Origin: Bdellovibrionales bacterium | Lineage (GTDB): Bacteria > Bdellovibrionota > Bdellovibrionia > Bdellovibrionales > UBA1609 | NCBI GenBank assembly: GCA_007128005.1 | Contig: SKYF01000104.1 | Location: 1,232-65,231 of the forward strand | Length of the DNA: 64,000 bases | Direction of reading: 5' to 3' | Shown here: one piece after another, positions 1 to 64,000 of the stretch | How the letters are laid out: each line of letters opens with the position of its first letter | Numbering within the stretch: the first letter of the stretch is position 1 | Translations under genes and position numbers: made by a program | The notes under the pieces: generated by a model | Databases searched by the model: none | Told to the model about the DNA's origin: nothing | Seen by the model: the letters and a program-made list of their open reading frames with translations, nothing else

Positions 1-1
1 C

Positions 2-505
2 AATGAAAGAGCTGTTGCTCTAAGGCCAGATATTCAGCAGCTGACTCAGCGAGGGCCTGCTTCTTCCTCCCTGCTGCGCCACACCCAAAAACTCAAAGGC
101 CCGCTGCGGGTTCAGATTCTAACAGACCTGAGTCAACCCGCAGAAGTGGGAGATGTCTTTGAGTTGAAAGCCGAGGTGACAAGTTATCAGAACCTTGACC
201 AGGCCAAGCTGACTTGGCAGATTCCACCAGGACTTGAAGTTGTGACTGGCTTTAAAACCACCCAGTTATCGAACCTGAAGGCACACCACCCTCAAGAGGT
301 CTCCATCTTCCTGCGCAAACTGAAGGATGACAACCTTCAAATTCACGCCACTCTCACCAGCTCACTCGACTCCGCTGAATTCGCGGATGTGGCCCAGTTC
401 AACACTCAGCACTTTCAAGAACTCAAAGATTTAGAAGTGACAATCCAACAAAAAACTGCCGAGCATTTGAAAAGTCAGGGTTTGCGACAACGGCTATTTC
501 AATAA
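2..505 (+). CDS. hypothetical protein, C-terminal part (gene begins upstream of window)
   Basis: The reading frame is open from window position 2 to the stop at 503-505, so the 119-aa track ORF is only the tail of a larger gene. No family recognised. Confidence 0.5.
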   Translation, partial: NERAVALRPDIQQLTQRGPASSSLLRHTQKLKGPLRVQILTDLSQPAEVGDVFELKAEVTSYQNLDQAKLTWQIPPGLEVVTGFKTTQLSNLKAHHPQEVSIFLRKLKDDNLQIHATLTSSLDSAEFADVAQFNTQHFQELKDLEVTIQQKTAEHLKSQGLRQRLFQ

Positions 506-511
506 TAGCAC

Positions 512-1111
512 CTATACGGGAACTACGCGGATATCGGGATTTCCGGTTTCATTTTGCAAGATGCTCTGAATGGCATCCAGGGTGCCCATCATCGAACTGG
601 GACATCCCCCGCAGGCACCTTGGTAGAGAATCTTTAAAATATTATCTTTAAACTCCAAAACCTCAACATCTCCACCATCTGATTGAAGACCTGGCCGAAT
701 GGTTCGGTCCAGGATTTCCTCGATCTGTTGAACCTCAGCCGAAAGATGGGACCGGTCGCGGACACTCTTCCCGTGACCACCATTGGTGTTCGCAAGTTCA
801 AAATCAGGGGTGTGAATAGCAAGTCTGGTTCTTAAAATGGATGTCACTTGATCTTTCAACTCTTCGTCATCCATCTGCCCTGTATGGGTCACTGTCAATG
901 TGTTTTGAAACAAATGAACTTGTTTGACCCCCAAAAGTGAAAACAGGGTCTGCACTAAAGGTAGACTTTCTGCTTCGACGGGAGAGTTAAAAGTTGCTTT
1001 GCCTTCTGACTTGAGCGCATGGTTGACCACAAACTTCAATGCAAATGGATTTGGAGTCATCTGAGCTCTAACTTGTACATCTTCTGGTGAACTGACAGCT
1101 GGGTGGGTCAT
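512..1111 (-). CDS. Nfu/NifU-type Fe-S cluster scaffold/carrier protein
   Basis: N-terminal Nfu_N-like segment (MTPNPFALKFVVN) and C-terminal NifU-type CxxC (QGACGGCPSS). Last gene of the suf operon, with a 4-nt overlap with sufS. Confidence 0.85.
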   Translation of the reverse strand: MTHPAVSSPEDVQVRAQMTPNPFALKFVVNHALKSEGKATFNSPVEAESLPLVQTLFSLLGVKQVHLFQNTLTVTHTGQMDDEELKDQVTSILRTRLAIHTPDFELANTNGGHGKSVRDRSHLSAEVQQIEEILDRTIRPGLQSDGGDVEVLEFKDNILKILYQGACGGCPSSMMGTLDAIQSILQNETGNPDIRVVPV

Positions 1112-2331
1112 AAAAGTAGCTCCTTGGCTTTTTTAACTGCTTCGAGAAACTGCAGAACATCTTGCTCATCATTGTAAATTGAAAAAGAAGCTCGGACCGT
1201 TCCCGGAATAACATAAAAGTCCATTAAAGGTTGATTGCAGTGATGTCCGGCCCGAACCGCAACGCCCTGCTGATCCAAGACTGCACCCACATCGGAGGGA
1301 TGCGCCCCGTCCAACAAAAAGGAGACAATACCCGCTTTATTCGCGTGATCCGCAAAAATCCTGACTCCGCCCAACTCTTTCAAACCTTCAGTGGCCTGAT
1401 TTAAAAGCCTTGTTTCATGTTGCTGAACCTGTTGCAAAGACAGACTTGAGAAAAATTGAATGGCTGCGGCTAGGCCAATGGCCCCAGCAATATGAGGGGT
1501 GCCGGCCTCAAAACGTTGAGGCGAAGGCAAGTAGTCACTCTTTTCAAAAGTGACTTTGGAAATCATGGACCCACCGCTCTGGTATGGCTTCATACTATTG
1601 AGCATCTCCAGTCTTCCGTAAAGAACACCAATCCCATAGGGACCGAACAGTTTGTGACCTGAAAAAACCAAGAAGTCACAATTCAAATCCTGAACATTCA
1701 GCGGCAAAAAAGACACAGATTGGGCGGCATCCAAAAGAGTGACGGCTCCGGCCTCACGAGCCTCCTGGATCATCTGTTGAGCTGGCAAAATCGATCCCAG
1801 TCCGTTCGAGATATGAGTGAAACTGACAATCTTAGTCCTCTCGTTCAAAAGAGACTTGTAGTGATTGAGGTCTACTTCCCCATTTTCATTGATCCGGACA
1901 ACCCGAATAGTGGCCCCTGTTTTTTCAGCTAGAATCTGCCAAGGCACTATATTGGAATGATGCTCTAACTGAGTCAGTAGTATCTCATCACCAGGCTTCA
2001 ACCAATCTCCCCCAAAGGCCTGGGCCACTAAATTGACACCCTCCGTAGTTCCCCTGGTAAAAACAATCTCGGCCTCATCCCTTGCCCCTAAAAATTGGGC
2101 CACACTCTTGCGCGCCTGTTCAAAAGACCCTGTAGCCTCATCGCTCCACCAGTGGGCTCCTCGGTGGACATTGGCACACTCAAATGAGTAAAATTTCTCA
2201 AGTCTTTTTATTACAGCCCAAGGCTTCAAGGTCGTCGCTGCACTGTCCAAATACACGGGCCTCTGACCATGGACAACTTGTTGGAGCTGGGGAAACTGAG
2301 CCCTCACATTATCCGGTGACTCCATCATCAT
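1108..2331 (-). CDS. sufS: cysteine desulfurase SufS (class V aminotransferase)
   Basis: 407 aa with a PLP-lysine motif context (FSGHKLFGPYGIGVLYG) and C-terminal RAGHHCNQPL with the catalytic Cys. Sits in suf operon context. Confidence 0.9.
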   Translation of the reverse strand: MMMESPDNVRAQFPQLQQVVHGQRPVYLDSAATTLKPWAVIKRLEKFYSFECANVHRGAHWWSDEATGSFEQARKSVAQFLGARDEAEIVFTRGTTEGVNLVAQAFGGDWLKPGDEILLTQLEHHSNIVPWQILAEKTGATIRVVRINENGEVDLNHYKSLLNERTKIVSFTHISNGLGSILPAQQMIQEAREAGAVTLLDAAQSVSFLPLNVQDLNCDFLVFSGHKLFGPYGIGVLYGRLEMLNSMKPYQSGGSMISKVTFEKSDYLPSPQRFEAGTPHIAGAIGLAAAIQFFSSLSLQQVQQHETRLLNQATEGLKELGGVRIFADHANKAGIVSFLLDGAHPSDVGAVLDQQGVAVRAGHHCNQPLMDFYVIPGTVRASFSIYNDEQDVLQFLEAVKKAKELLL

Positions 2332-3380
2332 AAAAGATCCCTATTCAGCTGAGAATAAACCCACTGCCTCAGGCCCACATCACTCATTCGTTCCACCAGC
2401 TCTTTGGTAAATCCATCAATCAATAGGTGCCGTGCAGTGCCGGGTTCAATCCCACGACTGGTCAAGTAGAAGAGCTGTTCGGCACTGAGTTGGCCCGTTG
2501 CCGAGCCGTGATTGGCTTTTACATTGTCAGCATGAACTTCCAGTTCTGGCTTGCTGTGCACTCGAGCGTTACGTGACAGTAAGAGGTTCTTATTCATCTG
2601 GAAGGACTCTACCATCTGGGCATCTAGGGCTATATAGATTTTGCCATTAAAGCTCGCTTGTGATTGGCCCCCTAGGACTCCTTTAGATACTTGGCCACTG
2701 CGAGTCTGCGGGGAGTGATGACGGACAAGGCTGTATTGATCAAAAGTCTGATCATTTTCACCCACACACAAACTATTTAACTGCGCTTCAGAGTTCTCCC
2801 CATTGAGATCTACTGAACTTTCAACTTGGCTTCCTCCTAACCCCTTGCTGAGGACAAATTCTTCCAAATAGCCATCTCGAGCAACTTCCCCCTGAGACTG
2901 AACGAGCTGCTTCACCCCAGTGGGTGGTTCTAGGATCTGAACAACTTGAAGTCTTGCTCCCTGATCAACCTGGGTTTCAAAAGAATAATGCGAGGGTTTC
3001 AGAGAATTTTTTGACCTCTGTCCTGAATCACTAGGCTCCCCGGCAAAGTATTGTACCAAGCTGAATTCACTCCCCGCCCCCACCCTTATATGAATTTTTT
3101 TAGATTTTGATTCTAGTTGCGCTTCGGACTCTGATTGACTCCAATAAAAGGCCCACAAGGGAGAGGCAATCTTTGCTCCCTTGGGAATGTCCACCGAAAA
3201 CGCGCCTTCTACTTCCACCTTGAGATTTTCCTCAATCTCTCTGAGATCAGAAAGCTCTCTATCCAACCTGCCATTGACAGAAACAAGGACAGGACCTGTC
3301 AAGCCGACTTCCTTTATTCTGTCCCTAAAGGATTGTAGCTGTTGGTTCAATTTGACTAAAGACCCTGTCAACTCCCTCAT
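2328..3380 (-). CDS. sufD: Fe-S cluster assembly protein SufD
   Basis: SufB/SufD-family C-terminus (ATGQLSAEQLFYLTSRGI). Lies between sufC and sufS. The start is placed at the ATG at 3380, which abuts the sufC stop. The track ORF extends to 3422 and a GTG at 3383 is also possible. Confidence 0.85.
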   Translation of the reverse strand: MRELTGSLVKLNQQLQSFRDRIKEVGLTGPVLVSVNGRLDRELSDLREIEENLKVEVEGAFSVDIPKGAKIASPLWAFYWSQSESEAQLESKSKKIHIRVGAGSEFSLVQYFAGEPSDSGQRSKNSLKPSHYSFETQVDQGARLQVVQILEPPTGVKQLVQSQGEVARDGYLEEFVLSKGLGGSQVESSVDLNGENSEAQLNSLCVGENDQTFDQYSLVRHHSPQTRSGQVSKGVLGGQSQASFNGKIYIALDAQMVESFQMNKNLLLSRNARVHSKPELEVHADNVKANHGSATGQLSAEQLFYLTSRGIEPGTARHLLIDGFTKELVERMSDVGLRQWVYSQLNRDLL

Positions 3381-4159
3381 CACTGCACCTGCTGATGGGC
3401 TGGGGGATCTGGCTGAAGCCAATCGTAGCCTTGACCCTCGAGTTTGAGAGCCAAACTCTTATCTCCACTGGCCACAATCCTTCCATCAATTAAGACGTGA
3501 ACAAAATCTGGTTGAATATAGTCTAAGAGCCTCTGGTAATGGGTAATCATTAAAAAAGCTCTGTCCGGGCTGCGCAGAGCGTTCACTCCCTCAGCTACAA
3601 TTTTAAGAGAGTCAATGTCCAATCCAGAATCAATTTCATCTAAAAGCGCTAGACGAGGCGACAACACGGCCATTTGCAGGATTTCATTGCGCTTTTTCTC
3701 ACCACCAGAGAAGCCCTCATTCACAGAGCGGTCTAAGAAAGTCGGATCTACTTTTACTGTGTCGGCTTTTTTTTGCAAAAACCCCTTAAACTCCTCCTCA
3801 GACATCTCCGCAACACCCTGATGTCTGCAGACTGAGTTAAAGGCTGTTCTTAAAAATTGAGTGTTACTCACACCAGGGACTTCCACGGGGTACTGAAAGG
3901 CCAAAAACACTCCTTCTCTGGCCCGCTCATCTGGCTCCAAGTCCAACAAATTTTTTTGAGAGAAGTTAATCTCGTAATCAATTTCTCCAGATACGACCTC
4001 ATAAGTGGGATGACCAGCAATGATCTTGGAAAGAGTGCTCTTTCCAGAGCCATTGGGCCCCATAATGGCGTGAACCTCCCCGGCCTTGATCTCAAGGTTG
4101 ATTCCCTTCAGCACTTCCTTGTCACCCACTTGCGCATATAAATTTCGAATGCTCAGCAC
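3380..4159 (-). CDS. sufC: Fe-S cluster assembly ATPase SufC
   Basis: Walker A GPNGSGKST, ABC signature FSGGEKKR and Walker B LALLDEIDSGLD, with typical SufC length. Confidence 0.95.
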   Translation of the reverse strand: MLSIRNLYAQVGDKEVLKGINLEIKAGEVHAIMGPNGSGKSTLSKIIAGHPTYEVVSGEIDYEINFSQKNLLDLEPDERAREGVFLAFQYPVEVPGVSNTQFLRTAFNSVCRHQGVAEMSEEEFKGFLQKKADTVKVDPTFLDRSVNEGFSGGEKKRNEILQMAVLSPRLALLDEIDSGLDIDSLKIVAEGVNALRSPDRAFLMITHYQRLLDYIQPDFVHVLIDGRIVASGDKSLALKLEGQGYDWLQPDPPAHQQVQ

Positions 4160-4176
4160 TGCCCTGACTCCTTATT

Positions 4177-5595
4177 TTATCCGATACTGTTTTCTAATTT
4201 CATTTCAATTAGCTTGACCGCCTCAACCGAGAACTCCAAAGGCAGTTGCTTAAAAACCTCTTTACAGAATCCATTGACTAAAAGAGCTACGGACTCCTCC
4301 ATATTTAACCCTCTTGAACTGAGGTAAAACAGTTGATCCTCACTGATACGAGAGGTCGAGGCCTCATGTTCAACGACCGCTGACTGATTTCTGACATCAA
4401 TATGGGGGAAGGTATTGGCAGATGATTTTGAACCCACCAACATAGAGTCGCACTGAGAGTAGTTTCTAGCTCCTTCCGCCGAGGGCATTACTTTCACCTG
4501 CCCCCTGTAACTATTGATTGAATCATCTGTAGAGATGCCTTTTGAGATAATTGTGCTCTTGGTGTTTTTTCCCACATGAATCATCTTGGTTCCCGTATCG
4601 GCCTGCATTTTGTCATGAGTTAGAGCAACGGAATAAAAAGCTCCGACGGAATTATCTCCTTGCAATATCACACTGGGATATTTCCAGGTGATAGCAGAGC
4701 CAGCTTCTACTTGAGTCCATGAGATTTTCGAGTTTGGGCCAACGCACTTACCGCGCTTAGTAACAAAGTTGTAGATCCCTCCCCGACCCTCTTTGTCTCC
4801 TGTGTACCAATTTTGAACTGTCGAGTACCTGATTTCGGCATCTGTCAAAGCCACCAGTTCTACCACAGCCGCATGAAGCTGGTTGTTGTCACGCATAGGG
4901 GCCGTGCAACCTTCAAGATAGTTCACAAAGCTGCCCTCTTCAGCAACAATCAGGGTGCGCTCAAATTGACCTGTGTCCTGAGCATTGATACGAAAGTAGG
5001 TCGATAGGTCCACCGGGCAGGTCACTCCTTTGGGAATGTAGACAAAGGAGCCATCAGTGAAGACTGCCGCGTTTAAGGCTGCATAGAAGTTGTCCGCATA
5101 GGGCACCACGGTTCCAAAATACCTCTTTACAAGCTCCGGGTGCTCGTGAAGTGCCTCTGAAATTGAACAAAAAACCACCCCATGCTCCTTGAGTAGCTCC
5201 TGATGAGTAGTTCCAATGGAAACACTGTCAAAAACAGCATCCACCGCAACCCCCGAGATCCTCTTTTGCTCACTCAAAGGAATCCCTAGTCGTTCGAATG
5301 TCTTGAGTAGCTCAGGATCCAAATCATCAAGACTTTTTGGTCCCTCTCCAGGTGCCTTTTTTTTGGGTGCTGAATAGTAGCAAATATCCTGGAAGTCGAT
5401 GGGGTCGTACTCGACTGCAGCCCAAGTTGGCTCCTTCATCGTTAACCAATGACGATAGGCCTTGAGACGGTACTCAAGCATCCAATCAGGCTCATTTTTT
5501 TTACGAGAAATTCCGGCGATCACCTCTTCACTCAGCCCCTTGGCTAAGCTCTCGCTTTCTATTTCAGTGATAAAACCGTACTTATATTCTTTCAT
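4177..5595 (-). CDS. sufB: Fe-S cluster assembly protein SufB
   Basis: Strong SufB-like sequence throughout (e.g. [21 protein letters not shown]). The start is placed at the ATG at 5595 (MKEYKYGF), preceded by GGAAAACAAG. The track ORF extends to 5631. Confidence 0.95.
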
Positions 5596-6055
5596 CTTGT
5601 TTTCCTTCTCGCAATTCATCCACAGACCCAAGAGCAGGGGTTTGAACTTTCAAGAGCTGGCCCACACTGAGTTGGGAGTAGAAGTCCTGTAACTGTTGGT
5701 TGAACTCCCTCATCGGCATTTGTATATTGCAAGAGGCTAACAAACTGCAGTCGACCTCTTCATTGGGTTCGCAGGCACATTTAACCACTTCAATCCGCCC
5801 CTGAATGACTTCCAAAAGATCCTTTAAGGAAACCTGATTCAGGTCCTTCTTAATCTTGTATCCTCCGTAGGCCCCTTGCTCCGACTTTAAAAGTCCCGCC
5901 TGAGCCATCAACTGCATAACCCGAGCCGTGGCATCAAAAGGTGCCCCCGTGAGATCTACAATCTCTTTAGCCGAAGTCACGCGGCCACTGGGCCTCTCGG
6001 CCATGTGCTTTAGAGCCATCAGTGCATATTCCATTTTCCGGCTGATTTTATTCAC
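5582..6055 (-). CDS. Rrf2-family transcriptional regulator (IscR/SufR-like)
   Basis: N-terminal Rrf2 wHTH ([19 protein letters not shown]) and a Cys cluster ([17 protein letters not shown]) suited to Fe-S ligation. First gene upstream of sufB, which its stop overlaps. Confidence 0.85.
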
Positions 6056-6300
6056 TTATCTCTCTTAACTTAATTCTATAAGTATTTGTTTTTATTCAAT
6101 AATACTCAGACTAATTCGTGATACAACAAGCTCTTGACGCGACGGAAAAAATCAGTCACGTTGCCGCCAACTGGATGAAACCTAAATGAGATCCAGTGGG
6201 AAAGCAACTTAAATAGGTCAAAAAAAGACGTATTTAAATTCTTTCACAAAACCTGCCCGGCCTAGACAGCCAGACTCTCGTTCTTTAGAGGTAGACTATT

Positions 6301-7242
6301 ATGAAAGAAGCACTATTTAGACTTGGAATTATCAGCCTTGTGTCCATTTCAGGGGCTGCCATTCTGTTAGTGGCCTTGAGAACACTTGGCTTCACACAAA
6401 TTTATAGCCCCGTACGGCACCCTTTGGCTGAAAGAGACTTTATTTTAATTGCCAAAGGAGGGGCTCTTGGATCGGCTCCCTCTCATACCGCACTTGCTTT
6501 TGATCAGGCTTTGGAAATTTACCCGAATTCTGTGCTTGAGGCCACCATTCAGAGAACGGCTGATGGTGAGTGGGTTCTGTTTGAACACCAGAAATTAGAG
6601 CTTCAAACAGACGGTGCAGGACGAGTGGGTAACCACACCCTGGCGGAGCTCAAAAATCTAAATGCAGGGCATTATTACCAAGACCCCAATAGTGGCCAAT
6701 TCCAACACAGAGACCTCGGCCTGCAATTGATGACTTTAGATGAGTTTTTAGACCGCTATCCTGAACAGGAATTCGTGCTGAATGTAGAAATGCGCTATCC
6801 CTTTATGGTTTCAGAGCTCATAGGTAAACTCTCCGACAGATCTTTGGATGGACGAGTGATCATACGCAGCCCTTACTCTCATGTTTTGCGGGAAATCAAG
6901 AAGCACTACCCTCGCTGGCTTTACAAAACAGACCCCGCAACCCTGTTTCGCGCCTCTATCATGGGTTCGCTATATATCGAATCGGTTTCAAACATTTGGA
7001 CAGACATCGTTCTCACCACCTTAGGAGAAGGAGAGGGTGATATCAGCAACCGAATGCTCTCAGAGATTAAACGCCGCAAAAAAATTCTGATTCTCGACGA
7101 AGACAAGAACTTCTCTGCACTTTCTGATTCACTCTCTGACCATATTCAAGGCGTGGCGACAAGCCGACCAGATCTAGCCCTTGAGTACTTTGCTGACCGC
7201 CTAGAGGATACAGGGGGGCCCCTGTCAAAAGAAGTGGACTGA
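6301..7242 (+). CDS. membrane-anchored glycerophosphodiester phosphodiesterase (GDPD)-like protein, catalytic motif degenerate
   Basis: N-terminal TM helix. The region LIAKGGALGSAPSHTALAFDQALE aligns by eye with the GDPD motif (V)AHRG..APENT, but with substitutions H->K, R->G, E->S and N->H. Confidence 0.55.
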   Translation: MKEALFRLGIISLVSISGAAILLVALRTLGFTQIYSPVRHPLAERDFILIAKGGALGSAPSHTALAFDQALEIYPNSVLEATIQRTADGEWVLFEHQKLELQTDGAGRVGNHTLAELKNLNAGHYYQDPNSGQFQHRDLGLQLMTLDEFLDRYPEQEFVLNVEMRYPFMVSELIGKLSDRSLDGRVIIRSPYSHVLREIKKHYPRWLYKTDPATLFRASIMGSLYIESVSNIWTDIVLTTLGEGEGDISNRMLSEIKRRKKILILDEDKNFSALSDSLSDHIQGVATSRPDLALEYFADRLEDTGGPLSKEVD

Positions 7243-7269
7243 TACACAAAGCAGTATTAGGCTTTTAAC

Positions 7270-8010
7270 ATGATAAATCTTCTTTGGGCCGCAACTACAG
7301 AGTCAACCACCCTAACCGTAGACACAAGTGCCTGGACGGCGATCACATCAGCAAATATTGTTGTGCAACTGACCCTCCTTCTGCTTGTAGTTATGTCTGT
7401 CCTGTCTTGGGCAATTATGTTTGCCAAGCGAAAGGAATTCCAAAAAAGCGAGGAGGCCAACTCGCCATTTATGGAGGCCTTTTGGAAAGCTGAGTCCCTC
7501 GACGACATATTTGATGAACTCAACAAGCATCCTGAGTCGAGCTTTGCCCGGGTTTTTCGCTCTGGTTACCTTGAGCTCAGAAAGATCGCTGACTCAAAAC
7601 TTGCGAAAAATGGAGAACAGGGAAGTGCGCCCCTCCTCTCCGGTATAGATAATTTGGAAAGGTCCTTGCGCAAAGCCATCGACAGCGAGTTGGGAAGTTT
7701 GGAAGGACGGCTGAGCTTTCTGGCGACTACAGGCAGTACAAGCCCCTTTATTGGGCTGTTTGGAACCGTCTGGGGGATTATGGGCTCCTTTCAGGCCATT
7801 GGAGCCACAGGAATGGCCAGTCTAGCAGTGGTGGCTCCAGGTATTGCCGAGGCCTTGATTGCCACTGGAGTTGGACTATTTGCAGCTATTCCAGCCACTG
7901 TTGGCTACAACCACTTTGTGGCCCATGTGCGCAAACAGGAGATTGAGCTCAACAGCTTTGCTTCTGACTTTTTGAATATCGCCAAGCGCAACTTTTTTGG
8001 AGACAACTAG
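7270..8010 (+). CDS. tolQ: TolQ (MotA/TolQ/ExbB proton channel)
   Basis: Three TM segments and the conserved C-terminal channel region (GLFGTVWGIM..APGIAEALIATGVGLFAAIPA). Followed by tolR, tolA and tolB. Confidence 0.9.
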   Translation: MINLLWAATTESTTLTVDTSAWTAITSANIVVQLTLLLLVVMSVLSWAIMFAKRKEFQKSEEANSPFMEAFWKAESLDDIFDELNKHPESSFARVFRSGYLELRKIADSKLAKNGEQGSAPLLSGIDNLERSLRKAIDSELGSLEGRLSFLATTGSTSPFIGLFGTVWGIMGSFQAIGATGMASLAVVAPGIAEALIATGVGLFAAIPATVGYNHFVAHVRKQEIELNSFASDFLNIAKRNFFGDN

Positions 8011-8014
8011 TTTC

Positions 8015-8434
8015 ATGGGTATGTCGGTGGGAGGTGGTGGAAGTCGTAGGGTTCTGAGTGAAATCAACGTCACTCCCTTTGTCGATGTGATGCTTGTCTT
8101 GTTAATCATTTTTATGGTCACAGCTCCCATGCTTCAACAAGGCCTTGAGGTTGATTTGCCCGAAACTGCAAGTTCTGGGGTAGAAACCACGGATGACCCT
8201 TTTCTTCTGGTCATTACCAAGGATAGAAAAATTCAGGCCGGCGACGCCACTATCGATATCAATGAGCTGCAAACCCGACTTGCAGCAATCTTTGCCACTC
8301 GACGCAACAAGCAAATTTATATACAGGCTGATCGCAACGTCGACTATGGTTTTGTGGCCGAGACCATGGGCGAAGTGCGAGCGGCAGGCATCTTTCAAAT
8401 CGGTCTTATCACTCTTCCCAAAGCGCGTCCGTGA
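8015..8434 (+). CDS. tolR: TolR (ExbD/TolR family)
   Basis: The motif EINVTPFVDVMLVLLIIFMV is the ExbD/TolR TM signature. ATG at 8015 chosen, with GGAG 11 nt upstream. The track ORF starts at a TTG at 7997. Confidence 0.9.
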   Translation: MGMSVGGGGSRRVLSEINVTPFVDVMLVLLIIFMVTAPMLQQGLEVDLPETASSGVETTDDPFLLVITKDRKIQAGDATIDINELQTRLAAIFATRRNKQIYIQADRNVDYGFVAETMGEVRAAGIFQIGLITLPKARP

Positions 8435-9249
8435 AAGAGCTTTTAAAGAATAAAAAATCTAAATCAGACCCCCTCGCAAAATATATTGGTCTATCTCTAG
8501 TGGTACACATCGGCCTTTTCCTGGTATTTACAGTTCAAGCTATTTTTTTCCCCTCTGAACCCATCCAGGTTAGACATGCCATTAGAGTGGACGTAGTAGA
8601 CCTCCCAGATAGACTCCGCCCGGCTCCTCCACCCCCTCAGCCAAAGGCGGAGCCTGCTCCAGCCCCCCGCCCAACACCGCCGCCAACTCAACCCAAAGCA
8701 CCTCCTCCTCCAGAGCCTAAACCTAAGCCTCAGCCAAAACCCCAGCCTAAAGCTGTGGCAAAAAAAACTGAGCCTAAAAAAACCGAAACTAGGACTCAGC
8801 AGCAGACCCTAACTGCTCAGCAACGCGCTATGGAGAGACTGAAAGCACAACAGGCCATCGATCAAATTCGGGAGCAAATTGAAAGTGATCTCGCACCCCG
8901 CACTCGAGAACCTGAATACAAAGGCAATATTATCACCGAAGGTGATAGCTTGACTGGCTTAGAGCGCATTCAATACGATCGCTACATTGCTGAGGTCAGG
9001 GATCATCTGCATTCCCACTGGAATCTTCCCCAATGGCTTGCCGAAGCCAACCTCAGAGCCCAGGCCTTAGTCCGGCTAGACAACTCAGGATTTGTCACCG
9101 CAAAGCAGATTTTGCGGTCCTCAGGAAATGACATCTTTGACGCGCAGGTGTTAGGGGCCATAGAAAGAGCTTCTCCCTTTCCCCAACCTCCCTCTCGGCT
9201 GAGAAATGTGTTATCTTATGGGGGAATTGTATTTCAGTTTCCTGAATAG
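8431..9249 (+). CDS. tolA: TolA/TonB-like energy transducer (Pro-rich linker, TonB_C-like C-terminus)
   Basis: N-terminal TM, a long PxP/KP repeat region, and a C-terminal domain ending GGIVFQFPE. The GTG start overlaps the tolR stop (GTGA). Confidence 0.8.
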   Translation: MKELLKNKKSKSDPLAKYIGLSLVVHIGLFLVFTVQAIFFPSEPIQVRHAIRVDVVDLPDRLRPAPPPPQPKAEPAPAPRPTPPPTQPKAPPPPEPKPKPQPKPQPKAVAKKTEPKKTETRTQQQTLTAQQRAMERLKAQQAIDQIREQIESDLAPRTREPEYKGNIITEGDSLTGLERIQYDRYIAEVRDHLHSHWNLPQWLAEANLRAQALVRLDNSGFVTAKQILRSSGNDIFDAQVLGAIERASPFPQPPSRLRNVLSYGGIVFQFPE

Positions 9250-9264
9250 AAGGAGGGCAAGCTA

Positions 9265-10683
9265 ATGAAATTACTTAAGCTGAAATCTTACACAGTGGCC
9301 CTCATATCTCTTTTGATTGGCCTGGGTTTTATAAGCCCCTCTGTCTCCTTTGGGCAGGATAGTGGGCGAATTTATATCGATGTGGGAAGGGCACAGATTA
9401 AAAAAAGCCTTATGGCTTTGCCTCCTCTGCAGTTTTCTGGCAGCGACCCCGCCAACCAAGAAAACATTCGAATTGGGCAAGAGCTCTTTTCTGTGATTTC
9501 AAATGACCTCACGGTTTCAAACCTTTTTACCTTTATCAACCCCCAAGCCTTTTTAGAGGACCCTGCTAAAGTCGGCCTGCGCCCCCGCCCCGGAGATCCC
9601 CAGGGTTTTAATTTTCAAAACTGGCAAACTATTGGCACTGAGTTCTTGGTACGTGCTGGCTACAGAGTGACCAGAAACGACATATCACTTGAGGCCTATG
9701 TCTACTTTGTCCCTCAGGGAAGACTTGTTTTTGGCAAGACATACACTGGGCCTAAGACAGCCTTACGCCGGATTGCCCACTCTTTCACTGACGATGTTCT
9801 CCAAAACCTAACGGGACGCCGAGGTATGTTCAACACTCGGCTCGTGGTCTCCTCAGATCGTGGTGCCGGACGGGGCCAAAAGGAAATATGGGTGATGGAT
9901 TGGGACGGTGCCAATGCAGAGAAGATCACCGATCATAAGTCCATTGCCATATCTCCGGCCTGGGCACCAGATGGAAAACGAGTTGCCTACACAGCCTTTG
10001 CCTTTCACACTCAGGCAAGGGTGCGAAATGCCAACCTGTTTATTCGCGAACTGGACACTGGACGGCGCTTCCTTGTCTCTTATCGCCAAGGCATCAACTC
10101 GGGTGCCGCCTTTTTCCCCAATGGACAACACTTATTGTTAACCATCTCCCAAGGGGGACGACCAGACATTTTCCGCATCACCCCAGACGGAAAATCTATT
10201 ATGCCTATGACCCGTGGCCCTGCCGGGGCCATGAATGTAGAGCCTGCTGTTTCTCCCGACGAAAAACAGATTGCTTTTTCCTCTGATCGCAGTGGCCGAC
10301 CTATGATTTACATTATGAACGCCGATGGGTCGAACACTCGCAGAATCACTCATGCGGGCCGCTACAACTCCAGCCCCTCCTGGTCCCCTGATGGAAAGCA
10401 GCTGGCCTTTGCAGCCCTGGACAAGGGCAGCTTTGACATTTTTGTCATCAATACAGACGGAACCGGATTGAAGCGGCTGACGGATGCAAAAAGGCAAAAT
10501 GGCACCTCAGCCCATAATGAAAATCCGAGTTTTTCCCCCTGTGGGAGACATATTGTTTTTGCAAGTGACCGAGATGGGCCAAGGCAACTGTACATTGTCA
10601 GCCCTGACGGGAGCAATGAACGCCGGCTCACTTATGACAATCACAATTATTTTCAACCCAAATGGTCACCTTTTCTCAACTAG
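9265..10683 (+). CDS. tolB: TolB periplasmic beta-propeller protein
   Basis: Signal peptide and repeated WSPDG/FSPCG propeller blades (ISPAWAPDGKRVAY, PSWSPDGKQLAF, PSFSPCGRHIVF). Confidence 0.9.
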   Translation: MKLLKLKSYTVALISLLIGLGFISPSVSFGQDSGRIYIDVGRAQIKKSLMALPPLQFSGSDPANQENIRIGQELFSVISNDLTVSNLFTFINPQAFLEDPAKVGLRPRPGDPQGFNFQNWQTIGTEFLVRAGYRVTRNDISLEAYVYFVPQGRLVFGKTYTGPKTALRRIAHSFTDDVLQNLTGRRGMFNTRLVVSSDRGAGRGQKEIWVMDWDGANAEKITDHKSIAISPAWAPDGKRVAYTAFAFHTQARVRNANLFIRELDTGRRFLVSYRQGINSGAAFFPNGQHLLLTISQGGRPDIFRITPDGKSIMPMTRGPAGAMNVEPAVSPDEKQIAFSSDRSGRPMIYIMNADGSNTRRITHAGRYNSSPSWSPDGKQLAFAALDKGSFDIFVINTDGTGLKRLTDAKRQNGTSAHNENPSFSPCGRHIVFASDRDGPRQLYIVSPDGSNERRLTYDNHNYFQPKWSPFLN

Positions 10684-13148
10684 CCGGGCAACTTTGCCCA
10701 GCTTTTATAAGGTATAAGGGACTTTTAGACGGCAAACAGCAAGGCCAGGGCCTAGATCCCTCTTCACCCTCTGCAGTTTTGAAAGAGTTTAGACTCATGC
10801 GTCACAAGCTCTGGCTGGGAGTTGCTGTTGAGTGCTTTGAAAACCATCGACCTCCCATGGAGATCTGCCAAGCCTGGACTCAATCTGCCGACCAAATCAT
10901 CCAGCAAGCCTGGGCTGAGGCCGGTTGCGATCGACTGCCCTTGAGTCTCTTTGCCATGGGCAAGCTCGGGGCCCAAGAGCTGAACTTGAGCTCTGATGTC
11001 GACTTAGTCGTTGTCAGCGCAACGACGGCAGAGCCCAACTGGGATCGCCCTTTGCGCCTATTCAACAACCTACTCAACCAGGTCAATGAATGGGGCTTTT
11101 GTCTGAGGACAGACTTTGATCTGAGACCTGGAGGCAGATTCAGTCCACTGATCACAAGCCTCGCACAGTTTGAAAACCACTACTGGAGCCAAGGGGAAAC
11201 ATGGGAGCGCCTTGCCCTCGTTAGACTCAGATTCCTAGCTGGCCACAGCAGCCTGGCTGAGAGTGTTCTCGAATTGGCTCATCGCTTCACCTATCGACGC
11301 TACCTGGATTATACTCTTTTTGAGGATCTCAAACAACTCAGGAGCCGTATCCACCGCCATCAAAACTCTCAAGCTCTGCAAAGCCCCAATGAGCCCATCC
11401 ATTTAAAGCTCGGGATTGGGGGCATTCGTGACATTGAGCTCTTTATCCACTCCCTTCAAGTCATTCATGGGGGGCGCCAGATTGAGCTCCGACAGACCTC
11501 CACTGACCAAGCCATTGATGCCCTCATCAGACACAAAATTTTACCTGAAGCTGACTTGGAGTTTTTACGTCAGGCCTATTGGCAGTTACGCGATTTTGAG
11601 AACCTCGCACAAATCCGAGAGGACCGACAGACTCACTTCTGGGACCCTCATATGAGCCTAGCACGCAAGCTCTATCCAAGCTACGAGCAGCTCCAAGAGC
11701 TTATGAAAAGTGTGGATCAAATTGTCTCCGACTTATTGGGAAGAGCCAAGTCCGAGTCTGATGATCTACCTATTGCTCTTGAACACCAACAAGACTGGCT
11801 CAGACAGATGGCCTATAGCCCGCACTCGGTTGAAGATATTTGGCCAGCACTCATTGACAAAGGTGTGCTGGCTCAGGACAAAAGCGCTCGGGAGCGCAAT
11901 GAATTGACCCGACGTCAGTTTTTAAAGGCATTTATCATAGCCTTGAACAAGATTGACTTAAATAAGGACCTAGGGCTCCACCTTCTTCTCGACTTTATTC
12001 GATCGACCAGAGCTAAAAGCTCATTTTTTAGTCTTCTCCTTAGAGAGCCCCGATTGATTGAGGATCTTGCACGACTCTTCTCCTCCTCTCCCTACTTGGG
12101 TGGCATCATCGCAAGGCGGCCTGAGCTTATAGACAGCTTTGTGCTGCGATACAGAGAAGCCTTCTCCGAGGATTTAGAACAGATGCTTGAGGAGATCACT
12201 GAGCACAAGCTGCTTGCGGAGATTTTCTCTGCCAATCGTTTCCTACAGGATTTTGATGTTCAAACTCTTATTCTCTCCCTCAGCGAGACAGCAGACCAAC
12301 TGGTTTCGGCTCTGCTGGTTAGACTCAAACAGGACTACCCTGGGTCAGGACTTGAAGTCCTGGCTCTTGGTAAATGGGGCGGCAGAGAAGTTGGTCTGCG
12401 CTCTGATTTAGACTTGATCTTTGTCTGCCCACAAAAGCCTCTAGCCGAGGATTACAAAGTGGCTCGACGGCTAATTTCTCGGCTCACAGAAGCCCACCGG
12501 GGGGGGCAGATTTACTCAGTCGACCTGCGATTGCGGCCCTCGGGAAGCTCTGGCCCCTTATTGGTTTCATTAGATGACCTAGGAAACTTTCTTCAACACG
12601 AGGCTGACCCCTGGCTCAGACAATCCTATTTGAAAGCGCGCTTTCTGTCCGGAAAAAGCGCCCAAAGCATTCACTCTCAAGTGATCAAACGGGGCTTAAA
12701 ATCCTCCGAGCTTTCTGAGCTCAAGAATATTCGGCAAAGGCTTTTAGCCACAACCTCTGATTCGACAAAGATAGATTTAAAAAAATCTCCTGGAGGCCTA
12801 ATTGACATCGAATTTGCCTGTCAAATTGCTTGCCTGACAGAGCAAATCCAGCCCAGCGATACCAGCACTCTGGCCCTGCTCGACAGCCTGGCCTTGACAC
12901 TTGGAGACTGGCGCTTAGAGGCCGCCGAGCTGAAAAAGATCTATCTCAAACTGCGTCGTACAGAACAGATTTTGCAGATCAGCACCAGTCATTCGGGCTC
13001 CATGCTGTGTCTAGACCAAGAGGAGTTTTCCACTGCAGCCAAACTGCAAAACGAAGCCCCTAAAGAGCTCTTTGAGAAAATCCGCAGATATTTAGCCCAT
13101 GGTCAAGAGATAGTCAAAAACCTTGACCCCATTTATCGGTCTCAGTAG
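10662..13148 (+). CDS. glnE: glutamine synthetase adenylyltransferase/adenylyl-removing enzyme GlnE
   Basis: Two nucleotidyltransferase modules ([19 protein letters not shown] and [19 protein letters not shown]) plus [14 protein letters not shown]. The start overlaps the tolB end by 22 nt. Confidence 0.85.
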
Positions 13149-13192
13149 CTTGTAAAAAGGCTTTATCAACCCTTAAGAAAGGGCCACTTTTG

Positions 13193-14041
13193 ATGTTTTT
13201 ATTAACACATTTTATCCCCATGCTTTTAGGAGCACTTCTACTTAGCTCCGTTGCCTGCAAGGCCAACACAGGCACTCAGACAAAAAGTCCGACCTCAGCA
13301 GAAGTTGCATCACCGACTGCTCCTGCAACACCTACGCCAGCAGCAGCACCTACATCTACACCTCCAGCCCCTGAACGCGCGTCTACAGATCTGCCTGCTG
13401 AACAGCCTGCTGAGCAGTCCGCTGCCAATGAGAAAGCAGCTCCTAAAGCTAAACCTTCCCCAACAACTACAACCACCATCCCACCAGCGAGGGTCAGAAG
13501 AATGTTTGCAGTGTTTGAAATTGCCCACGGAGAAGAAGATTTAGGAACAATCAGAGCAGAGCTGTTCTTTCGCCGAGCCCCTAAGACTGTTGAAAACTTT
13601 GTGGGTCTTGCAGAGGGCACTAAGAGCTTTCAAAATTTAGATGACTCCAGGGGAAAGCGTGGGGAACAAGTAACAAGGCCTTTCTATGATGGCCTTACTT
13701 TTCACCGGGTGATTCCTGGCTTTATGATCCAAGGGGGCTGTCCACTCGGTACCGGCACTGGAGGCCCTGGCTATCAGTTTGCAGATGAGTTTCACCCCAA
13801 CCTTCTACATAATCGAGAAGGGATTCTCTCCATGGCCAACGCTGGACCCAATACCAATGGCAGTCAGTTTTTCATCACTTTGGGGGAAACCCCGCATTTG
13901 AACAAGAGACACTCCGTCTTCGGCCAGGTGGTTGAGGGAATGGATGTCGTGAGAAAAGTGGCTCAAGTGCCCCGTCAAAGGGGCAATGACAAGCCCCTCA
14001 CTGATGTGGTGATAAAGAAAGTCACCATTGTCCGAGAGTAG
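13193..14041 (+). CDS. cyclophilin-type peptidyl-prolyl isomerase, lipoprotein with Pro/Ala/Thr-rich linker
   Basis: Lipobox LLSSVAC, a low-complexity PATP linker, and a cyclophilin core ([30 protein letters not shown]). Confidence 0.9.
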
Positions 14042-14059
14042 ATACTAAAGCCCGCCAGA

Positions 14060-14818
14060 CTACAGAGGTGAGTCATCCGTCAAGATGAGCAAGTCCAGGC
14101 GGTTATTGAGTCTCTCGCTCTCTGGCCCAGAACCAGGCTTTAAAGGCCTTTGCGAGCCATAGGAAACGGCAATGAGATCTGACTCCTCAAACTGGTGAAC
14201 TCGAGCTAAGTAGCGAATGAGGCTTGTGGCTCGCGCTGAACTCAACTCCCAATGACTTGGATATCTGGAAGTCTTCAGGGGTTCGGAGCCAGTGTGGCTC
14301 TCGACGATCATTTTCCGATCCAGTCGCCTTAACATGGATGCCATCCGGTTGAGTAGGCCTAGAGCTTCTGGGTTAAATTGCGCACTTTCCCTCTCAAAAA
14401 GGTACAGGCTCGAAAGGGAAAGTCGAACGCCATAGTCATCCAAGGCAATATCCAATATCCCCGCCTCTATATCTTCCCGAGACAGCTCTGACTCGATAAA
14501 AATTTCCATCTGCCTTTGGGCCTGGCGTGCGGCAGGGCTGGCACGGGGATAGGTGGGCAATGGAGGCTCAATCGCAGTGTCCAACTCCTGGGCTTGATAG
14601 GCTGTCTGAGGAGCTCCCCCCACACCTACTCCTCCTGCCACCTTTATCAGATATTTGTTAATAGATTCCTGAAACTCCTCGGCTCTACCTAAATTCTTCT
14701 CAGATGTGGCATAGAGGACAACAAAAAAAGCAAACATTAAGGTTATAAAGTCCGCATAGGAGACAAGCCAGCGCTCCCTGTCCTCGTGCTCAGACTCTTC
14801 CTCTCTGCGCCTTCTCAT
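14060..14818 (-). CDS. motB: MotB-like stator protein (OmpA-family C-terminus)
   Basis: MotB plug/TM signature ERWLVSYADFITLMFAFFVVLYA. 4-nt overlap with the upstream motA. Confidence 0.85.
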   Translation of the reverse strand: MRRRREEESEHEDRERWLVSYADFITLMFAFFVVLYATSEKNLGRAEEFQESINKYLIKVAGGVGVGGAPQTAYQAQELDTAIEPPLPTYPRASPAARQAQRQMEIFIESELSREDIEAGILDIALDDYGVRLSLSSLYLFERESAQFNPEALGLLNRMASMLRRLDRKMIVESHTGSEPLKTSRYPSHWELSSARATSLIRYLARVHQFEESDLIAVSYGSQRPLKPGSGPESERLNNRLDLLILTDDSPL

Positions 14819-15558
14819 TCTAGATAGCCTTTCATCTTCTCTTCTACCACAACGGCGCCCATACCCGAAGCCAGAGCAACCACCCCCTCAAGGATCATTT
14901 CCTTCTCTTCACTCTCCCTTTGAATTCTTCGCTTGATCTTGTTGGCCACAGGTAAAAAGAACAGATTGGCCGATCCCACCCCATAGATAGTCGCAACAAA
15001 GGCGACGGCAATTCCCTTTCCTAAAGCGGAAGTGTCTACAAGATTGGCCATCACATGAATCAAGCCCAACACGGCTCCCAAGATGCCAATGGTCGGGGCA
15101 AATCCGCCGGCATCTGCCCACACCTTGGCTCCAGAAAGGCGTCGTCTTTCGTCCACCTCAATCTGATGCTCGAAGACGCTGCGCAGAGTTTTGGCATCGA
15201 CTCCATCCACAGTCATTCTCAACATGGTCTTCAAAAATTGGTTGGATTGCTTGGAGATCTCCTTTTCGATGGAAAGAAGGGTCTCGCGACGGGCCAACTG
15301 AGTCAGCCGTACAATATCTTGAGCCAGTTTCTGCCTTTGGCCCTCAGGCTCCGCATGAAAGGCCAAAGAGAGCATTCGCATACCCCGCTTAAACTCATCC
15401 ATCGAATTGGAGATCATAGTAGCCCCAAAGGTGCCTCCAAATACAATCAGCGCTGCCGTAAACTGTGTCAGGGAGTTGAAGTGTCCCCCTTCAATGGCAT
15501 TGCCAATTAAAATCCCTCCAAACCCCAACAAAATACCAATAAGAGTTGAAATATCCAT
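14815..15558 (-). CDS. motA: MotA/PomA-like stator proton channel
   Basis: Four-TM MotA-like layout, with C-terminal GIAVAFVATIYGVGSANLFFLPVANK. Confidence 0.85.
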   Translation of the reverse strand: MDISTLIGILLGFGGILIGNAIEGGHFNSLTQFTAALIVFGGTFGATMISNSMDEFKRGMRMLSLAFHAEPEGQRQKLAQDIVRLTQLARRETLLSIEKEISKQSNQFLKTMLRMTVDGVDAKTLRSVFEHQIEVDERRRLSGAKVWADAGGFAPTIGILGAVLGLIHVMANLVDTSALGKGIAVAFVATIYGVGSANLFFLPVANKIKRRIQRESEEKEMILEGVVALASGMGAVVVEEKMKGYLE

Positions 15559-15639
15559 ATCGGCCCCTCACTTCCAGCTCTGGCTATCGACCTCAGCTCA
15601 TGCTAAAGAATACCCATAGTTTATCTTAACTGTCATGGG

Positions 15640-16629
15640 GTGATTGTGAAGGTTTTAATCACGGGGGCAACAGGATTCGTGGGTATGTGGCTGCTGCGAA
15701 CGCTGGCACAAGCGGGAGTTCAAATTGCAGTCTACAGACGGAGCTCTGAACCTCTAGCAGAGTTTCAAGAACTTCAGGTTGAAGAGCACTATGGAGCAAT
15801 CACCGACATCGCTGCTTTGAGCCATGCCATGAAAGACTGCCACAGTGTCTTTCATTTGGCTGGGCTGGTGGGCTATAGCCAATCCATGTATCCTGCTATG
15901 CATACAGCCAATGTGAAGGGCACTGCTGCCGTTGTGGAGGCCTGCCTCAAAACGAAAGTAAAGCGCCTTCTTCACTTTAGCTCCGTAGTGGCAGTGGGGG
16001 CCAGCTTCTCTTCAGATCACATCTTAAACGAAAGCTCTGATTATAACCTGGGCCACCTCAACCTCGGCTATTTTGAAACAAAGCACCAGGCAGAGCAGCT
16101 GGTGCTTCGTGCTGTTTCAGACAGGGATCTAAATGCGGTGATCGTTAATCCCTCCACTATTTATGGAGCGGAAGACTCAAAAAAGGGCAGTAGAGGGGTT
16201 CAGCTCAAAGTGGCTCGGGGAAAATTCCCTTTTTACACCTCCGGAGGAGTCAATGTGGTGCACATTCAGGATGTTATTGAAGGCACAATCTCTGCCTGGA
16301 AAAGAGGTCAAACGGGGGAGCGCTATATTTTAGCCGGGGAAAACCTCCTCATTAAAGACCTCTTTCAGCGCATAGCTTTGTACGCTGAAGTCAAACCTCC
16401 GTCTATTTATCTCCCCAACCCTGTTGTTCACTCTTTAGGGGGAGTCGGAAATGCCCTTGAGCGCTTTGGCCTTAAGGGCCCCATCAATCGTGAGACGGCC
16501 TGGACCTCCACTTTGTTTCACTGGTTTGATTCCAGCAAGGCACAAACTCAACTGGACTTCCGAGCCCGCCCCGCCAACGTAGCTATCCAAGAGAGCGTGG
16601 AATGGAGCAAAAACCAAAGCCTTATCTAG
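15640..16629 (+). CDS. NAD-dependent epimerase/dehydratase (extended SDR)
   Basis: Rossmann motif ITGATGFVG at the N-terminus and a YxxxK-type context (YFETKHQAE). Confidence 0.8.
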   Translation: MIVKVLITGATGFVGMWLLRTLAQAGVQIAVYRRSSEPLAEFQELQVEEHYGAITDIAALSHAMKDCHSVFHLAGLVGYSQSMYPAMHTANVKGTAAVVEACLKTKVKRLLHFSSVVAVGASFSSDHILNESSDYNLGHLNLGYFETKHQAEQLVLRAVSDRDLNAVIVNPSTIYGAEDSKKGSRGVQLKVARGKFPFYTSGGVNVVHIQDVIEGTISAWKRGQTGERYILAGENLLIKDLFQRIALYAEVKPPSIYLPNPVVHSLGGVGNALERFGLKGPINRETAWTSTLFHWFDSSKAQTQLDFRARPANVAIQESVEWSKNQSLI

Positions 16630-16670
16630 TGACTGGCGCGAAAGTGACTGGCGGTTTCGCGCCAGTCACT
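16628..16670. terminator. bidirectional hairpin between convergent genes, built from three copies of AGTGACTGGCG
   Basis: 16628-16643 pairs perfectly (16 bp) with 16655-16670. The 11-mer AGTGACTGGCG occurs at 16628 and 16643 and inverted at 16660-16670, which allows two alternative stems. Confidence 0.6.
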
Positions 16671-16671
16671 A

Positions 16672-17469
16672 TCAAGTGACTAATTTGGCGCGCATTCGAG
16701 CAACTGCATAGTTGGTGGTAAAGACCGCCATGACAAATAGAACTGCCAAATTCAAAAACAGGCTCGCCTGCACCTCTCCACTAACTATGGATCTTACAGC
16801 CATCACCGCATGGGTCAGAGGCAAAAACAAAGCTATCTTCTGAACCAGTTCGGGAAGGACCCCTAATGGAAAATAGGTCCCAGCAAAAAGATACATCGGC
16901 ATAATGAAAATGGTCTGAGCATAGAGAAACCAATCATAGTTGCGAGCTGTAGAAGTAAAAATCACCCCTATGCTTGCAAACACCCAGCACATCAAAGCCA
17001 CCACAGCCAGAGAGGGCACAATGTGCTCCGGACGAATAAGACCTTGAGACCAGGCGACAAGTGCGACCCCAGAGGCGCTCAGCAAGCCCTTTGAAGCGGC
17101 CCATAGAATTTCACCCAGAGCAACTTCGTCGGGTCCGATGGAAGTCAGTAGAACAGTGTCAAAAGTCTTTTGCCGAGTCAGTTTTGTATAGGTGGAGTAA
17201 GTGGACTCAAAGAAAACCACAAGCATAGCCGAAATGACCATCAGGGCAGGAGTGAAAAACTCCAGATAAGATACCCCTTGAACATCCCCGACTAAGGTTC
17301 CCAGTCCATAGCCAATCGCCAAGAGGTAAAGAATGGGCTCGACTATCACCCACAGCAGGGAAACCCAAATACTGTACCTAAAATAAAGAAAGTTCCTCTG
17401 CCACACACACCAGGCTCCCCGCCCGAGTTTTGGCACATAAAAGAGATCTGTGAGCAGGGTCAATCCCAT
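16672..17469 (-). CDS. ABC-2 type transporter permease
   Basis: 265 aa with about six TM segments. Its start overlaps the stop of the upstream ABC ATPase by 1 nt. Confidence 0.8.
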   Translation of the reverse strand: MGLTLLTDLFYVPKLGRGAWCVWQRNFLYFRYSIWVSLLWVIVEPILYLLAIGYGLGTLVGDVQGVSYLEFFTPALMVISAMLVVFFESTYSTYTKLTRQKTFDTVLLTSIGPDEVALGEILWAASKGLLSASGVALVAWSQGLIRPEHIVPSLAVVALMCWVFASIGVIFTSTARNYDWFLYAQTIFIMPMYLFAGTYFPLGVLPELVQKIALFLPLTHAVMAVRSIVSGEVQASLFLNLAVLFVMAVFTTNYAVARMRAKLVT

Positions 17470-18422
17470 TACTGATCCCTCAGTTCATGACCTGAGAGCT
17501 TTAGAAACACATCGTTGAGAGCGGCCCGCCGAATTCGAATGCTGCTGGTGTTGACCAGTTGTGCCGCTTCGCGCCCATCCTGATCCTCCCCAATAAATAG
17601 CTGTATCTTTCTATTGATCACTTGGTAGCGATATTGGTCGCGAACCTTTTTAACAAAATAATTCAAATCTTCTGGCGCAACCTCAAACTCGACGACTTCT
17701 CGGCCTATGTGCTCTTCAATGAGGTCCTTGGGGTGCCCTTCGCAGAGAATTTGTCCCCTATCCATAATCACCAAGCGATCACAAAGGACCTCGGCCTCTT
17801 CCATATAGTGAGTTGTTAAGATCAGGCTGCGGCCTGCCCTTTTTAGCTGCTCCAAAGAATGCCAAATCCACTGCCTGGCCTGAGGATCTAGGCCTGTGGT
17901 GGGCTCATCTAGAATCAGTAGCTCTGGTTCATTTAATAGAGCCCGGGCAATGACAAGTCGCCTCTTCATTCCTCCGCTTAAGACTTCCACCGAGTGATCC
18001 TTGTACTCTTCCAGCTGCATCAGGCGCAGCAGCTCAAGGGCCCTGAGGCGAGCTTGCTTCTGCTTTAAACCCACAAATCTGGCAAAAACTAGCAGATTAT
18101 CCATCACAGTAAAGTCGTGATCCAATCCATCCATTTGCGGAACAATACCTATTTTGGATTTTATCACCTTCAAATGGGTGCGCACATTGAGGCCCAAAAC
18201 AAAGAGCTCCCCTGAAGTGATGCGATTCATTCCGTAGAGCATTCTTAAGGTAGAAGTTTTTCCAGCTCCATTGGGCCCTAGGATGCCAAAACACTCTCCC
18301 CTGGGAACAAAGAGATCGATTTTGTTCACAACAGTTTTATTGCCATATTTTTTTTCTAAGGACCTGGCCTCAACTGCAGCTTGCATACAGACCATGATGG
18401 TCCGAGCTGGATTCAAAGGCAA
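17469..18422 (-). CDS. ABC transporter ATP-binding protein (DrrA/NodI-like exporter ATPase)
   Basis: Walker A GPNGAGKTS, signature LSGGMKRR and Walker B LLILDEPTTGLD. The true start may be the ATG at 18395 or 18386. Confidence 0.9.
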   Translation of the reverse strand: MPLNPARTIMVCMQAAVEARSLEKKYGNKTVVNKIDLFVPRGECFGILGPNGAGKTSTLRMLYGMNRITSGELFVLGLNVRTHLKVIKSKIGIVPQMDGLDHDFTVMDNLLVFARFVGLKQKQARLRALELLRLMQLEEYKDHSVEVLSGGMKRRLVIARALLNEPELLILDEPTTGLDPQARQWIWHSLEQLKRAGRSLILTTHYMEEAEVLCDRLVIMDRGQILCEGHPKDLIEEHIGREVVEFEVAPEDLNYFVKKVRDQYRYQVINRKIQLFIGEDQDGREAAQLVNTSSIRIRRAALNDVFLKLSGHELRDQ

Positions 18423-18428
18423 GCCCGG

Positions 18429-19433
18429 TTAGCCGTGTCCGCCCATTAAAAAGGGCTCATGACTGGTATCCGTCTGGGGCAATCTCTGCATCAAGGCAAA
18501 AAACTCAAAGACCTCTGCCTTAAGTTGATCCTTGTCCTTAAGCTCAAATAGCTGTCTGCGAAACCTTGCCGAGTCTGGATAACCTGCCGAATACCAGGCG
18601 GCGAACTTCTTCACCTGCAAAAAAACCAGCCTGTCCTCATAGCGTCGCTCAAGGTGGTAAAAAAGCCTCTCCAGTAACAGCTTAAAGTCCTTTTCCTGAT
18701 CCTTACCCATCGCCTGGCGAAAGATCCATGGGTTCTTAAGGCAGCCCCGGCCAATCATCACCCCTAAGCAGCCACTTTTACTTAGAGCCTGTTGAGCTTT
18801 GGTGGCAGAAGTGAGGTCCCCATTGCCAATAATGGGGATGGGGCTCTCTTGGACAACACGGCCAATGTAATCCCAATCCGCCTGCCCTGAATACCCCTGT
18901 GCCCTGGTTCGTCCATGAATGGCCATCCAGGTGATTCCCTCATCTGCGGCCACTTGGGCCACCTGTTCAGCATTGCGGCTGGCCTCATCCCAGCCCGTGC
19001 GCACCTTGATTGTCACTGGAATGGAAACTGCGGATTTTACCACCCTCAGAACCTGCTGCAGGGCCTTTAAATCCCTCAATAAAGCTGCCCCTGCTCCCCG
19101 CTTAACCACCTTGGGCACGGGACAGCCAAAATTGAGATCGACAAAATCCGCCCCCATCTGCTCAACCACTCGCGCCGCATAGTCCAATGAGTCCAGATCC
19201 TCCCCAAAAATCTGAATTCCCACTGGGTGCTGCGATTCATCAAACTCCATCAATTTGCGAGTTTTCTCACTGCTGAACTTCAAGCCTGTGGCAGACACCA
19301 GCTCAGTGACCACCACCCCACAGCCGAGCTCCCGCATAAAAGAGCGGAAAGCCGCATCGGTGATCCCGGCCATAGGAGCCAAAAGAAAGGGGTTCTCTTT
19401 GACAGAATTTAGGAGCTTTTCAGGGATCATCAC
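18429..19433 (-). CDS. dus: tRNA-dihydrouridine synthase (Dus family)
   Basis: N-terminal LAPMAGITDAAFR and a TIM-barrel FMN region (NFGCPVPKVVKRGAGAALL). Confidence 0.9.
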   Translation of the reverse strand: MMIPEKLLNSVKENPFLLAPMAGITDAAFRSFMRELGCGVVVTELVSATGLKFSSEKTRKLMEFDESQHPVGIQIFGEDLDSLDYAARVVEQMGADFVDLNFGCPVPKVVKRGAGAALLRDLKALQQVLRVVKSAVSIPVTIKVRTGWDEASRNAEQVAQVAADEGITWMAIHGRTRAQGYSGQADWDYIGRVVQESPIPIIGNGDLTSATKAQQALSKSGCLGVMIGRGCLKNPWIFRQAMGKDQEKDFKLLLERLFYHLERRYEDRLVFLQVKKFAAWYSAGYPDSARFRRQLFELKDKDQLKAEVFEFFALMQRLPQTDTSHEPFLMGGHG

Positions 19434-19518
19434 CTGGACCTTCTATGTCAAATCAGCAAAAGACGCAAAGCGCATTTTTGCCCTAGAAAAGCGCAATGCA
19501 TTGGGTTGCTTTTGAAGT

Positions 19519-19547
19519 TTGACAGACCGCACAGCCCCAGAATAACT
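19519..19547 (+). promoter_or_regulatory. putative sigma-70 promoter for tRNA-Phe
   Basis: TTGACA (19519-19524), a 17-nt spacer, then ATAACT (19542-19547), about 25 nt upstream of the tRNA 5' end. Confidence 0.4.
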
Positions 19548-19572
19548 AAGTCCTTCGTTTTCTTTGCATCAA

Positions 19573-19648
<76 letters not shown>

Positions 19649-19656
19649 CTTTCCTA

Positions 19657-20832
19657 CTATTTAAGAGCTTGCTCCAGGTCGGAAATCAGGTCCTTTTGGT
19701 CCTCAATCCCCACGCTGAGACGAATCAACCCGTCATCAATGCCCAGTTGAGCCCGGATCTCTGGGGGGATGCTCGCGTGGGTCATAATGGCTGGGTGCTC
19801 AACCAAGGACTCCACTCCTCCCAAACTCTCTGCCAAGGCAAAAACCTGGAGGCTTTCTAAGAAGCGGCGGGCCTTGGGTAGGCCTCCTTTAATGTAAAAG
19901 GTGACCATGCCCCCAAATCCCTTCATCTGCTCTTGAGCCAATTTGTGTTGAGGATGACTGGCCAGCCCTGGATAGATCACCTTCTCCACTTGGGGGTGTT
20001 TCTCAAGAAACCGAGCCACAGCCTGGGCATTGTCTTGGTGGGCTCTCATGCGAACAGCAAGGGTCTTGAGGCTACGCAAAGACAAAAAGGAATCCATGGT
20101 AGAGGCCACGGGCCCCAGAGCGTTGCTGAGAAAGGCAATTTTTTCTGCTAACTCGGCCTGTGCCGCCACAATGGCTCCACCCACCACATCACTATGTCCA
20201 TTGATGTACTTGGTGGTGGAGTGGACGACGAGATCGGCCCCAAACTCTATGGGACGCTGAAAATAGGGGCTCATAAAAGTGTTATCGACTACCACCAAAA
20301 TGCCCTTGGCCCTGGCCTGCTCACAGATGGCCCGAATATCCACCAATTTCAACATAGGGTTGGTGGGAGTCTCAAGCCAGATCAGACGGGTATTGGGCTT
20401 GAGTGCTGAGGCCAAACTCTCAGTCTGAGTGAGGTCGACATAGGAAAATTCAAGTCCCTGTTTAGTGAAGACCTTATCAAAAATTCTAAAGGTCCCTCCA
20501 TACATATCGTCATTGGCCACCACATGATCTCCAGCTTGCAGGAGGTGCATGACCGTGCTGGTGGCGGCACAACCCGAGGCAAAGGCAAAGCCCTGAACTC
20601 CCCCCTCCAGACTGGCCAGACAGTCCTCAAAGGCCCTCCGTGTGGGATTAGAAGTACGGCTGTACTCATAGCCCTTATGAACTCCAGGAGACTCTTGAAC
20701 AAAGGTGGTGCTTAAGTAAACAGGGGTCATAATTGCCCCCGTGACCGGGTCTGGCCTTTGGCCTGCGTGGATAGCCCTGGTTTCAAATCCAAATTCTTCA
20801 GGGCTCCAGTCCGAGCTCTTTTCCCTTGCCAT
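19657..20832 (-). CDS. Cys/Met-metabolism PLP-dependent enzyme (cystathionine gamma-synthase/gamma-lyase/beta-lyase family)
   Basis: Family hallmarks YSRTSNPT and the PLP-lysine context HSTTKYINGHSDVVGG. Confidence 0.85.
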   Translation of the reverse strand: MAREKSSDWSPEEFGFETRAIHAGQRPDPVTGAIMTPVYLSTTFVQESPGVHKGYEYSRTSNPTRRAFEDCLASLEGGVQGFAFASGCAATSTVMHLLQAGDHVVANDDMYGGTFRIFDKVFTKQGLEFSYVDLTQTESLASALKPNTRLIWLETPTNPMLKLVDIRAICEQARAKGILVVVDNTFMSPYFQRPIEFGADLVVHSTTKYINGHSDVVGGAIVAAQAELAEKIAFLSNALGPVASTMDSFLSLRSLKTLAVRMRAHQDNAQAVARFLEKHPQVEKVIYPGLASHPQHKLAQEQMKGFGGMVTFYIKGGLPKARRFLESLQVFALAESLGGVESLVEHPAIMTHASIPPEIRAQLGIDDGLIRLSVGIEDQKDLISDLEQALK

Positions 20833-20859
20833 TTTTCGCCTCCAATATTTCGAGTGGGC

Positions 20860-21060
20860 TTACTTAATTGCTTTGTCGGAGCCACTAAAGTGCAGAGCCC
20901 TCAACACCCTGTTGATCCGATCCACTGGATCCTCACAGTAGGGAATTCCTGTCTCGGCCATCATTGCTTGAATGACATCCTCTTGCGGCTCATCTTTGAT
21001 CAACTCATCCACTAACTTTTCCAAAGTGATGAGCTGATCGCCCAATAATGATTCCTCCAT
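20860..21060 (-). CDS. small acidic hypothetical protein
   Basis: 66-aa ORF that fills the gap between uppP and the PLP enzyme on the same strand. No family recognised. Confidence 0.4.
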   Translation of the reverse strand: MEESLLGDQLITLEKLVDELIKDEPQEDVIQAMMAETGIPYCEDPVDRINRVLRALHFSGSDKAIK

Positions 21061-21083
21061 GTTTTCCCCCTCCTCTATTACTG

Positions 21084-21899
21084 TTAAAAACTCCAGATCA
21101 CAACAACGATTCCTAGCAACCAGAGATATCCCGTAAACAGCTCTAGCCGTCCTTTGCGAACCACATGCAAAATCACTTTTAGGCCGACCAGGGCTGAGAC
21201 ATAGGAGACAATAAAGCCTACAAAAAGAGCTGAAGCTGAAACCTGCGTCCAGTCCACATCCTTGAGCTCTAGAAAACTGGCCCCCAAAATTGCTGGGATC
21301 GCCATCATAAAACTAAACATCGCCGCAGTGTTTTTGGGCAAACCGGCCAAAAGGGCTGTGGCAATGGTAGCTCCTGATCGACTGATTCCTGGGGCAATCG
21401 ACACTCCTTGAGCCACACCAATCAGCAGAGCCTTTTTCCACGTGATCAGGGAAAGGCCTTGCAGATTGTCCAGTTCCAAGCGGGAGTCATCGCCCCCTTT
21501 GCCACGAGTCAAAAGCAACAGCCCCCCCGTGAGAATAAATAAAAACCCAACGGCTCTGAGACTTGAAAAAAGCCCTGTATAAAAATCCTTGAAAAAAAAG
21601 CCCATTAAGGCTGTTGGCAGGGATGCTATAAATACCAGCCCCATAAGCTGGATCTCTGGAGTCATCTTTCGTTTCAAGGGAAAGCTTAAGGCTTCGATAG
21701 TGAGGCGACGAACCAACCGATGATACACTGTCAAAACAGAGAGCAAGGTTCCCAGATGGGCGACCAGGTCAAAGGCCAGATCATGCTCTTCAATCCCCAA
21801 CCAGCTCTGTAAGACCACCAAATGACCAGAGCTGGAAATGGGCAGAAATTCCGTTATCCCCTGAAGAATTCCCAAAATCACAGCCTGTAGCCAATCCAT
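21084..21899 (-). CDS. uppP: undecaprenyl-diphosphate phosphatase UppP (BacA)
   Basis: N-terminal signature GILQGITEFLPISSSGHL and a second motif, PGISRSGATI. Confidence 0.9.
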   Translation of the reverse strand: MDWLQAVILGILQGITEFLPISSSGHLVVLQSWLGIEEHDLAFDLVAHLGTLLSVLTVYHRLVRRLTIEALSFPLKRKMTPEIQLMGLVFIASLPTALMGFFFKDFYTGLFSSLRAVGFLFILTGGLLLLTRGKGGDDSRLELDNLQGLSLITWKKALLIGVAQGVSIAPGISRSGATIATALLAGLPKNTAAMFSFMMAIPAILGASFLELKDVDWTQVSASALFVGFIVSYVSALVGLKVILHVVRKGRLELFTGYLWLLGIVVVIWSF

Positions 21900-21901
21900 A
21901 C

Positions 21902-23068
21902 CTACTCCCCTGCGAAATTCGCCTCCTGTAAAACCTTATTTTCACCCGGAAGAATAGTCAAAGCCAGACTGCCCTCGCCTTGGGCGGTTCGATAGTGGAG
22001 CTGGTATCTGCCAGGGGCAACCGTCGTGGGTCCAAGGGGGCTGTAGCCCTGAAGCCTTCTCACATCTTTTTTACCCAGAGGCTCGAGGCGATACCACAGC
22101 CAGTTCAAACTGCGAATTTCAATAAAGCTGGGAATCTGAGCTTGTACATGAGCCGAAGACTGGGGCGAAGACCCCGACAGCCAAACTAGGCTTGCGAGCA
22201 CCATGCCTAGGATGGCTGACCTGCTCAATAGGGGCCGAGCTTTCTTCAACCTGAAAGCGGGAACCAATCCCGCAGAAGGACAAACCATGGTGTGTTGACC
22301 CGATTGAGCCAGATGCTTTTTGACCTTTGCCACCTTTTCAGCCAATCCTCTTTGGCTGTGTTGAGAGGGCTTTAGTTGACGCCAAGTTCTATTTTGAGGT
22401 TCTGGAGCAAGGTAACTGTGACCCCGTTGACAATAACGACCTGGATTCCACTCATGAAGCCCCTCAAGGGACCACTTTCTGAGCATTAGCCCCTCAAGAA
22501 TCCCGAGAGCAAACAAGTCTGCAGCCAAGCTCATAGTCTTTCCCTTAAGCACTTCTGGAGCCGCAAACATGGGTGTCATCTGGTTGCAGCGATCACTAAA
22601 GTTAGCCAGTCCAAAGTCAATCAACCTTACTTGACCCTGGATGTCCACGAGCACATTGTCCACACTGAGGTCTCCATGACACAGCGACACCTTTTGCAAA
22701 TCTCGCAAGCCCCTTTGGATCTGGGCCACTATTTCAGCAGCCAGCGCGCGGCTGAGATGGCAGTGCTGAATTAGCTGAGACAGGGTAACTCCATCTACAA
22801 ACTCCAGCACCAGGACAGGCCGCCCCTCTAACTGCTCAAAAGACAAAAGGCGAACGCAGTGGGGTGATTGAACACGACAGAGTGAACTGAACTCTTGTCT
22901 CAATTTTTCGACTTCATTCTTAGAATGAAGAAACTTAAGGGCCACTCGCTGCCTAAAACCACTCATGGCATCTTGCCTATAAGCCTCATAGACACGAGCA
23001 CTAGAGCCCTGGCCAATTGTCTTAACTAACTGATAGGTCAACGGGCGACCCCGCAAAAAATCATCCAT
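21902..23068 (-). CDS. Hanks-type Ser/Thr protein kinase, non-RD, with C-terminal TM and small extracytoplasmic domain
   Basis: G-loop GQGSSARVYEA, VALKF, catalytic loop CHGDLSVDNVLV (HGD rather than HRD), DFGLA and APEVL. A TM segment (AILGMVLASLVWLSG) follows the kinase domain. Confidence 0.85.
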   Translation of the reverse strand: MDDFLRGRPLTYQLVKTIGQGSSARVYEAYRQDAMSGFRQRVALKFLHSKNEVEKLRQEFSSLCRVQSPHCVRLLSFEQLEGRPVLVLEFVDGVTLSQLIQHCHLSRALAAEIVAQIQRGLRDLQKVSLCHGDLSVDNVLVDIQGQVRLIDFGLANFSDRCNQMTPMFAAPEVLKGKTMSLAADLFALGILEGLMLRKWSLEGLHEWNPGRYCQRGHSYLAPEPQNRTWRQLKPSQHSQRGLAEKVAKVKKHLAQSGQHTMVCPSAGLVPAFRLKKARPLLSRSAILGMVLASLVWLSGSSPQSSAHVQAQIPSFIEIRSLNWLWYRLEPLGKKDVRRLQGYSPLGPTTVAPGRYQLHYRTAQGEGSLALTILPGENKVLQEANFAGE

Positions 23069-23121
23069 ACAATGATCCTATTCAATAATTAAGCCAAGAT
23101 CAGGCAGAGCATGGGCCCCTA

Positions 23122-23586
23122 TCAAGACCCCTGGATCTGATATTTACGACGGTCTATTCTCTGACCAATTGCCTTATGACACTCAGCACTCAACTGTCTA
23201 TTGCGGGAGATCTCTTCCAGCACGGATAGGTCTAGAATTTCTCCGACAGCCCCCCTGCAAAGCTCATTCAGATAAGCTCGTCGCGCAGTGGACCAGGAGC
23301 CCCACAATGAGGGGGCAAAGCAGGCCTCTGGCAAATGCCCCAGCTCGATTTGCCTGGCACACAAAGCCTTCAACTTTTCATTTTGAATTTGGCCTTTTAG
23401 GATGAGATCCAGCTCCTGTTCGGAGCTTGCCCGAACGAATTCTCTCCAATTGAAAGCCTCCGCCCTCTCTGCCCTCTCCGCGTGAGCCACATTTATCCCC
23501 AAACACCAGCAAAGAAGCCCAAGCACAGCAACAACTGTCCTGGGAACATCAAGCCCACCCTTGCCCTTCCTACGATTTTCCTTCAT
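23122..23586 (-). CDS. hypothetical secreted Cys-containing protein
   Basis: N-terminal signal-like segment (VVAVLGLLCWCLGINVAHA). Overlaps the upstream gene by 4 nt. No family recognised. Confidence 0.5.
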   Translation of the reverse strand: MKENRRKGKGGLDVPRTVVAVLGLLCWCLGINVAHAERAERAEAFNWREFVRASSEQELDLILKGQIQNEKLKALCARQIELGHLPEACFAPSLWGSWSTARRAYLNELCRGAVGEILDLSVLEEISRNRQLSAECHKAIGQRIDRRKYQIQGS

Positions 23587-24017
23587 TCTGCGAGCCTCCC
23601 AAGTAGATCTGTCAGTATCGGTCCAAATAACAACAGCAATAAGGCTGGTGCCTGAAAGAGCATCAGGGGAATCAAACCCAAGATGGGCAGCCTCCGGAGG
23701 TGAAGCTCCAATTGATCCCGACAGGCCTCCACCATCTCCTTCTCCAAATCATTAAGGCCACTCAATATGGGCTCGCCCCGGAGTCCCCGTTCAAAAAGGC
23801 TAAATAGAGCTCTACGGTAAGAACTCTGCTGGCGAGCAATAAAACCCTCAGTGGATACTCCTTGTTCATAGAGAATTCGCCACTGTCTTAATTCATCTGC
23901 AAAATCTCCTTGGGCTTCCCCCAGGTAATCAACCAGAGCTCGGTTCACCGATGCTCCATTCTCAAGTCCCAATCGCACTTCTAAAAGACAGGCCAACGGG
24001 GGAGCTAAACCTTCCAT
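23583..24017 (-). CDS. short T2SSF-domain (TadC-like) protein
   Basis: By eye it parallels the cytoplasmic T2SSF domain of the TadB at 46287 (..GLENGASVNRAL..G.F..EL.., ..RGLRGEPILSGLNDL..), followed by a single C-terminal hydrophobic region (LPILGLIPLMLFQAPALLLLLFGPIL). Confidence 0.5.
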   Translation of the reverse strand: MEGLAPPLACLLEVRLGLENGASVNRALVDYLGEAQGDFADELRQWRILYEQGVSTEGFIARQQSSYRRALFSLFERGLRGEPILSGLNDLEKEMVEACRDQLELHLRRLPILGLIPLMLFQAPALLLLLFGPILTDLLGRLAE

Positions 24018-24802
24018 TTTATCTTCCCTCCCAAGAGGTAACTTAAGACAAGACCTATAAGGAACAATGTGAAGGACAGGAGAATCAGCTTCCAGTTGCT
24101 GAGAAAACCAAATTGAGCCATCACAAACACCATGAGAAATAGGTAAAGCAGCGCCAGCAAACCGGACTGCAAGTGGAGTTGGGCCAGCAGTTGGCCGGAC
24201 CTTCGTCGAAAGTCATTCTCGATCTGCAGCTTCCGTCGCAGATTCTCCAAGCGCTCCACAGCTCGATGCCCCTGCTGATCGATTTTTCTAAACTCTCGAC
24301 ACCATTCTCCCAATGACCCTCTTGGAAAAACGCTCTGGCCCTCTGTCACCTGTTGTGAAAAAACCACAGACTGCATCAAATCACCTAGCTTTTTCCTAAA
24401 GTAAATGTCTTCACTTCTTTCAATTGCCTTTTGAAAAGCGGAGCGAAAACCACTGCCCATTTTCATAGATAAAATCGTCTCCTGAACCAGCGGAAAAAGG
24501 CCATGGGAGAGCTTTCTACGACATCGCAGGTGAATAAAAAACTCCGCCTGGTAAAAGACAAAGACCGGAGTAAAGGCATTCAGAGTGATCCAAAAAATAG
24601 AATCTGAAAGCCCATGGGACAGGATCAAAATCAGATAATAGGTGGTGCCAAATTTTGTCAGCACTTCCTTCGAAAGCAATGCTTGAGATTGCCACTGACG
24701 AAGTGTCCGAACCACGAACACAAATCCGAAAACCGAACTCAATAAACCAATTAAAACCATCACGACTCCCTCGTCGCGAAAATTTGCAAAAAAAGTGCTC
24801 AA
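24005..24802 (-). CDS. T2SSF-family (TadB/TadC-like) inner-membrane platform protein
   Basis: N-terminal TMs, a cytoplasmic domain (MKMGSGFRSAFQKAIERSED), then LENLRRKLQIENDFRRRSGQLLAQLHLQSGLLALLYLFL, which resembles the TadB/C pattern before the C-terminal TMs. Confidence 0.55.
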   Translation of the reverse strand: MSTFFANFRDEGVVMVLIGLLSSVFGFVFVVRTLRQWQSQALLSKEVLTKFGTTYYLILILSHGLSDSIFWITLNAFTPVFVFYQAEFFIHLRCRRKLSHGLFPLVQETILSMKMGSGFRSAFQKAIERSEDIYFRKKLGDLMQSVVFSQQVTEGQSVFPRGSLGEWCREFRKIDQQGHRAVERLENLRRKLQIENDFRRRSGQLLAQLHLQSGLLALLYLFLMVFVMAQFGFLSNWKLILLSFTLFLIGLVLSYLLGGKIKWKV

Positions 24803-24816
24803 GTTATTTTTTTCTA

Positions 24817-24844
24817 TTGACGATAGGAGTCACGCAGGTACACT
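24817..24844 (+). promoter_or_regulatory. putative sigma-70 promoter of the H1-like gene
   Basis: TTGACG (24817-24822), a 16-nt spacer, then TACACT (24839-24844). The leader contains a CACTTGTAAGTG palindrome and a 7-bp hairpin (CAATGTT/AACATTG, 24860-24877). Confidence 0.4.
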
Positions 24845-24902
24845 TGTAAGTGCAAGCAACAATGTTCAACAACATTGATAACTCATCCGAGGAGGAGACA
24901 AA

Positions 24903-25109
24903 ATGGCAAAAAAGAAAAAAGCAGTAAAGAAGACTGCTAAGAAGGCTACAAAAAAGGCCACTAAGAAGGCTACAAAAAAGGCCACTACTGCTAAAAAAGC
25001 TGCTAAAAAAGTAGTAAAAAAGGCTAAAAAGGCTGTAAAGAAGGCCACCAAGAAAGCCGGCTCTACTGTGAAGAAGGCTGCTAAGAAAGTATCTCGCAAG
25101 AAGAAGTAA
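24903..25109 (+). CDS. lysine/alanine-rich histone H1-like nucleoid protein
   Basis: 68 aa made almost entirely of KKA(T/V)KK repeats. Strong SD GAGGAGG 7 nt upstream and an intrinsic terminator directly downstream fix the strand. The antisense 84-aa ORF is a shadow. Confidence 0.85.
   Translation: MAKKKKAVKKTAKKATKKATKKATKKATTAKKAAKKVVKKAKKAVKKATKKAGSTVKKAAKKVSRKKK
24937..24984 (+). repeat. perfect 24-bp tandem duplication inside the H1-like gene
   Basis: CTAAGAAGGCTACAAAAAAGGCCA occurs at 24937-24960 and again at 24961-24984. Each unit encodes two KKAT-type repeats. Confidence 0.9.
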
Positions 25110-25141
25110 GTTTCACTCATAGATTGAGAGAAACCGATGAA

Positions 25142-25168
25142 CCCCTGGCCCTGGCCGGGGGTTTTTTA
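25142..25168 (+). terminator. rho-independent terminator of the H1-like gene
   Basis: GC-rich dyad CCCCTGGCC/GGCCGGGGG (imperfect) followed by TTTTTT, starting about 30 nt after the stop. Confidence 0.75.
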
Positions 25169-25945
25169 TTAGAAGAGCCGAGCTCGTATCCCCTCTTGTT
25201 GGAAGAACTTCTTGATAGCTTCTTGGTCCAAAGGCTTCAGACGCCAGAGCAACTCATGGAGAAGCTGGACTGTATCCTCCCCTTTTTTGGAGCGTAGAGC
25301 CTGGGTGAAATAGGCCATATCTTGGGTGATGGTGTTGATGTTTTTGATCATATCCATAATTTCTCTATTGTCCGTGGTCTTTTCAATTTGCTTGAGGACC
25401 TGATTTAAATTCACCACAAGCTTGTTGATGGTCTCGATGGTGTCCACAATGGATCCCTCATTCTGCTCAACGAACTCTATGATCTTGCCAGCTAGGCCAT
25501 AGCTCTGGGAAATTAACTGATCAATTCTGGGCGGATCCTCACCTCTCACCAAAGACCCCGGGGTAAATGTTGGAGCTCCAGCTGGACCCGGCGTGATTTC
25601 AATAAACTTCTCTCCAATGACTCCAGCCAAATTGATAAAAAAGCGGCTTCCCTCAGTCACTGTCGGCCAAGCCTGGCGATCTATGGAAACTTTGATCCTC
25701 AGTTTGACCTCTTCTCCCGTGGGCATTGTCTGTTCGGGTTCAAAAACGATCTCCTTAACTCGACCAACTCGAATTCCCATGACTCTTACGGGTGAGCCCA
25801 CCTCAATGCCTCCAGCAAAATTATAGGCCAAATTGAGATCATAGGTCCGAGCAAAGGGATTGATCGCCCCTAAACTATAGGCAAAGCCCACCACCAAGAT
25901 AACGGCAACAATAAACATGATACCGACTTTAAATTCCGCCTTCAT
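25169..25945 (-). CDS. mlaD: MlaD/MCE-domain substrate-binding protein
   Basis: N-terminal TM plus an MCE domain (FAGGIEVGSPVRVMGIRVGRVKEI). Last gene of the Mla-like operon. Confidence 0.85.
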   Translation of the reverse strand: MKAEFKVGIMFIVAVILVVGFAYSLGAINPFARTYDLNLAYNFAGGIEVGSPVRVMGIRVGRVKEIVFEPEQTMPTGEEVKLRIKVSIDRQAWPTVTEGSRFFINLAGVIGEKFIEITPGPAGAPTFTPGSLVRGEDPPRIDQLISQSYGLAGKIIEFVEQNEGSIVDTIETINKLVVNLNQVLKQIEKTTDNREIMDMIKNINTITQDMAYFTQALRSKKGEDTVQLLHELLWRLKPLDQEAIKKFFQQEGIRARLF

Positions 25946-25964
25946 ATTTTGCCCTCACTTTAAA

Positions 25965-26738
25965 TCAGTAAAAGTATGAAAAAATATAAGATAAAACAAA
26001 ATCCATCATAATTATCGTCACTGAAGTTGCTACCACACTATTTGTGGTAGCAACTCCTACTCCCTCCGCTCCGGCCTGGCAGCGCAGCCCAAAATACAGG
26101 CTAAATAAGGGAATCACAGCCCCAAAAAAGCCCGCTTTAATAACGGAAAACACCAAATCCTGAAATGTTACAAACGCCCTCATTGCCATTAGGAAGCTGC
26201 CACTAGAGTAACCCAAACTCCACTGACTCACCAGCATTGCAACATAGATACAGACCATATTGGCAAGGACAGTTAAGACCATCACTCCAAGAATACTGGC
26301 ATAAAGTCTTGGGACCAAAAGGTAGCGAACTGGGTGAATCCCTAACATTTTAAGTGCATCTATTTGCTCAGTCACCTGCATAGAGGCCACTTCTGCCGCA
26401 TAGCCCGCTCCCACTCTTGAGGTGACGAGTAAGGCTGTCACTACGACTCCTAACTCTCTCAATATCAAAAGAGCTGCAAAGCCCGGCACTAGAGAGTCGT
26501 TTTGCACTACAATCTTCATATGGAAAGAGGCCTCCATAATGGTCACCGCGGCTGCAAAACTAACGGATAGAAGCACTACGGGTGCACTTCCCCAAATCAC
26601 AAAACTGAGCTGTTGAACAGTTTCCCGCACCCTTATGGGAGGAGTCACCGCAGCCCAAAGGGCAAAGGCCAGGAGGCTCAACACTCCCCAAACATGAGAA
26701 AAACTAAAGATAATTCTCTGACCTAAAGCCGTAACCAA
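25965..26738 (-). CDS. mlaE: MlaE-family ABC permease (copy 2)
   Basis: MlaE signature MQVTEQIDALKMLGIHPVRYLLVPR and a multi-TM layout. Confidence 0.85.
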   Translation of the reverse strand: MVTALGQRIIFSFSHVWGVLSLLAFALWAAVTPPIRVRETVQQLSFVIWGSAPVVLLSVSFAAAVTIMEASFHMKIVVQNDSLVPGFAALLILRELGVVVTALLVTSRVGAGYAAEVASMQVTEQIDALKMLGIHPVRYLLVPRLYASILGVMVLTVLANMVCIYVAMLVSQWSLGYSSGSFLMAMRAFVTFQDLVFSVIKAGFFGAVIPLFSLYFGLRCQAGAEGVGVATTNSVVATSVTIIMMDFVLSYIFSYFY

Positions 26739-26739
26739 A

Positions 26740-27516
26740 CTACTCTCCCATATAGATTCTAAGAGCTACTTCACTGAAGACACTTGTCACCCAGTCTGCA
26801 ATCACAATGGCCACCATCGTAGCCACAGCTGTGTTCACCACAGCCTTACCCACCCCCCTGGCTCCACCGCTTGCCGTGTAACCCTTGTAAGTGCAAATGC
26901 TCGCCAGCACCATGGCAAAGACTAGACATTTGAATAGTCCGCTGAATATGGAAAAAGAGGTCACTATTGTTGGAATGTGACGAAGATACTCTTGTGCCGA
27001 AATCCCTGAAAAATACAGCCCCATCAACAGTCCACCACCAATGGACATCAAGAGCCCCACGGCCAGTAAAAAAAAACTCGAACAAACTATACCCACCCAA
27101 CGCGGCAAAATGATTTCTTGAATGGGATTTGCCCCAAGGCAGCGAACAGCATCTATTTGTTCTGTGACCCGCATGGTTCCAAGCTCCGCTGAGGTAAAAG
27201 CTCCAACTTTTCCACTGAGCATAAAGGCAATCAATAAGGGCCCCACCTCTCGGATCGTTCCACTTGTTGCCAAGCCCCCAAGATACCCAAGAGCACCGAA
27301 TTGCTGGACCTGCATAGTGAACTGGACAGTCATAATAGCACCTACAAAAAAACCCGCCACGGCAGTGGTGAACCAACTCTGCTCAGTGACCTTGACAATC
27401 TGCTCACTAATGGATCGGAAACTGCAAGGATAGAATAGGGCTACGGCGAGAACTTCACGCATAAATAGCACTCCCCCGCCAATATCTTCGACAATATCCT
27501 TAAGCACCTTCAGCAC
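26740..27516 (-). CDS. mlaE: MlaE-family ABC permease (copy 1)
   Basis: MlaE signature MRVTEQIDAVRCLGANPIQEIILPR. Paralogous to the adjacent permease. Confidence 0.85.
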   Translation of the reverse strand: MLKVLKDIVEDIGGGVLFMREVLAVALFYPCSFRSISEQIVKVTEQSWFTTAVAGFFVGAIMTVQFTMQVQQFGALGYLGGLATSGTIREVGPLLIAFMLSGKVGAFTSAELGTMRVTEQIDAVRCLGANPIQEIILPRWVGIVCSSFFLLAVGLLMSIGGGLLMGLYFSGISAQEYLRHIPTIVTSFSIFSGLFKCLVFAMVLASICTYKGYTASGGARGVGKAVVNTAVATMVAIVIADWVTSVFSEVALRIYMGE

Positions 27517-28243
27517 TTAAGGCCTCCTCAAGAAAGTCTCTGACCAGTGGATGAGGGCTCTTTTTAAGATGTTCCACATTACCTTGTTCCACAATATGAC
27601 CTTGATCGAGAACAATAATTCGATCAGCAATATCTAGAGCACAATGCATATCATGGGAAACTACAATAGAAGTAGTCTGCAGCCTTCTGGATAACTCGAG
27701 AATCAGCTGGTTGACGGCGTTTGTGGTGATCGGATCCAATCCCGTGGTGGGTTCATCAAATAGAAGGATCTCTGGACCAACGGCGAGTGTTCTTGCTAGA
27801 CTCACTCTTTTTTGCATTCCGTAAGAGATCTCCTGAGGGAGCTTGGTCTCAATTCCATTTAAATGAACTAAGTTCAGACATTCTTTGACCCGACTCTCGA
27901 CCTCAGACTCTGAGAGATTGGGCCAGTGGCGCCGCAAGCCAAAGGCTACATTTTCAAAAATAGACAAAGAATCAAACAAAGCCGGATGTTGAAATACCAT
28001 GCCACACTTTTTGCGCACAGCCAGATACTCCTGCTCGGTCAGGGAGGAAACTTCCTGGTCGTTGATCCATATTTTGCCGCTCGTGGGTCGCATCAAGCCC
28101 ACAAGATTCTTTAAAAGAACCGACTTTCCCGTACCCGAGGTCCCTAAGATAAACAGGATCTCTCCCTTGGCGATGGAAAAAGTAATCCCTTTTAATACCT
28201 CTTTAGTTCCAAAGCTCTTTTTTACGCCCTCAAACCGAATCAT
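27500..28243 (-). CDS. mlaF: MlaF-like ABC ATPase (copy 2)
   Basis: Walker A GTSGTGKSV, signature ISYGMQKRVSLAR and Walker B LLFDEPTTGLDP. Confidence 0.9.
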   Translation of the reverse strand: MIRFEGVKKSFGTKEVLKGITFSIAKGEILFILGTSGTGKSVLLKNLVGLMRPTSGKIWINDQEVSSLTEQEYLAVRKKCGMVFQHPALFDSLSIFENVAFGLRRHWPNLSESEVESRVKECLNLVHLNGIETKLPQEISYGMQKRVSLARTLAVGPEILLFDEPTTGLDPITTNAVNQLILELSRRLQTTSIVVSHDMHCALDIADRIIVLDQGHIVEQGNVEHLKKSPHPLVRDFLEEALSAEGA

Positions 28244-29022
28244 TCTTCGGCTCCTTCAGTCAGAGGGCCCTGGAGCTGTCCTCGAATAAACTGCTGAACT
28301 CTGGGGTCGGGGTGTCTTTTTGTTTCCTCCACAGTGCCGGAAAGACTCACCCCTCCTCCTTCAACAAGGGCAATCTGATCTGCCAGTTGGTAGGCTCTCG
28401 CCATGTCGTTTGTGACCGCAATAAGAGTTGAGGATTTCTCCCTCTGCAAGTCACAGATAAGATCAATGATCTTACGACTGGTAATGGGATCTAGGCCTGC
28501 AGTGGGGTCATCATAGAGAATAATTTCTGGGTCGAGGGCCAGGGCGCGGGCGATTCCCAAGCGCTTTTGCATTCCTCCGCTTATTTCACTTGGATAGAGG
28601 TTGACCGATGCCTCAAGACCAACGGCCTGGAGGAAGTACTCCACCTTTTGCCGGATCTCGGCTTCAGAGAGCCCTTTGACTTCACGAAGGGGAAAGGCCA
28701 CATTTTCCCCCACCGTCAAGGAGTCAAAAAGAGCATTGCGCTGAAACAGCATCCCCATGCGCAAACTCAAAGACTCCCTCTCCTGGGGAGTGCATTGATG
28801 GATGTTGACTCCACTGACCCAAACCTCCCCCTCAGATGGCTCTATCAGTCCAGCAATCAGCTTTAGAAGAACCGATTTTCCCGATCCACTGGGCCCAATA
28901 AGGACTAGCTTTAGACCCTTCTCCAGCTGCAGAGAAATTTGCCGCAAAACGGGGACTGCCCCCACCTGAAAACCAACTTCTTTGAGTCTAATTGCTGTAG
29001 ATGCCACGGCGCAAAACCCCAC
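28240..29022 (-). CDS. mlaF: MlaF-like ABC ATPase (copy 1)
   Basis: Walker A GPSGSGKSV, signature ISGGMQKRLGIAR and Walker B ILYDDPTAGLDP. Confidence 0.9.
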   Translation of the reverse strand: MGFCAVASTAIRLKEVGFQVGAVPVLRQISLQLEKGLKLVLIGPSGSGKSVLLKLIAGLIEPSEGEVWVSGVNIHQCTPQERESLSLRMGMLFQRNALFDSLTVGENVAFPLREVKGLSEAEIRQKVEYFLQAVGLEASVNLYPSEISGGMQKRLGIARALALDPEIILYDDPTAGLDPITSRKIIDLICDLQREKSSTLIAVTNDMARAYQLADQIALVEGGGVSLSGTVEETKRHPDPRVQQFIRGQLQGPLTEGAEE

Positions 29023-29154
29023 TCGATTTTATTCTACCGGAGTGACGAACCCAGGCAACACATATATATAGATAGGAAAAGGTGAAGCATTACGTCAGGA
29101 TGTCAGTAGAATCAGGGCCACAGGCTCTCTCAACAAGGAAAGGCAAAGGAGTTT

Positions 29155-30099
29155 ATGGAGCACAAGAGAAAGAAGTTGTCCGTTATCGGGGCTGGTTTTG
29201 TCGGTTCCACATGCGCTCACTGGGCTGCAGCCAAGGAGCTTGGCGATGTGGTCTTGGTGGATATCAACGAAGGCGCTGCCCAGGGAAAGGCCCTTGACCT
29301 CTTTCAGGCATCTCCCGTGGAGCACTTCGATGCCCGGGTGCAGGGAACGGCCGACTACAAAGACACTGCCAATTCAGATGTGGTTATCATTACCGCTGGA
29401 CTCCCACGTAAACCCGGCATGAGCCGAGACGATCTTCTCAGCACCAATGCTAAAATCATGAAGGACGTTTGCCTGGGAATTAAAGAGTACTCTCCCAACG
29501 CTATTGTTATTGTTGTCAGCAACCCTCTGGATGCCATGGCCTTCGTCGCTAAAGAAACCTTGGGCTTTCCAAGCCATCGAGTGATTGGAATGGCCGGCGT
29601 CCTTGACAGTGCCCGATTTAAGGCTTTCGTCGCCGAGGAGTGCAAAGTTAGCGTTAAAGACGTTCACGCTTTTGTCTTAGGGGGTCACGGAGACACCATG
29701 GTTCCCATGCCCAGACACTGCTCAGTCGGCGGAGTTCCTCTCACCGAGATGCTCTCCGAAGAGCGTATTGAGGCCTTGGTGGATCGCACCAGAAAGGGAG
29801 GGGCTGAGATTGTTGGCCTTTTAAAAACTGGCTCGGCCTATTACGCCCCTGCCGCCTCCTCAGTGCAAATGGCCGAAGCTATTTTAAGGGATCAAAACCG
29901 CATCCTCCCCTGCGCTGCTTTTTTGCAAGGAGAGTATGGTGTTAAGGATTTGTTTATTGGCGTTCTCTGTAAATTGGGTGGAAGAGGCCTTGAGCAGGTC
30001 ATTGAACTTCAACTCAATGAAAAGGAGAGGGCTGGATTGGACCACTCCATCTCAGCGGTCAAAGAACTTGTTGAAGCTTTAAGAAAATTAGAGGTTTAA
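29155..30099 (+). CDS. mdh: malate dehydrogenase (LDH-like MDH)
   Basis: [12 protein letters not shown] Rossmann motif, [16 protein letters not shown] and GGHGDTMVP. Followed by sucCD. Confidence 0.9.
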
Positions 30100-30100
30100 A

Positions 30101-31270
30101 ATGAATATTCACGAGTATCAGGCAAAAGAACTGTTGCGAAAGTATGGTGTGGTGACACTAAAGGGTCAGGTCGTGGACAGCCCCGAACAAGCTATCTCTG
30201 CCTCTAAGACAATGGGAGGCAATGTTTGGGTTGTAAAAGCTCAGATTCACGCTGGAGGTCGGGGAAAAGGTGGAGGAGTTAAGATTGCAAAATCTCCTGA
30301 GGAAGCCGGTGAGCTGACAAAACAGATGATCGGAATGACTTTGGTGACTCCTCAAACTGGGCCCGAGGGCAAAGAGGTGGGAAAGGTCCTTATTGAAGAG
30401 GGCTGCAATATTCTTAAAGAGTACTACGTTGCCGTCTTAGTGGATCGTGCCTTTGGACGGGTGACAATGATGGCAAGCTCTGAGGGCGGGATGGATATTG
30501 AGGAAGTGGCTGAGAAGACGCCCCATCTGATCCATAAGGTTGTGATTGATCCCGCAGTGGGCTTAATGCCCTTTCAGGCCCGACAACTGGCCTTTGCCAT
30601 CGGCATGAAAGACAAAGTTGTAAGTAAGGCTGTCAAGTCCTTCATGTCCCTGTATCAGGCTTTTGTCGACACCGACTGCTCAATGGCTGAAATCAACCCC
30701 CTTGTTGAGACAAAGGAAGGAGAAGTGATCACCCTAGACGCTAAACTCAACTTTGACTCCAACTCTCTGTACAGGCATCCCGGCATTGTGGAGTTAAGAG
30801 ATCTCTCTGAAGAGGACCCTGCTGAAGTTGAAGCCAGTAAATACGACTTGGCCTTTATCAAACTCGACGGCGATATTGGCTGCTTAGTCAATGGGGCCGG
30901 TTTGGCCATGGCCACCATGGATATCATCAAAATACATGGCGGGCAGCCGGCTAATTTTCTAGATGTAGGAGGAGGAGCCAATAAGGAGAAAGTCACTAAT
31001 GCCTTCAAACTGATCCTTCAGGACAAAAACGTGAAAGGCATTTTGGTGAATATTTTTGGTGGAATCATGAAGTGCGACATCATTGCCGAAGGGGTGATTG
31101 CTGCCAGCCGGGAATTGGGGCTCAATGTTCCTCTCGTGGTCAGACTTCAGGGAACAAATGTAGACTTGGGCAAGAAGCTTCTGGCTGAGAGTGGACTCAA
31201 CATCACACCTGCCGATGATCTCACCGATGCTGCTGAAAAAATAGTAACTGCTGTGAAAGGGGGTCAGTAA
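30101..31270 (+). CDS. sucC: succinyl-CoA synthetase beta subunit
   Basis: [18 protein letters not shown]-terminus, an ATP-grasp region, and the C-terminal [14 protein letters not shown] motif. Confidence 0.95.
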
Positions 31271-32136
31271 TGTCTATCCTCGTCAATAAAGACACCAAGG
31301 TGATCTGTCAGGGCTTTACCGGAGCTCAGGGAACTTTTCACTCTGAACAGGCTCTCGCCTATGGAACGAAAATGGTGGGCGGTGTAACGCCTGGCAAAGG
31401 TGGAGGCCAGCACCTGGGTCTGCCTGTATTTGATACCGTTCGTGAGGCTGTGGAAAAAACAGGGGCCACAGCTTCGGTCGTCTATGTGCCCCCTCCTTTT
31501 GCGGCTGATGCCATCATGGAGGCTGTGGATGCAGAGCTCGATTTGGTCGTTTGTATCACCGAGGGAATCCCCGTCTTGGATATGGTAAAGGCCAAGCGGT
31601 TTATGGAAGGAAAAAAGACCCGCCTCATAGGGCCCAACTGCCCAGGAGTGATCACCCCTGATCAGTGCAAAATTGGAATTATGCCTGGTCATATTCACAA
31701 AGCTGGCTCTGTTGGGGTTTTGTCTCGTTCGGGGACCCTGACCTATGAAGCTGTATGGCAACTCTCACGGGTTGGTTTAGGACAGAGTTCCTGTGTAGGA
31801 ATTGGGGGCGACCCTGTGAATGGAACAAACTTTATAGATGTGCTTGAGATGTTTAACGCAGACCCTGAAACCGAAGCCGTTATCATGATTGGAGAAATTG
31901 GTGGAACAGCCGAGGAAGAGGCCGCTGAGTACATCAAGCGTGAGTTCAAAAAGCCGGTCACCTGCTTTATTGCTGGGGCAACGGCCCCCAAGGGAAAGCG
32001 CATGGGGCATGCCGGAGCCATTATCAGTGGTGGAAAGGGTACGGCCGAGGCCAAGTTTGAGGCCCTGGAGGCTGCAGGCTGCAGAATTGCCCGCAGTCCC
32101 GCTGATCTTGGCAGCACACTCAAAGGAAGCCTCTAA
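31270..32136 (+). CDS. sucD: succinyl-CoA synthetase alpha subunit
   Basis: [23 protein letters not shown] and the phosphohistidine loop MGHAGAII. Confidence 0.95.
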
Positions 32137-32186
32137 CCAAAATTTTTAAAACGTGAGACAACTTTATAAAGGATGAAGGAGAAAAA

Positions 32187-32612
32187 ATGTCTACAGAAGT
32201 CACTTTTAGCATCATCAAGCCCAATGCCGTGAAGAAGAATGCGATTGGGGCTATTATTAAAAAATTTGAAGACCAGGGTCTGAAAATCGCTGCAGCCAAG
32301 ATGGCAGTTTTAAGCCAAAGCCAATGCGAAGAATTTTACGCTGAACACAAGGAGCGGCCTTTCTTTGGTGAGCTTGTTAGTTTTATGACTTCAGGCCCAG
32401 TTGTGCTCATGGCTTTAAGTGGCGAAGATGCTGTTGCGAAAAACCGTCAAATCATGGGTGCAACCGACCCAGCAAAAGCTGAAGCCGGAACAATCCGAAA
32501 GGAGTTTGGCGACAGCGTAGGAGAAAATGCTGTCCATGGAAGTGATAGTCCAGCAAGCGCTGAACGGGAGTTGTCTTTGTTTTTTGAAAAATCGGAACTG
32601 GTAAATGCCTGA
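32187..32612 (+). CDS. ndk: nucleoside diphosphate kinase
   Basis: [10 protein letters not shown], an active-site region with NAVHGSDS, and a length of 141 aa. Confidence 0.95.
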
Positions 32613-32651
32613 CTGCTTTGAGGCCTAAAAGAGATATGAAGTTTTTGTGAG

Positions 32652-33440
32652 ATGAGAAAAAAGAAACGGTCTTTTCTGATTTTTGCTTTTTTAACATGGT
32701 TCGCAGTCATCTCGTTTGCTGGCTGCTCCTCAAGCCAAAAAAAGCGGGATCAGGAAGTAAACCAAAAAAGGGCCGAGCTGCATATGCAAATCGGCACTTC
32801 TCATCTACTGAACAATCGCTATCCTGAGGCCATGGGTGAATTGCTAACAGCGGTGCAGCTAGACCCTAGGAATCCACAGATCCAAAACAATTTGGCCTTG
32901 GCCTACTTTGCAAGAGGCCGATATGTAGAGTCCGAGCAACATTTTCGACGGGCTCTTGAGATCGATCCGAGGTTCACCGAAGCGCGCAATAATTTGGGCC
33001 GGCTGCTGATGGAGGGACAGAGAATGGATGAGGCAGTGGAACACTTTGTCACTGCCGTCAATGACTTGACCTTTCCCCGTCCAGCCGAATCTCTACTGAA
33101 TTTGGGAGAAGCCTATTTTCGCCAAAAAGACTACCAAAATGCCCGCACTCAGTTGGAAAAATCCGTTCAAATAAATCGGGACAGCTGCCCAGCACAGCTT
33201 TTTTTTGGAAAGACACTCTACGAATTGGGTGAGTTTAACCTGGCAGGTAAGGCTTTGGATGCAGCGATTCGGCTTTGCTCATCGCTGGAAAGCGACAAAC
33301 CCCACTTTTATTCCGCGCTCAGTTATGCAAAGATGGGGGACAGATCAAGAGCCATCGCTCGCCTGGAAGAAATGGTTTCCCTCTATCCCGAAGGATCCCA
33401 CAGGGTGCAGGCTGAACAGATGTTGGATTTATTGAAATGA
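32652..33440 (+). CDS. TPR lipoprotein, PilF/PilW-like (type IV pilus biogenesis/stability family)
   Basis: Lipobox SFAGCSS and several TPR units. Its position between ndk and a RodZ-like gene matches the ndk-(rlmN)-pilF-rodZ arrangement known in Pseudomonas. Confidence 0.6.
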   Translation: MRKKKRSFLIFAFLTWFAVISFAGCSSSQKKRDQEVNQKRAELHMQIGTSHLLNNRYPEAMGELLTAVQLDPRNPQIQNNLALAYFARGRYVESEQHFRRALEIDPRFTEARNNLGRLLMEGQRMDEAVEHFVTAVNDLTFPRPAESLLNLGEAYFRQKDYQNARTQLEKSVQINRDSCPAQLFFGKTLYELGEFNLAGKALDAAIRLCSSLESDKPHFYSALSYAKMGDRSRAIARLEEMVSLYPEGSHRVQAEQMLDLLK

Positions 33441-34297
33441 AGCAGACGGGACAATTACTAAAAAACGCGCGCAACGAACAAGACCTCTCCCTGACAGAGG
33501 TCTCCATGGCTACCAAAATTAGCCCCAAAATTTTGATGGCTATCGAGGAAGGGGATCTAAAGAACTTACCAGCCAAGACATTTTTGCGTGGATTTGTTCG
33601 TTCCTACGCAGCTTTTTTAAAAATTGACTTGGATCTTATTCTACAGACCTTCCAAGATGAAATGGGGTCGACTCTAGCGGAACCTCAAATTGAAAGTACT
33701 CAGCCAGATCCCTCTTGGGCAGGGACCCCTCTGCCTCAACTGACAGACCGAGTGAGCCTGAATAAGGTTGTGGCCGTTGCTGGGATTATTGTACTTATCA
33801 TAGCTATCGTATTCGTTCGAAGCCTTGTACAAAAGTATGAACAGGAAGCAACAATTGCTGAGCTTCCCGCTGAATTGGCCCAGATCACTACGGAAGAGGC
33901 TGATGCCGAGGTCGTCGAAGAGCCACAGGCAGAAGAGAAGCCCCCACAGGTGGAAAAACCACCTCAAGAAGAGCCCGCGGCGGCAGTCTCTCCCGCTGTC
34001 CCCACAGCTTCCCAGCCAAAAGTTCAGGAGCCACAGGTGGAAGTCCCCCCAGCAGACCCTCTCCCTTCCATGGAGGTCACTTTTGAGGCCCTAGACCGGG
34101 TTCAAATTAGCTTCCGTATAGGAACACAGCGTCCCCAACAAATTTCCCTAGAGCCCGACCAAGTTCACAGCCTGAGGGCCCAGGGAGTTTTGAATGTAGA
34201 ACTCAGCGATGGAGGGGCGGTAAATATTATCTATAACGGGCGGGATTTGGGAGTCCCCGGCGATCTGGGTCGCCCGAAACGTCTGCGCTTTCCCTAA
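33437..34297 (+). CDS. rodZ: RodZ-like cytoskeleton protein (XRE-type HTH, TM, Pro/Glu linker, DUF4115-like C-terminus)
   Basis: N-terminal HTH (LKNARNEQDLSLTEVSMATKIS), a central TM (VVAVAGIIVLIIAIVFV), and a C-terminus reading VNIIYNGRDLG. Confidence 0.7.
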   Translation: MKQTGQLLKNARNEQDLSLTEVSMATKISPKILMAIEEGDLKNLPAKTFLRGFVRSYAAFLKIDLDLILQTFQDEMGSTLAEPQIESTQPDPSWAGTPLPQLTDRVSLNKVVAVAGIIVLIIAIVFVRSLVQKYEQEATIAELPAELAQITTEEADAEVVEEPQAEEKPPQVEKPPQEEPAAAVSPAVPTASQPKVQEPQVEVPPADPLPSMEVTFEALDRVQISFRIGTQRPQQISLEPDQVHSLRAQGVLNVELSDGGAVNIIYNGRDLGVPGDLGRPKRLRFP

Positions 34298-34317
34298 GTT
34301 CTTTCAGGAGCTCAAAT

Positions 34318-35547
34318 TTGAAACGCTACTTTTTTGGGTTTTTGGTCTTTTGGGTTTTTTTTCTCCTAATCTATGGGCTATTTCTCAATCGCCATGAAAT
34401 TCGAATTCTTCCTCCCGAACTGGTCCCGCGCAACCCTCCAGGCTTTTATGACTACTCCGGTGTCATACATGTTCAGTCTCATCTTTCGACTGGAAATAGC
34501 GATATTCAGAGCATTGTCCGGGCAGCTCAGCGCTCCAACCTGGATTTTCTATTTATCACTGATTTAAACACCTATGAACGGCCTCTAGAGCTATCAGGGT
34601 ATCACAATCAGCTATTGGTTTTTTTGGATGGGAAATTTTCTTATCTAAATTCACGGCTGCTCAATTTGGATGTCTCTACAATGGACCACCTCACTGGAGT
34701 TGGCCGGGCCCAGGTCGTCTTGACAGATTTACTCAATCAAACTCACCGCTCTCAACAATATGGAATCTTCGTATTGGCCCACCCTCTTAAGCACCGCTTT
34801 CAATGGACTGGAGAGTTCCCCCCAGGCCTTGATGGCATAGAGGTGATTAATTTGCGACATTTATGGCAGCAGGCCTGGCTCAACCATAGAAGCTCTTTTT
34901 TTTGGACTCTTTTTGTCTACCCATTCAATGATCGCCTTGCACTCTTGCGTATATTTAGACATCCGAGACAAGAGTTCCTTCTTTGGGATCGCCTGACACA
35001 GCAACGTCCCACACTGGGCTTCTCCGGAGCAGATGCTGGAGCAAAGATTCGTGCGGGCAGAAGATTTCAACTGGGCTTCCCCAGTTACGAGACTCTGTTT
35101 AATATTTCCCGGACTCATGTGCTCTTGCGTTCTGAGCTCACTGGACATGCAGCAGGAGATCGACAGAAAATTTCCACTGCTCTCCGAAATGGAAACTTTT
35201 TTATTAGCCTCGATAGCCTTGCAAATCCAAAGGGATTTAATGCGCTTTTAATTGATAGGCAGGGGCGAAGTCATCCTATGGGCAGTTCCATTAACTTTAG
35301 TGACGGGTTAAAAATCCGAATTCAATTGCCACAAAAACCTCTGGTTCCCTTCGATGTCCAGCTGTTTCGTGATGGGGAACACATAATGACCTCAAATTCA
35401 GTGGAGACAGAAGTTGCCATTCATAAGCCTGGAGTTTATCGCATCCAAGTTCAAGTCCGACCCTCCCTTCCACTCCCGGATGGACCAAGGTGGTTTCCCT
35501 GGATATACACCAATCCTTTTTATGTTCTTAGGGAATCCGAACAGTAA
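34318..35547 (+). CDS. membrane-anchored PHP/CehA-like phosphoesterase-fold protein (metal motif degenerate)
   Basis: N-terminal TM. IHVQSHLSTGNSDIQSIVRAAQRSNLDFLFITDLN resembles the PHP H-x-H..S.G..(T)DHN motif, but reads HxQ and DLN. Starts at a TTG. Confidence 0.35.
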   Translation: MKRYFFGFLVFWVFFLLIYGLFLNRHEIRILPPELVPRNPPGFYDYSGVIHVQSHLSTGNSDIQSIVRAAQRSNLDFLFITDLNTYERPLELSGYHNQLLVFLDGKFSYLNSRLLNLDVSTMDHLTGVGRAQVVLTDLLNQTHRSQQYGIFVLAHPLKHRFQWTGEFPPGLDGIEVINLRHLWQQAWLNHRSSFFWTLFVYPFNDRLALLRIFRHPRQEFLLWDRLTQQRPTLGFSGADAGAKIRAGRRFQLGFPSYETLFNISRTHVLLRSELTGHAAGDRQKISTALRNGNFFISLDSLANPKGFNALLIDRQGRSHPMGSSINFSDGLKIRIQLPQKPLVPFDVQLFRDGEHIMTSNSVETEVAIHKPGVYRIQVQVRPSLPLPDGPRWFPWIYTNPFYVLRESEQ

Positions 35548-35812
35548 GCCCCTGTTGAGGAGAAAGCTGGCAGGCCAAGCGTTCCTTAGGTTGAAAATCC
35601 CGCATATCAGCAATTTCCTGCTCCAGCTCACTGCGTGGGGGCAGATCCTCAACAGGACTCTCTACAATCACCCGACAGGTGGTGCAAGAGCCCATCCCTC
35701 CACAAGAGTGCTCCAGCTCTAGACGATGCTTCAGAGCCACTTCAAGAACCGTCTCACAGCCTGAAAAATCGAGTGGCTTGACCTCTGGAAATATAAACAT
35801 TTGTGACTTCAT
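35528..35812 (-). CDS. [2Fe-2S] ferredoxin (adrenodoxin/Fdx-like, short)
   Basis: Cluster motif C-x5-C-x2-C (SCGGMGSCTTC) plus the distal Cys in RLACQ. Confidence 0.8.
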   Translation of the reverse strand: MKSQMFIFPEVKPLDFSGCETVLEVALKHRLELEHSCGGMGSCTTCRVIVESPVEDLPPRSELEQEIADMRDFQPKERLACQLSPQQGLTVRIP

Positions 35813-35850
35813 CGGTTGAACCCATCATAGATCCTAAGGTATAAAAAATC

Positions 35851-36462
35851 ATGAGATTTATTGCTTTTGACCTTGAGACGACTGGAACATTGCCCGGAGT
35901 GGACCGGATTGTTGAGATTGGAGCTGTGCGTTTTATCGATGGAGAAGTCGAGGCTGTTTTTTCGACTCTAGTAGACCCAGGTATACCCATGCCTGAGGCG
36001 GCCTCAAGAGTGAACCTTATCACCGATGATATGCTCATGGGCAAACCTCAGATTGAGAGCCTCTTAGATCCCTTTGCAGATTTTTGCGGAGATGACATCC
36101 TAGTGGCTCATAATGCCGTCTTTGATACTCAGTTTTTGTCCGCAGATATAAAGAAGTATGAGAGCCGAGCTGGCAAAGGATTGGTCTTAGACACCTACTC
36201 CATGGCTAAAAAAGTTTATCCGGGCTTAGCGAACTACCGACTGGGAACCCTGGTGCAACACCTCGGAATCCCAAGTAGCCAATTTCACCGAGCTGAAGAA
36301 GATGCCTCCTACTGTGCCAAGCTCTTTATAAAAATGATTGAAAAAATCAACGGCCACACTGAATCCTTGCCCCCAATAGACAACTTAGTTGCCCTCACAG
36401 GACGAGATCCCCTCTACTTGCCTCAGATCATCCCCCAGCCCAAACAGCTTTCACTGCTATAA
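35851..36462 (+). CDS. DEDDh 3'-5' exonuclease (DnaQ/Pol III epsilon-like)
   Basis: ExoI FDLETTG, ExoII VAHNAVFDTQFL and ExoIII HRAEEDA. Confidence 0.85.
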   Translation: MRFIAFDLETTGTLPGVDRIVEIGAVRFIDGEVEAVFSTLVDPGIPMPEAASRVNLITDDMLMGKPQIESLLDPFADFCGDDILVAHNAVFDTQFLSADIKKYESRAGKGLVLDTYSMAKKVYPGLANYRLGTLVQHLGIPSSQFHRAEEDASYCAKLFIKMIEKINGHTESLPPIDNLVALTGRDPLYLPQIIPQPKQLSLL

Positions 36463-36472
36463 AAAAGAGTTT

Positions 36473-38143
36473 TCAATAATAAGCTCGATGGGCAATGGGA
36501 AAGCGTCTGCCTCGACCAAAGGAGTGGCTGGATAGCTTTAAAATAGGGGGGGCCTGCCACCTTTTAAACTCAGAGCCCATCATTGCTTTCAGTACCTGTT
36601 GATCCAAAGTTCCCCTCGCTTTGGAGTGACCCTCAACTAACTTCTCCACAACACCATCCAATTGGCTATAGGGGGGCAGGTGATCCTCATCCTTCTGATT
36701 GGCAGCAAGCTCTGCACTGGGTGGCCGATCAATAATGAACTCAGGTATCAGATCCCCTTCCCTTTGAAACAGCCTCGCCAAATCATAGACCTCTCTTTTT
36801 AACAGGTCCCCAATCACACAGATTCCCCCACTGAGATCGCCATAAAGTGTGCTATAGCCCATCGCAAGCTCACTCTTGTTGCTCGTGTTTAGCAACAGGC
36901 TGTGATATTTGTTGGCGTAGGCCATTAAAAAGAGCGCTCTTTGTCTGGCCTGCAAATTCTCGTGGGTCAGACCAAAGTTTCCCATACCAAAAAGCTTATC
37001 CAAGGCCTCAACTTGCCTCTCAAAAAGATCACCAATGGGGAGCTGATAACAGCCAATTCCCAAGCGCTTCGCAAGCTCATGGGTGGCAGCTAAACCCTCC
37101 TCTGAGGTGTAGGGACCAGGCAGAGTCAAAGCCGCGACACTCTCAGGTCCCAGCGCCTCTGCAGCCAAACAGGCCACCACCGCTGAATCCACCCCCCCGC
37201 TGAGTCCTAAATGAACTCTTTGAAATCCCGTTTTGCGAACAAAATCTCTGAGCCCTAAGACAATGGCCTGTCTTCTCTGCTCGGTCAGGTCCTCAGTCAG
37301 CTGATCAAGTCCAGTCTTGCCAGATCTCTTTGGTAGGTGGGAAAAATCAATGACTTTGAAATCCTCCTCAAAGCGACGACACTGAATAAGAGTTCGCCCT
37401 TTGTCATCCACAGCATAACTTCCCCCATCAAATACCATCTCATCCTGTCCCCCGACCATGTTGACGTAAAGCATGGGTGCTCCAAAGTGCCGAGCAGTCT
37501 GAGCGACAACAAACTGCCTGGCTTTGAGTTTTTCATCGGTAAAAGGGGAGGCGCTCAAGTTAACTACCAAATCAATGTCTGTACTTTGAATCTCCGCTAA
37601 AGGATTTTGTCCATAGCGGGCATAAGCAGGAGAGTAAGGACTATTCCAAGCCCAAATATCTTCACAGATGGTTACAATGAGCTTTTTACCTTTGAAACTA
37701 AAGATATTCTTTGCCGTCTCACCCGGTTCAATATGACGACTCTCATCGAACACATCATAGGTGGGAAGAAGTTGCTTGGGAAAAACCCTTGGTTTTTTTC
37801 CCTGCTGTAGGAAAAGAGCCGCATTGTAATACGCCTTTCCTCTTTTCTTTCCACTTGGAACTATGGCCCCAATAAACACTCCGATGCCTTTTGGCAGCTG
37901 CTTTTGTAAGCTGTCTAGGACCTTCATCTGAGCTTCCACAATGCTCTGTCTTTCCAGCAGGTCCATGGGATGATAGCCAAATAAACTGGCTTCCGGAAAC
38001 ACCACCAAATCACAGCCCTCGGAATGGGCCCGCTTGACCCCTCTTAAAATAAGTCTGGAGTTCTCTAAAAAGGCCCCCAAAGTGGGGTTGATCTGCGCCA
38101 AGGCAATTTTAAAAGGCACCATGGCCATGCTCATTAACATCAA
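36473..38143 (-). CDS. nadE: glutamine-dependent NAD+ synthetase (nitrilase domain + NadE domain)
   Basis: N-terminal CN-hydrolase domain (FPEASLFGY, ICEDIW) and the C-terminal PP-loop GLSGGVDSAV. Confidence 0.9.
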   Translation of the reverse strand: MMLMSMAMVPFKIALAQINPTLGAFLENSRLILRGVKRAHSEGCDLVVFPEASLFGYHPMDLLERQSIVEAQMKVLDSLQKQLPKGIGVFIGAIVPSGKKRGKAYYNAALFLQQGKKPRVFPKQLLPTYDVFDESRHIEPGETAKNIFSFKGKKLIVTICEDIWAWNSPYSPAYARYGQNPLAEIQSTDIDLVVNLSASPFTDEKLKARQFVVAQTARHFGAPMLYVNMVGGQDEMVFDGGSYAVDDKGRTLIQCRRFEEDFKVIDFSHLPKRSGKTGLDQLTEDLTEQRRQAIVLGLRDFVRKTGFQRVHLGLSGGVDSAVVACLAAEALGPESVAALTLPGPYTSEEGLAATHELAKRLGIGCYQLPIGDLFERQVEALDKLFGMGNFGLTHENLQARQRALFLMAYANKYHSLLLNTSNKSELAMGYSTLYGDLSGGICVIGDLLKREVYDLARLFQREGDLIPEFIIDRPPSAELAANQKDEDHLPPYSQLDGVVEKLVEGHSKARGTLDQQVLKAMMGSEFKRWQAPPILKLSSHSFGRGRRFPIAHRAYY

Positions 38144-38166
38144 AGCTTAACAAGTAAAAGAATCTT

Positions 38167-39000
38167 TTAGCTGGCATCCGTGGAGTTGCGAATCTGCAGA
38201 GCCTGAGTACCCAAAAAGTACAAAATCGCCAAAATAATCAAGGCGATGAGCATAAAGCGCAGCAGAACCCCAAAAGTCCAGGGCTCCATATCTTCACTGT
38301 CTTTGGCCACAGCAGGGGCCCTCTCTACTTTGATCAAATCCGGGCGCAGATTTTCTTCCTGTTCGCGCTTAAGAGGTGTCATGGGCCGTCTTTCACCCTG
38401 CTCAGGCAGTTTGCGCTCCTCCACCCAACCCATCTGACCGCCGCGAAGCCCCCGGCGGCGGGCCCCTGCTTGGTCGGACATTCCCGTGCCGGCAGACAAA
38501 AACCCCGTGCTTCCCGTGTATCGATCACGGCCGGCCTTTCCTCCCTCAGCCCCTGCCACCATGGTCCGCGGCCTGGAGCTTCGGCCATCAGAGACCCAGC
38601 CTCCGGGCTCTGAAGCCCGATCTCCTCCCGGGCCGGCTCTCACCCGCGCGGCCTCAATGTACTCCCTTCGACCACCATCCCCCTCTCCTCCAGCTCCACC
38701 AGACCCTGCACCACTGCCGTCCCCAGCCCCTGCTGTTCCTAGGCCTACATGAGGTCGGCCACTGGCCAATGAGAACTCGGCAAACTCCTGGTCACAGATT
38801 CCCTGAACTCCCCCTTGGGCCCCCAAGGAGGGCAGCTCCCCTGTCTCAAGAATGCAGGCCAAGTACTCCCCAAAATATCCTTGAGCCCACTGCCGAAAGG
38901 CATCGTTGAATTGATAGATCACCCCCATCATCACGACAAAGGTGATAACCAAAATCAGTAGGTACTCAAGCATGGCCTGCCCACTTTGAGAGTTTCTCAT
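38167..39000 (-). CDS. Flp/TadE-type leader protein with Gly/Arg-rich disordered body and C-terminal TM anchor
   Basis: The ATG at 39000 gives MRNSQSGQAMLEYLLILVITFVVMM, a class-III (G-xxxx-EY) prepilin motif. About 180 aa of G/R/A-rich low complexity follows, encoded by a visibly GC-rich stretch at about 38400-38760. It ends in the TM segment WTFGVLLRFMLIALIILAILYFLG. Divergent from flp. Confidence 0.6.
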   Translation of the reverse strand: MRNSQSGQAMLEYLLILVITFVVMMGVIYQFNDAFRQWAQGYFGEYLACILETGELPSLGAQGGVQGICDQEFAEFSLASGRPHVGLGTAGAGDGSGAGSGGAGGEGDGGRREYIEAARVRAGPGGDRASEPGGWVSDGRSSRPRTMVAGAEGGKAGRDRYTGSTGFLSAGTGMSDQAGARRRGLRGGQMGWVEERKLPEQGERRPMTPLKREQEENLRPDLIKVERAPAVAKDSEDMEPWTFGVLLRFMLIALIILAILYFLGTQALQIRNSTDAS

Positions 39001-39262
39001 ACCTCTGTCATCGGACACTGTCTCAAAAAAATTGAAAAAGTCTGTAAAAAGAGGCCATCCCACTTTGATTTGTCTCACTCTGAAACAAAATCGCCCTTCC
39101 AAGTGGTCCTGCGCTGTCTATGGAGTTGACAGTCAAAAAACAATTTTTGGTTTCTGAATATTTTGTGTTAATATTAAAAACAGTTCATCGCAGTGATTCC
39201 AGTCCCGTCGCCCTGACACGTCCTCCTGGAAGCACAAAAAGCCATAAAAAAACAAACGACTA

Positions 39263-39290
39263 TAATGTGATCAACAGCCCAGACCGATAA
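39263..39290 (+). promoter_or_regulatory. sigma-28 (FliA)-like promoter motif upstream of flp
   Basis: ACCGATAA (39283-39290) matches GCCGATAA at 7 of 8 positions. The -35 is weak: TAAT at 39263-39266, with a 16-nt spacer. It ends 8 nt before the SD AAGGGGG. Confidence 0.3.
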
Positions 39291-39310
39291 GGGCTTTAAG
39301 GGGGTATATT

Positions 39311-39502
39311 ATGAAAAAGCTAAAGCAAACATTTCAACATCTCATTGAAGATGAGTCCGGACAAGGTGCCACAGAGTACATCCTTATTATGGTGATTGTT
39401 GTGGCTGTAGTCATCGCCTTCGGAGGAGAATTCAGAAACCGTGTTGTCGGAGCTGCCGAAAGTCTTGGCGCCCAAATCAGTGAAGCTATGAACTTTAGAT
39501 AA
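39311..39502 (+). CDS. flp: Flp-family type IVb pilin
   Basis: 63 aa with the Flp motif SGQGATEYILIMVIVVAVVIAF (G/ATEY processing site followed by a hydrophobic helix). Confidence 0.9.
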   Translation: MKKLKQTFQHLIEDESGQGATEYILIMVIVVAVVIAFGGEFRNRVVGAAESLGAQISEAMNFR

Positions 39503-39530
39503 TCTTCTTTCTGACCATGGAGTTCGCAGC

Positions 39531-39725
39531 ATGACGACGGAACTGATATTACTTTTAGCCATTTACCTTCTGCTGATTGTGGGAGTGTTTTTTGGCGAAC
39601 TGGGTCCTATTGAGACCTTTCATCGGTCGGCTCCCCGCCTGGGAGCTCAGATCGAGAGAGATATCTCCATAGGCCATGAATTTCAAAGCCCCAGAGCCAA
39701 CAAAGGAGTGCGCTGGGTTGAGTGA
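39531..39725 (+). CDS. small hydrophobic-N-terminus protein of the tad locus (leaderless pilin-like?)
   Basis: 64 aa beginning MTTELILLLAIYLLLIVGVFF. The N-terminus resembles a mature Flp N-terminus without a leader. GGAG lies 9 nt upstream. Confidence 0.45.
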   Translation: MTTELILLLAIYLLLIVGVFFGELGPIETFHRSAPRLGAQIERDISIGHEFQSPRANKGVRWVE

Positions 39726-39731
39726 GGAACA

Positions 39732-40244
39732 ATGATTCATTCAGCAAGTCTATCCATTGTAGCTATTCCCGGATTGATTCTGCTCGCTGGAGTCATTGAT
39801 GACCTGCGCTCAAAAAAGATTCACAACAAACTTGTACTTGCAGCTTTTCTGCTGGCAGTGGTTAGCCAATCCGTGATTCACGGCTTAGGGGCCTTGCCAC
39901 AAGCGGGACTGGCTGTGGGAGCTGCTTTTTTTGTGAGCCTTCCCCTGGTTCTGGCTCGGGCTCTAGGAGCCGGAGATATGAAACTGCTAATGGCTCTGGC
40001 CCCACTTTTTTTATGGACAGATATCCTGTGGATGTTCTTTTACGCTCTCATCTGGGGCGCTCTTTTGGGAATCATTCGCTCCATGCTACAGGGCCAAGCA
40101 GGACAGCTTGTCAGGAACACCTTGGCGCTCACCGGACCCAATCGACCCGATCGCCAGTCTCTTCAGAGTATCCCTTTTTCCGTAGCTCTCCTCTTTGGCT
40201 GGATGACTCACTTGAGCTGGCTGCAAATGGGGGGGTATCTATGA
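39732..40244 (+). CDS. tadV: A24-family prepilin peptidase (TadV/CpaA)
   Basis: 170 aa, polytopic, with both catalytic Asp contexts (GVIDDLRSKKI and LGAGDMKLLMAL). Confidence 0.85.
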   Translation: MIHSASLSIVAIPGLILLAGVIDDLRSKKIHNKLVLAAFLLAVVSQSVIHGLGALPQAGLAVGAAFFVSLPLVLARALGAGDMKLLMALAPLFLWTDILWMFFYALIWGALLGIIRSMLQGQAGQLVRNTLALTGPNRPDRQSLQSIPFSVALLFGWMTHLSWLQMGGYL

Positions 40245-40486
40245 GAAACTCCTCCGGCCAGATGCTCGTAGAGACCATCCTGATTATGGCTTTGCTATTA
40301 GCTGTTTTCTTGCTTCTTGTAGGACAGTTTCGCAGCAATGAGCTGGCGGCTCGGCTTGTCACCAGCCCCTGGGTTCACCTCTCCGGACTTATCCAAAACG
40401 GAGTTTGGGGCCCTCCCTCCCAGTCCATGCTGGTTCATCCGGAAAATGTTTCTCGGCAGAGATCTGAGAGGGGGGACGACCTATGA
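40241..40486 (+). CDS. TadE-like pseudopilin
   Basis: The ATG at 40241 overlaps the peptidase stop (ATGA) and gives MRNSSGQMLVETILIMALLLAVFLLLVG. The longer track ORF (from 40013) is an out-of-frame read-through of the peptidase gene. Confidence 0.7.
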   Translation: MRNSSGQMLVETILIMALLLAVFLLLVGQFRSNELAARLVTSPWVHLSGLIQNGVWGPPSQSMLVHPENVSRQRSERGDDL

Positions 40487-41145
40487 CATCCTCAGGATTT
40501 GCAGCAAAGCAAGGTCGAGCCGCAAGAGGAATGATTGCCTTGGATTTTCTATTTGCCCTGGTTCTTATAATGGGACTGACGAGCATACTGTTCTCCCTGG
40601 CCCTCACTCTGACCGCAGCCAGTATCACCCAGTACATCACCTATGCTTCCGCCAGACAATACTATGCCGCTCACTTGACAACTACAACCCAAACTCAGTT
40701 GGCGTTGGCAAAATACAACTCTCTTCTACAAAATCCCGCTCTCAGTGGCCTATACCGCATTGGCTGGTTTGAGGTGGGAAGAAATCCCCTGCCGGGAGAT
40801 ATGACTCAGGAAGATCTGGTGGGAATGGGCTATGAGCAACAGGGACAGAACAAACTGACTCGATTCATCGGCATTGCCACTCCCTTTACGGCCAAAATTC
40901 TTGACCGCAGTATTCCATTTTTAGGAGAAACTTACTCCGAGGATCTTGGTGCCTCGGCAAGGGAGCGATTTAAGATTTATATTGGCTCCTACCTTGGAAG
41001 AAGCCCTTCGCTCTATGAGTGTCAGACCTTTATGCGTCACGATGAGAGATTTCAAGCTATTCTCGACCTCAGCTCAGGGGCAGGCAAGTATGGAGATTTT
41101 ATTAACAATGTTGGCTATCACCTCATTTCGGACAACGGGTGCTAA
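40483..41145 (+). CDS. TadE/TadG-like pilus assembly protein
   Basis: N-terminal GRAARGMIALDFLFALVLIMGLTSILF (pseudopilin-like, with D in place of E). 4-nt overlap with the previous gene. Confidence 0.55.
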   Translation: MTSSGFAAKQGRAARGMIALDFLFALVLIMGLTSILFSLALTLTAASITQYITYASARQYYAAHLTTTTQTQLALAKYNSLLQNPALSGLYRIGWFEVGRNPLPGDMTQEDLVGMGYEQQGQNKLTRFIGIATPFTAKILDRSIPFLGETYSEDLGASARERFKIYIGSYLGRSPSLYECQTFMRHDERFQAILDLSSGAGKYGDFINNVGYHLISDNGC

Positions 41146-41146
41146 G

Positions 41147-41629
41147 ATGAAAGCCTATAAAGATTCAGAAAAAGGCATTGCCACCATTGAGATCCTGCCC
41201 CTCCTGATCGTCTTTGTCATTTTGATCAGCTATGGCTTAGGCCTCTACGGAGCTATCCACACGGCCATCCTCCACTCAATTGCGGCAAGATCCTATGCCT
41301 TTCACACCTTTAACTTTAGAGCCGACACCAGCCTGTTTAGCGACCGGGCGATCAACCAGGGATCTATTGTTCACTATCAGAATATTGGCTTTCGCACCCA
41401 CTTTATTGTGCGGGAGAATTACGACACTGGCGACCAAGTCATCCCCTCCGAGCGCCCCATTGCGGTGGGCCGACTGAGGGAGCCCGCTGAGGCTGGGGGC
41501 AACAAGGAGATTCTCCACAACGAGCGGGTGATGGCAATTTCAGGACGAAATCGAAATGTTGAAGTGGACCCCATGTGGATCATGGTGGCCTATGGTCTTT
41601 GTATTCGACAGTCCTGTGGGGGGGATTAG
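41147..41629 (+). CDS. TadE-like pseudopilin
   Basis: The ATG at 41147 gives MKAYKDSEKGIATIEILPLLIVFVILISYG. The track ORF start at 40946 lies inside the previous gene. Confidence 0.65.
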   Translation: MKAYKDSEKGIATIEILPLLIVFVILISYGLGLYGAIHTAILHSIAARSYAFHTFNFRADTSLFSDRAINQGSIVHYQNIGFRTHFIVRENYDTGDQVIPSERPIAVGRLREPAEAGGNKEILHNERVMAISGRNRNVEVDPMWIMVAYGLCIRQSCGGD

Positions 41630-41632
41630 AAA

Positions 41633-42475
41633 ATGAATCACAATGAAACTCGTACACTTTGGATCAGCATTTTCGCAGCCCTGTTTGCCGTTTTCCTGCT
41701 CTATAGCTACACTCAGGAAAAGAGCTCACAGCTGACTCGCCAATTTGGGGCCAAGCAGAGAGTGGTCATTGCCGCTGTGGATATCAACGAAATGCAGACC
41801 ATTGATGAGACCATGCTCCAAATTGTTGAGCGTCCCATTGATTTTGTACAGCCCAGCGCCTTTACTAACCCTGAAGCCGTGGTGGGAATGGTGGCCCTGG
41901 CTCCCATTCGTAAAGATGAACAAGTCCTAGAAAATAAGGTGATGGAGCCTGGCCCTTTGACTGGGCTATCCCTTCAAGTGGCTCCCACCCGGCGGGCCGT
42001 CACCATCCCCATTGATGAGATGCGCGGAGTGGCCAAGCTGATTAAGCCTGGGGATAGAGTGGACATCATCGCCGCCCTGGATGTGGGTCGAGGAGTCAAT
42101 CAGCGCCGAGAGGTGAAGACTCTAATGCAGGATGTAGTGATTCTGGCGACAGGCCTTCGTGTGGTCCATGAGCTACCCCGCCTGTACGAACTTCAGGGGC
42201 GTTCGGAATATGTGAGAAACCTGCGGGCCGACACCAACTTCTCAACCATTACCATTGAGGCCAGCCCCAAAGAGGCCCAGGATCTCATCTATATACTTTC
42301 AACATCACCGGCCTCCCTGTTTTTAACCCTGAGGCACCCCAGCGATCACCAGAAGTCCACACTTCCAGCAAGCACCATTGAGAGCGTTCTAGGCCAGGTC
42401 AATCCACCAGCTCTGCAGCAGGGGATACGCCAACCCGCAGCCAGTCCTGCAGGTCAGCCTAGGAGAGGAAGATAA
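41633..42475 (+). CDS. cpaB: Flp pilus assembly protein CpaB/RcpC
   Basis: N-terminal TM, a SAF-like segment (VVIAAVDINEMQTIDETML), and an RcpC-like region (VTIPIDEMRGVAKLIKPGDRVDIIA). Confidence 0.8.
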   Translation: MNHNETRTLWISIFAALFAVFLLYSYTQEKSSQLTRQFGAKQRVVIAAVDINEMQTIDETMLQIVERPIDFVQPSAFTNPEAVVGMVALAPIRKDEQVLENKVMEPGPLTGLSLQVAPTRRAVTIPIDEMRGVAKLIKPGDRVDIIAALDVGRGVNQRREVKTLMQDVVILATGLRVVHELPRLYELQGRSEYVRNLRADTNFSTITIEASPKEAQDLIYILSTSPASLFLTLRHPSDHQKSTLPASTIESVLGQVNPPALQQGIRQPAASPAGQPRRGR

Positions 42476-43944
42476 TGAGATTTTTATTACTTATATTTTT
42501 TATAATTCCCAGCCTGTCTGTGGCTCAAGCCAATAGATCAGGAACTGAAACCCGGGATATAGATCTCTATGTGGGACTACCTCACGATGAAACTCTTCCT
42601 CGTCTTCCTGGAAGCTTTGACCTCAGTGGTACCTATCGCTCGGTGACGCGAATTGAAACCCGACGAGGACAAAGCCAGCTGAGGTTTGTACCCACCAAAG
42701 AGGGCATTGGAACGGTTATTATTAAGGACAAAAACACCGGACAGATCGTCTATCAGCTCACTGTCAGAGTGGGCAAAACTGACCTGCAGCGAGTGGCTCG
42801 CGAAATCAGAAGCCTTCTGTCCACTATCGAGGGTGTTACTGTTCGAGTTTTGAACAACCGAGTCGTGGTCGATGGCCAAATCTTGCTTCCTTCGGATATG
42901 AAACGAATTCACAGTGTGGTCAAACAGTACGGTCCCCTGGCCACAACCCTAGTGACCCTAAGCCCCATTGCACAAAACAAGATTGCCGAGATCATTGAAA
43001 GAGACATCAACAATCCAGAAATCTACGTTCGAGCTGTCAACGGCAAATTTATCCTCGATGGAATGGCCAATAGCCCTGAGGAGAGAGATCGAGCTGAAAT
43101 TATAGCTAAGATGTATGTCCCCGACGTGGTGGTGGAAGAAGCCGTAGCCGATAAGAGGGTGTTGGAGCGAAGAACGGATGTCGTGATCAATTTAATCAAG
43201 ATCAAACAGGCCGCCGCTCCCGAACCAGAGAAGATCATCCAAATGGTGATTCACTTTGTGGAGCTGCAAAAGGATTACACCAGAGGCTTTCGCTTTCAGT
43301 GGACACCAGATATTGGCGATGGCTCTACCCTTCAATTCTCAACAGGAGGACGCTCTCCCGGAGGACTTGTGGGGACACTGACGGGAACCATCTCCAACCT
43401 GCTTCCTAAGCTCAACTGGGCCAAGCAACATGGCTTTGCCAGAGTCCTACAGAGTTCAAGTCTGATTGTCCAAGATGGCCGCCAGGGCACCCTGAACTCT
43501 CTGACCCGAGTCCCCTATCAGGTGATCAGCGCCACCGGTCAGCCGGGAACCAACTTTGAGGAAGTGGGCTTGAGAACCAATATCACTCCTCAGGTAATGG
43601 GGGCGCGGTCTGACAGCGTACGACTCGATATGAACTTTTCCGTCAAAAATCTGCTCAGCTACACAGACCAAGGTCCTCTGACCTCAAGTCGAGAGATCAA
43701 CACCATGATACATGTGCGCAGCGGCCAAAGTGCGGCCGTTGGGGGTCTTATTTCCAGCGACACGGGCACAAACTACAACAAACTGCCCTCCAATGCCTCG
43801 CAGAACCCGATCTTTAGCCTCTACGCCTCAAGGGACTTCCGCAACAATCAAAGCCAGTTTGTGGTCTTTGTCACTCCGAGCATTCGAGCCTCGGCCAGTC
43901 AGGGATCAGATCGAATCAAGCAGAAGTTCCGCCTCCCAGACTAA
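42475..43944 (+). CDS. cpaC: Tad secretin CpaC/RcpA
   Basis: Signal peptide and a C-terminal secretin domain (VRSGQSAAVGGLISSD...QFVVFVTPSI). Confidence 0.85.
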   Translation: MRFLLLIFFIIPSLSVAQANRSGTETRDIDLYVGLPHDETLPRLPGSFDLSGTYRSVTRIETRRGQSQLRFVPTKEGIGTVIIKDKNTGQIVYQLTVRVGKTDLQRVAREIRSLLSTIEGVTVRVLNNRVVVDGQILLPSDMKRIHSVVKQYGPLATTLVTLSPIAQNKIAEIIERDINNPEIYVRAVNGKFILDGMANSPEERDRAEIIAKMYVPDVVVEEAVADKRVLERRTDVVINLIKIKQAAAPEPEKIIQMVIHFVELQKDYTRGFRFQWTPDIGDGSTLQFSTGGRSPGGLVGTLTGTISNLLPKLNWAKQHGFARVLQSSSLIVQDGRQGTLNSLTRVPYQVISATGQPGTNFEEVGLRTNITPQVMGARSDSVRLDMNFSVKNLLSYTDQGPLTSSREINTMIHVRSGQSAAVGGLISSDTGTNYNKLPSNASQNPIFSLYASRDFRNNQSQFVVFVTPSIRASASQGSDRIKQKFRLPD

Positions 43945-43969
43945 AGCCCTAGCTAAACCCATAACTTCT

Positions 43970-43996
43970 TAAAGAACTTCCTAGAAACGCCGATAG
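43970..43996 (+). promoter_or_regulatory. sigma-28 (FliA)-like promoter motif upstream of the CpaE-CpaF gene
   Basis: TAAA (43970-43973), exactly 15 nt of spacer, then GCCGATAG (43989-43996), compared with the consensus TAAA-N15-GCCGATAA. Lies in the 66-nt gap after the secretin. It ends only about 8 nt before the SD GGAGG. Confidence 0.4.
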
Positions 43997-44010
43997 GAAA
44001 ACCTGGAGGT

Positions 44011-46287
44011 GTGGCTGTGGCTCTACATCAAAACTGTCACCTAATCGGTGTTGTTGGCGGCAAGGGCGGGGTGGGAAAAAGCGTTTTTGCGGCCAATTTA
44101 GCCTGCGCCACCCTTCTTGAGATGCGAGCCAAGACCCTACTGATTGATCTAGACGCCAAGAGCTGCGGTGATCAAAGCATTATCTTGGGACTTCGCCCTC
44201 CCAAAAACATTATGGACATCACCAACTCTTCTGTTGCCGTGAACCCTCAGTCCTTGAGCAGCTTGGTAGGACAGCACCCCTCGGGGCTATCCTATATCAG
44301 TGCGGTCAGCAGCCCAGATCAGAGCTTGAATGTGGCCCCAGACCTACTGCGCAAACAGATTTTTTCCCTCAGCCATTTCTACAGCTTTATTATTGTGGAC
44401 CTGGGCTGTGATATCACCCCCGCACAGATGGCCATATTTCAAGATGCCAGTGCCGTTGTCTTGGTCACCACTCCCGAAGTATTGGTTGTCAATCAGACCC
44501 GTAAGCTGCTCAATGACATGATGGCCGCCACCCTTCCTGCTGAACTCTTTCAGGTGGTTTTAAACAAAGTCAGTCGCACCGGTTTAGATCCAAGGGCAAT
44601 TTCTCAAAGTCTCGGGCGGCCCATCATCGGATCCATACCCCAAGACGATATCACCGCCTACGCAGCTCTTCAGCGCTCCACTCCCTTTGTCATTGGGGCT
44701 CCCAACACTCCACTCAGCGCCGCGCACCACGAAGTGGTCCGCCGTCTGACAGGGGGTATCTTACAGAAACTCAAGGCTTTGAGCCGACCCCAACTGAAAT
44801 TTGGCTCTGAGAAGGCAGGAGGCTCCTCCGGCAAGTCCCTACCCACAAAAACTTCAGAGGGGCCTGCCACGAGGAGGGGGGTGTCCTCTGGCAAACAGCG
44901 AGACCCCATCACCCTACTCAAGCTGCAAATCCATAGCGAGCTGATCAAGGAGATGGATCTGAAGAAGGATGTCTCCAACACTCAAGGCGACCCCGAAAAG
45001 GAAAAAGAACTTAGACAAAAAACCCAGAGAGTCATCACTCAGGTGACCGACAAGCTGGGACAGGGTCTCTCCCGAGAGGAGCGCTCACGAGTGATTAAGG
45101 AAGTCCTGGATGAATCTTTGGGTCTAGGCCCCCTAGAGGACCTTCTGGCAGACCCCACAGTCACTGAGATTATGGTGAATGGAGCTGACAAGATCTATAT
45201 GGAAAAAAATGGCAAATTGACCTTGAGCCAAATCACCTTTACTTCGAATCTGCAACTGCGCAATGTGATTGAGAGAATCGTAACCCCCTTAGGGCGACGA
45301 ATTGATGAAAAGACCCCTTATGTGGATGCCAGGCTTGCTGACGGCAGCAGGGTCAATGCTGTCATCGAGCCCCTGTCCATTGATGGGCCAGCTGTCACTA
45401 TCCGTAAATTTCCCCAGGACCGCATCACGGCTGACGACTATGTCACACGCTTCAACTCTATGACCAAGCCGATGGTTGATTTTCTGAGAATCTGCATCGA
45501 ACAGGGCTTGAATGTGATTATATCTGGCGGCACGGGCTCCGGTAAAACAACTCTGCTCAATGTGCTTTCCGGCTTTATTCCGAGCAATGAGCGAATCATC
45601 ACCGTTGAAGACGCCGCCGAACTCCAGCTCAAACAGGAGCATGTGGTTCGGTTGGAAACTCGTCCCGCCAATATGGAGGGCACTGGGGAAATCTCGATCC
45701 GCGACCTGATCCGCAATTCTCTGAGGATGCGCCCGGACCGGATCGTGGTGGGCGAGTGTCGCGATGGGGCCGCACTCGACATGCTTGCAGCTATGAACAC
45801 CGGCCACGATGGTTCAATGACCACGGTTCACTCCAACAGCCCAAAGGAGGCCGTCAGCCGCCTGGAAACTCTGTGTCTGATGGCTGGAATGGAGTTGCCT
45901 GCCAAGGCTATCCGGGAGCAGATTTCTGGAGCCGTTGATTTGATCATTCAAATCAGTCGTCTCAGTGATGGCAGTAGAAAGATCACCAGTATCACCGAGG
46001 TCGTCGGCATGCAGGGCGATGCCATCACCCTTCAAGAGATCTTTCGCTTTAAAGAAGAGGGCTTTGATAAAAACCGAAAAATCATTGGCCGCTTTCAGCC
46101 CATGGGATTGATTCCCACATTTATTGAAAAATTTGAGCAGCGAGGTGTGATGATCCCTAGAAATCTCTTTACAGGGGAGGCCGGCGGTGGAGCCACGCAG
46201 ACTCCCTCTGGGCAAAAGCCAGGACCCCCACGATTCACTCCAGGAGCTCGCCCCCCGCTTAAGAAAGCCAGTGGAGGGGATAGCTGA
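44011..46287 (+). CDS. fused CpaE/TadZ-like ParA/MinD ATPase + CpaF/TadA secretion ATPase
   Basis: The N-terminal ~250 aa carry the deviant Walker [11 protein letters not shown] Ser/Gly/Lys-rich linker follows. The C-terminal ~430 aa are CpaF-like ([14 protein letters not shown], Walker [38 protein letters not shown]). The start may be the GTG at 44017, which has better SD spacing. Confidence 0.85.
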
Positions 46288-47168
46288 TGGTCAACTTCCT
46301 CGTCAGTAATGAGTTCTTGCTGATCCCCCTTTTCGCTGTGGCTGTCTTTGTGGTCTCCTATCTGAATCTTGACCGCATCCTTGATTTTCTACACCGCAAG
46401 AGCCTCGGCAGTCGGGAAGAGGTTTTGCGCCTAATGGACTTGATGTTCGTAGAGACCGACCGCAATAAAGTGACTCTTGCCATGCTGCTGATGAGCTTTG
46501 GACTCGGGGCTTTGTTTTTTTTGGTGGCTTGGCCCAATATCCTTGCAGGTTTCTTTTTTGGTAGTCTCATCACTATGATGGGCTGGTCCGTGCCCAAACT
46601 AGTGATCACGGCCCTTTGGCAGAATCGATGCAATACAGTTGTTGACCAGATGGTCGATGGTCTTACGATCATGGCCAATGGAGTCAAATCGGGTCTAAGT
46701 GTCACTCAGTCCATGGAGAGAGTGGTGGAGAGTATGGGAGGACCCTTAGGCCAGGAGTTTGGTCTTGTCCTCAAAAAAATTCGCCTTGGGATGACTTTAG
46801 AGGAAGCGCTCACTGAGTTTGCCGAACGCGTCCCTCAACAGGACGTTCAAATGTTTGTCACTGGCGTCAATATCCTTAAGGAAACTGGTGGGAATCTGGC
46901 TGAAACCTTTCAGACCATTGTGACGACAATCCGTGAGCGGCAAAAAATCCATAAAAAGATTAAGGCCATGACCCAAATGGCTACCACCCAGGCCATCATC
47001 ATTGTGATGGTGCCTTTTGTCCTGCTCGGTATCTTTGCCGTGGCAGACCCGGCCTACGTCAAGCCCCTTTTCACCTCGGTTTTAGGCTGGATTGCCCTGC
47101 TTTTAATACTCTTTTTGCAAGTAATCGGTGGAGTATTTATGAAAAAAATTGTTACAATTAAAGTGTAA
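46287..47168 (+). CDS. tadB: TadB-type T2SSF platform protein
   Basis: T2SSF cytoplasmic domain (ANGVKSGLSVTQSMERV...LGMTLEEALTEFAERV...LKETGGNLAETF) flanked by TM segments. ATGA overlap with the ATPase gene. Confidence 0.85.
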   Translation: MVNFLVSNEFLLIPLFAVAVFVVSYLNLDRILDFLHRKSLGSREEVLRLMDLMFVETDRNKVTLAMLLMSFGLGALFFLVAWPNILAGFFFGSLITMMGWSVPKLVITALWQNRCNTVVDQMVDGLTIMANGVKSGLSVTQSMERVVESMGGPLGQEFGLVLKKIRLGMTLEEALTEFAERVPQQDVQMFVTGVNILKETGGNLAETFQTIVTTIRERQKIHKKIKAMTQMATTQAIIIVMVPFVLLGIFAVADPAYVKPLFTSVLGWIALLLILFLQVIGGVFMKKIVTIKV

Positions 47169-47193
47169 GCGACAGTTCCTAAAGGAGTTAAAC

Positions 47194-48972
47194 ATGAAGT
47201 TTAATCTGCTCTTGTCCACGGTTTTTGGACTCTTTGTCTCTCAGGCCGCTCTTGGCCTTGTGGATATGAAAAATGCCAACTTTTCCACTACCTTTACGGA
47301 CATCCAAGTCCCTGGGTCGGGCTATGACCTGCGCATTCAGCGCACCTACAACAGCCGCACGATCTTTAGCGGAATTTTTGGCTATGGCTGGTGCTCAGAC
47401 TTTGAGACCAAGCTTCAGGTCACCGCTGAGGGCAACCTCATGGTCACCGAATGTGGTGGGGGACTGGAGATCAACTATACGGCTCAGGATTTTGACCCAA
47501 AGGCTGTGGGCAACACCATCAATACCATTCTCGCAGAAGTAAAAAAGCGCAACCCCAGTATGAGCGAGCAGGCCCTCAATAAGCTTCGCGAGGAAATGCA
47601 GACCAACCAGTTTTTAAGGGAAGAGTTTGCCAGACAGTTAAATCTCACTGGACAAGCCAGTCCGGGAACGAGGTATTCAGCAAGTGGCCGAGAAAGTGAA
47701 AATATCGTCCTGCGCGAAGGGGTTTACGTTCGCACACTTGATGATGGAAGTTTTGAGCGATTCAATCAAAATGGTCAGCTGATCCAGCTCAATGACCGAG
47801 CCGGAAACTACTTAAAAGTCGACTGGAATAACAACCAAATCACCCGCATCACTGACAACAATGGGCGCCAGCTAGTCTTTCACTACGATCCCAAGACAAG
47901 GCGAGTGGCTCGCATTACAGGCCCTGGAGAGCTCAGAGCCACTTATAAATTTGATAGTGAGAACCTGACTGAGGTCACCAATGCATGGAATGAGACCTTC
48001 AAATATAGGTATGATGATCTCCACAATATCGTGCGCATTGACTATCCGGACAAGACTTACCAGGAATTGAGGTACAATAGAGATCGAGATTGGGTGGTTG
48101 GTTTTAGGGATCGCCGGGGCTGCGTTGAAACCTACAATTATGAATCCAACCCCAGAGACCCTAACAATCACTTCTGGTCCACTGTCCAAAAGAAGTGTGG
48201 GGACGAAGTGGTCAACAACAGCCGCTATGAATTTTGGCACAGACCACGAACCGATGGGCCCGGACAGTATCTGCATCGCGTGCGCTCAGATAACAACGGT
48301 GTGATTACAGATATTGTCTACCACCCGGTTTTTGGACTGCCACTTTCAATTGTGAGGAATTCCGAGCGAACAACTTACACCTATAGAAACAACGGACAGG
48401 TGGCGACTAAAGAGGAACCTTTCCGGCATACGACTTTTGCTTATAAAAATCGGTGCAACAAGGTCTCAGACGTCCTCGTCCGCTATTTGGGGCCCGCGGA
48501 GGATCAACTGACCCCCGCCCAAAGGGCTCAGTTGCAGCAACAAAGAGAGGCCGCCAGTGTTGAGGGCAAAGGCAAAGCCACAGCTAAAGCCAGAGCAGAG
48601 ACTTTTCAGGGGCGCGAGGTCTTGAAGACAATCAGAACTCAATACGAGTACAACCATCCCCGTTGCTTTTTGGTCAGAGCAAGAAACTCAGAGGGTCAAA
48701 ATATCACCTTGGCCTATGATGGACGAGGACGCATCAACCGCATTCGCGATCAAGCTCGTAGGGAAATACGGATTGACTATGAGGAGCGCTTTGGCAAGCC
48801 CTCACGGGTGCACCGTCCGGGAATGGGGACCATGGTTGTGACCTACGGCCCTGACGGTGAGATCACCAATGTGGACAGTAAGGAGGGGCCCACCGTAGCC
48901 CTTCAGGTGGCAACTGTATTTAACGGCTTATTGGAAATGATCGCCCCCGCAGTGGGCGACACAAATATATAG
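47194..48972 (+). CDS. secreted YD/RHS-repeat protein (no recognisable toxin tip)
   Basis: ATG at 47194 after AAAGGAG, with a signal peptide (LFVSQAALG). Multiple YD repeats are present (VFHYDPKTRRVARITGPG, TYKFDSENLTEVTN, KYRYDDLHNIVRIDYPD). The track ORF start at 47149 lies inside tadB. Confidence 0.8.
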   Translation: MKFNLLLSTVFGLFVSQAALGLVDMKNANFSTTFTDIQVPGSGYDLRIQRTYNSRTIFSGIFGYGWCSDFETKLQVTAEGNLMVTECGGGLEINYTAQDFDPKAVGNTINTILAEVKKRNPSMSEQALNKLREEMQTNQFLREEFARQLNLTGQASPGTRYSASGRESENIVLREGVYVRTLDDGSFERFNQNGQLIQLNDRAGNYLKVDWNNNQITRITDNNGRQLVFHYDPKTRRVARITGPGELRATYKFDSENLTEVTNAWNETFKYRYDDLHNIVRIDYPDKTYQELRYNRDRDWVVGFRDRRGCVETYNYESNPRDPNNHFWSTVQKKCGDEVVNNSRYEFWHRPRTDGPGQYLHRVRSDNNGVITDIVYHPVFGLPLSIVRNSERTTYTYRNNGQVATKEEPFRHTTFAYKNRCNKVSDVLVRYLGPAEDQLTPAQRAQLQQQREAASVEGKGKATAKARAETFQGREVLKTIRTQYEYNHPRCFLVRARNSEGQNITLAYDGRGRINRIRDQARREIRIDYEERFGKPSRVHRPGMGTMVVTYGPDGEITNVDSKEGPTVALQVATVFNGLLEMIAPAVGDTNI

Positions 48973-49007
48973 ATTTTAATTTTTTGACTCTAAGGAGATA
49001 GAACAAT

Positions 49008-49361
49008 ATGAGATCCTCCCCTTTCCACTCAGTGCTTATCGCCACCTTGACTCTGATAGTTTTTCTCTCAGGACAGCTCGCCTTCGGCCAGCAACAGTCC
49101 TCTCGGCGGGGAGCTCCAGGTTCAACCGCCCAACAGGAACTCGATAGATATAGGGGGGGGCCCTCCAACCAGGATCTGTCCGGTCCACAGACCTACGCCG
49201 TCAGCACTGACCAGGATTCCTGCACCGATAAGAGATACTGCCAGGGACGGGTCAACTCCACCGGAAGATTTCACAGCCAAAGCAGAGCCATGGAGCAAGT
49301 CAGACTTTATTTGGGTGAGGGCGCAAAACCTGGTCCAGACGGCTCAGAGACAGTTGAGTAG
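49008..49361 (+). CDS. small secreted protein, hit-locus (Bd0108)-like by position
   Basis: SD AAGGAG upstream and a signal peptide (LTLIVFLSGQLAFG). The mature part is Q/S/G/D-rich. It contains ACCAGGAT at 49168 and 49210 (42-bp spacing) and a G8 run at 49153-49160. Confidence 0.65.
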   Translation: MRSSPFHSVLIATLTLIVFLSGQLAFGQQQSSRRGAPGSTAQQELDRYRGGPSNQDLSGPQTYAVSTDQDSCTDKRYCQGRVNSTGRFHSQSRAMEQVRLYLGEGAKPGPDGSETVE

Positions 49362-49381
49362 CTCCGGTACAGTCGGCCAAT

Positions 49382-49402
49382 AGTGTCTCAAGATGAGACA
49401 CT
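49382..49402 (+). terminator. hairpin 20 nt after the small secreted gene (possible terminator, no U-tract)
   Basis: Perfect 9-bp stem AGTGTCTCA/TGAGACACT with a 3-nt loop. Confidence 0.35.
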
Positions 49403-49514
49403 GGGCTCAAGAGCGTCCCTGCACTGTCGAATATCTGGACAGTTTACAGCCTAGATGAAATTATAAATGCTTAATTTTATTATGATTTTTGTGTCTCCCC
49501 TCACTGTCTAGAGG

Positions 49515-49530
49515 TGGCACACTTCTGGCT
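49515..49530 (+). promoter_or_regulatory. sigma-54-like -24/-12 element
   Basis: TGGCAC-ACTTC-TGGCT compared with the consensus TGGCAC-N5-TTGC(A/T). GG and GC are correctly spaced, with one mismatch in the -12 box. It lies 42 nt upstream of the ATG at 49572. Confidence 0.35.
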
Positions 49531-49571
49531 ATAGAGTAAGGTAAGTGCTCATTAAAGGAAAGGAGCTGAAT

Positions 49572-49811
49572 ATGAAAACCTCAACTCTACTGATAGCCCT
49601 GATGTTAGGTTTGGCTGCAGGACCTGCCATGGCGGCCTCCCATAATAACCTTCAAGCTGTGAATGGAAAAGGTGCTGACAACTGCCCCTACAAAGCCGCT
49701 GCATCCAGAGATGAAAACCGAGCTCAGGCAAGAGAGCTAGCCTCAAGGTTGATCCAGCCTGGCCGCCCTCAATCTCGCCAACAGCAAAACTCTCGCACTA
49801 TTCGCAATTAA
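49572..49811 (+). CDS. small secreted hypothetical protein
   Basis: The ATG at 49572 follows AAAGGAAAGGAG. Signal peptide MKTSTLLIALMLGLAAGPAMA. 79 aa, with a basic, Q-rich C-terminus. Confidence 0.55.
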   Translation: MKTSTLLIALMLGLAAGPAMAASHNNLQAVNGKGADNCPYKAAASRDENRAQARELASRLIQPGRPQSRQQQNSRTIRN

Positions 49812-50149
49812 GGCTCTTGTTCCAGCTGATCTTCTTGAAAAAAGAAGTCCGTTGAGCCTTGGTAAAGCTCCTGTGCCTGGCTCTTGAGATATTGACTGCT
49901 GCGCTCAAGTTTGAGTTCAAGTCGTCGCTGAGTGGCCTGTGTGGTACGAGTTGTGGCTTTCCCCCAAAGGTTTTGCACAAGCAACACTGCTCCCTGAGCC
50001 ACCGACTCCACAGGTTGCACCAGACTCGATTGGCGAGCCCAGCTCAAGGCCCTCTCCTCTAGAGTCTGGGGGCCAATTCTTATCTGCAGCAATATAATAA
50101 TAAAAAATGTAAGTGCTATACTTTTAAAGAAAAAAAATAGACTTCCCAT
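49808..50149 (-). CDS. single-pass membrane hypothetical protein
   Basis: N-terminal TM (FFFFKSIALTFFIIILLQI). The start overlaps the CheY-like stop (TGATG) and is preceded by GGGGGGGGAG. Confidence 0.5.
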   Translation of the reverse strand: MGSLFFFFKSIALTFFIIILLQIRIGPQTLEERALSWARQSSLVQPVESVAQGAVLLVQNLWGKATTRTTQATQRRLELKLERSSQYLKSQAQELYQGSTDFFFQEDQLEQEP

Positions 50150-50526
50150 CAGATCTCCCCCCCCTGTTGCACGGCTTTTTCAATGGCTTGAACCAGGTCT
50201 TTGGCCTCAAATGGTTTAGTCACATAATGACAGCATCCAGCCTCAATTGCCTTTAACATCATCGTCTCCTGATCGAGGGTGGAGCAGGCAATGACCTTAA
50301 CTCGAGGCTGCCTTTTAACAATCTCCGTGGTGGCTTCAACGCCACTTTTTTTTGGCATCACTAAGTCCATAAGAATGACATCTGGCTTGAGCTGCTCCGC
50401 CAATTCCACTGCCTCAACTCCGTCTTGGGCCTCCCCTACAATGACAAAGCCCCGTGGTTCTAAGAGCTCTTTTAAAAGCTCTCGGATAAAAGGGGCATCA
50501 TCTGCAATCAATATACGAATAGACAT
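50149..50526 (-). CDS. single-domain CheY-like response regulator
   Basis: Receiver motifs ILIADDAPFIRE, the phospho-acceptor context DVILMDLVMP, and a conserved T/K context (IACST.., YVTKPF). Confidence 0.9.
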   Translation of the reverse strand: MSIRILIADDAPFIRELLKELLEPRGFVIVGEAQDGVEAVELAEQLKPDVILMDLVMPKKSGVEATTEIVKRQPRVKVIACSTLDQETMMLKAIEAGCCHYVTKPFEAKDLVQAIEKAVQQGGEI

Positions 50527-50550
50527 CTTTCTATTTCTTATTAAAACAGA

Positions 50551-51708
50551 TTAGTTGCCCCAAGTATAGCCGAACTCAAAGACTGTCAAACCCTGATCCA
50601 CACGAACCCCCTGAGGGGTGACTGAGGTCTTGGGATCTATGCGTAGAGCTGGTCCCGAAAAGTTAGTTCGCTCAAAGCGATGCCGCAAACTCCAGAACAG
50701 CTGCTGATTTCTGTCCAAAACGTAAACTGAACCTAGAGATAGGTTCACCTGGTAATTGTCCTTAGACTTAGATCCTGAAGTGACTCGCTTCTCTTGATGG
50801 CTAAGTTGCGGCATGAGTCTTAGACCAAAGGTCCAGCTATGAAAATTACTATTGGGAACTCTCAGCTGCAGACTCACTTCAAGTCCAGAAGATCGATGAC
50901 TAAATCGATTGTCCATGGGGCCTGCTATCTTGACTTGAGACTCTCTGAAGTTCAAACCCGCGAGCAAAGAAGGGGCTCGTCGGGATAGACCGAAATGCTG
51001 CCTCAGCTTCAAGCCCATCGCCCCGTCCTGGTGTCTCAGACCCAAATTAACCCCTCCCACTGGACTGGACTCAAGGCTGTGTCCCAAGCTTGTCATATAG
51101 TCAAAATGCACGCCAAAGTGGGGGGTTACCCAAAAACCCAACTCCGTACTCAGACCTGGTCCGGCCGAGTAATAGTCTCTATACCAAAAGGCGCTGCTCG
51201 AATCATAATATAAAAAGGCCGGGGCCACACTGAGCTCCATAATATTCAGACGGGGATCCTGAGGATGAATGGATTTAATATAGTCCTCCATTCCTTCCGC
51301 AGAGCCACCCAAAAAAAGATCTCGGAGTCTACGCAAACGAGTGAGCTCTTCCTCAATCCCCTCTTCCACCCTCAGCTCACTATCGATGAGCGCCTCTTCT
51401 TTTTGGTCTAAGAGAGGCTCTTGAGGAGGGGGTGGTTGAGCAGAGAGGGCGGAAGGCTCCGGCTCCTGAGTTGAGGTTTCCGATGTGGGAGTAGGCCTTT
51501 CCGAACCCGGACGCAGGGTGTATCTACGCGAATCCAGATCACGACGCTCTGGGGTCTTGCCTCCTGAACGCAGTAACAAGCTTGTAGAAGGGTCTACTTG
51601 AGCGTGCGCATATGAGAAGAGCTCCGCACCCATTAGCCCAAGGGCGACGACCACGGCAACTGCGCCTAAAAACCTACTGTAGTAGAGAGAATGTTTTAAT
51701 TCTTGCAC
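50551..51708 (-). CDS. hypothetical outer-membrane beta-barrel-like protein with Pro/Glu-rich N-terminal region
   Basis: Signal-like N-terminus, a PE-rich linker, and alternating-polarity strands in the C-terminal ~230 aa ending FEFGYTWGN. Confidence 0.5.
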   Translation of the reverse strand: MQELKHSLYYSRFLGAVAVVVALGLMGAELFSYAHAQVDPSTSLLLRSGGKTPERRDLDSRRYTLRPGSERPTPTSETSTQEPEPSALSAQPPPPQEPLLDQKEEALIDSELRVEEGIEEELTRLRRLRDLFLGGSAEGMEDYIKSIHPQDPRLNIMELSVAPAFLYYDSSSAFWYRDYYSAGPGLSTELGFWVTPHFGVHFDYMTSLGHSLESSPVGGVNLGLRHQDGAMGLKLRQHFGLSRRAPSLLAGLNFRESQVKIAGPMDNRFSHRSSGLEVSLQLRVPNSNFHSWTFGLRLMPQLSHQEKRVTSGSKSKDNYQVNLSLGSVYVLDRNQQLFWSLRHRFERTNFSGPALRIDPKTSVTPQGVRVDQGLTVFEFGYTWGN

Positions 51709-51806
51709 TCACTCTATTTCGGTAAAAGTCACTCAATGCTTTATGAAAATTGACCTTCGACCCATTTGGAATGCAGACTAGAAATTGAGAAGAGGGGATA
51801 AACTCT

Positions 51807-53384
51807 ATGCGCTTTCCAAAGTTAAGAATATCTTGTCTAACTCTAGCCCTTTGTCTAGGACCCTCCTTGAGTGCAGACAGTCAAATAAGACCTCTTCAAA
51901 GTCAGATCGACGACCTTCTTACAATTGAAACGATCACCATACTGCCCTTTGCGGACAACACTCAGGGAATTTACTCCCGTCCCCTAGAGACTCGGGTCTC
52001 TGATCAGCTCAGGAGTTTACATCGCTGGACCTTTCTTCCCTCTAGCACTCAAGGCCCTTACCGAACCTCAGAAGAACTAGACCAAGATCCAGAACTCGTC
52101 AGACAACTGGCCGATTCCATTGAAGCCGATGCATTCATTCTGGGAAGTATCAGTCGAGGCAATGAGGGGATTGCTTTGCAGTTGGATTTATACTTAAAGC
52201 GGGACGCACAGCTATTTGTTCGTGTGGATACAAGAGGTTTTGAGAGAAGTGACTTGGAATCCGTGGGACGGGAGATGGATCGGCTGTTGGCAAGAATGAT
52301 CCGACAGATTCCCTACGAGGGACGCATCCTAAGCCGCCAAGGACAGAGGGTGACTCTTAACCTTGGACAGAGAGACAATGTGTCCATAGACCAAGAGGTC
52401 TCTGTAGTCCAAATTATCTCCGCTCAAAGACACCCCCACTTTAATTTTGTTGTGAACACCGAAAAGACGACTCTCGGAAAAGTGAAACTACTTAAGGTAG
52501 ATGAAACTTTGAGTTTTGGAATCGTAGTCTCGGAAAAAGAGCCCGGCGCCATACAGAAGAACAGTAAGATTTCTGGACTCAGTCCAGTGACCTATCCCGA
52601 CCCCACTATAGAGCCTTTGGTCCGCAGGCAAGATGCAGAGCTTGCCTTTGGAGATGATCCTGTCGCCTGGGTTCCCAAAAGGCCCCCAACCTTTGGGCAA
52701 GTAGGGGGATTTCTAGGTTTTGGGCAGTTTAACCAGAACCTCTCGGTGCCAGACCTAGGAGTTCTTGAATCCAAGGACAAGCTCTTCCCTTCACTTTCGG
52801 TTTCAGCAGAACTTTGGCTGACGTCAAACTGGTCGGTCCTGGGAAGTCTTGAGCAGAGTATTGTTTCTTTCTCGAATCCCCTTTCTGGTTCTAGTCCTGA
52901 AAATCTAAACCAGCAGGTCTCTAGCTATGAACTCCTCTTTGGCTATAACTTTCGAGCCAATTACGACATCTGGGGCCCCCAAGCTCACATCCTCTTAGGC
53001 TATGGGAGCAAGCACCTGAGAGTGGATAACTCTGAGCCCCTGAGTTTTACCAGCCGCCTCTACTATGGTCCTCTGGTTACTCTCAGAGGTTCATTCCCAA
53101 TTCTTCCGGATCAGTCTTTGGGGGCCGGAGCAGAGCTCTCACTTTACTTGCGTCCCAAGCTCAGCGAACAACCCCTGACTTCAGGAGCAAGCCACTCTAA
53201 TAAAATCAACGAGTTTTCTGCTTTTCTCTACCAGCGCTATTCTGAGCATATTCGCTTACAGTTGAATCTAGATTTCGAACTCTATTCCACACAGTTCTCT
53301 GGAACCGGCACAAGGCCTGATTCAGCGACAAGCTCCAGCCACAGGTCCTCGAAAATTTCTGTTGGAGTCTACTACCTCTTTTAA
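51807..53384 (+). CDS. hypothetical outer-membrane protein (periplasmic N-domain + C-terminal beta-barrel)
   Basis: Signal peptide (LTLALCLGPSLSA). The N-domain has ITILPFADNTQGIYSRPLE, a LpoB/CsgG/TolB-N-like pattern. The C-terminus VGVYYLF ends in the aromatic residue typical of OMPs. Confidence 0.55.
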   Translation: MRFPKLRISCLTLALCLGPSLSADSQIRPLQSQIDDLLTIETITILPFADNTQGIYSRPLETRVSDQLRSLHRWTFLPSSTQGPYRTSEELDQDPELVRQLADSIEADAFILGSISRGNEGIALQLDLYLKRDAQLFVRVDTRGFERSDLESVGREMDRLLARMIRQIPYEGRILSRQGQRVTLNLGQRDNVSIDQEVSVVQIISAQRHPHFNFVVNTEKTTLGKVKLLKVDETLSFGIVVSEKEPGAIQKNSKISGLSPVTYPDPTIEPLVRRQDAELAFGDDPVAWVPKRPPTFGQVGGFLGFGQFNQNLSVPDLGVLESKDKLFPSLSVSAELWLTSNWSVLGSLEQSIVSFSNPLSGSSPENLNQQVSSYELLFGYNFRANYDIWGPQAHILLGYGSKHLRVDNSEPLSFTSRLYYGPLVTLRGSFPILPDQSLGAGAELSLYLRPKLSEQPLTSGASHSNKINEFSAFLYQRYSEHIRLQLNLDFELYSTQFSGTGTRPDSATSSSHRSSKISVGVYYLF

Positions 53385-53417
53385 AAAAAATCCCAGGCCC
53401 TTTTAAAGAGCCTGGGA
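53383..53417 (-). terminator. rho-independent terminator of groEL
   Basis: On the minus strand: an 8-bp stem TCCCAGGC/GCCTGGGA with an 11-nt loop, followed by T8. Confidence 0.8.
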
Positions 53418-53446
53418 TCCTTCCAAATCTTGACTGATTTTAATGT

Positions 53447-55093
<1,647 letters not shown>

Positions 55094-55147
55094 TTACCTC
55101 TTTATTTGGTTAGATAGTTTGCAAATCAAATAGCTTGCAATTGCCAG

Positions 55148-55450
55148 TTAGTTAAAAACCCCGAGGATGTCTTCTTCTCTCATCATCAGGTACTCAGCCT
55201 CACCCAACTTGAGCTCGGTTCCGGCATATTTGCTAAACAAAACCTTGTCTCCAGATTTCACTTCTAGAGGCAAAACTTTACCATCTTCGGTCACTCGACC
55301 TTTTCCTGTGGCAACGATTTCACCGCGCTGGGGCTTTTCCTTTGCGCTGTCGGGGATGATGATGCCCCCTGCCGTCTTTTCTTCTTCAGCCATTCGACGC
55401 ACCAAAATCTTATCATGAAGCGGACGAACGTTGAATTCCGCGCTAGCCAT
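55148..55450 (-). CDS. groS: co-chaperonin GroES
   Basis: The ATG at 55450 follows GGAGGT and gives [19 protein letters not shown], 100 aa. The track ORF extends spuriously to 55555. Confidence 0.95.
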
Positions 55451-55526
55451 AGATACCTCCTGTTCTTTTTTGTATGAAAAAAAGTTTTTACTGAAAAAAC
55501 TTCTGCTTATAGCAATAAACCACTGC

Positions 55527-55555
55527 CAATATGGATGGTCTAAAAATTCTGTCAA
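55527..55555 (-). promoter_or_regulatory. putative groESL promoter
   Basis: On the minus strand: TTGACA (55555-55550), a 17-nt spacer, then ATATTG (55532-55527). The spacer and -10 region read CCATCCATAT, loosely like the sigma-32 box CCCCATNT. Confidence 0.25.
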
Positions 55556-55584
55556 GGCGGGACTGATAATTTTATTGGGGTTTG

Positions 55585-56145
55585 TTAGGGAGAGAGGTGG
55601 GCAGAGGATTTCAAGGCCCCTTCTGAGGGCCGAGAGGGCAGCTGCCCTCTGACCAATAGATGGTGCACAAGCTCTCCTGCCTCCTCAGTGCTGATGCTTT
55701 GCATTAAACTCTGAAGAAAGCCCAAATCACTCTTAAATTCAGACAGATAGATATCTAAATAAATCTCAAAATAGTCTTCTCTGCTGCGCTCCTCTGCATG
55801 CTGAAGGGTCTCTATGGCCTCGGCCAAAGCCCTCTCCTCCCGAGCAAAGTCAAACTCCTGAAGGCTGGCTTTGGACAGCTTTCCATTGGCCGCCAATTGC
55901 AACCTATTGGAGCGGCGCACAACTTGATTCTTTGCCTCGGCAATGTGCTGATCACGCCAAACTGAAAAGCTCAAAGGGGCTGACGAGGGATGGGAAACCA
56001 ACACTGAAGCTGACTCACTCTCCACTGCCTGCTGGCTCAACTGAGGCTCAGGTGCCGACGGATTGGCTGTGGCCTCAGCTGCGAGAACTGATGGGGAGCC
56101 CGAGAGCAGGGCAAAAACAAGAATGGATGCGGAAACCTGTATCAC
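55585..56145 (-). CDS. hypothetical secreted protein
   Basis: Signal peptide ([18 protein letters not shown]), then a helical, charged body. No family recognised. Confidence 0.5.
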
Positions 56146-56361
56146 CTAACGAACCTCCAGTTGAACGCTCAAAGTGGGTGCAAGACCCTTCTTTAGTGCT
56201 CATTCAAAGGACATACCAGGGCGTAGGACCTCTAGACTCTAGAGGAATTAGCCACTTAGAAAATAACTTGGTGCATTATGGGCGGACTTTTTTTGGCTCA
56301 CCCGGCCCTAAATAGTCCCTTTTGGGCCTCAATTCTATTGATCCGGGGCCTTAAGTCCAGG

Positions 56362-57618
56362 ATGTTAGGGTCTATGCTTGAGTCCATCTTACCCTGGAGT
56401 ATTGTGTTGATATTGATGGCGGCTTTGGTCTTTGAGCGCCGCCGAGCGGATCGAGCCGAGGTCAAACGCGAGGCCGCCCAAAGCCTGTCTATCCGTATGG
56501 AGGCTGAAAACAACAGCCTGCGGGAGTCCCTGGATGCTGAGCGGGCCTTGCTTGAGAAAGCCAAGGAGCAACTTCAGGACAGCTTTCGTAGCTTGGCCTC
56601 CAGTGTGCTGGAAAGCTCCAGTCGACAGTTCTTAGAGCTAGCCAAAGGCTCCTTGGAAAAGGAGGCCTTGTCAGCTCAGTCAGAACTCGACAAACGTCAA
56701 GTGGCCATACAGGAACTGGTTAAACCCCTAGCATCTGCTCTTGAGCGCTATCAAAATCAGGCCACTGAGATAGAACGAGAGCGGCAAAAATCCTATTCAC
56801 TCGTGGAGACAGAACTCAAAAGAGTGATTGAAGCAAACCTCAACCTCAGCCAAGAAACCGCTGCTCTAAAAAATGCCCTCAAGAAACCCCACGTTCGGGG
56901 GCGCTGGGGTGAGGTGCAGTTGCGCAATTGTGTCGAACTTGCCGGGATGTCTGAGTTTGCTGATGTGAGTTTCCAAGATCAAAATATCAACTCCGAGGGA
57001 CAAAGACTTATCCCAGATATGACGGTGAGAATGCCCGGGGGAAGAGTCGTTGTAGTGGATGCAAAAACCCCTGTTGAAGCCTTCTTAGCCTCTCTTGAAG
57101 CCATGACAGAAGAGCAACGCACAGCTGAAATGCTTCGCCATGGGCGCCACGTAAAGGAGCATGTGCGTAAACTCAGCAGCAAGGCCTACTCTGAAGCCCT
57201 GAAAGACTCCGCTGACTTCACTATAATGTTCTTACCCAATGAATCCTTCCTCTACGCAGCCCTCGAAGCTGAACCTGATCTGGTGGAGTATGCTCTCAAT
57301 CGCAAGGTTCTTGTGGCAACTCCCCCCACTTTGATTGGCTTACTCAAAGTGATTCGCTTTGGCTGGAATGAAGAAAAGCTCGCAGAAAATGCACTCAAAA
57401 TCTCCGAAGCTGGACAAGAGCTCCACCGCAGAGTCTGTGACTTTGTCGATGCCTATATGAACATAGGAAAACACCTGAATAAGGCCAAAGACGAATATGA
57501 AACCGGACTGATGCGCCTGGAGAGAAAGGTCCTCGTTCAAGCCCGAAAAATGGAGCATCTTGGTGTGCGCAGCAACAAAAGTCTACCAGAGGGAATGGGT
57601 GAAGAAAGTCATCTCTAG
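56362..57618 (+). CDS. rmuC: DNA recombination protein RmuC
   Basis: N-terminal TM, a long coiled-coil, and the RmuC nuclease-like core (HVRGRWGEVQLRNCVELAGM, VVVDAKTP). The ATG at 56362 is chosen over the track start at 56278. Confidence 0.85.
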   Translation: MLGSMLESILPWSIVLILMAALVFERRRADRAEVKREAAQSLSIRMEAENNSLRESLDAERALLEKAKEQLQDSFRSLASSVLESSSRQFLELAKGSLEKEALSAQSELDKRQVAIQELVKPLASALERYQNQATEIERERQKSYSLVETELKRVIEANLNLSQETAALKNALKKPHVRGRWGEVQLRNCVELAGMSEFADVSFQDQNINSEGQRLIPDMTVRMPGGRVVVVDAKTPVEAFLASLEAMTEEQRTAEMLRHGRHVKEHVRKLSSKAYSEALKDSADFTIMFLPNESFLYAALEAEPDLVEYALNRKVLVATPPTLIGLLKVIRFGWNEEKLAENALKISEAGQELHRRVCDFVDAYMNIGKHLNKAKDEYETGLMRLERKVLVQARKMEHLGVRSNKSLPEGMGEESHL

Positions 57619-57625
57619 ATCTCTG

Positions 57626-58537
57626 ATGTACCTAGCCCTTTTATTAGGAGCTCTAATGACCTTGGCTTCATGCTCTCACCTGTTTTTTTACCCGGACTCC
57701 AGAACCCATTATCCGGCTTTGCGCTCACAAAACCCTCCCCAGGTGATTCGCTTTGCTTCTCTAGATGGAACAACTCTGGACTCCTGGTTTTTTCAAAATG
57801 ATCCCGCATTGGGAACAGTTGTCCAATTTCACGGAAATGCCCAAAACATCTCAAGCCATTTTTTGAGTCTGGTTTGGCTGCGGGAAGAAGGCTTTAATTT
57901 TTTCACCTTCGATTACCGAGGCTATGGTCAATCCGAGGGCCGACCCGATATTCCTGGAGTCACCGAAGATGGGGTAGCCGCTCTGATCCAAGGCCTTGAA
58001 CTCCATCAAAAACACAGCCCCGATGGCCTTTTTGTGGTCATTGGCCAAAGCCTGGGGGGAGCCATCGCCCTTCGGGCCCTCGAACTGCGACCTGACCTAG
58101 CCCAACAGGTTGACCTCATTGTGATGGACTCAAGCTTTGCCTCATACCAAGAGGTGGCTGCCTCTGCTTTAAGGAGCACCTGGGTGACATGGTTATTCAG
58201 CCCGCTTGCCTATATACTTATCAGTGACCGCCACAGCGAAAAAAATTTTCTTGAGAACACAACAACTCCCATACTCGTTATCCATGACAGAAACGATCCC
58301 GTAGTGAGTTTTAAACTGGGAGAAAAAATTTATAGTCGGGCGAAAAACCCAATAGGACTTTGGGCTCCGGAGGACGGTCAACATATAGGGGCTTTTATAG
58401 ACTCCACCTCACCATTCAGAGAGAAACTACTCGATCTTCTCAATGAACTGGCAAGGACCACCAAGGCGAACCCTCATCCAGATCATCTTCCTGGACAAAT
58501 CTCACCTCCTTTGCATCCTCCATCATCCAAAGACTAA
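57626..58537 (+). CDS. alpha/beta-hydrolase lipoprotein
   Basis: The ATG at 57626 gives MYLALLLGALMTLASC (lipobox). Nucleophile elbow GQSLGG, and HGNAQN in the oxyanion region. Confidence 0.8.
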   Translation: MYLALLLGALMTLASCSHLFFYPDSRTHYPALRSQNPPQVIRFASLDGTTLDSWFFQNDPALGTVVQFHGNAQNISSHFLSLVWLREEGFNFFTFDYRGYGQSEGRPDIPGVTEDGVAALIQGLELHQKHSPDGLFVVIGQSLGGAIALRALELRPDLAQQVDLIVMDSSFASYQEVAASALRSTWVTWLFSPLAYILISDRHSEKNFLENTTTPILVIHDRNDPVVSFKLGEKIYSRAKNPIGLWAPEDGQHIGAFIDSTSPFREKLLDLLNELARTTKANPHPDHLPGQISPPLHPPSSKD

Positions 58538-58895
58538 AGCCTCTGACTCCTGATTCTTTCTGCCAAAATTCAATCCTATATTTCCCATCCACAGAGATAT
58601 AAAATTCCTGTGTCTGGTGGCCCTCTGAAAGCTCCCGCTTGAAGTAACCATTTTCTATTAATTCAAAGACCATCTCACCATTGACTTGCTGACGACTGCG
58701 AAGCATGTCGAACCAAAGCTCTGCCTTGTTCTCGCTCGTCCGACCCAGATCCACCCTCAAGAGCAGCTCTTCACAAAAGAAGGCCGTCTGATGCCTTACA
58801 GCTTGATGGGAAGTCAAAGACCAAGCCATGGCCGGAAATAAACAGAGAACAGAAAGAAGAATTTTAAAGAAGCGCAATAACCCCTCTTGAATCAT
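58440..58895 (-). CDS. hypothetical secreted protein
   Basis: The ATG at 58895 (MIQEGLLRFFKILLSVLCLFPAMA) gives a signal-like N-terminus. The 3' end overlaps the convergent hydrolase gene by 98 nt. Confidence 0.45.
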   Translation of the reverse strand: MIQEGLLRFFKILLSVLCLFPAMAWSLTSHQAVRHQTAFFCEELLLRVDLGRTSENKAELWFDMLRSRQQVNGEMVFELIENGYFKRELSEGHQTQEFYISVDGKYRIEFWQKESGVRGFSLWMMEDAKEVRFVQEDDLDEGSPWWSLPVH

Positions 58896-59017
58896 AGACA
58901 CCCCCCCCGGGCTGAATTCGTTAACAACAACCCTAAACGAGTTCTCTATATTTTTCTAGGGCTTACTAAGGGTATCTTTAGGTCTGTAAAATATATTCTG
59001 TCGGGAGGGCCAGTTAT

Positions 59018-59998
59018 TTACTTTTTTCTCAGGAGGTTCAGGAATTCGCTGTCGCTGGATAGAATCATCTCCGTCTCTGGTTGAATCGCCTTCTCATAGG
59101 CCTGAAGCTTCCGTAAAAACTGATAAAATCCCGCATCCCTGCCAACCGATTGCGCGTAAATCACAATGGCCTCGGCCTCCGCTTTACCCAAGATAGCTTG
59201 TGATCTCTGGTAAGCCTCGGACTCAATAGATTGAAGTTCCCGGCTCAAGCGCCCCTCAATTCGCGCCTGCTCCCCCTTACCCAAAGAGCGGAGCTTTTCG
59301 GCAATTCGCACCCGTTCAGAGATCATACGCTCATAGACTCTCTGTTCAACGCTCTGCTCATAGGATATACGTCGGAGCTGAACATCCACCAACTGCACTC
59401 CAAATTGCTGGAGACGTTCCTCAGCTTGTTCAGCAATCATCTGACTCAATCGCTCTCGCCCCACAACTATCTTATCAATCTCACCAATGACTTCTTCTTC
59501 TACGCCCTCAATATCCGTTTCAGACCTCTCCCGCCGCTCCTCTTTGCGTCTTTCAATCTCATCTAAAATGTCATTGGAGTTTCTCACCGCCTCAACCAAT
59601 TTATAGTTGGAAATAACATCTCGAGTGGCTGCATCCAAAATGGTATCCAAACGGGTGCGCACACCCGCCTCACTCTGCACCGTCTGAATAAACCTTAGGG
59701 CATCAACCACCCTATAGCGAGCCGTCGTGTCCACTCTAATAAACTTATTGTCCCCAGTGCGGATCTCATTGGGCTCTCCATCCCAGGACATAATCCGCCT
59801 GTCAACATAGCGAAGCTCTTGGACAAAGGGCAACTTGAAGTGCAGACCTGCTTTAGTGATGGGCTCACCAATCGGTCGACCAAACTGAGTCACCACAACT
59901 TGCTTGGCTTCAGGAACAATATAAAGCGAGTTTATGGCTACCACCAGAACCACCACAGTTAGGGAAGCAATAATAAGTGGAAGGATACTCCTTATCAT
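59018..59998 (-). CDS. hflC: HflC (SPFH/band-7 protease modulator)
   Basis: N-terminal TM plus an SPFH domain. Its start overlaps the hflK stop by 1 nt. Confidence 0.85.
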   Translation of the reverse strand: MIRSILPLIIASLTVVVLVVAINSLYIVPEAKQVVVTQFGRPIGEPITKAGLHFKLPFVQELRYVDRRIMSWDGEPNEIRTGDNKFIRVDTTARYRVVDALRFIQTVQSEAGVRTRLDTILDAATRDVISNYKLVEAVRNSNDILDEIERRKEERRERSETDIEGVEEEVIGEIDKIVVGRERLSQMIAEQAEERLQQFGVQLVDVQLRRISYEQSVEQRVYERMISERVRIAEKLRSLGKGEQARIEGRLSRELQSIESEAYQRSQAILGKAEAEAIVIYAQSVGRDAGFYQFLRKLQAYEKAIQPETEMILSSDSEFLNLLRKK

Positions 59999-61038
59999 TA
60001 ATTCTCCCTCCTTGTAGCCCTCTGTCCTGAGAGCCCCTCAGGACCAAATACAGGCAGAACCCCCTTTACAGCGGGGTCCACAATCGTAATTTTCTTCACT
60101 CTCTCAAAGAGAGCCTCCATCGTCTCCAAATAGAGCCTCTCCCTGGTGACTGCCGGAGCCCTGCGGTATTCTGCAAGCATCGAATTGAATTTATCGGCTT
60201 CTCCACGGGCTTGGTTGACAATGGCTTGAGCCCGCCCCTCAGCTTGAGCCACCGTCTGCTCAGCTCGGCCCCGTGCCTCGGGAATGACTTTATTGTAGCG
60301 AGCTTCAGCTTGGTTGATGAGCTTTTCCAACTCCTGTCGAGCTGCATTGACCTCATTAAAAGAGGGCCTCACACTCTCAGGGGGAAGGACATCTTGAAAT
60401 TCAATGGCAATCACTCGAATGCCCAAATCGTATTGGTCCAAAATTTCCTGGATCAAAAGCCTCGATTCAGAGGCCATCCCGGTTCTCTCAAAAACCGCAT
60501 TCACAAGACGATCTCCCACAACCCTGCGAATGATCGCCTCGGAGACATCGCGAATATTTTTCTGAGGGTCGTTTGTGGCAAACAAAAACTTATAGGGATC
60601 TGAAATCTGGTACTGCACCACCCACGCTACATCGGCGATGTTCAGATCTCCTGTCAGCATAAGAGACTCAGCCAACAAACTAGGCTTCCTATTGGAAGCC
60701 CCTACCTGTCTGTGAGTTTGAGTCGTGCGAAAGCCAAACTCCTCCTGCAGAATTTGCTGGGTCTGAAGCTTGTAGACTCTATCGACTCCGTAGGGCAACT
60801 TAAACTGAAGGCCCGGCCCCTTAGTCCCCACATAGCGGCCCAGCCGCAAAACTACCGCCTCCTCGTCCGGCTGCACTGTATAAAATAAGCCCACAGCCCC
60901 CCAAAGAAGCAGAACACCCGCCACCACGGCAGCTAAAGGAGTCCAAAGATTTCGTCCCTGAAAAAACCGTGACAGTTCTCTCAGTAACCGCTCAAATTCA
61001 TCATCACTTCGATGTCGTCCATTGTGTCCAAAACTCAT
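59998..61038 (-). CDS. hflK: HflK (SPFH/band-7 protease modulator)
   Basis: TM, an SPFH domain, and a coiled-coil (EARGRAEQTVAQAEGRAQAIVNQARGEADKF) typical of HflK. Confidence 0.85.
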   Translation of the reverse strand: MSFGHNGRHRSDDEFERLLRELSRFFQGRNLWTPLAAVVAGVLLLWGAVGLFYTVQPDEEAVVLRLGRYVGTKGPGLQFKLPYGVDRVYKLQTQQILQEEFGFRTTQTHRQVGASNRKPSLLAESLMLTGDLNIADVAWVVQYQISDPYKFLFATNDPQKNIRDVSEAIIRRVVGDRLVNAVFERTGMASESRLLIQEILDQYDLGIRVIAIEFQDVLPPESVRPSFNEVNAARQELEKLINQAEARYNKVIPEARGRAEQTVAQAEGRAQAIVNQARGEADKFNSMLAEYRRAPAVTRERLYLETMEALFERVKKITIVDPAVKGVLPVFGPEGLSGQRATRREN

Positions 61039-61085
61039 AATGTGGGGAAACTAACCCCAATCCATGCTCGAGTGCAAGAGCACAA

Positions 61086-61897
61086 GGTGCCAGGCCGTGT
61101 TTGGTTACGCTTCATGTTGAAAGCCCGGACAGAGCTTCCGATAAGCGGACACAGTGGGCTCTCTAACTGTCTCTATTTTGCCATAGGCCCTGGCAGCCAA
61201 TTTGCTACCCCACTTCGCATGGCCAGACACAGAGTGGTTCTTCAGTCAGAGTTCCCCTATAATATCACTGCAAGATGCATCAACCGAGAGTGGTTCAAAC
61301 TCCCCATGCAGTACGTCTGGGATGTTTTTTGCGATGAGCTCAGGAGAACTTGTGAAGATCACAACTTGGTCATCCACTCTTTTGTATTGATGAGCAATCA
61401 CTTTCACCTCATCGCATCCACCCCAAACGCAAATATCAGCCAGTGCACCCATCAATTCATGACTCGAATAAGTCGAAAACTCACACGTGCAGGCAATAGA
61501 ATGAATGAGACCTTTGCCGGAAGACACCATAAGACGATTCTGCAATCATCGAACTATTTTCTAAATGCATATAAGTACAATTACAGAAACCCCGTGGAGG
61601 CTGGTGCTTGTGTGCGAGTTGAAGACTATCCCTTCAGCACCCTACAAATTCTTCTTGGAAAAATAGAGTCTTCACTTCTGCTGGAAGAGGACACGACATT
61701 CCTCTGCGATCCTACGGGGACATTAAAATGGCTAAACACAACGCCAGAAAAAATCAAACTGGACGCTGTAAAACTTGCCTTAAAAAAACAGTACTTTACA
61801 TCAAAGATAGACAGGAAAACTCGAAAACCGATTTTGGGAGAGGCCGACTGCTTATAAGAAAATTGGCTCGCCGCATATCCAAACACGGCCTGGCACC
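61086..61897 (+). mobile_element. RAYT/IS200-like Y1-transposase unit bounded by 19-bp perfect inverted repeats
   Basis: GGTGCCAGGCCGTGTTTGG (61086-61104) is the exact reverse complement of CCAAACACGGCCTGGCACC (61879-61897). The repeats bracket the transposase-like gene, and the right repeat ends 3 nt from the tRNA-Ser 3' end. Confidence 0.7.
61219..61857 (+). CDS. REP-associated tyrosine transposase (RAYT) / IS200-like Y1 transposase
   Basis: HUH motif in VLMSNHFHLIAS and a catalytic-Tyr region YKYNYRNPVEAG. ATG at 61219. The track ORF start at 61012 lies inside hflK. Confidence 0.75.
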   Translation: MARHRVVLQSEFPYNITARCINREWFKLPMQYVWDVFCDELRRTCEDHNLVIHSFVLMSNHFHLIASTPNANISQCTHQFMTRISRKLTRAGNRMNETFAGRHHKTILQSSNYFLNAYKYNYRNPVEAGACVRVEDYPFSTLQILLGKIESSLLLEEDTTFLCDPTGTLKWLNTTPEKIKLDAVKLALKKQYFTSKIDRKTRKPILGEADCL

Positions 61898-61900
61898 AAA

Positions 61901-61990
61901 TGGCGGAGAGGGTGAGATTCGAACTCACGAGGCCCGCAAAGGCCCGCCGGTTTTCAAGACCGGTGCTTTCAACCACTCAGCCACCTCTCC
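61901..61990 (-). tRNA. tRNA-Ser (anticodon UGA)
   Basis: 90 nt folded by hand on the minus strand: acceptor GGAGAGG/CCTCTCC, anticodon loop CTTGAAA, a long variable arm (CGGGCC-TTTG-CGGGCCTC), T-arm GTGAG-TTCGAAT-CTCAC, and an encoded GCCA. Confidence 0.95.
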
Positions 61991-62108
61991 GCAGAATGAT
62001 TTTTGTCTGTTTCGGTTAACATAGAGGACTCAGCTCTGGCCACTGGAAAATCAACCCTTGCAGTGAAATCCCGAGCTGCAAAGCCCAGCTTCTGACAAAA
62101 TGCGTAAT

Positions 62109-63410
62109 TCAGCCTTTTTGCGAGGCCGGGATTTTATCCCTGCCGCCCATATAGGCTCTGAGGGCCTCCGGAATCAAAATAGACCCGTCGTCTTGCTGAT
62201 AGTTTTCAAGAATGGCGATCAGGGTTCGCCCCACAGCAAGGCCTGAACCATTGAGGGTGTGAACAAAGCGAGGCTTTGCCCCCTTGCCCTCGGGTCGGTA
62301 GCGAATATTGGCTCTTCTTGCCTGGAAGTCTTCAAAATTTGAGCAGGAGCTGATTTCACGATAGCCGGATGAGCCGGGCAACCAGACCTCTAAGTCAAAG
62401 CATTTGGCCGCTCCAAAGCCAATGTCCTTAGAGCAAAGGCTCACTCTGCGAAAAGCCAACTCCAAATCCTGAAGGATTTGCTCGGCGTGAGCGGTGAGCT
62501 TTTCATGCCAGTCATAGGATTGATCTGGGTGAGAAAAGATCATCAACTCAACTTTGTTAAACTGATGTTGGCGAATCAGCCCGCGGGTGTCCTTGCCATG
62601 ACTGCCCGCCTCAGAGCGAAAACAGGGCGAGTAAGCGCAGTACCTTAAGGGAAGCTCCTTTTCATCAAGAATCTCCTCTGCATAGTAGTTGGTCACAGGG
62701 ACTTCGGCTGTGGGAACCAAGTAGTAATCGGTCTCACTGAGGTGAAAGACGTCTTGTTTAAACTTTGGAAAATTACCTGTGCCTTGAAGGCTTTGGCTGT
62801 TAACAATAAAGGGTGGAATCATCTCCGCATAGCCATGCCTTTGTGAGTGGCAGTCCATCATAAACTGAATCAAGGCCCTTTCCAGTTGGGCGCCAGCCCC
62901 TTTAAGAAAAGCAAAGCGCGCTCCTGTGACTTTTCCAGCCCGTTCAAAATCCAAAATACCCAAGGTCTCCCCCAAGGCCACATGATCTTTAACTGGGAAG
63001 GAAAACTCCCTCTTTGGCCCCACTTCCTTGATCACCTCGTTGTCCTCTGCACTGTCACCTAAGGGCACAGAGGAATGAAGTCTATTGGGCAGGCTCAGGA
63101 GCATCAATTCTAGCTCTGCTGAGACCTCTTGGGCTAACTTGTCAAAGTCCTTCACTTGGCCACTGAGTTCCTGCATTTGGCTGAGTAACTCTGAGGCCTC
63201 TTCTTTTTCCCGTTTTCGTCGGGCGATCTCCTGACCTACGCGGTTTTGCTCGGCCCGGGCGGTCTCCATTTGGGTGAGGTAGCTCTTTCTCTTGGAGTTC
63301 AATTCCAGCAGATCATCCACCGCTGAGGCATCAGCCCCCCGATCCTTGAGGGATTGGCGGTACTCCTGGACAAAAGTGGGGTCTTTTTCAAGGGCTTTGA
63401 TATCAATCAT
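62109..63410 (-). CDS. serS: seryl-tRNA synthetase
   Basis: N-terminal coiled-coil arm and class II motifs ([43 protein letters not shown]). Confidence 0.95.
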
Positions 63411-63442
63411 GGTCTTGGTCCTCTTCTAAACAGACAAGGCAG

Positions 63443-63739
63443 TCAGTGTCCCGGAGCCAGTAGAATGTACATTCGTAAAAGCATTCCGACCAAAACGCAA
63501 ACAAGATTGAACACGAGAACACTGAGGATGGACCATTTTTTTGCGACTTTGAGAAAGGCCAGCAGAGTCACCGTAATCACAAGGACAAAGGAAAATGTCC
63601 CAAATCCAATCATCTCCTGGCCAATGAGAGCCAAGGTCAAGCCCACAAAAGAGCCCGTCATGACTTTAAGGACAAAATTGAACACATCCAGGCCTGTGGC
63701 CTTAAAACGATATTGAACTCCATCCATAAACTGTCCCAT
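63443..63739 (-). CDS. small integral membrane hypothetical protein
   Basis: 98 aa with three hydrophobic helices. No family recognised. Confidence 0.45.
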   Translation of the reverse strand: MGQFMDGVQYRFKATGLDVFNFVLKVMTGSFVGLTLALIGQEMIGFGTFSFVLVITVTLLAFLKVAKKWSILSVLVFNLVCVLVGMLLRMYILLAPGH

Positions 63740-63758
63740 TCAAACATTCTCCAATGGA

Positions 63759-64000
63759 TCAGCCCCCCTGTAAAGCCTCAATCCGTCTTTGCAATTGAGC
63801 TCGGTCCGGAGCATTGGGGTTAAGAACAAAATAGTGTTTAAAAGCCTCTATGGCCCGGACCCTATCTCCCTGCATCAGAAAGACCTCGCCCTGCTCCCGG
63901 TAGATCTCAGGCAATCCCGACTCCTGGTTGGCTGCCTGGCGCAGCATGGAGATCGCCACATCCAGACTCCCACTCAGGCGATAGCACTGGGCAAGTCGAA
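63759..64000 (-). CDS. TPR-like protein, C-terminal part (gene starts beyond window end)
   Basis: The minus-strand frame stays open to position 64000 (..RLAQCYRLSGSLDVAISMLRQAANQ..). The sequence is TPR-like (IEAFKHYFVLNPNAPDRA). Confidence 0.5.
   Translation of the reverse strand, partial: RLAQCYRLSGSLDVAISMLRQAANQESGLPEIYREQGEVFLMQGDRVRAIEAFKHYFVLNPNAPDRAQLQRRIEALQGG

What the first reader, a model, noticed from the sequence alone, without database searches (positions are those of the whole stretch)
38167..39000. Divergent from flp: a protein with an Flp/TadE-type leader, about 180 aa of Gly/Arg-rich disorder and a C-terminal TM anchor
- The N-terminus MRNSQSGQAMLEYLLILVITFVV carries the G-xxxx-EY class-III signal used by the TadV peptidase encoded 0.7 kb away.
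- Unlike ordinary pseudopilins, the body is an extended G/R/A/E low-complexity region. It is encoded by a visibly GC-rich stretch (about 38400-38760) in an otherwise moderate-GC window.
- The protein ends in a second hydrophobic helix (WTFGVLLRFMLIALIILAILYFLG).
- I do not recognise a pilin-like protein anchored at both ends with an RGG-like spacer as a described Tad component.
- It could be a ruler, tether or regulatory substrate of the prepilin peptidase.
Basis: partly seen in the sequence, partly recalled or inferred. Interest (0 to 1): 0.6.

Follow-up and report, generated by a model that had tools for sequence, protein, structure and literature searches.

The report
Membrane-tethered Flp-like pilin protein family
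The gene is real and encodes an unannotated protein, conserved across predatory Bdellovibrio-type bacteria, that starts like a Tad/Flp pilus subunit but is tied back to the inner membrane by a floppy spacer of conserved length and a second membrane helix, which no described pilus component has.

Summary
Window 38167..39000 (-) encodes a 277-aa protein with five parts:
- a Flp-type class III leader (MRNSQSG|QAMLEY);
- a hydrophobic helix;
- a roughly 155-aa Gly-rich spacer predicted to be disordered;
- a C-terminal TM helix with a conserved GGQALQI-KS tail.

Codon-position differences against the closest relative show that the minus strand is coding. The Pro-rich plus-strand ORF is a shadow.

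The family has 934 50%-identity clusters and occurs only in Bdellovibrionales-type genomes. Every member is called "hypothetical" and none has a Pfam or NCBIfam match. G-1, Q+1, E+5, both Cys and the tail Gln are invariant. Spacer length is held at 198±8 aa although its sequence cannot be aligned. The N-terminus matches the neighbouring Flp family (hhalign 97.3%).

The gene is divergent from flp-tadV in 53 of about 69 informative loci. In genus Bdellovibrio, including B. bacteriovorus 109J, it lies away from tad, next to a TPR gene and nadE, and the 109J annotation cuts off the pilin motif.

Best reading: a prepilin-peptidase-processed, membrane-tethered pilin-like accessory of the Tad/type IV filament machinery. 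The ruler, leash or sensor roles are untested. This is a new variant of a known kind.

The parts
38167..39000 (-). Whole gene: 277-aa membrane-tethered Flp-like protein, including the stop codon at 38167-38169. NCBI calls a 298-aa version from an upstream GTG.
   Evidence: Homologs support the ATG at 39000; the closest relative, P0002, is also 277 aa and starts MRPSESGQAVLEY.
38980..39000 (-). Leader peptide MRNSQSG, ending in the invariant Gly at position -1.
   Evidence: G7 is invariant in A4. Leaders have a median net charge of +2. The G-x4-[ED] motif is present in 108 of 116 homologs.
38914..38979 (-). Mature N-terminus QAMLEY... with invariant Q+1 and E+5, plus the hydrophobic alpha1-N/TM1 (residues 8-29).
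   Evidence: hhalign against the local Flp family gives 97.3%, E 2e-11, over 29 columns. AF2 predicts a helix over residues 6-53 with pLDDT about 80.
38746..38913 (-). Conserved acidic periplasmic module (residues 30-85): YQFNDAF..W...YFGEYLAC49ILETGELPSLG....C69...F..FSLASGRP. The two Cys are invariant.
   Evidence: Net charge has a median of -4.
38281..38745 (-). Gly-rich, net-basic spacer predicted to be disordered (residues 86-240). This is the GC-rich stretch.
   Evidence: pLDDT is below 50 over about residues 90-190 and 50-57 up to about 220. The Cys49-to-TM2 distance is 198±8 aa in 225 homologs.
38506..38520 (-). YTGST (residues 161-165): the only clearly conserved island inside the spacer. 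It reads Y[TA]GS across the order.
38209..38280 (-). Second transmembrane helix WTFGVLLRFMLIALIILAILYFLG (residues 241-264).
   Evidence: helix 243-275, pLDDT 85-90. Two hydrophobic segments occur in 115 of 116 homologs.
38170..38208 (-). Short conserved C-terminal tail TQALQIRNSTDAS (family consensus GGQALQI.KS). Q266 is invariant. The tail is predicted to be cytoplasmic.
38376..38909 (+). Pro-rich antisense ORF. It is a shadow of the GC-rich coding region, not a gene.
   Evidence: Codon-position argument. No support from homologs.
39311..39502 (+). Divergent neighbour: flp major prepilin (…DESG|QGATEYIL…).
   Evidence: (Flp1_like, 1e-05).
39732..40244 (+). TadV-type prepilin peptidase (A24 domain only). 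It is the candidate processing enzyme.
   Evidence: PF01478, 6e-12.

Best explanation
The gene encodes an inner-membrane protein built on a Flp-type prepilin N-terminus.

Proposed topology and processing (all inferred):
1. The basic leader stays in the cytoplasm and is removed after Gly7 by the prepilin peptidase. That is TadV here, and PilD in Bdellovibrio species that lack TadV.
2. The hydrophobic alpha1 helix, with Glu at +5, spans the membrane and continues into the periplasm.
3. The helix ends in an invariant acidic CLLETGELP motif. A 20-residue loop is probably closed by a Cys49-Cys69 disulfide.
4. A spacer of about 155-160 residues, predicted to be flexible and conserved in length, leads back to a second transmembrane helix. 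The short conserved tail of that helix faces the cytoplasm.

Proposed function (inferred): the pilin module engages the Tad (type IVc) assembly platform or the pilus base in the way a minor pilin does. The C-terminal anchor prevents it from leaving the membrane. The protein would therefore act as a tethered accessory that limits, anchors or reports pilus assembly.

What is shown: gene reality, architecture, family-wide conservation, homology of the N-terminus to Flp, and frequent linkage to flp-tadV.

What is inferred: cleavage, topology, the disulfide, and participation in Tad function.
For: Conservation of the pilin signature:
- G-1, Q+1 and E+5 are invariant across two subfamilies that share only about 25% identity. 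A charged residue kept inside a TM helix makes sense for a pilin, not for a plain anchor.
- Glu5 pairs with the N-terminal amine of the neighbouring subunit in type IV filaments (review PMC10191384).
- The profile-profile match to the neighbouring Flp family is 97.3%, E 2e-11.
- 11 of 30 members hit Flp1_like weakly.
- The lineage-specific 'SGQ' junction is shared with Flp and pseudopilin 1 of the same locus.

Topology: leaders carry a median net charge of +2 and the post-helix module -4, which fits N-in/C-out. Two invariant Cys fit a periplasmic disulfide.

Structure prediction: AF2 gives a 48-residue pilin-like alpha1 helix, a disordered middle and a confident C-terminal helix.

Genomic linkage: the gene is divergent from flp-'trimmed flp'-tadV-3 pseudopilins-rcpC-secretin-tadZA-tadB in 53 of about 69 loci that have enough upstream sequence.

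Spacer length: 198±8 aa (CV 4%) in 225 homologs, although the sequence is unalignable.

Family uniformity: the family is large and uniform in length, with 934 clusters and the best 150 all 252-324 aa.
Against: - No experimental data exist for any member.
- The window protein itself has no Pfam or NCBIfam hit. Flp1_like hits in relatives are below the gathering threshold, and TadE is not matched.
- In about 16 loci with long upstream flanks, including cultured Bdellovibrio sp. HCB288, HCB337 and HCB2-146 and B. bacteriovorus 109J, no tad gene lies within 8 kb. There the constant neighbours are a TPR gene, DUF2203 and nadE. Linkage to tad could therefore partly reflect inherited synteny.
- The gene sits 23 nt upstream of housekeeping nadE on the same strand, and is 13 nt or less from it in 14 of 61 loci.
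- The spacer is net-basic in 89% of members. By the positive-inside rule that would mildly favour a cytoplasmic loop.
- A pilin anchored at its C-terminus has no precedent, so polymerisation may be impossible.
- The most recent Tad inventory of B. bacteriovorus (bioRxiv 10.64898/2026.07.08.737194) does not list such a component.
Confidence: 0.45

Rival explanations
1. Unprocessed hairpin membrane protein. The Flp-like N-terminus is an evolutionary relic used only as a TM anchor. The protein is a general envelope or periplasm-spanning factor, for example a partner of the neighbouring TPR protein, and is unrelated to pili.
For: - The gene keeps its place beside a divergent TPR gene in 48 of 80 loci, and beside DUF2203/nadE, even where tad is not adjacent.
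- It is found throughout the order, like a housekeeping envelope gene.
- The best-conserved element is the periplasmic CLLETGELP module, not the TM helix.
Against: - Invariance of G-1, Q+1 and E+5 over deep divergence is hard to explain for a plain anchor.
- The N-terminus is statistically homologous to the co-located Flp.
- All five N-terminal motif-bearing ORFs of the 64-kb window sit in this one 2.3-kb stretch.
Confidence: 0.25
2. Leash, ruler or mechanosensor, a specific form of the main model. The processed pilin module is incorporated at the base of a growing Tad pilus. The spacer of about 160 aa then becomes taut and stops extension, triggers retraction, or signals pilus state to the cytoplasm through TM2 and its conserved tail. 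An extended-chain estimate of 0.36-0.38 nm per residue gives a reach of roughly 55-60 nm (my calculation).
For: - Spacer length is conserved (CV 4%) without sequence conservation.
- E+5 is retained. Tip-capping minor pilins lack it (PMC10191384).
- The cytoplasmic tail is conserved, with Q266 invariant.
- Capeness 2013 postulated an unidentified membrane protein relaying pilus state in B. bacteriovorus (PMC3818213).
- A hit-like YD-repeat gene plus a small secreted ORF lie at the other end of this tad cluster.
Against: - The idea rests purely on architecture.
- There is no evidence that a C-terminally anchored pilin can be extracted from the membrane.
- The YTGS island and, in genus Bdellovibrio, further conserved spacer blocks (GKVVEIAL, GLTE.ERKKLEKK) suggest the spacer also carries binding sites rather than being a pure ruler.
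Confidence: 0.15
3. Decoy or regulatory substrate. The protein competes with Flp for the prepilin peptidase or the platform, or cleavage switches its activity, so that it tunes the pilin pool rather than being structural.
For: - It has the same cleavage junction as Flp.
- It is transcribed divergently from flp, sharing a 310-bp control region.
Against: This does not explain the invariant periplasmic module, the length-conserved spacer or the conserved C-terminal tail. There is no expression data.
Confidence: 0.1
4. Not a gene, or the plus-strand Pro-rich ORF 38376..38909 is the real product.
For: The + ORF is 177 aa and the region is GC-rich, which inflates ORF lengths.
Against: - The minus frame shows a position-3 excess of differences; in the + frame this excess would fall on codon position 2.
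- Hundreds of homologs keep the N- and C-terminal conserved blocks in one frame across a spacer of variable sequence.
Confidence: 0.01

Closest known systems
Flp/Fap major pilins of Tad (type IVc) pili (Pfam PF04964 / PF16982)
   Same: - Short basic leader, Gly at -1, Glu-Tyr at +5/+6 and a hydrophobic alpha1 helix.
- Encoded next to tadV.
- The profile-profile match to the local Flp family is 97.3%.
   Different: - Flp is about 60 aa and ends soon after the helix.
- This protein adds a Cys-containing module, a spacer of about 155 aa and a second TM helix.
- It does not reach either Pfam gathering score.
TadE/TadF (and KilL/KilM) minor pilins or pseudopilins
   Same: Class III signal processed by TadV. 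Low-abundance accessory pilins encoded in tad loci. Three such ORFs lie 1.2-2.6 kb away in this window.
   Different: TadE/F have a beta-rich globular head and no C-terminal anchor. PF07811 is not matched (1 of 30 members, E 0.93).
TadG / KilN large minor pilins
   Same: A pilin-like N-terminal helix followed by an extra C-terminal portion. Associated with Tad.
   Different: TadG carries folded vWA-like or variable domains exposed at the pilus tip (PMC12075869). It has no disordered spacer and no second TM helix.
Bd0108 (hit-locus protein) of B. bacteriovorus
   Same: A disordered protein encoded beside the Bdellovibrio tad cluster and implicated in pilus extrusion and retraction (PMC3818213, PMC4267844).
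   Different: - Bd0108 is 101 aa, Sec-secreted and has no TM helix.
- It lies at the tadB end of the operon.
- The window has separate candidates for Bd0109 and Bd0108 at 47149-49361.
- Sequence homology was not tested.
Bitopic inner-membrane assembly proteins of other type IV filaments (PilN/PilO, GspL/GspM)
   Same: Inner-membrane anchored periplasmic accessories. Tad systems lack recognisable equivalents (PMC10191384).
   Different: Those proteins have no class III signal, no second TM helix and folded periplasmic domains. No sequence or fold similarity was detected.

Membership tests
Type IV pilin-like proteins (class III signal peptide) | Short, positively charged leader ending in Gly (-1). 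| tested here: met
   MRNSQSG. G7 is invariant in A4. Leaders have a median net charge of +2.
Type IV pilin-like proteins (class III signal peptide) | Glu at +5 followed by about 20 hydrophobic residues (alpha1-N). | tested here: met
   E12 is invariant. The hydrophobic segment covers about residues 6-35. AF2 predicts a helix over 6-53.
Type IV pilin-like proteins (class III signal peptide) | Cleavage by a dedicated prepilin peptidase. | not testable with these tools
   A TadV-type A24 peptidase is encoded 0.73 kb away. Cleavage itself needs N-terminal mapping.
Type IV pilin-like proteins (class III signal peptide) | Incorporation into a filament, or priming of its assembly. | not testable with these tools
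   No data. The C-terminal anchor makes free incorporation doubtful.
Flp/Fap pilin (PF04964) / Flp1_like (PF16982) | Score above the Pfam gathering threshold. | tested here: not met
   The window protein has no hit. 11 of 30 relatives hit PF16982 only below threshold, best E 1.5e-4.
Flp/Fap pilin (PF04964) / Flp1_like (PF16982) | Homology of the N-terminal leader and helix to bona fide Flp. | tested here: met
   hhalign of A2 against local Flp alignment A3: probability 97.3%, E 2.1e-11, 29 columns.
Flp/Fap pilin (PF04964) / Flp1_like (PF16982) | Small size (about 50-80 aa) with no further membrane segment. | tested here: not met
   277 aa with a second TM helix.
TadE-like pseudopilin (PF07811) | Match to the TadE N-terminal model. 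| tested here: not met
   Only 1 of 30 members matches, at E 0.93.
Tad locus component | Conserved genomic linkage with tad genes. | tested here: inconclusive
   Adjacent and divergent in 53 of about 69 informative loci. Not adjacent in genus Bdellovibrio, including B. bacteriovorus 109J.
C-terminal sorting signals (PEP-CTERM, GlyGly-CTERM, MYXO-CTERM and similar) | Match to an NCBIfam/TIGRFAM sorting-signal model. In those signals the motif precedes the TM helix and a basic tail follows it. | tested here: not met
   No NCBIfam hit at E ≤ 0.1. Here the conserved GGQ motif follows the TM helix and the tail is not basic.
Bd0108 hit-locus protein | Small Sec-secreted disordered protein encoded after the YD-repeat gene at the tadB end. 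| tested here: not met
   Architecture and position both differ. Sequence comparison was not possible because no Bd0108 sequence was held.

The most novel reading that the evidence does not exclude
The protein is a molecular leash. Once cleaved, its pilin module enters the base of the Tad pilus. The length-conserved spacer of about 160 aa sets how far the module can be lifted. Tension, or its release, is passed through the second TM helix and the invariant cytoplasmic tail. This would give Bdellovibrio-type predators a built-in ruler or mechanosensor for pilus extension and retraction. It could be the 'unidentified membrane protein' postulated to couple pilus state to the attack-to-growth switch in the hit-locus (Bd0108/Bd0109) model.
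Probability: 0.12. Interest if true: 0.85.

Novelty: new variant of a known kind. Interest (0 to 1): 0.6.

Why it matters
Tad pili have recently been shown to be essential for prey attachment and invasion by B. bacteriovorus and for contact killing by Myxococcus. How a single ATPase switches between extension and retraction is unknown, and so is how pilus state is relayed inward.

A pilin-like protein that cannot leave the membrane, with a spacer whose length rather than sequence is conserved, is a concrete candidate for such control. It is present in the genetically tractable B. bacteriovorus. There, the deposited 109J gene call starts 33 codons too late and removes the pilin signature, which may be why it is missing from Tad inventories.

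Independently of function, the work defines an unannotated family with at least 934 50%-identity clusters. It also gives a rare bacterial example of a class III signal on a protein that is not a conventional pilin.

Tried and rejected
- Direct Pfam and NCBIfam scans of the protein gave no meaningful hit. The CrgA hit (E 0.015) falls on the C-terminal TM helix and is noise.
- Foldseek of the AF2 model against PDB found nothing, as expected for isolated helices plus disorder.
- A profile search against PDB sequences found nothing.
- Rfam and tandem-repeat scans of the region found nothing, so the GC-rich stretch is neither an RNA gene nor a repeat array.
- Horizontal transfer as the cause of the GC rise is rejected. 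The same spacer is GC-enriched in 70 relatives and the gene is syntenic.
- The plus-strand ORF is rejected.
- A sigma-28 promoter pattern (TAAA-N13-17-CCGATA) was not found upstream of flp or the target. Its only match is upstream of tadZA.
- The sigma-70 scan of the intergenic region gave only weak matches.
- A literature search for HD100 locus tags near the ortholog (Bd380x-383x) gave nothing usable.
- An exact look-up of the NCBI 298-aa version (P0001) to name the source genome found no record.
- The neighbouring TPR protein could not be assigned to TadD. It has only generic TPR hits and no lipobox.
For B. bacteriovorus this is known from the literature.
Full report
**1. What is there**

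Window 38167..39000 on the minus strand is an ORF of 277 codons starting at ATG 39000. A longer TTG or GTG start is possible, and NCBI aa. The closest relative, P0002, is also 277 aa and begins MRPSESGQAVLEY, which supports the ATG.

It has five parts:
- a 7-residue leader (MRNSQSG);
- QAMLEY followed by a hydrophobic stretch;
- a Gly/Arg/Ala-rich region (residues 86-240);
- the helix WTFGVLLRFMLIALIILAILYFLG followed by the 13-residue tail TQALQIRNSTDAS.

Kyte-Doolittle analysis gives exactly two hydrophobic segments.

GC is 0.61-0.69 across 38325-38849 against 0.493 for the window. There is no tandem repeat and no Rfam match.

**2. Which strand codes**

I codon-aligned the gene with its closest relative (L081, 58% identity). 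Differences fall 97/67/164 on codon positions 1/2/3 overall. Within the low-complexity spacer they fall 66/47/98. The plus-strand Pro-rich ORF 38376..38909 is offset so that this most variable site would be its codon position 2. It is therefore a shadow ORF.

Independently, hundreds of homologs keep the conserved N- and C-terminal blocks in one frame across a spacer of variable sequence.

The GC rise is a consequence of Gly, Ala and Arg codons. The spacer DNA is GC-richer than its locus in nearly all of 70 relatives (median +6.9 points). The window, at +15.7, is the extreme.

**3. A conserved, unannotated family**

- The word-indexed search found 168 relatives of 243-324 aa. All are 'hypothetical' and none has a Pfam domain.
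- A profile search of 1.84 billion cluster representatives found 934 at E ≤ 1e-3, of which 614 are at E ≤ 1e-30. The best 150 are all 252-324 aa with full-length matches.
- A scan of one genome per species found 115 genomes. The 80 kept are essentially all labelled Bdellovibrionales, Pseudobdellovibrionaceae or Bdellovibrionia, and include cultured Bdellovibrio sp. HCB288, HCB337 and HCB2-146.
- Using the HCB288 protein as query brought in a second subfamily of 207 hits covering genus Bdellovibrio, including several B. bacteriovorus strains.

In a joint alignment of both subfamilies (about 25% identity between them), the invariant residues are G7, Q8, E12, Y46, C49, L51, G54, L56, P57, C69 and Q266. 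These are the cleavage junction, the +5 Glu, the CLLETGELP motif, the second Cys and a Gln in the C-terminal tail.

The G-x4-[ED] motif is present in 108 of 116 members of the first subfamily; the remainder look like mis-called starts. Two hydrophobic segments are present in 115 of 116.

**4. Anatomy across the family**

- Leaders have a median length of 19 aa and a net charge of +2.
- The post-helix module is 52-55 aa with a net charge of -4.
- The spacer has a median length of 159 aa. Its composition is G 19%, S 15%, R 8.7%, K 7.4%, and it is net positive in 89% of members.
- The tail is about 9 aa.
- The only clear conserved island in the spacer is Y[TA]GS (residues 161-165 here). Genus Bdellovibrio has additional blocks (GKVVEIAL, GLTE.ERKKLEKK).
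- The distance from the invariant Cys49 to the second TM helix is 198±8 aa (CV 4%; range 180-230) in 225 homologs, although the sequence in between cannot be aligned.

AlphaFold2 with the 116-sequence alignment gave these predictions:
- a single 48-residue helix over residues 6-53, pLDDT about 80;
- a short helix over residues 68-72;
- no confident structure from about residue 90 to 220: pLDDT is below 50 to about residue 190 and 50-57 up to about 220;
- a confident helix over residues 243-275, pLDDT 85-90.

pTM is 0.31, so the relative arrangement of these elements is not predicted. Foldseek and a PDB profile search found nothing.

**5. Relation to pilins**

- The window protein has no Pfam or NCBIfam hit.
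- Scanned one by one, 11 of 30 relatives hit Flp1_like (PF16982) below threshold, with a best E of 1.5e-4. Only one touches TadE, at E 0.93.
- I built an alignment of the Flp proteins encoded next to the relatives (A3, consensus …KDESGQGATEYILLLVVVV…). A profile-profile comparison with the family gave 97.3% probability, E 2e-11, over the 29 columns covering the end of the leader, the junction and the helix.
- The 'SGQ' junction is shared by the target, Flp and the first pseudopilin-like ORF of this locus.
- A scan of the whole 64-kb window for the motif plus a hydrophobic run found seven matches. Five are at N-termini and all five lie between 38.9 and 41.2 kb.
- The peptidase at 39732..40244 is a short, A24-only TadV type.

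The N-terminus is therefore a genuine Flp-type class III signal plus alpha1-N. Family membership in the Pfam sense is not met.

**6. Genomic context**

In the window the gene is divergent from the following cluster:
- flp (39311..39502);
- a leaderless 'trimmed flp' (39531..39725);
- tadV;
- three pseudopilin-like ORFs;
- rcpC;
- the secretin;
- a TadZ-TadA fusion;
- one TadB/C-like gene.

On its own strand the target is followed 23 nt later by nadE.

Across the 80 related loci:
- The same divergent tad cluster is present in 53, which is 53 of about 69 loci that have enough upstream sequence.
- About 16 loci with long flanks have no tad gene within 8 kb.
- In 48 of 80 loci the gene immediately divergent from the target is a secreted TPR protein. 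It lies between flp and the target when tad is present. This window lacks it.
- Downstream the order is target, then an optional DUF2203 gene, then nadE in 61 loci. The target is 13 nt or less from nadE in 14 of those 61.

In B. bacteriovorus 109J (locus L082) the arrangement is rimO, then the TPR gene on the opposite strand, then target, DUF2203 and nadE, at about 3.75 Mb of the chromosome. The main tad locus of the species is Bd0109-Bd0119 (PMC5430801). According to the literature, B. bacteriovorus lacks TadV and PilD processes Flp1 (bioRxiv 10.64898/2026.07.08.737194).

The deposited 109J gene call (Bb109J_c3557) starts at an internal Met. The in-frame upstream ATG restores MLLRVKKSQLTSGLPSERGQAALEYVLMLV…. 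The pilin signature is therefore hidden by the annotation in the model species.

**7. Interpretation**

The invariant G-1/Q+1/E+5, the homology to Flp, the basic leader with an acidic post-helix module, and the two invariant Cys together argue for pilin-like insertion (N-in, C-out), cleavage by a prepilin peptidase and a periplasmic disulfide-closed loop.

The second helix must then return the chain to the cytoplasm. That leaves a short, conserved tail inside the cell and a loop of about 210 residues in the periplasm.

A Glu inside a TM helix is kept in pilins because it pairs with the N-terminal amine of the neighbouring subunit or drives docking into the machine. Tip-capping minor pilins lack it (PMC10191384). 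I therefore favour a pilin-like accessory that engages the Tad platform or pilus base but is held in the membrane.

The tight conservation of spacer length without sequence conservation is what a tether or ruler would show. An extended chain of 0.36-0.38 nm per residue over about 155-160 residues gives roughly 55-60 nm (my estimate). This does not prove that role.

The main counter-arguments are these:
- Linkage to tad is incomplete.
- The protein is constantly associated with a TPR gene and nadE instead.
- The spacer is basic.
- There are no experimental data at all.

The chief rival is an unprocessed hairpin envelope protein that merely inherited a pilin-like anchor.

**8. Comparison with what is known**

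The Tad inventories and reviews I read list Flp, TadE/F/G (KilK-O), TadV, TadA, TadB/C, TadZ, RcpA/B/C and TadD. None is a pilin-like protein with a C-terminal membrane anchor.

Bd0108 is the disordered hit-locus protein beside the B. bacteriovorus tad operon. It is Sec-secreted, 101 aa, has no TM helix, and sits at the tadB end. This window has its own YD-repeat gene plus small secreted ORFs in that position, so the target is not its counterpart.

Known C-terminal sorting signals are not matched.

**9. Verdict**

The object is a new architectural variant of a type IV (Flp-type) pilin-like protein. It defines a sizeable, order-specific, unannotated family that includes the model predator. Function is inferred, not shown. 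Interest is 0.6.

Noticed in passing
window 47149-49811 (+): A YD/RHS-repeat protein (607 aa; DUF6531 + RHS_repeat) lies directly after the single tadB/C-like gene. It is followed by two small ORFs with Sec-type signal peptides and polar, low-complexity bodies: 49008-49361 (117 aa) and 49545-49811 (88 aa from the GTG, with a probable internal ATG start). This mirrors the bd0109/bd0108 'hit' locus at the tadB end of the B. bacteriovorus tad operon. Sequence homology to Bd0108/Bd0109 was not tested.
   Followed up: partly
L082:8001-8867 (B. bacteriovorus 109J, AP029059.1): The deposited gene call Bb109J_c3557 starts at an internal Met (MLVIIVALL…). An in-frame ATG 33 codons upstream restores the leader and the GQAALEY motif. 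Several other family members (P0208, P0017, P0008, P0104) look similarly truncated.
   Followed up: yes
window 43970-43995 (+): The sigma-28 (FliA)-like promoter TAAAGAACTTCCTAGAAACGCCGATA lies 16 nt upstream of the tadZA start. It is the only match to TAAA-N13-17-CCGATA in the 64 kb; 19 of 100 shuffles gave at least one match. It fits the reported FliA control of the Bdellovibrio tad operon (PMC5430801).
   Followed up: partly
window 44011-46287 (+) and 46287-47168 (+): A TadZ (MinD/ParA-like)-TadA fusion ATPase of 758 aa is present, as recently described for B. bacteriovorus. Only one T2SSF-type platform gene is in the cluster, which suggests that tadC lies elsewhere.
   Followed up: partly
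window 39732-40244 (+): A short TadV-type A24 prepilin peptidase is present in this tad cluster and in 53 related loci. [quoted passage not shown] Its presence or absence therefore differs between Bdellovibrionales lineages.
   Followed up: partly
window 39531-39725 (+): A leaderless 'trimmed flp' ORF (MTTELILLLAIYLLL…) lies immediately after flp and is conserved in 53 of 80 loci. It corresponds to the flp2 type described for Bdellovibrio tad loci. It has the +5-type Glu at position 4 but no leader and no cleavage-site Gly.
   Followed up: partly
L005:6837-7919 (-), L058:6917-7939 (-), L067:6863-7939 (-), L082:6569-7900 (-): A secreted TPR-repeat protein (340-443 aa, no lipobox) is encoded directly divergent from the target in 48 of 80 loci, including every locus without adjacent tad genes. 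It is absent from this window. It may be a functional partner.
   Followed up: partly
window 36473-38143 (-): Glutamine-dependent NAD synthetase (nadE; CN_hydrolase + NAD_synthase) starts 23 nt after the target's stop codon on the same strand, which looks like an operon. In most relatives a DUF2203 gene is inserted between the two.
   Followed up: partly

Follow-up and report, generated by a model that had tools for sequence, protein, structure and literature searches.

A TadZA-type fusion ATPase gene in the tad locus of an uncultured Bdellovibrionales bacterium

TadZ, CpaE and TadZA proteins in described Tad systems

The closest described counterpart of the gene analysed here is found in Bdellovibrio bacteriovorus HD100: an 'atypical TadZA fusion ATPase' which is devoid of the ARD and could not be deleted, whose TadZ part binds, together with the linker, the polarity hub RomR, and whose localisation is dynamic, pole-biased and RomR-dependent (bioRxiv 10.64898/2026.07.08.737194). 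The absent receiver, the flexible linker and the coupling between positioning and motor, all considered below, are points also made for this B. bacteriovorus protein in the same work, and a 2026 Peredibacter paper remarks on the same TadZ-TadA fusion. The TadZA fusion is thus already recognised, and it is under experimental study in B. bacteriovorus. At the gene level, bd0109 (RHS), bd0110 and bd0111 (tadA) are adjacent in HD100 (PMC3818213).

Other described systems rely on free-standing proteins. In Caulobacter crescentus, CpaE is, like the TadZ module described here, a ParA/MinD-family ATPase, and it is encoded directly upstream of cpaF; however, it stands on its own and has a receiver at its N-terminus and an amphipathic helix at its C-terminus, whereas the present module is receiver-less and tethered. 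In a cryo-ET model of the Caulobacter machine, one CpaF hexamer is encircled by 12 copies of CpaE, arranged as six dimers (PMC13170226). In the same line, the TadZ proteins of Aggregatibacter actinomycetemcomitans and E. rectale (3FKQ) are tad-locus ATPases of the ParA/MinD fold with a positioning or hub role, but they are free-standing and combine an ARD with the ATPase domain, in contrast to the fused, ARD-less module studied here. Finally, the best solved match of this module, 3EA0 from Chlorobium tepidum, is a single-domain ParA/MinD-like protein that is also receiver-less, although it is a free-standing protein of 245 amino acids.

The tad locus around tadZA

The window, i.e. the whole stretch of 64,000 nucleotides analysed here, carries on its plus strand a tad locus in the order Flp, TadV, TadE/F-like, RcpC, RcpA, TadZA, TadB, RHS protein. 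The locus is headed by a Flp prepilin of 63 amino acids (39311..39502, GQG/ATEYILIMVIVV), which matches Flp1_like weakly (E 1e-5, under the curated cut-off) and has a homologue in L001, one of three related loci (L001-L003) found on other contigs. It is followed by a TadV/CpaA-type prepilin peptidase (39732..40244; Peptidase_A24, with DD and GAGD motifs) and by three TadE/TadF-like minor-pilin candidates (40241..41629; likely starts at 40241, 40483 and 41147), which have no Pfam match and are proposed from the hydrophobic pilin-type N-termini read from their sequences. Then come RcpC/CpaB (41633..42475) and the RcpA/CpaC secretin (42475..43944). Downstream of tadZA lie the gene of a TadB-type platform protein (46287..47168, T2SSF), the single T2SSF protein among the locus ORFs scanned, and that of a secreted RHS/YD-repeat protein with DUF6531 (47194..48972), the counterpart of Bd0109 from the B. 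bacteriovorus hit locus (PMC3818213).

From tadA through tadB to the RHS gene, the succession is the one published for the B. bacteriovorus hit locus (tad locus 1). In HD100 as in the window, RcpA and TadB are followed by the RHS/YD protein while tadC lies outside the locus, and in both cases TadZA is a single polypeptide made of an ARD-less TadZ, a disordered linker and TadA. A difference resides in the TadV-type prepilin peptidase of the window locus, which the HD100 tad loci apparently lack (bioRxiv 10.64898/2026.07.08.737194). The gene of the window comes from a different, uncultured relative of HD100, and the kinship between the two is read from the architecture, the locus order and the taxon labels.

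The gene order is also conserved elsewhere. The TadZA proteins of L001-L003 are 51% identical to that of the window, and the order is unchanged over the stretch that each contig contains: the succession Flp-TadV-...-RcpC-RcpA-TadZA-TadB-RHS is retained in L001, and the RHS gene directly follows tadB in all three loci. Besides, the genes of two distant fused proteins, P0187 and P0138, are flanked by the same RcpC-secretin-TadZA-TadB core. One fused protein from an unclassified genome (labelled 'bacterium') is encoded in a tad locus that is arranged differently, with no secretin gene adjacent; a rather unlikely reading would be that the TadZ-TadA fusion arose more than once.

The tadZA reading frame

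The gene tadZA is very likely a Bdellovibrionota TadZA-type gene that originates from the fusion of adjacent tadZ (cpaE) and tadA (cpaF) genes in a locus for a Tad (type IVc/Flp) pilus, its product joining a receiver-less ParA/MinD domain, a 37-residue linker and a complete TadA. It occupies positions 44011..46287 of the plus strand as one ORF, open over all of its 758 codons and terminated by a TGA that shares one nucleotide with the ATG of tadB (TGATG). A Shine-Dalgarno GGAGG (44005..44009) is separated by only 1 nt from the GTG at 44011 and by 7 nt from the in-frame GTG at 44017, and because of this spacing translation probably starts at the latter, giving a TadZ-TadA fusion ATPase of 756 amino acids. 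Both lengths are found in public gene calls (756 aa for P0001, 758 aa for P0270).

The product consists of four parts, namely a ParA/MinD module (residues 1-260), a linker (261-297), the motor (298-720) and a tail (721-758). Domain annotation, which the preliminary description had called for, places Pfam CbiA/ParA/AAA_31 on residues 10-220 and T2SSE (PF00437) on residues 371-657, so that its central claim, one uninterrupted frame of 758 codons joining both ATPases, holds. The three motifs that it quoted were all located, at residues 16-24 (GGKGGVGKS), 506-514 (GGTGSGKTT) and 597-609. Since tblastn with both modules matched the fusion alone, the window contains no other ParA/MinD-like or T2SSE gene. 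A scan for promoters and terminators yielded counts no higher than the shuffled expectation, with nothing relevant at the TadZ-TadA junction.

The C-terminal TadA/CpaF motor

The TadA part begins with a conserved helical region (44902..45120, residues 298-370) equivalent to the three-helix region NTD1 of CpaF (PMC11300603), and continues with the ATPase core, comprising NTD2 and CTD (45121..46170, residues 371-720) and supported by both Pfam T2SSE (PF00437, E 1e-60) and the CpaF structures of the PDB. The four motifs of the core are all intact: Walker A GGTGSGKTT (45526-45552, residues 506-514), the Asp box (45589-45624, residues 527-538), Walker B (45736-45765, residues 576-585) and the His box (45799-45837, residues 597-609). 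The core is followed by a variable Gly/Pro/Lys-rich C-terminal tail (46171..46284, residues 721-758). The nine-residue Walker A motifs of the TadZ and TadA modules are thus both intact within one polypeptide.

The best solved relatives of this part are the Caulobacter CpaF structures (E ~1e-118 over residues 335-707, the alignment beginning at residue 335 of TadZA and residue 111 of the CpaF chain), whereas the other PDB families score far lower (FlaI 1e-37, VirB11 1e-29, PilT ~1e-10). Among the NCBIfam models, the best match is TIGR03819 'TadA family', with 326 bits, under the equivalog cut-off of 373. The genomic setting agrees with the assignment, since the gene lies in a tad locus together with adjoining tadB, Flp pilin, RcpC and RcpA genes. 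A complete CpaF module had been proposed beforehand, and the four intact motifs and the match to CpaF bear this out over residues 298-720. In the full-length AF2 model, made from 46 close homologues, the TadA core is predicted with a pLDDT below 50, and the model is consequently uninformative on contacts between the modules.

The linker and the question of a separate TadA

The two ATPases are connected by a Gly/Ser/Lys-rich linker (44791..44901, residues 261-297, 37 aa), recognised as variable and disordered from column identity, pLDDT and composition: its columns are gapped, with an identity of 0.24-0.35, its AF2 pLDDT is below 40, and residues 261-298 include 7 G, 7 S and 5 K. The Ser/Gly/Lys-rich linker first described at about residues 255-330 therefore exists, but its extent had to be revised, as the non-conserved, disordered stretch is limited to residues 261-297 and residues 298-370 form conserved helices. 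In CpaF, NTD0 (residues 1-79) is disordered and dispensable (PMC11300603); it is the place of this NTD0 of free CpaF that the tadZA linker occupies.

Provided that there is neither internal initiation nor linker cleavage, the covalent fusion would set TadZ and TadA at a 1:1 ratio. One could argue that a separate TadA is also, or instead, produced by one of these two routes, in which case the gene would be fused without the stoichiometry being fixed. Indeed, an in-frame GTG at 44881 (Val291) follows an AGGAGG (44872-44877) and would give a product of 468 amino acids, the normal size of a TadA, and cleavage is conceivable in an exposed and disordered linker. Nevertheless, the spacing between AGGAGG and this GTG is merely 3 nt, the linker sequence is not conserved, and the C-terminally tagged TadZA of B. 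bacteriovorus accumulates as the full-length fusion (bioRxiv 10.64898/2026.07.08.737194), which makes the production of a separate TadA improbable.

The N-terminal module and its origin

The N-terminal part of TadZA (44011..44790, residues 1-260) is a ParA/MinD-fold module, identified by Pfam, the AF2 model, Foldseek and its relatives. It is modelled with a pLDDT of 80-95, and Foldseek aligns the modelled module with the ParA-family ATPase 3EA0, MinD and FlhG at TM 0.8-0.9. Its deviant Walker A GGKGGVGKS (44056..44082, residues 16-24), already noticed in the preliminary description, comprises the signature Lys18 and the P-loop Lys23-Ser24; in distant fused relatives, G20, V21 and G22 are invariant and K18 is nearly so. 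A Walker B-like FIIVDLG with Asp130 is encoded at 44386..44406. The Walker A KGGVGKS (residues 18-24) belongs to a type shared with MinD-type ATPases. The module closes with a long helix bearing a conserved 15-residue motif, and a conserved 13-residue stretch at its end, examined as a possible MinD/CpaE-like amphipathic membrane helix, displays hydrophobic moments of 0.3-0.6.

With regard to the traits by which TadZ/CpaE proteins are defined, the module shows a K/RGGxGx[ST] Walker A within a ParA/MinD fold (KGGVGKS, residues 18-24) and the expected place within a tad locus, after the secretin gene and just ahead of tadA, here as the 5' part of the same ORF. The ARD, which is typical of the family without being demanded by every definition, is absent from the tadZA product: as initially proposed, there is no receiver-like domain, since the ParA domain already begins at residue 10 and leaves no room for one.

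This absence, in combination with the sequence scores, could point to an independently recruited MinD/FlhG/ParA-type ATPase domain fused to TadA, rather than to a TadZ-derived one. By sequence, the module scores better against 3EA0, MinD and FlhG/FleN than against 3FKQ from E. rectale, the sole solved TadZ. A profile built from the fused N-terminal modules reaches E 6e-42 with 3EA0 (Foldseek TM 0.88, rmsd 2.5 Å), versus E 2.8e-11 with 3FKQ, for a match that is partial (profile positions 4-148). Besides, the top NCBIfam match is the archaeal MinD model (minD_arch, 79.7 bits), but the score of TIGR03815, the CpaE homologue model CpaE_hom_Actino, is nearly equal, both being under their curated cut-offs. 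A FleN/MinD-like character with archaeal affinities has moreover been reported for the TadZ family as such (PMC6668835), and the module fills the exact slot of tadZ, between the secretin gene and tadA.

The relatives of the module argue more directly for a TadZ origin. It was searched against 1.84 billion representative proteins and the best 40 matches were classified: all 13 that reach well past the ParA domain are fused, the others being short fragments or unclassifiable. The next relatives after the fused proteins are proteins of about 400 amino acids with 130-150 extra N-terminal residues in front of the ParA domain, Response_reg being detected in 19 of the 30 tested. Two of these unfused proteins, P0171 and P0161, were examined in their genomic context: both belong to canonical Flp-RcpC-TadZ-TadA-TadB-TadC loci, where their genes have rcpC on one side and tadA on the other. 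By this similarity search, the closest free-standing, full-length relatives therefore show the receiver-plus-ParA architecture of bona fide TadZ/CpaE proteins and, in the two loci examined, the position directly upstream of tadA, so that the N-terminal module is very probably TadZ/CpaE-derived. Independent recruitment of a MinD/FlhG/ParA-type domain is accordingly regarded as highly improbable.

Conservation of the fusion

Separate contigs of different origin, 80,128 and 46,350 bases long, encode the identical TadZA protein. Close homologues (68-85% identity to TadZA) form more than 100 clusters, and those listed are 738-775 amino acids long, with 92-100% query coverage and, in all but one, both the ParA-type and the T2SSE domains. 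Further fused relatives, whose N-terminal module is just 27-59% identical, occur in many assemblies, contigs of 1-2.8 Mb included. Overall, the proteins or genome records in which the fusion is found bear the labels Pseudobdellovibrionaceae, Bacteriovoracia, Bdellovibrionota, Bdellovibrionales and Oligoflexia. GCA_043825615.1 is a candidate for its occurrence beyond Bdellovibrionota. A profile search of contigs with the N-terminal modules listed 80 loci, mostly MinD/ParA genes of unrelated phyla, at least three being relevant (L001-L003); the listed matches, which reflect nothing more than the Walker A pattern, are no measure of frequency per phylum.

That the long ORF results from a sequencing or assembly error which erased a stop codon (or a frameshift) that kept two genes apart, as might be imagined from the canonical arrangement of separate, adjacent tadZ and tadA and from the low-complexity stretch at the junction, has practically no probability left: the check on independent assemblies suggested at the outset excludes a lost stop codon, given the identical protein on separate contigs of different sources and the uninterrupted architecture of homologues at 68-85% identity and of fused relatives down to 27% N-terminal identity in many assemblies, and the B. 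bacteriovorus fusion has been tagged and detected at full length (bioRxiv 10.64898/2026.07.08.737194).

Proposed role of the TadZ-TadA fusion

By analogy with its family, and with CpaF in particular (PMC11300603), the TadA part would act as a hexameric bifunctional motor driving both extension and retraction of the Flp pilus via TadB/TadC, while the TadZ part would bind ATP and dimerise. If the window protein behaves as its B. bacteriovorus counterpart, its TadZ-plus-linker region would bind RomR, which would contribute in trans the receiver-type domain present in cis in canonical TadZ. This binding would in turn bias the motor towards the invasive pole; it is there that stable attachment to prey, and invasion, would require the Tad machine. 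In this context, the covalent tether probably takes over from a free TadZ/CpaE ring the task of recruiting TadA. It might further be speculated that the tethered ParA/MinD modules, six per TadZA hexamer, pair in an ATP-dependent manner and form a built-in clutch setting the state or direction of TadA (extension versus retraction), beyond a mere localisation tag. This idea is rather unlikely; were it true, six tethered copies would stand where canonical machines have a ring of 12 CpaE copies.

The window contributes one more conserved instance of TadZA and adds little beyond published work. The junction between the two ATPases is now delimited, with the linker replacing the disordered NTD0 of a free TadA, and the fusion and locus order extend to records labelled Bdellovibrionales, Pseudobdellovibrionaceae and Oligoflexia, fused proteins being also found under the labels Bacteriovoracia and Bdellovibrionota. 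Predatory Bdellovibrionota need the Tad machine to hold and invade their prey, and the fusion unites in one polypeptide the factor that chooses the site of this machine with the motor that runs it.

The Fused TadZA Gene and Its Product

The tadZA gene (44011..46287, +) reads as one uninterrupted frame of 758 codons closed by a TGA, in agreement with the preliminary description of a single 758-aa polypeptide, and this stop codon shares one base with the ATG of the downstream gene (TGATG). Since a GGAGG at 44005-44009 is placed 7 nt before an in-frame GTG at 44017, versus 1 nt before the GTG at 44011, the true start is probably GTG 44017, which would give a protein of 756 aa. The identical sequence has been publicly called at both lengths (756 aa in the database protein P0001, 758 aa in P0270).

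The two modules expected in this polypeptide, a deviant Walker N-terminal one and a CpaF-like C-terminal one, were both recovered by domain annotation. Pfam recognizes the N-terminal region as ParA/MinD-type (CbiA/ParA/AAA_31, residues 10-220) and the C-terminal region as T2SSE (PF00437, residues 371-657, E 1e-60). Besides, residues 336-662 match the NCBIfam TadA-family model with 326 bits, under its cut-off of 373, and residues 8-248 match the archaeal MinD and "CpaE homologue" models, both under their cut-offs. The N-terminal module carries a deviant Walker A at residues 16-24 together with a Walker B-like FIIVDLG, and the C-terminal module a Walker A, an Asp box, a Walker B, and a His box. 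For residues 335-707, the nearest solved structure is that of the Caulobacter CpaF (E 1e-118); for residues 10-250, the nearest are the Chlorobium tepidum ParA-family ATPase 3EA0, MinD, and FlhG. In the same line, residues 1-256 of the AlphaFold2 model are confident (pLDDT 80-95), the TadA core being modelled poorly, and a Foldseek search with the modelled N-terminal part retrieved 3EA0, MinD, and FlhG at TM 0.8-0.9.

The linker between the modules does exist and has the announced Ser/Gly/Lys-rich composition, but its initial range, residues 255-330, was overly wide. Across 46 aligned full-length homologues, conservation falls away only at residues 261-297 (758-aa numbering; column identity 0.24-0.35, with gaps), a segment abundant in Gly, Ser, and Lys and disordered in the AlphaFold2 model, while the chain is conserved and helical from residue 298 onward. 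Because query residue 335 pairs with residue 111 of the solved CpaF, the region from residue 298 matches the three helices of NTD1 in CpaF. Given that the preceding NTD0 of the Caulobacter CpaF (residues 1-79) is disordered and dispensable (PMC11300603), the linker therefore occupies the place of the disordered N-terminus of a free TadA.

Within this linker, an in-frame GTG at 44881 (Val291) comes 3 nt after an AGGAGG (both within 44872-44883, +), and initiation at this codon could in principle yield a free TadA of 468 aa. Both the 3-nt spacing and the non-conserved surroundings speak against such an internal start, and the motif is probably a coincidence of Arg/Gly codons. A fixed 1:1 TadZ:TadA stoichiometry is plausible.

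Distribution and Origin of the Fusion

That the fusion results from a stop codon lost during assembly is ruled out by the identical TadZA protein being found on two contigs of differing sources (80,128 and 46,350 bases) and by the many fused homologues. The listed homologues of 738-775 aa share 68-85% identity over 92-100% of the query, all but one contain ParA-type and T2SSE families, and some are encoded on contigs of 1-2.8 Mb; several are named [quoted passage not shown] by NCBI. Residues 1-262 were also searched exhaustively against 1.84 billion representative proteins. Thirteen of the top 40 matches reach well past the ParA domain, every one of them being fused, or fused but cut at a contig end; the others are short fragments or unclassifiable. 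Nine complete fused representatives (716-762 aa; 27-59% identity in the N-terminal module) all contain CbiA and T2SSE, and the source names of these fused proteins include Pseudobdellovibrionaceae, Bacteriovoracia, and Bdellovibrionota. Fused genes of 719-729 aa, with 51% identity over the full length, are present in loci labelled Oligoflexia, Pseudobdellovibrionaceae, and Bdellovibrionales. Separately, a high-scoring NCBI homologue of 1158 aa (P0005) contains T2SSE, PF16796, and several extra P-loop families but not the ParA families, and is possibly a different TadA fusion.

Judged by raw similarity against solved structures, the N-terminal module resembles MinD, FlhG, and 3EA0 more closely than the E. 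rectale TadZ 3FKQ (partial profile match, E 2.8e-11). As the preliminary description had indicated, it lacks the receiver-like N-terminal domain (ARD) typical of TadZ/CpaE, the Pfam ParA match beginning at residue 10. The next relatives after the fused proteins are however proteins of ~400 aa with 130-150 additional N-terminal residues (63 among the 150 matches listed), of which 19 of 30 tested have a Response_reg match. The two unfused relatives examined, P0171 and P0161, are encoded in canonical Flp-RcpC-[REC/ParA]-TadA-TadB-TadC-TadE-Tad loci, and the window module stands in the position of tadZ, with the secretin gene on one side and tadA on the other. In the light of these REC+ParA relatives, their tad loci, and this position, we accept a TadZ/CpaE origin, the ARD feature excepted.

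Genomic Context

The locus comprises a Flp prepilin (39311-39502), an A24 prepilin peptidase of TadV/CpaA type (39732-40244, +; Peptidase_A24, E 6e-12, DD and GAGD motifs), three TadE/F-like ORFs (40241-41629), RcpC (41633-42475), the RcpA secretin (42475-43944), TadZA (44011-46287, +), a T2SSF platform gene of TadB/TadC type (46287-47168, +), and a secreted RHS/YD + DUF6531 protein (47194-48972, +). The same order is found in the fused-gene locus L001 and, for the part on each contig, in L002 and L003, and the distant fused proteins P0187 and P0138 are flanked by the same RcpC-secretin-TadZA-TadB core. No second ParA-like or T2SSE gene is present elsewhere in the 64-kb window. The corresponding position in L001, L002, L084, and the contig of P0138 likewise carries Peptidase_A24 genes or homologues of 39732-40244. 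Scanning of the locus ORFs gave a single T2SSF match (46287-47168), which suggests that the partner platform gene lies elsewhere, as reported for tadC in HD100; the distant loci L083 and L084 have two T2SSF genes.

The RHS/YD + DUF6531 gene directly 3' of tadB keeps its position in L001-L003, and its product corresponds to Bd0109 in the Bdellovibrio hit locus. The next small ORF, of 117 aa, with a signal-peptide-like N-terminus and low complexity (49008-49361, +) stands in the expected place of Bd0108. Upstream, a divergent ORF (38167-39102, -; likely start near 39000) has a pilin-type N-terminus (MRNSQSGQAMLEYLLILVITFVV) and, after a long central stretch of low complexity rich in Gly, Ala, and Arg, a hydrophobic C-terminal segment; it has no Pfam match, and its product could serve the tad system as a pilin-like protein or an anchor. 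Directly after the Flp gene, a 64-aa ORF (39531-39725, +) with a strongly hydrophobic N-terminus (MTTELILLLAIYLLLIVGVFF) may encode a second small pilin-like or membrane protein. Finally, 1.2 kb downstream of the tad/hit-type locus is a gene (50149-50526, -) for a single-domain CheY-like response regulator of 125 aa (Response_reg E 2e-31), which is too short to be RomR.

Comparison with Bdellovibrio bacteriovorus and Proposed Mechanism

In strain HD100, bd0109 (RHS/YD protein), bd0110, and bd0111 (tadA) are neighbouring genes that are transcribed together (PMC3818213), and tadC is encoded away from the locus (bioRxiv 10.64898/2026.07.08.737194). The window arrangement agrees, with a tadA-tadB-RHS region in both and tadC apparently outside the window locus too. 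In contrast, TadV is apparently absent from the HD100 tad loci, PilD being proposed to process Flp (bioRxiv 10.64898/2026.07.08.737194), whereas the window locus has a TadV-type peptidase.

Recently, Tesseur, Denise, Santin, and Laloux reported that the B. bacteriovorus TadZA has a flexible linker and no ARD, and that tadZA deletion was not achievable. In their 2026 preprint, binding to the polarity hub RomR requires the TadZ+linker region, which also suffices for it, and TadZA travels rapidly from pole to pole, favouring the invasive one in a RomR-dependent manner; a still earlier prediction of the fusion is credited to their reference 13 (bioRxiv 10.64898/2026.07.08.737194). The fusion is also noted in a 2026 paper on Peredibacter. 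All elements of the preliminary reading, which the analysis upholds, are thus already published, and the fusion is a known architecture under current study.

The design, two intact nucleotide-binding modules on one chain with a disordered tether, is conserved in several Bdellovibrionota lineages. TadA hexamers would power the extension and retraction of the Flp pilus through TadB/TadC, and the TadZ module would bind ATP, may dimerise, and would tie the motor to a landmark at the pole (RomR in B. bacteriovorus). A cryo-ET model of Caulobacter has one CpaF hexamer surrounded by six CpaE dimers, receiver domains being the proposed contacts between dimers (PMC13170226). Whereas CpaE is thus free, receiver-bearing, and modelled at 12 per 6 CpaF, the window TadZ module is tethered and ARD-less; the fused design cannot form a 12:6 ring of this kind, and the tether probably substitutes for ring-mediated recruitment.

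What is added here is the corrected linker boundaries, the likely start codon, and evidence that several Bdellovibrionota lineages share both the fusion and the order of its locus. A further hint comes from an unclassified bacterium (L083; GCA_043825615.1, labelled "bacterium"), in which a fused gene belongs to a tad locus of different organisation. Its 716-aa ParA+T2SSE protein (7001-9151) shares 28% and 53% identity with the two window modules; RcpC lies upstream, no secretin gene is adjacent, TadB and TadC are further downstream, and a nearby gene has a weak Por_Secre_tail match. The fusion may occur beyond Bdellovibrionota as well, or may have had more than one origin.

Follow-up and report, generated by a model that had tools for sequence, protein, structure and literature searches.

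A likely ortholog of the Bdellovibrio hit locus at the far end of a flp/tad operon in an uncultured Bdellovibrionales bacterium, with a probably incidental 42-bp-spaced repeat and G8 run

The stretch of DNA analyzed in this study (64 kb in its entirety, hereafter the window) belongs to a Bdellovibrionales bacterium that is uncultured and known from metagenome assemblies only. Among species-representative genomes, its closest relative is a metagenome-assembled genome (MAG) from Siberian soda-lake sediment. The window includes a flp/tad cluster that is followed on the same strand by genes for a YD-repeat protein and a small secreted protein, and the slot occupied by the latter is bounded by a convergent response-regulator gene (Table 1). 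The start codon of the YD gene was found 25 bp behind the end of tadB, and the 117-aa open reading frame (ORF), which is preceded by a good ribosome-binding site (AAGGAGA), was found 35 bp behind the YD stop codon.

Table 1. Coordinates of the genes and sequence features of the flp/tad and hit-type locus in the window.
Feature	Position	Strand	Basis or remark
Flp-type pilin gene, head of flp/tad cluster	39311..39502	+	Pfam Flp1_like, E 1e-5, below curated cut-off; position
Prepilin peptidase (TadV/CpaA-like)	39732..40244	+	Pfam Peptidase_A24, E 6e-12
CpaB/RcpC pilus assembly protein	41633..42475	+	Pfam RcpC and SAF; order matches related loci
Secretin (RcpA/CpaC-like)	42475..43944	+	Pfam Secretin, E 2e-22
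TadZ-like (ParA/CbiA)-TadA secretion ATPase fusion	44011..46287	+	Pfam CbiA residues 13-219, T2SSE 371-657
TadB-type inner-membrane platform protein	46287..47168	+	Pfam T2SSF, E 7e-20
Secreted YD/RHS-repeat protein without toxin tip, Bd0109 ortholog by sequence	47194..48972	+	Pfam DUF6531 and RHS_repeat
117-aa secreted protein with a Cys pair, occupying the Bd0108 slot	49008..49361	+	ORF, ribosome-binding site, signal-peptide-like N-terminus
G8 homopolymer	49153..49160	+	Codons AGG GGG GGG (R49-G50-G51), 8 nt upstream of repeat
First copy of 8-bp direct repeat ACCAGGAT	49168..49175	+	Codons 54-56, NQD
Second copy of ACCAGGAT	49210..49217	+	Codons 68-70, DQD; 42 bp downstream of first
Further small ORF (80 aa) with a signal peptide, 3' of the slot gene	49569..49811	+	Homolog in L055 only
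Response-regulator gene, convergent, slot boundary	50149..50526	-	Pfam Response_reg

An Rfam scan of the 64-kb window returned two tRNAs, none of them near the hit-type locus. No signal exceeding the shuffle background was found in a promoter and terminator scan, and a hairpin 3' of the small gene was not significant (z = -0.85). A tandem-repeat scan between 47 and 50 kb identified a single weak 12-bp array, located within the variable linker of the YD gene, and no tandem arrays in the small gene.

The arrangement corresponds to that of the B. bacteriovorus hit locus, where Bd0109 and Bd0108 end the bd0110-bd0119 flp/tad cluster (Cotter and Thomashow, 1992; PMC3818213; PMC4267844), Bd0108 being a small secreted, intrinsically disordered protein and Bd0109 a YD-repeat protein (Capeness, 2013, PMC3818213; Prehna, 2014, PMC4267844). 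Gene order and strand were shared from flp through cpaB, the secretin, tadA, and tadB to the YD gene, the small secreted protein, and the convergent response regulator. The YD protein (592 aa), of which 682 homologs were found, shows full-length homology to those of the B. bacteriovorus loci L032, L039, and L041, with an identity of 44-45% over residues 1-589; the strains compared, in which the YD protein is also encoded next to tadB, were YOA24, Bd16, and s4. Positions 47257-47286 of the window match the 3' portion of the published Bd0109 primer with two mismatches in 30 bases. Across Bdellovibrionales, 78 of 80 loci, B. bacteriovorus included, had tadB immediately 5' of the YD gene and in the same orientation, and the order of TadZ/A, secretin, and CpaB was common to the window and the compared tad loci. 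A homolog of the response regulator was present in 60 loci, and in all ten loci listed it lay downstream of the YD gene on the convergent strand. Because of the full-length similarity of the YD protein, the position of tadB, the convergent response regulator, and the shared tad order, the locus is regarded as orthologous to hit, and the YD gene is, judging by its sequence, the ortholog of Bd0109. The similarity and synteny to the Bd0109 locus that an earlier sequence-only reading of this DNA had proposed to look for were hence both found. The organism itself is not B. bacteriovorus by the same kind of comparison, given the 44-45% identity of the YD protein and an identity of 52-61% between the Tad proteins and their B. 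bacteriovorus counterparts. The nearest relative was L055, whose YD protein and small protein are 78% and 52% identical to those of the window, respectively.

The 117-aa protein starts with a Sec-type N-terminus (MRSSPFHSVLIATLTLIVFLSGQLAFG followed by QQQ; signal peptides were judged by eye), has its Cys pair in the center (C72-x5-C78), and ends in a charged tail rich in Gly. In 74 of 79 genomes, the YD gene was followed by a gene for a small signal-peptide protein with a Cys pair. The signal peptide, the central Cys pair, and a composition rich in disorder-promoting residues (81% of the mature protein, versus 86% in Bd0108) are features shared with Bd0108, and the charge-hydropathy (Uversky) test did not discriminate, scoring the YD protein as disordered likewise. 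As at the hit locus, the small gene evolves much faster than its neighbors, with a dN of 0.43 versus 0.09-0.15 for the Tad and YD genes. Unlike Bd0108, which is 101 aa long, has a CxxC pair, and conserves a Bd0109-binding NPGEDPNEA motif, the window protein has 117 aa, a C-x5-C pair, and no such motif. The residues published for Bd0108 (N32, D36, A52, C56xxC59, R81, K84, and Q101) were all present in the small protein of L032.

A word-indexed search with the small protein against 5.8 billion proteins returned only the query itself, and the sole true relative identified by phmmer among 1.84 billion representatives was P0122, the protein of the L055 type (52% identity). Two long repetitive proteins also appeared in the phmmer results and were taken as low-complexity matches. 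An hhalign comparison of full-length profiles with the Bd0108 family gave a probability of 92%, but this match depended on the signal peptide; after removal of the signal peptides, the score was 12 (P = 0.05) and was reached by four of 200 column permutations. An iterated HMM started from Bd0108 stopped at 17 Bdellovibrio loci and never reached the window protein. Homology of the 117-aa protein to Bd0108 cannot be shown at the sequence level without the signal peptides, and because of this the function of the small protein is read from its position and architecture, by which the gene is a fast-evolving positional counterpart of Bd0108. The sequence-only reading, which had described the two genes as a hit-like module, was right in this, the order being tadB, a Bd0109-type YD protein, and a small secreted protein, as in B. 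bacteriovorus.

Conservation of the module among other Bdellovibrionales has already been published (PMC4267844; PMC10469934). In other predators, B. exovorus (A11Q_2207/2208) and Bacteriovorax marinus (BMS_0182-0184) encode a Bd0109 homolog with unrelated small signal-peptide neighbors (PMC4267844), and Bdellovibrionales MAGs from activated sludge include arrays of two to three short genes (PMC10469934). The window resembles these loci, whose Bd0109 homologs likewise precede one or two short secreted proteins that barely, if at all, resemble Bd0108, and the second small ORF fits the short-gene neighbors of Bd0109 homologs in these other predators. It differs from them in belonging to another lineage, related to the soda-lake MAG, and in that its small protein has a single ortholog among the 1.84 billion representatives.

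The 8-bp repeat, its 42-bp spacing, and the G8 run reported in the sequence-only reading are all present in the small gene. Both copies of the repeat are in the same codon phase (A-AC CAG GAT, N-Q-D, and G-AC CAG GAT, D-Q-D), and the exact match extends over 8 bp only, with differing flanks (CCAACCAGGATCT versus CTGACCAGGATTC). Loss of one copy and the spacer would, as had been proposed, remove 14 codons in frame, and is predicted to give a 103-aa product (...GGPSNQDSCTDK...) from an allele with the junction CCCTCCAACCAGGATTCCTGCACC. A G9 allele is predicted to encode a truncated product of 67 aa and a G7 allele an out-of-frame product of 124 aa. The hit literature cited alongside these observations was also given accurately: in B. 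bacteriovorus 109J, 46% of 54 HI isolates carried a 42-bp deletion in bd0108 with 10-bp direct repeats on either side, and frameshifts accounted for 35% of the hit mutations in such isolates.

An exact 8-bp repeat spaced exactly 42 bp, in frame and in the gene of the Bd0108 slot, together with the 109J precedent, could be taken to indicate a selected deletion hotspot, where frequent loss of 14 codons switches the cell to prey-independent growth. Shuffling the codons of this gene gave a direct repeat at a spacing of exactly 42 with P of ~0.005, which also favors such a hotspot, while an in-frame direct repeat of 8 bp or more at any spacing of 12-120 was obtained with P = 0.26. However, in-frame direct repeats of this size were not in excess across the family, as they occurred in 16 of the 74 slot genes versus 14.6 expected from codon shuffles, with one gene observed versus 0.51 expected at a spacing of 42. 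In the 64-kb window, 107 in-frame direct repeats of 8 bp or longer were counted at spacings of 12-120, and four direct repeats of that minimum length had a spacing of 42. The value of ~0.005 in this one gene is best explained as a real coincidence with the published number.

Conservation also argued against a hotspot. The repeat was not kept in L055, the only known ortholog, where the two sites read ACCAGGAC and ATGCTGAC (5/8 matching) and the site of the second copy reads GATGCTGAC, so that the conservation of the repeat pair and its spacing that had been proposed as a check is absent in the nearest relative. The position differs as well: the window repeat lies 5' of the Cys pair (codons 54-70, upstream of C72/C78) and aligns with the Bd0109-binding half of Bd0108, whereas the 10-bp repeat of HD100 and 109J lies 3' of its Cys pair (K70GS/K84GS, residues 73-86, downstream of C56/C59) in the C-terminal tail. 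Even in B. bacteriovorus YOA24, the HD100-type site matched at only 9/10 bases; HD100 was not among the 80 loci, and its perfect 10-bp repeat was seen via the literature and the near-identical YOA24 gene. Other near-repeats with a spacing of 42, in L073 and L082, were at unrelated positions, and there is no mechanistic ground to preserve 42 bp without a preserved sequence or position.

Deletion and frameshift alleles were sought in assemblies, via contigs encoding the neighboring genes, and in a protein collection, and the intact allele alone was found. Seven assembled copies covering the small gene (five samples and one NCBI MAG were compared) were 100% identical to the window, and an exact-sequence look-up of the delta-42, G7, and G9 products among 15 billion proteins found none of them; the assemblies are consensus sequences, apparently from samples of very few sites, in which rare deletion or G-tract variants are invisible. 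Taken with the evidence above, a selected hotspot is very improbable, and the proposal that the same geometry marks a conserved, built-in switch was not sustained. Similarly, of the suggestion that the locus would be a new orthologous or analogous switch if the organism was not B. bacteriovorus, the part concerning the organism held, but the switch did not, as the repeat is not conserved. An equally small chance is given to a convergent origin of mutability, by which the soda-lake lineage would have acquired the G8 run and the repeat independently of the B. bacteriovorus locus and would undergo frequent, partly reversible lifestyle switching.

Slightly less credible still is the G8 run as a lineage-specific phase-variation tract, in which reversible +1/-1 slippage would toggle the lifestyle by truncating or reframing the small protein ahead of the Cys pair. 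The run is situated within the small gene, its G9 and G7 alleles are predicted to give the truncated and out-of-frame products described above, and frameshifts have their precedent in the 109J isolates. It was the sole G/C run of at least 7 among the 74 slot genes, and none was found in 131 kb of YD genes. Nevertheless, no homopolymer enrichment was detected in the 74 slot genes, among which a G/C run of at least 8 is expected by chance in ~0.3 genes, and four such runs occurred in the 64-kb window alone, the other three being at positions 12499, 50157, and 58901. The run was missing from L055, which has CTGGGAGGG at that site, and was exactly G8 in every assembled copy. Eight Gs are at the lower edge of the tract lengths known for phase variation. 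The repeat and the G8 run are, like those of contingency loci, substrates for slippage, but unlike those they lack both conservation and family-wide enrichment, and they do not vary among the assemblies.

A Rhs/YD polymorphic toxin with its immunity protein, suggested by the RHS_repeat matches, by the small gene immediately downstream, and by T6SS Rhs cores as the best structural matches (Foldseek E down to 5e-24), is very unlikely, because the YD protein is about half as long as the matched cores, lacks the DPxGL autoproteolysis motif, and has a C-terminus that ranks with the best-conserved regions in the homolog alignment, hence no variable tip, and because the small protein, with its signal peptide and disorder-prone composition, is unlike a cytoplasmic immunity protein and the pair is always within the tad operon. 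Specifically, the best PDB matches of the AF2 model of the YD protein (pLDDT 83) were Rhs cores of ~1000 residues, with low TM-scores of 0.17-0.46. The protein shares the YD-repeat beta-sheet fold with T6SS Rhs effectors, Tc toxin BC components, and teneurins, but differs from them in its length, in the absence of a toxin domain, and in having a Sec signal peptide and a place in a pilus operon. The earlier description of this ORF as a YD protein directly after tadB with no toxin tip was correct.

The locus is, with high probability, a hit-locus ortholog at the far end of the flp/tad operon, in which neither the repeat nor the G8 run is a conserved or selected switch, both being incidental. They are regarded as incidental because both are missing from L055, the repeat differs in position from its B. 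bacteriovorus counterpart, the family shows no excess of such repeats, and no variant alleles were found. Both are best explained as incidental features of the lineage, with no sign of selection for mutability, although either could occasionally give a deletion or frameshift by replication slippage, as in any gene. The YD protein is probably beta-rich and either secreted or periplasmic; it is roughly half as long as a closed Rhs cocoon, and its C-terminus is conserved and not a toxin. By analogy with B. bacteriovorus, the small protein may bind the YD protein outside the cytoplasm. Their complex would modulate how pili are extruded and retracted and thereby the choice between predatory and prey-independent growth, and prey-independent growth would be released if the small protein were lost or altered.

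The module itself is of a known kind, and the exact 42 is best explained as a numerical coincidence. As the HD100-type repeat is already imperfect in YOA24, these results suggest that the familiar hotspot of the 42-bp deletion is not a designed switch but probably a chance product of the HD100/109J sequence. The arrangement of tadB, Bd0109, and a small secreted protein holds in at least 74 species-level Bdellovibrionales genomes, and divergence of the small protein is so rapid that sequence identifies Bd0108 within Bdellovibrio proper only. These findings favor the idea that conservation concerns the slot and not the sequence.

The hit gene of B. bacteriovorus, bd0108, adjoins bd0109, which encodes a YD-repeat protein, where a type IVb pilus cluster ends. 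A 42-bp deletion between 10-bp direct repeats, by which the 101-aa Bd0108 protein loses residues 73-86, was found in 25 of 54 (46%) host-independent isolates, with frameshifts in another 35% (PMC3818213, PMC4267844, PMC3013116). The sequence-only reading described this literature accurately, and every coordinate it gave was correct when read from the sequence. Its proposal that a repeat pair spaced 42 bp apart constitutes a conserved switch was not supported, as six lines of evidence stand against it: the closest relative, the position of the repeat, the hotspot of strain YOA24, repeat enrichment, homopolymers, and alleles. The locus is a further member of a known, already surveyed module.

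Features of the locus and other repeats in the window
Feature	Coordinates	Strand	Remarks
Tandem repeats	24937-25045		periods 12, 24, 21; AAAAAAGGC-type units
311-aa ORF	38167-39102	-	divergent from flp gene; low-complexity Gly/Ala/Arg-rich centre, hydrophobic ends
TadZ-TadA ORF, 758 aa	44011-46287	+	TadZ-like ParA/CbiA domain and TadA (T2SSE) ATPase in a single ORF, along which related loci match
YD-repeat ORF, 592 aa	47194-48972	+	start 25 bp past tadB
Bd0109 primer match	47257-47286		2 of 30 bases differ
12-bp tandem repeat	48574-48596		weak; in YD linker
Small ORF, 117 aa	49008-49361	+	start 35 bp past YD ORF; ribosome-binding site, Sec-type N-terminus
G8 run	49153-49160		within 117-aa ORF
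ACCAGGAT, copy 1	49168-49175		within 117-aa ORF; AAC CAG GAT = NQD
ACCAGGAT, copy 2	49210-49217		within 117-aa ORF; GAC CAG GAT = DQD
Hairpin	49382-49402		just past 117-aa gene stop; AGUGUCUCA AGA UGAGACACU
Second small ORF, 80 aa	49569-49811	+	signal peptide, good ribosome-binding site

Upstream of the YD gene, the flp/tad cluster is complete, encoding a Flp-like pilin, an A24 prepilin peptidase, CpaB/RcpC, a secretin, a TadZ-TadA fusion, and TadB. A survey of one genome per GTDB species yielded 80 Bdellovibrionales loci. Among those with enough flank, tadB immediately preceded the YD gene on the same strand in 78 of 80, and the order of TadZ/A, secretin, and CpaB was shared; a response-regulator homolog occurred in 60 loci and was downstream and convergent in all ten listed. 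The 3' part of a published Bd0109 expression primer (LVDMKNANYS) is nearly matched in the YD gene. Family members are 550-590 aa long with a nearly invariant C-terminus, and the DPxGL motif is absent from the family. An AlphaFold model (pLDDT 83) predicted a YD beta-sheet that matched Rhs cores in Foldseek (E 5e-24), where TM-scores were low because the YD protein is about half their length. By sequence and gene order, the YD protein is thus the Bd0109 ortholog, and it carries no toxin tip, as the sequence-only reading had stated. In this protein and that of the nearest locus, residues about 435-480 form a helical Gln/Ala/Lys-rich linker, longer than in other members, with low pLDDT at 461-465 in the window protein.

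The YD protein is 44-45% identical to those of the B. bacteriovorus strains YOA24 (L032), Bd16 (L039), and s4 (L041), and the Tad proteins 52-61%; the source is therefore an uncultured Bdellovibrionales bacterium and not B. bacteriovorus. The nearest locus was L055 (SKLV01000065, MAG CSSed162cmA_222), with identities of 78% for YD and 82-88% for Tad proteins; the sample name of this MAG also appears in a publication about a Siberian soda lake (PMC6704655). Two contigs from MAGs labelled 'Bacillota bacterium' (L038, JBLMWG010000151.1) and 'Streptomyces griseus' (L072, CALQIT020000003.1) encode a complete Bdellovibrio-type tadB, Bd0109, and small gene, the small protein of the former with the Bd0108 motifs NPGEDPNEA and CKEC, and are probably mis-binned.

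In 74 of 79 loci, the position held by Bd0108 was occupied by a short ORF, in most cases of 85-120 aa, whose product has a signal peptide, a Cys pair near its middle, and often a tail rich in Gly, Ser, Thr, and Lys; secretion signals were judged by eye. The YOA24 protein contains all residues quoted for Bd0108 (N32, D36, A52, C56xxC59, R81, K84, Q101). For the window protein, a single relative was detectable among 1.84 billion representative proteins, namely P0122 of the L055 type (52% identity). Its cluster profile aligned with the Bd0108 cluster at an hhalign probability of 92%; once the signal peptides were cut off, the alignment shrank to the Cys-pair region (score 12, P = 0.05, equalled in 4 of 200 column permutations). 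An HMM built from mature Bd0108 sequences and iterated to convergence recovered 17 Bdellovibrio loci; at no stage did it pick up the window protein. Compositions are alike, with 81% disorder-promoting residues versus 86% in Bd0108. By its placement the small gene occupies the Bd0108 slot, but sequence homology to Bd0108 cannot be demonstrated. B. exovorus, Bacteriovorax marinus, and activated-sludge Bdellovibrionales MAGs had already been reported to have Bd0109 homologs whose small secreted neighbours are unrelated. The small protein's rate of divergence is three to four times that of its neighbours (dN 0.43 versus 0.09-0.15), yet it is still constrained (pN 0.33, below pS 0.72).

A homolog of the 80-aa ORF was found in L055 only (55-57% identity). 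Comparable second small secreted ORFs occur in two other loci, L022 (8051-8290) and L024 (3380-3646), and fit the published 'arrays of 2-3 short genes' beside Bd0109 homologs. The hairpin (9-bp stem, no T tract) was no better than shuffles (z = -0.85).

The two repeat copies share codon phase at a spacing of 42 bp, and removal of one unit gives a 103-aa in-frame product. Codon shuffles of this gene alone gave P = 0.26 for any in-frame repeat and 0.005 for a spacing of exactly 42. Across the 74 slot genes, 16 contained in-frame repeats of at least 8 bp at spacings of 12-120 (14.6 expected from codon shuffles), and one had a spacing of 42 (0.51 expected). The 64-kb window holds 107 such repeats, four at spacing 42; two of these four come from the tandem stretch, which is probably Lys/Ala-rich if translated. 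The slot genes thus show no enrichment, and the exact 42 is a genuine but isolated coincidence.

The orthologous codons of L055 are GAC CAG GAC and GAT GCT GAC (5/8 bases), and the repeat is gone. Synonymous sites are saturated between the two, and the repeat would therefore survive only under selection. In YOA24, where every Bd0108 residue quoted for HD100 is present, the repeat lies at K70GS/K84GS, after the Cys pair, whereas that of the window gene spans codons 54-70. This is ahead of C72/C78, within the stretch that aligns with the Bd0109-binding half of Bd0108. The HD100/109J-type repeat is itself imperfect in YOA24 (L032 7669-7974, gene nt 207 and 249; CAAAGGCTCC versus CAAGGGCTCC, 9/10), so even strains that bear the name B. 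bacteriovorus do not all share the classical hotspot. At spacing 42, repeats matching in 9 of 10 bases were also seen in L039, L073, and L082, where their positions vary.

The G8 run is also gone in L055 (CTG GGA GGG), no homopolymer enrichment was found in slot genes, where it is a one-off, and the window contains four G/C runs of at least 8. The small protein was found on eight contigs, the places shown being two ENA assemblies, three Logan runs, and one NCBI MAG (GCA_007133345.1); seven assembled copies covering the gene show 100% identity with the window over 47000-49900. The gene is intact in every assembled copy, and the proteins predicted from deletion of one repeat unit or from a G7 or G9 run did not occur in a collection of 15 billion proteins, among them those from assemblies of these runs. 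No variant allele was thus found, in a test that is weak because assemblies give consensus sequence.

By analogy with B. bacteriovorus, the small protein would, in the periplasm or at the cell wall, bind the YD protein and tune pilus extrusion and retraction, and its loss would release prey-independent growth. Mutability specific to this lineage, through the G8 run and/or the repeat, is a further reading and a very unlikely one. Rare deletions or frameshifts can arise by replication slippage where an 8-bp repeat recurs after 42 bp or where there is a G8 run. If prey-independent growth were selected in this organism, most mutations might fall at the repeat and the G8 run, for no other reason than that this small target offers no sites more prone to slippage.
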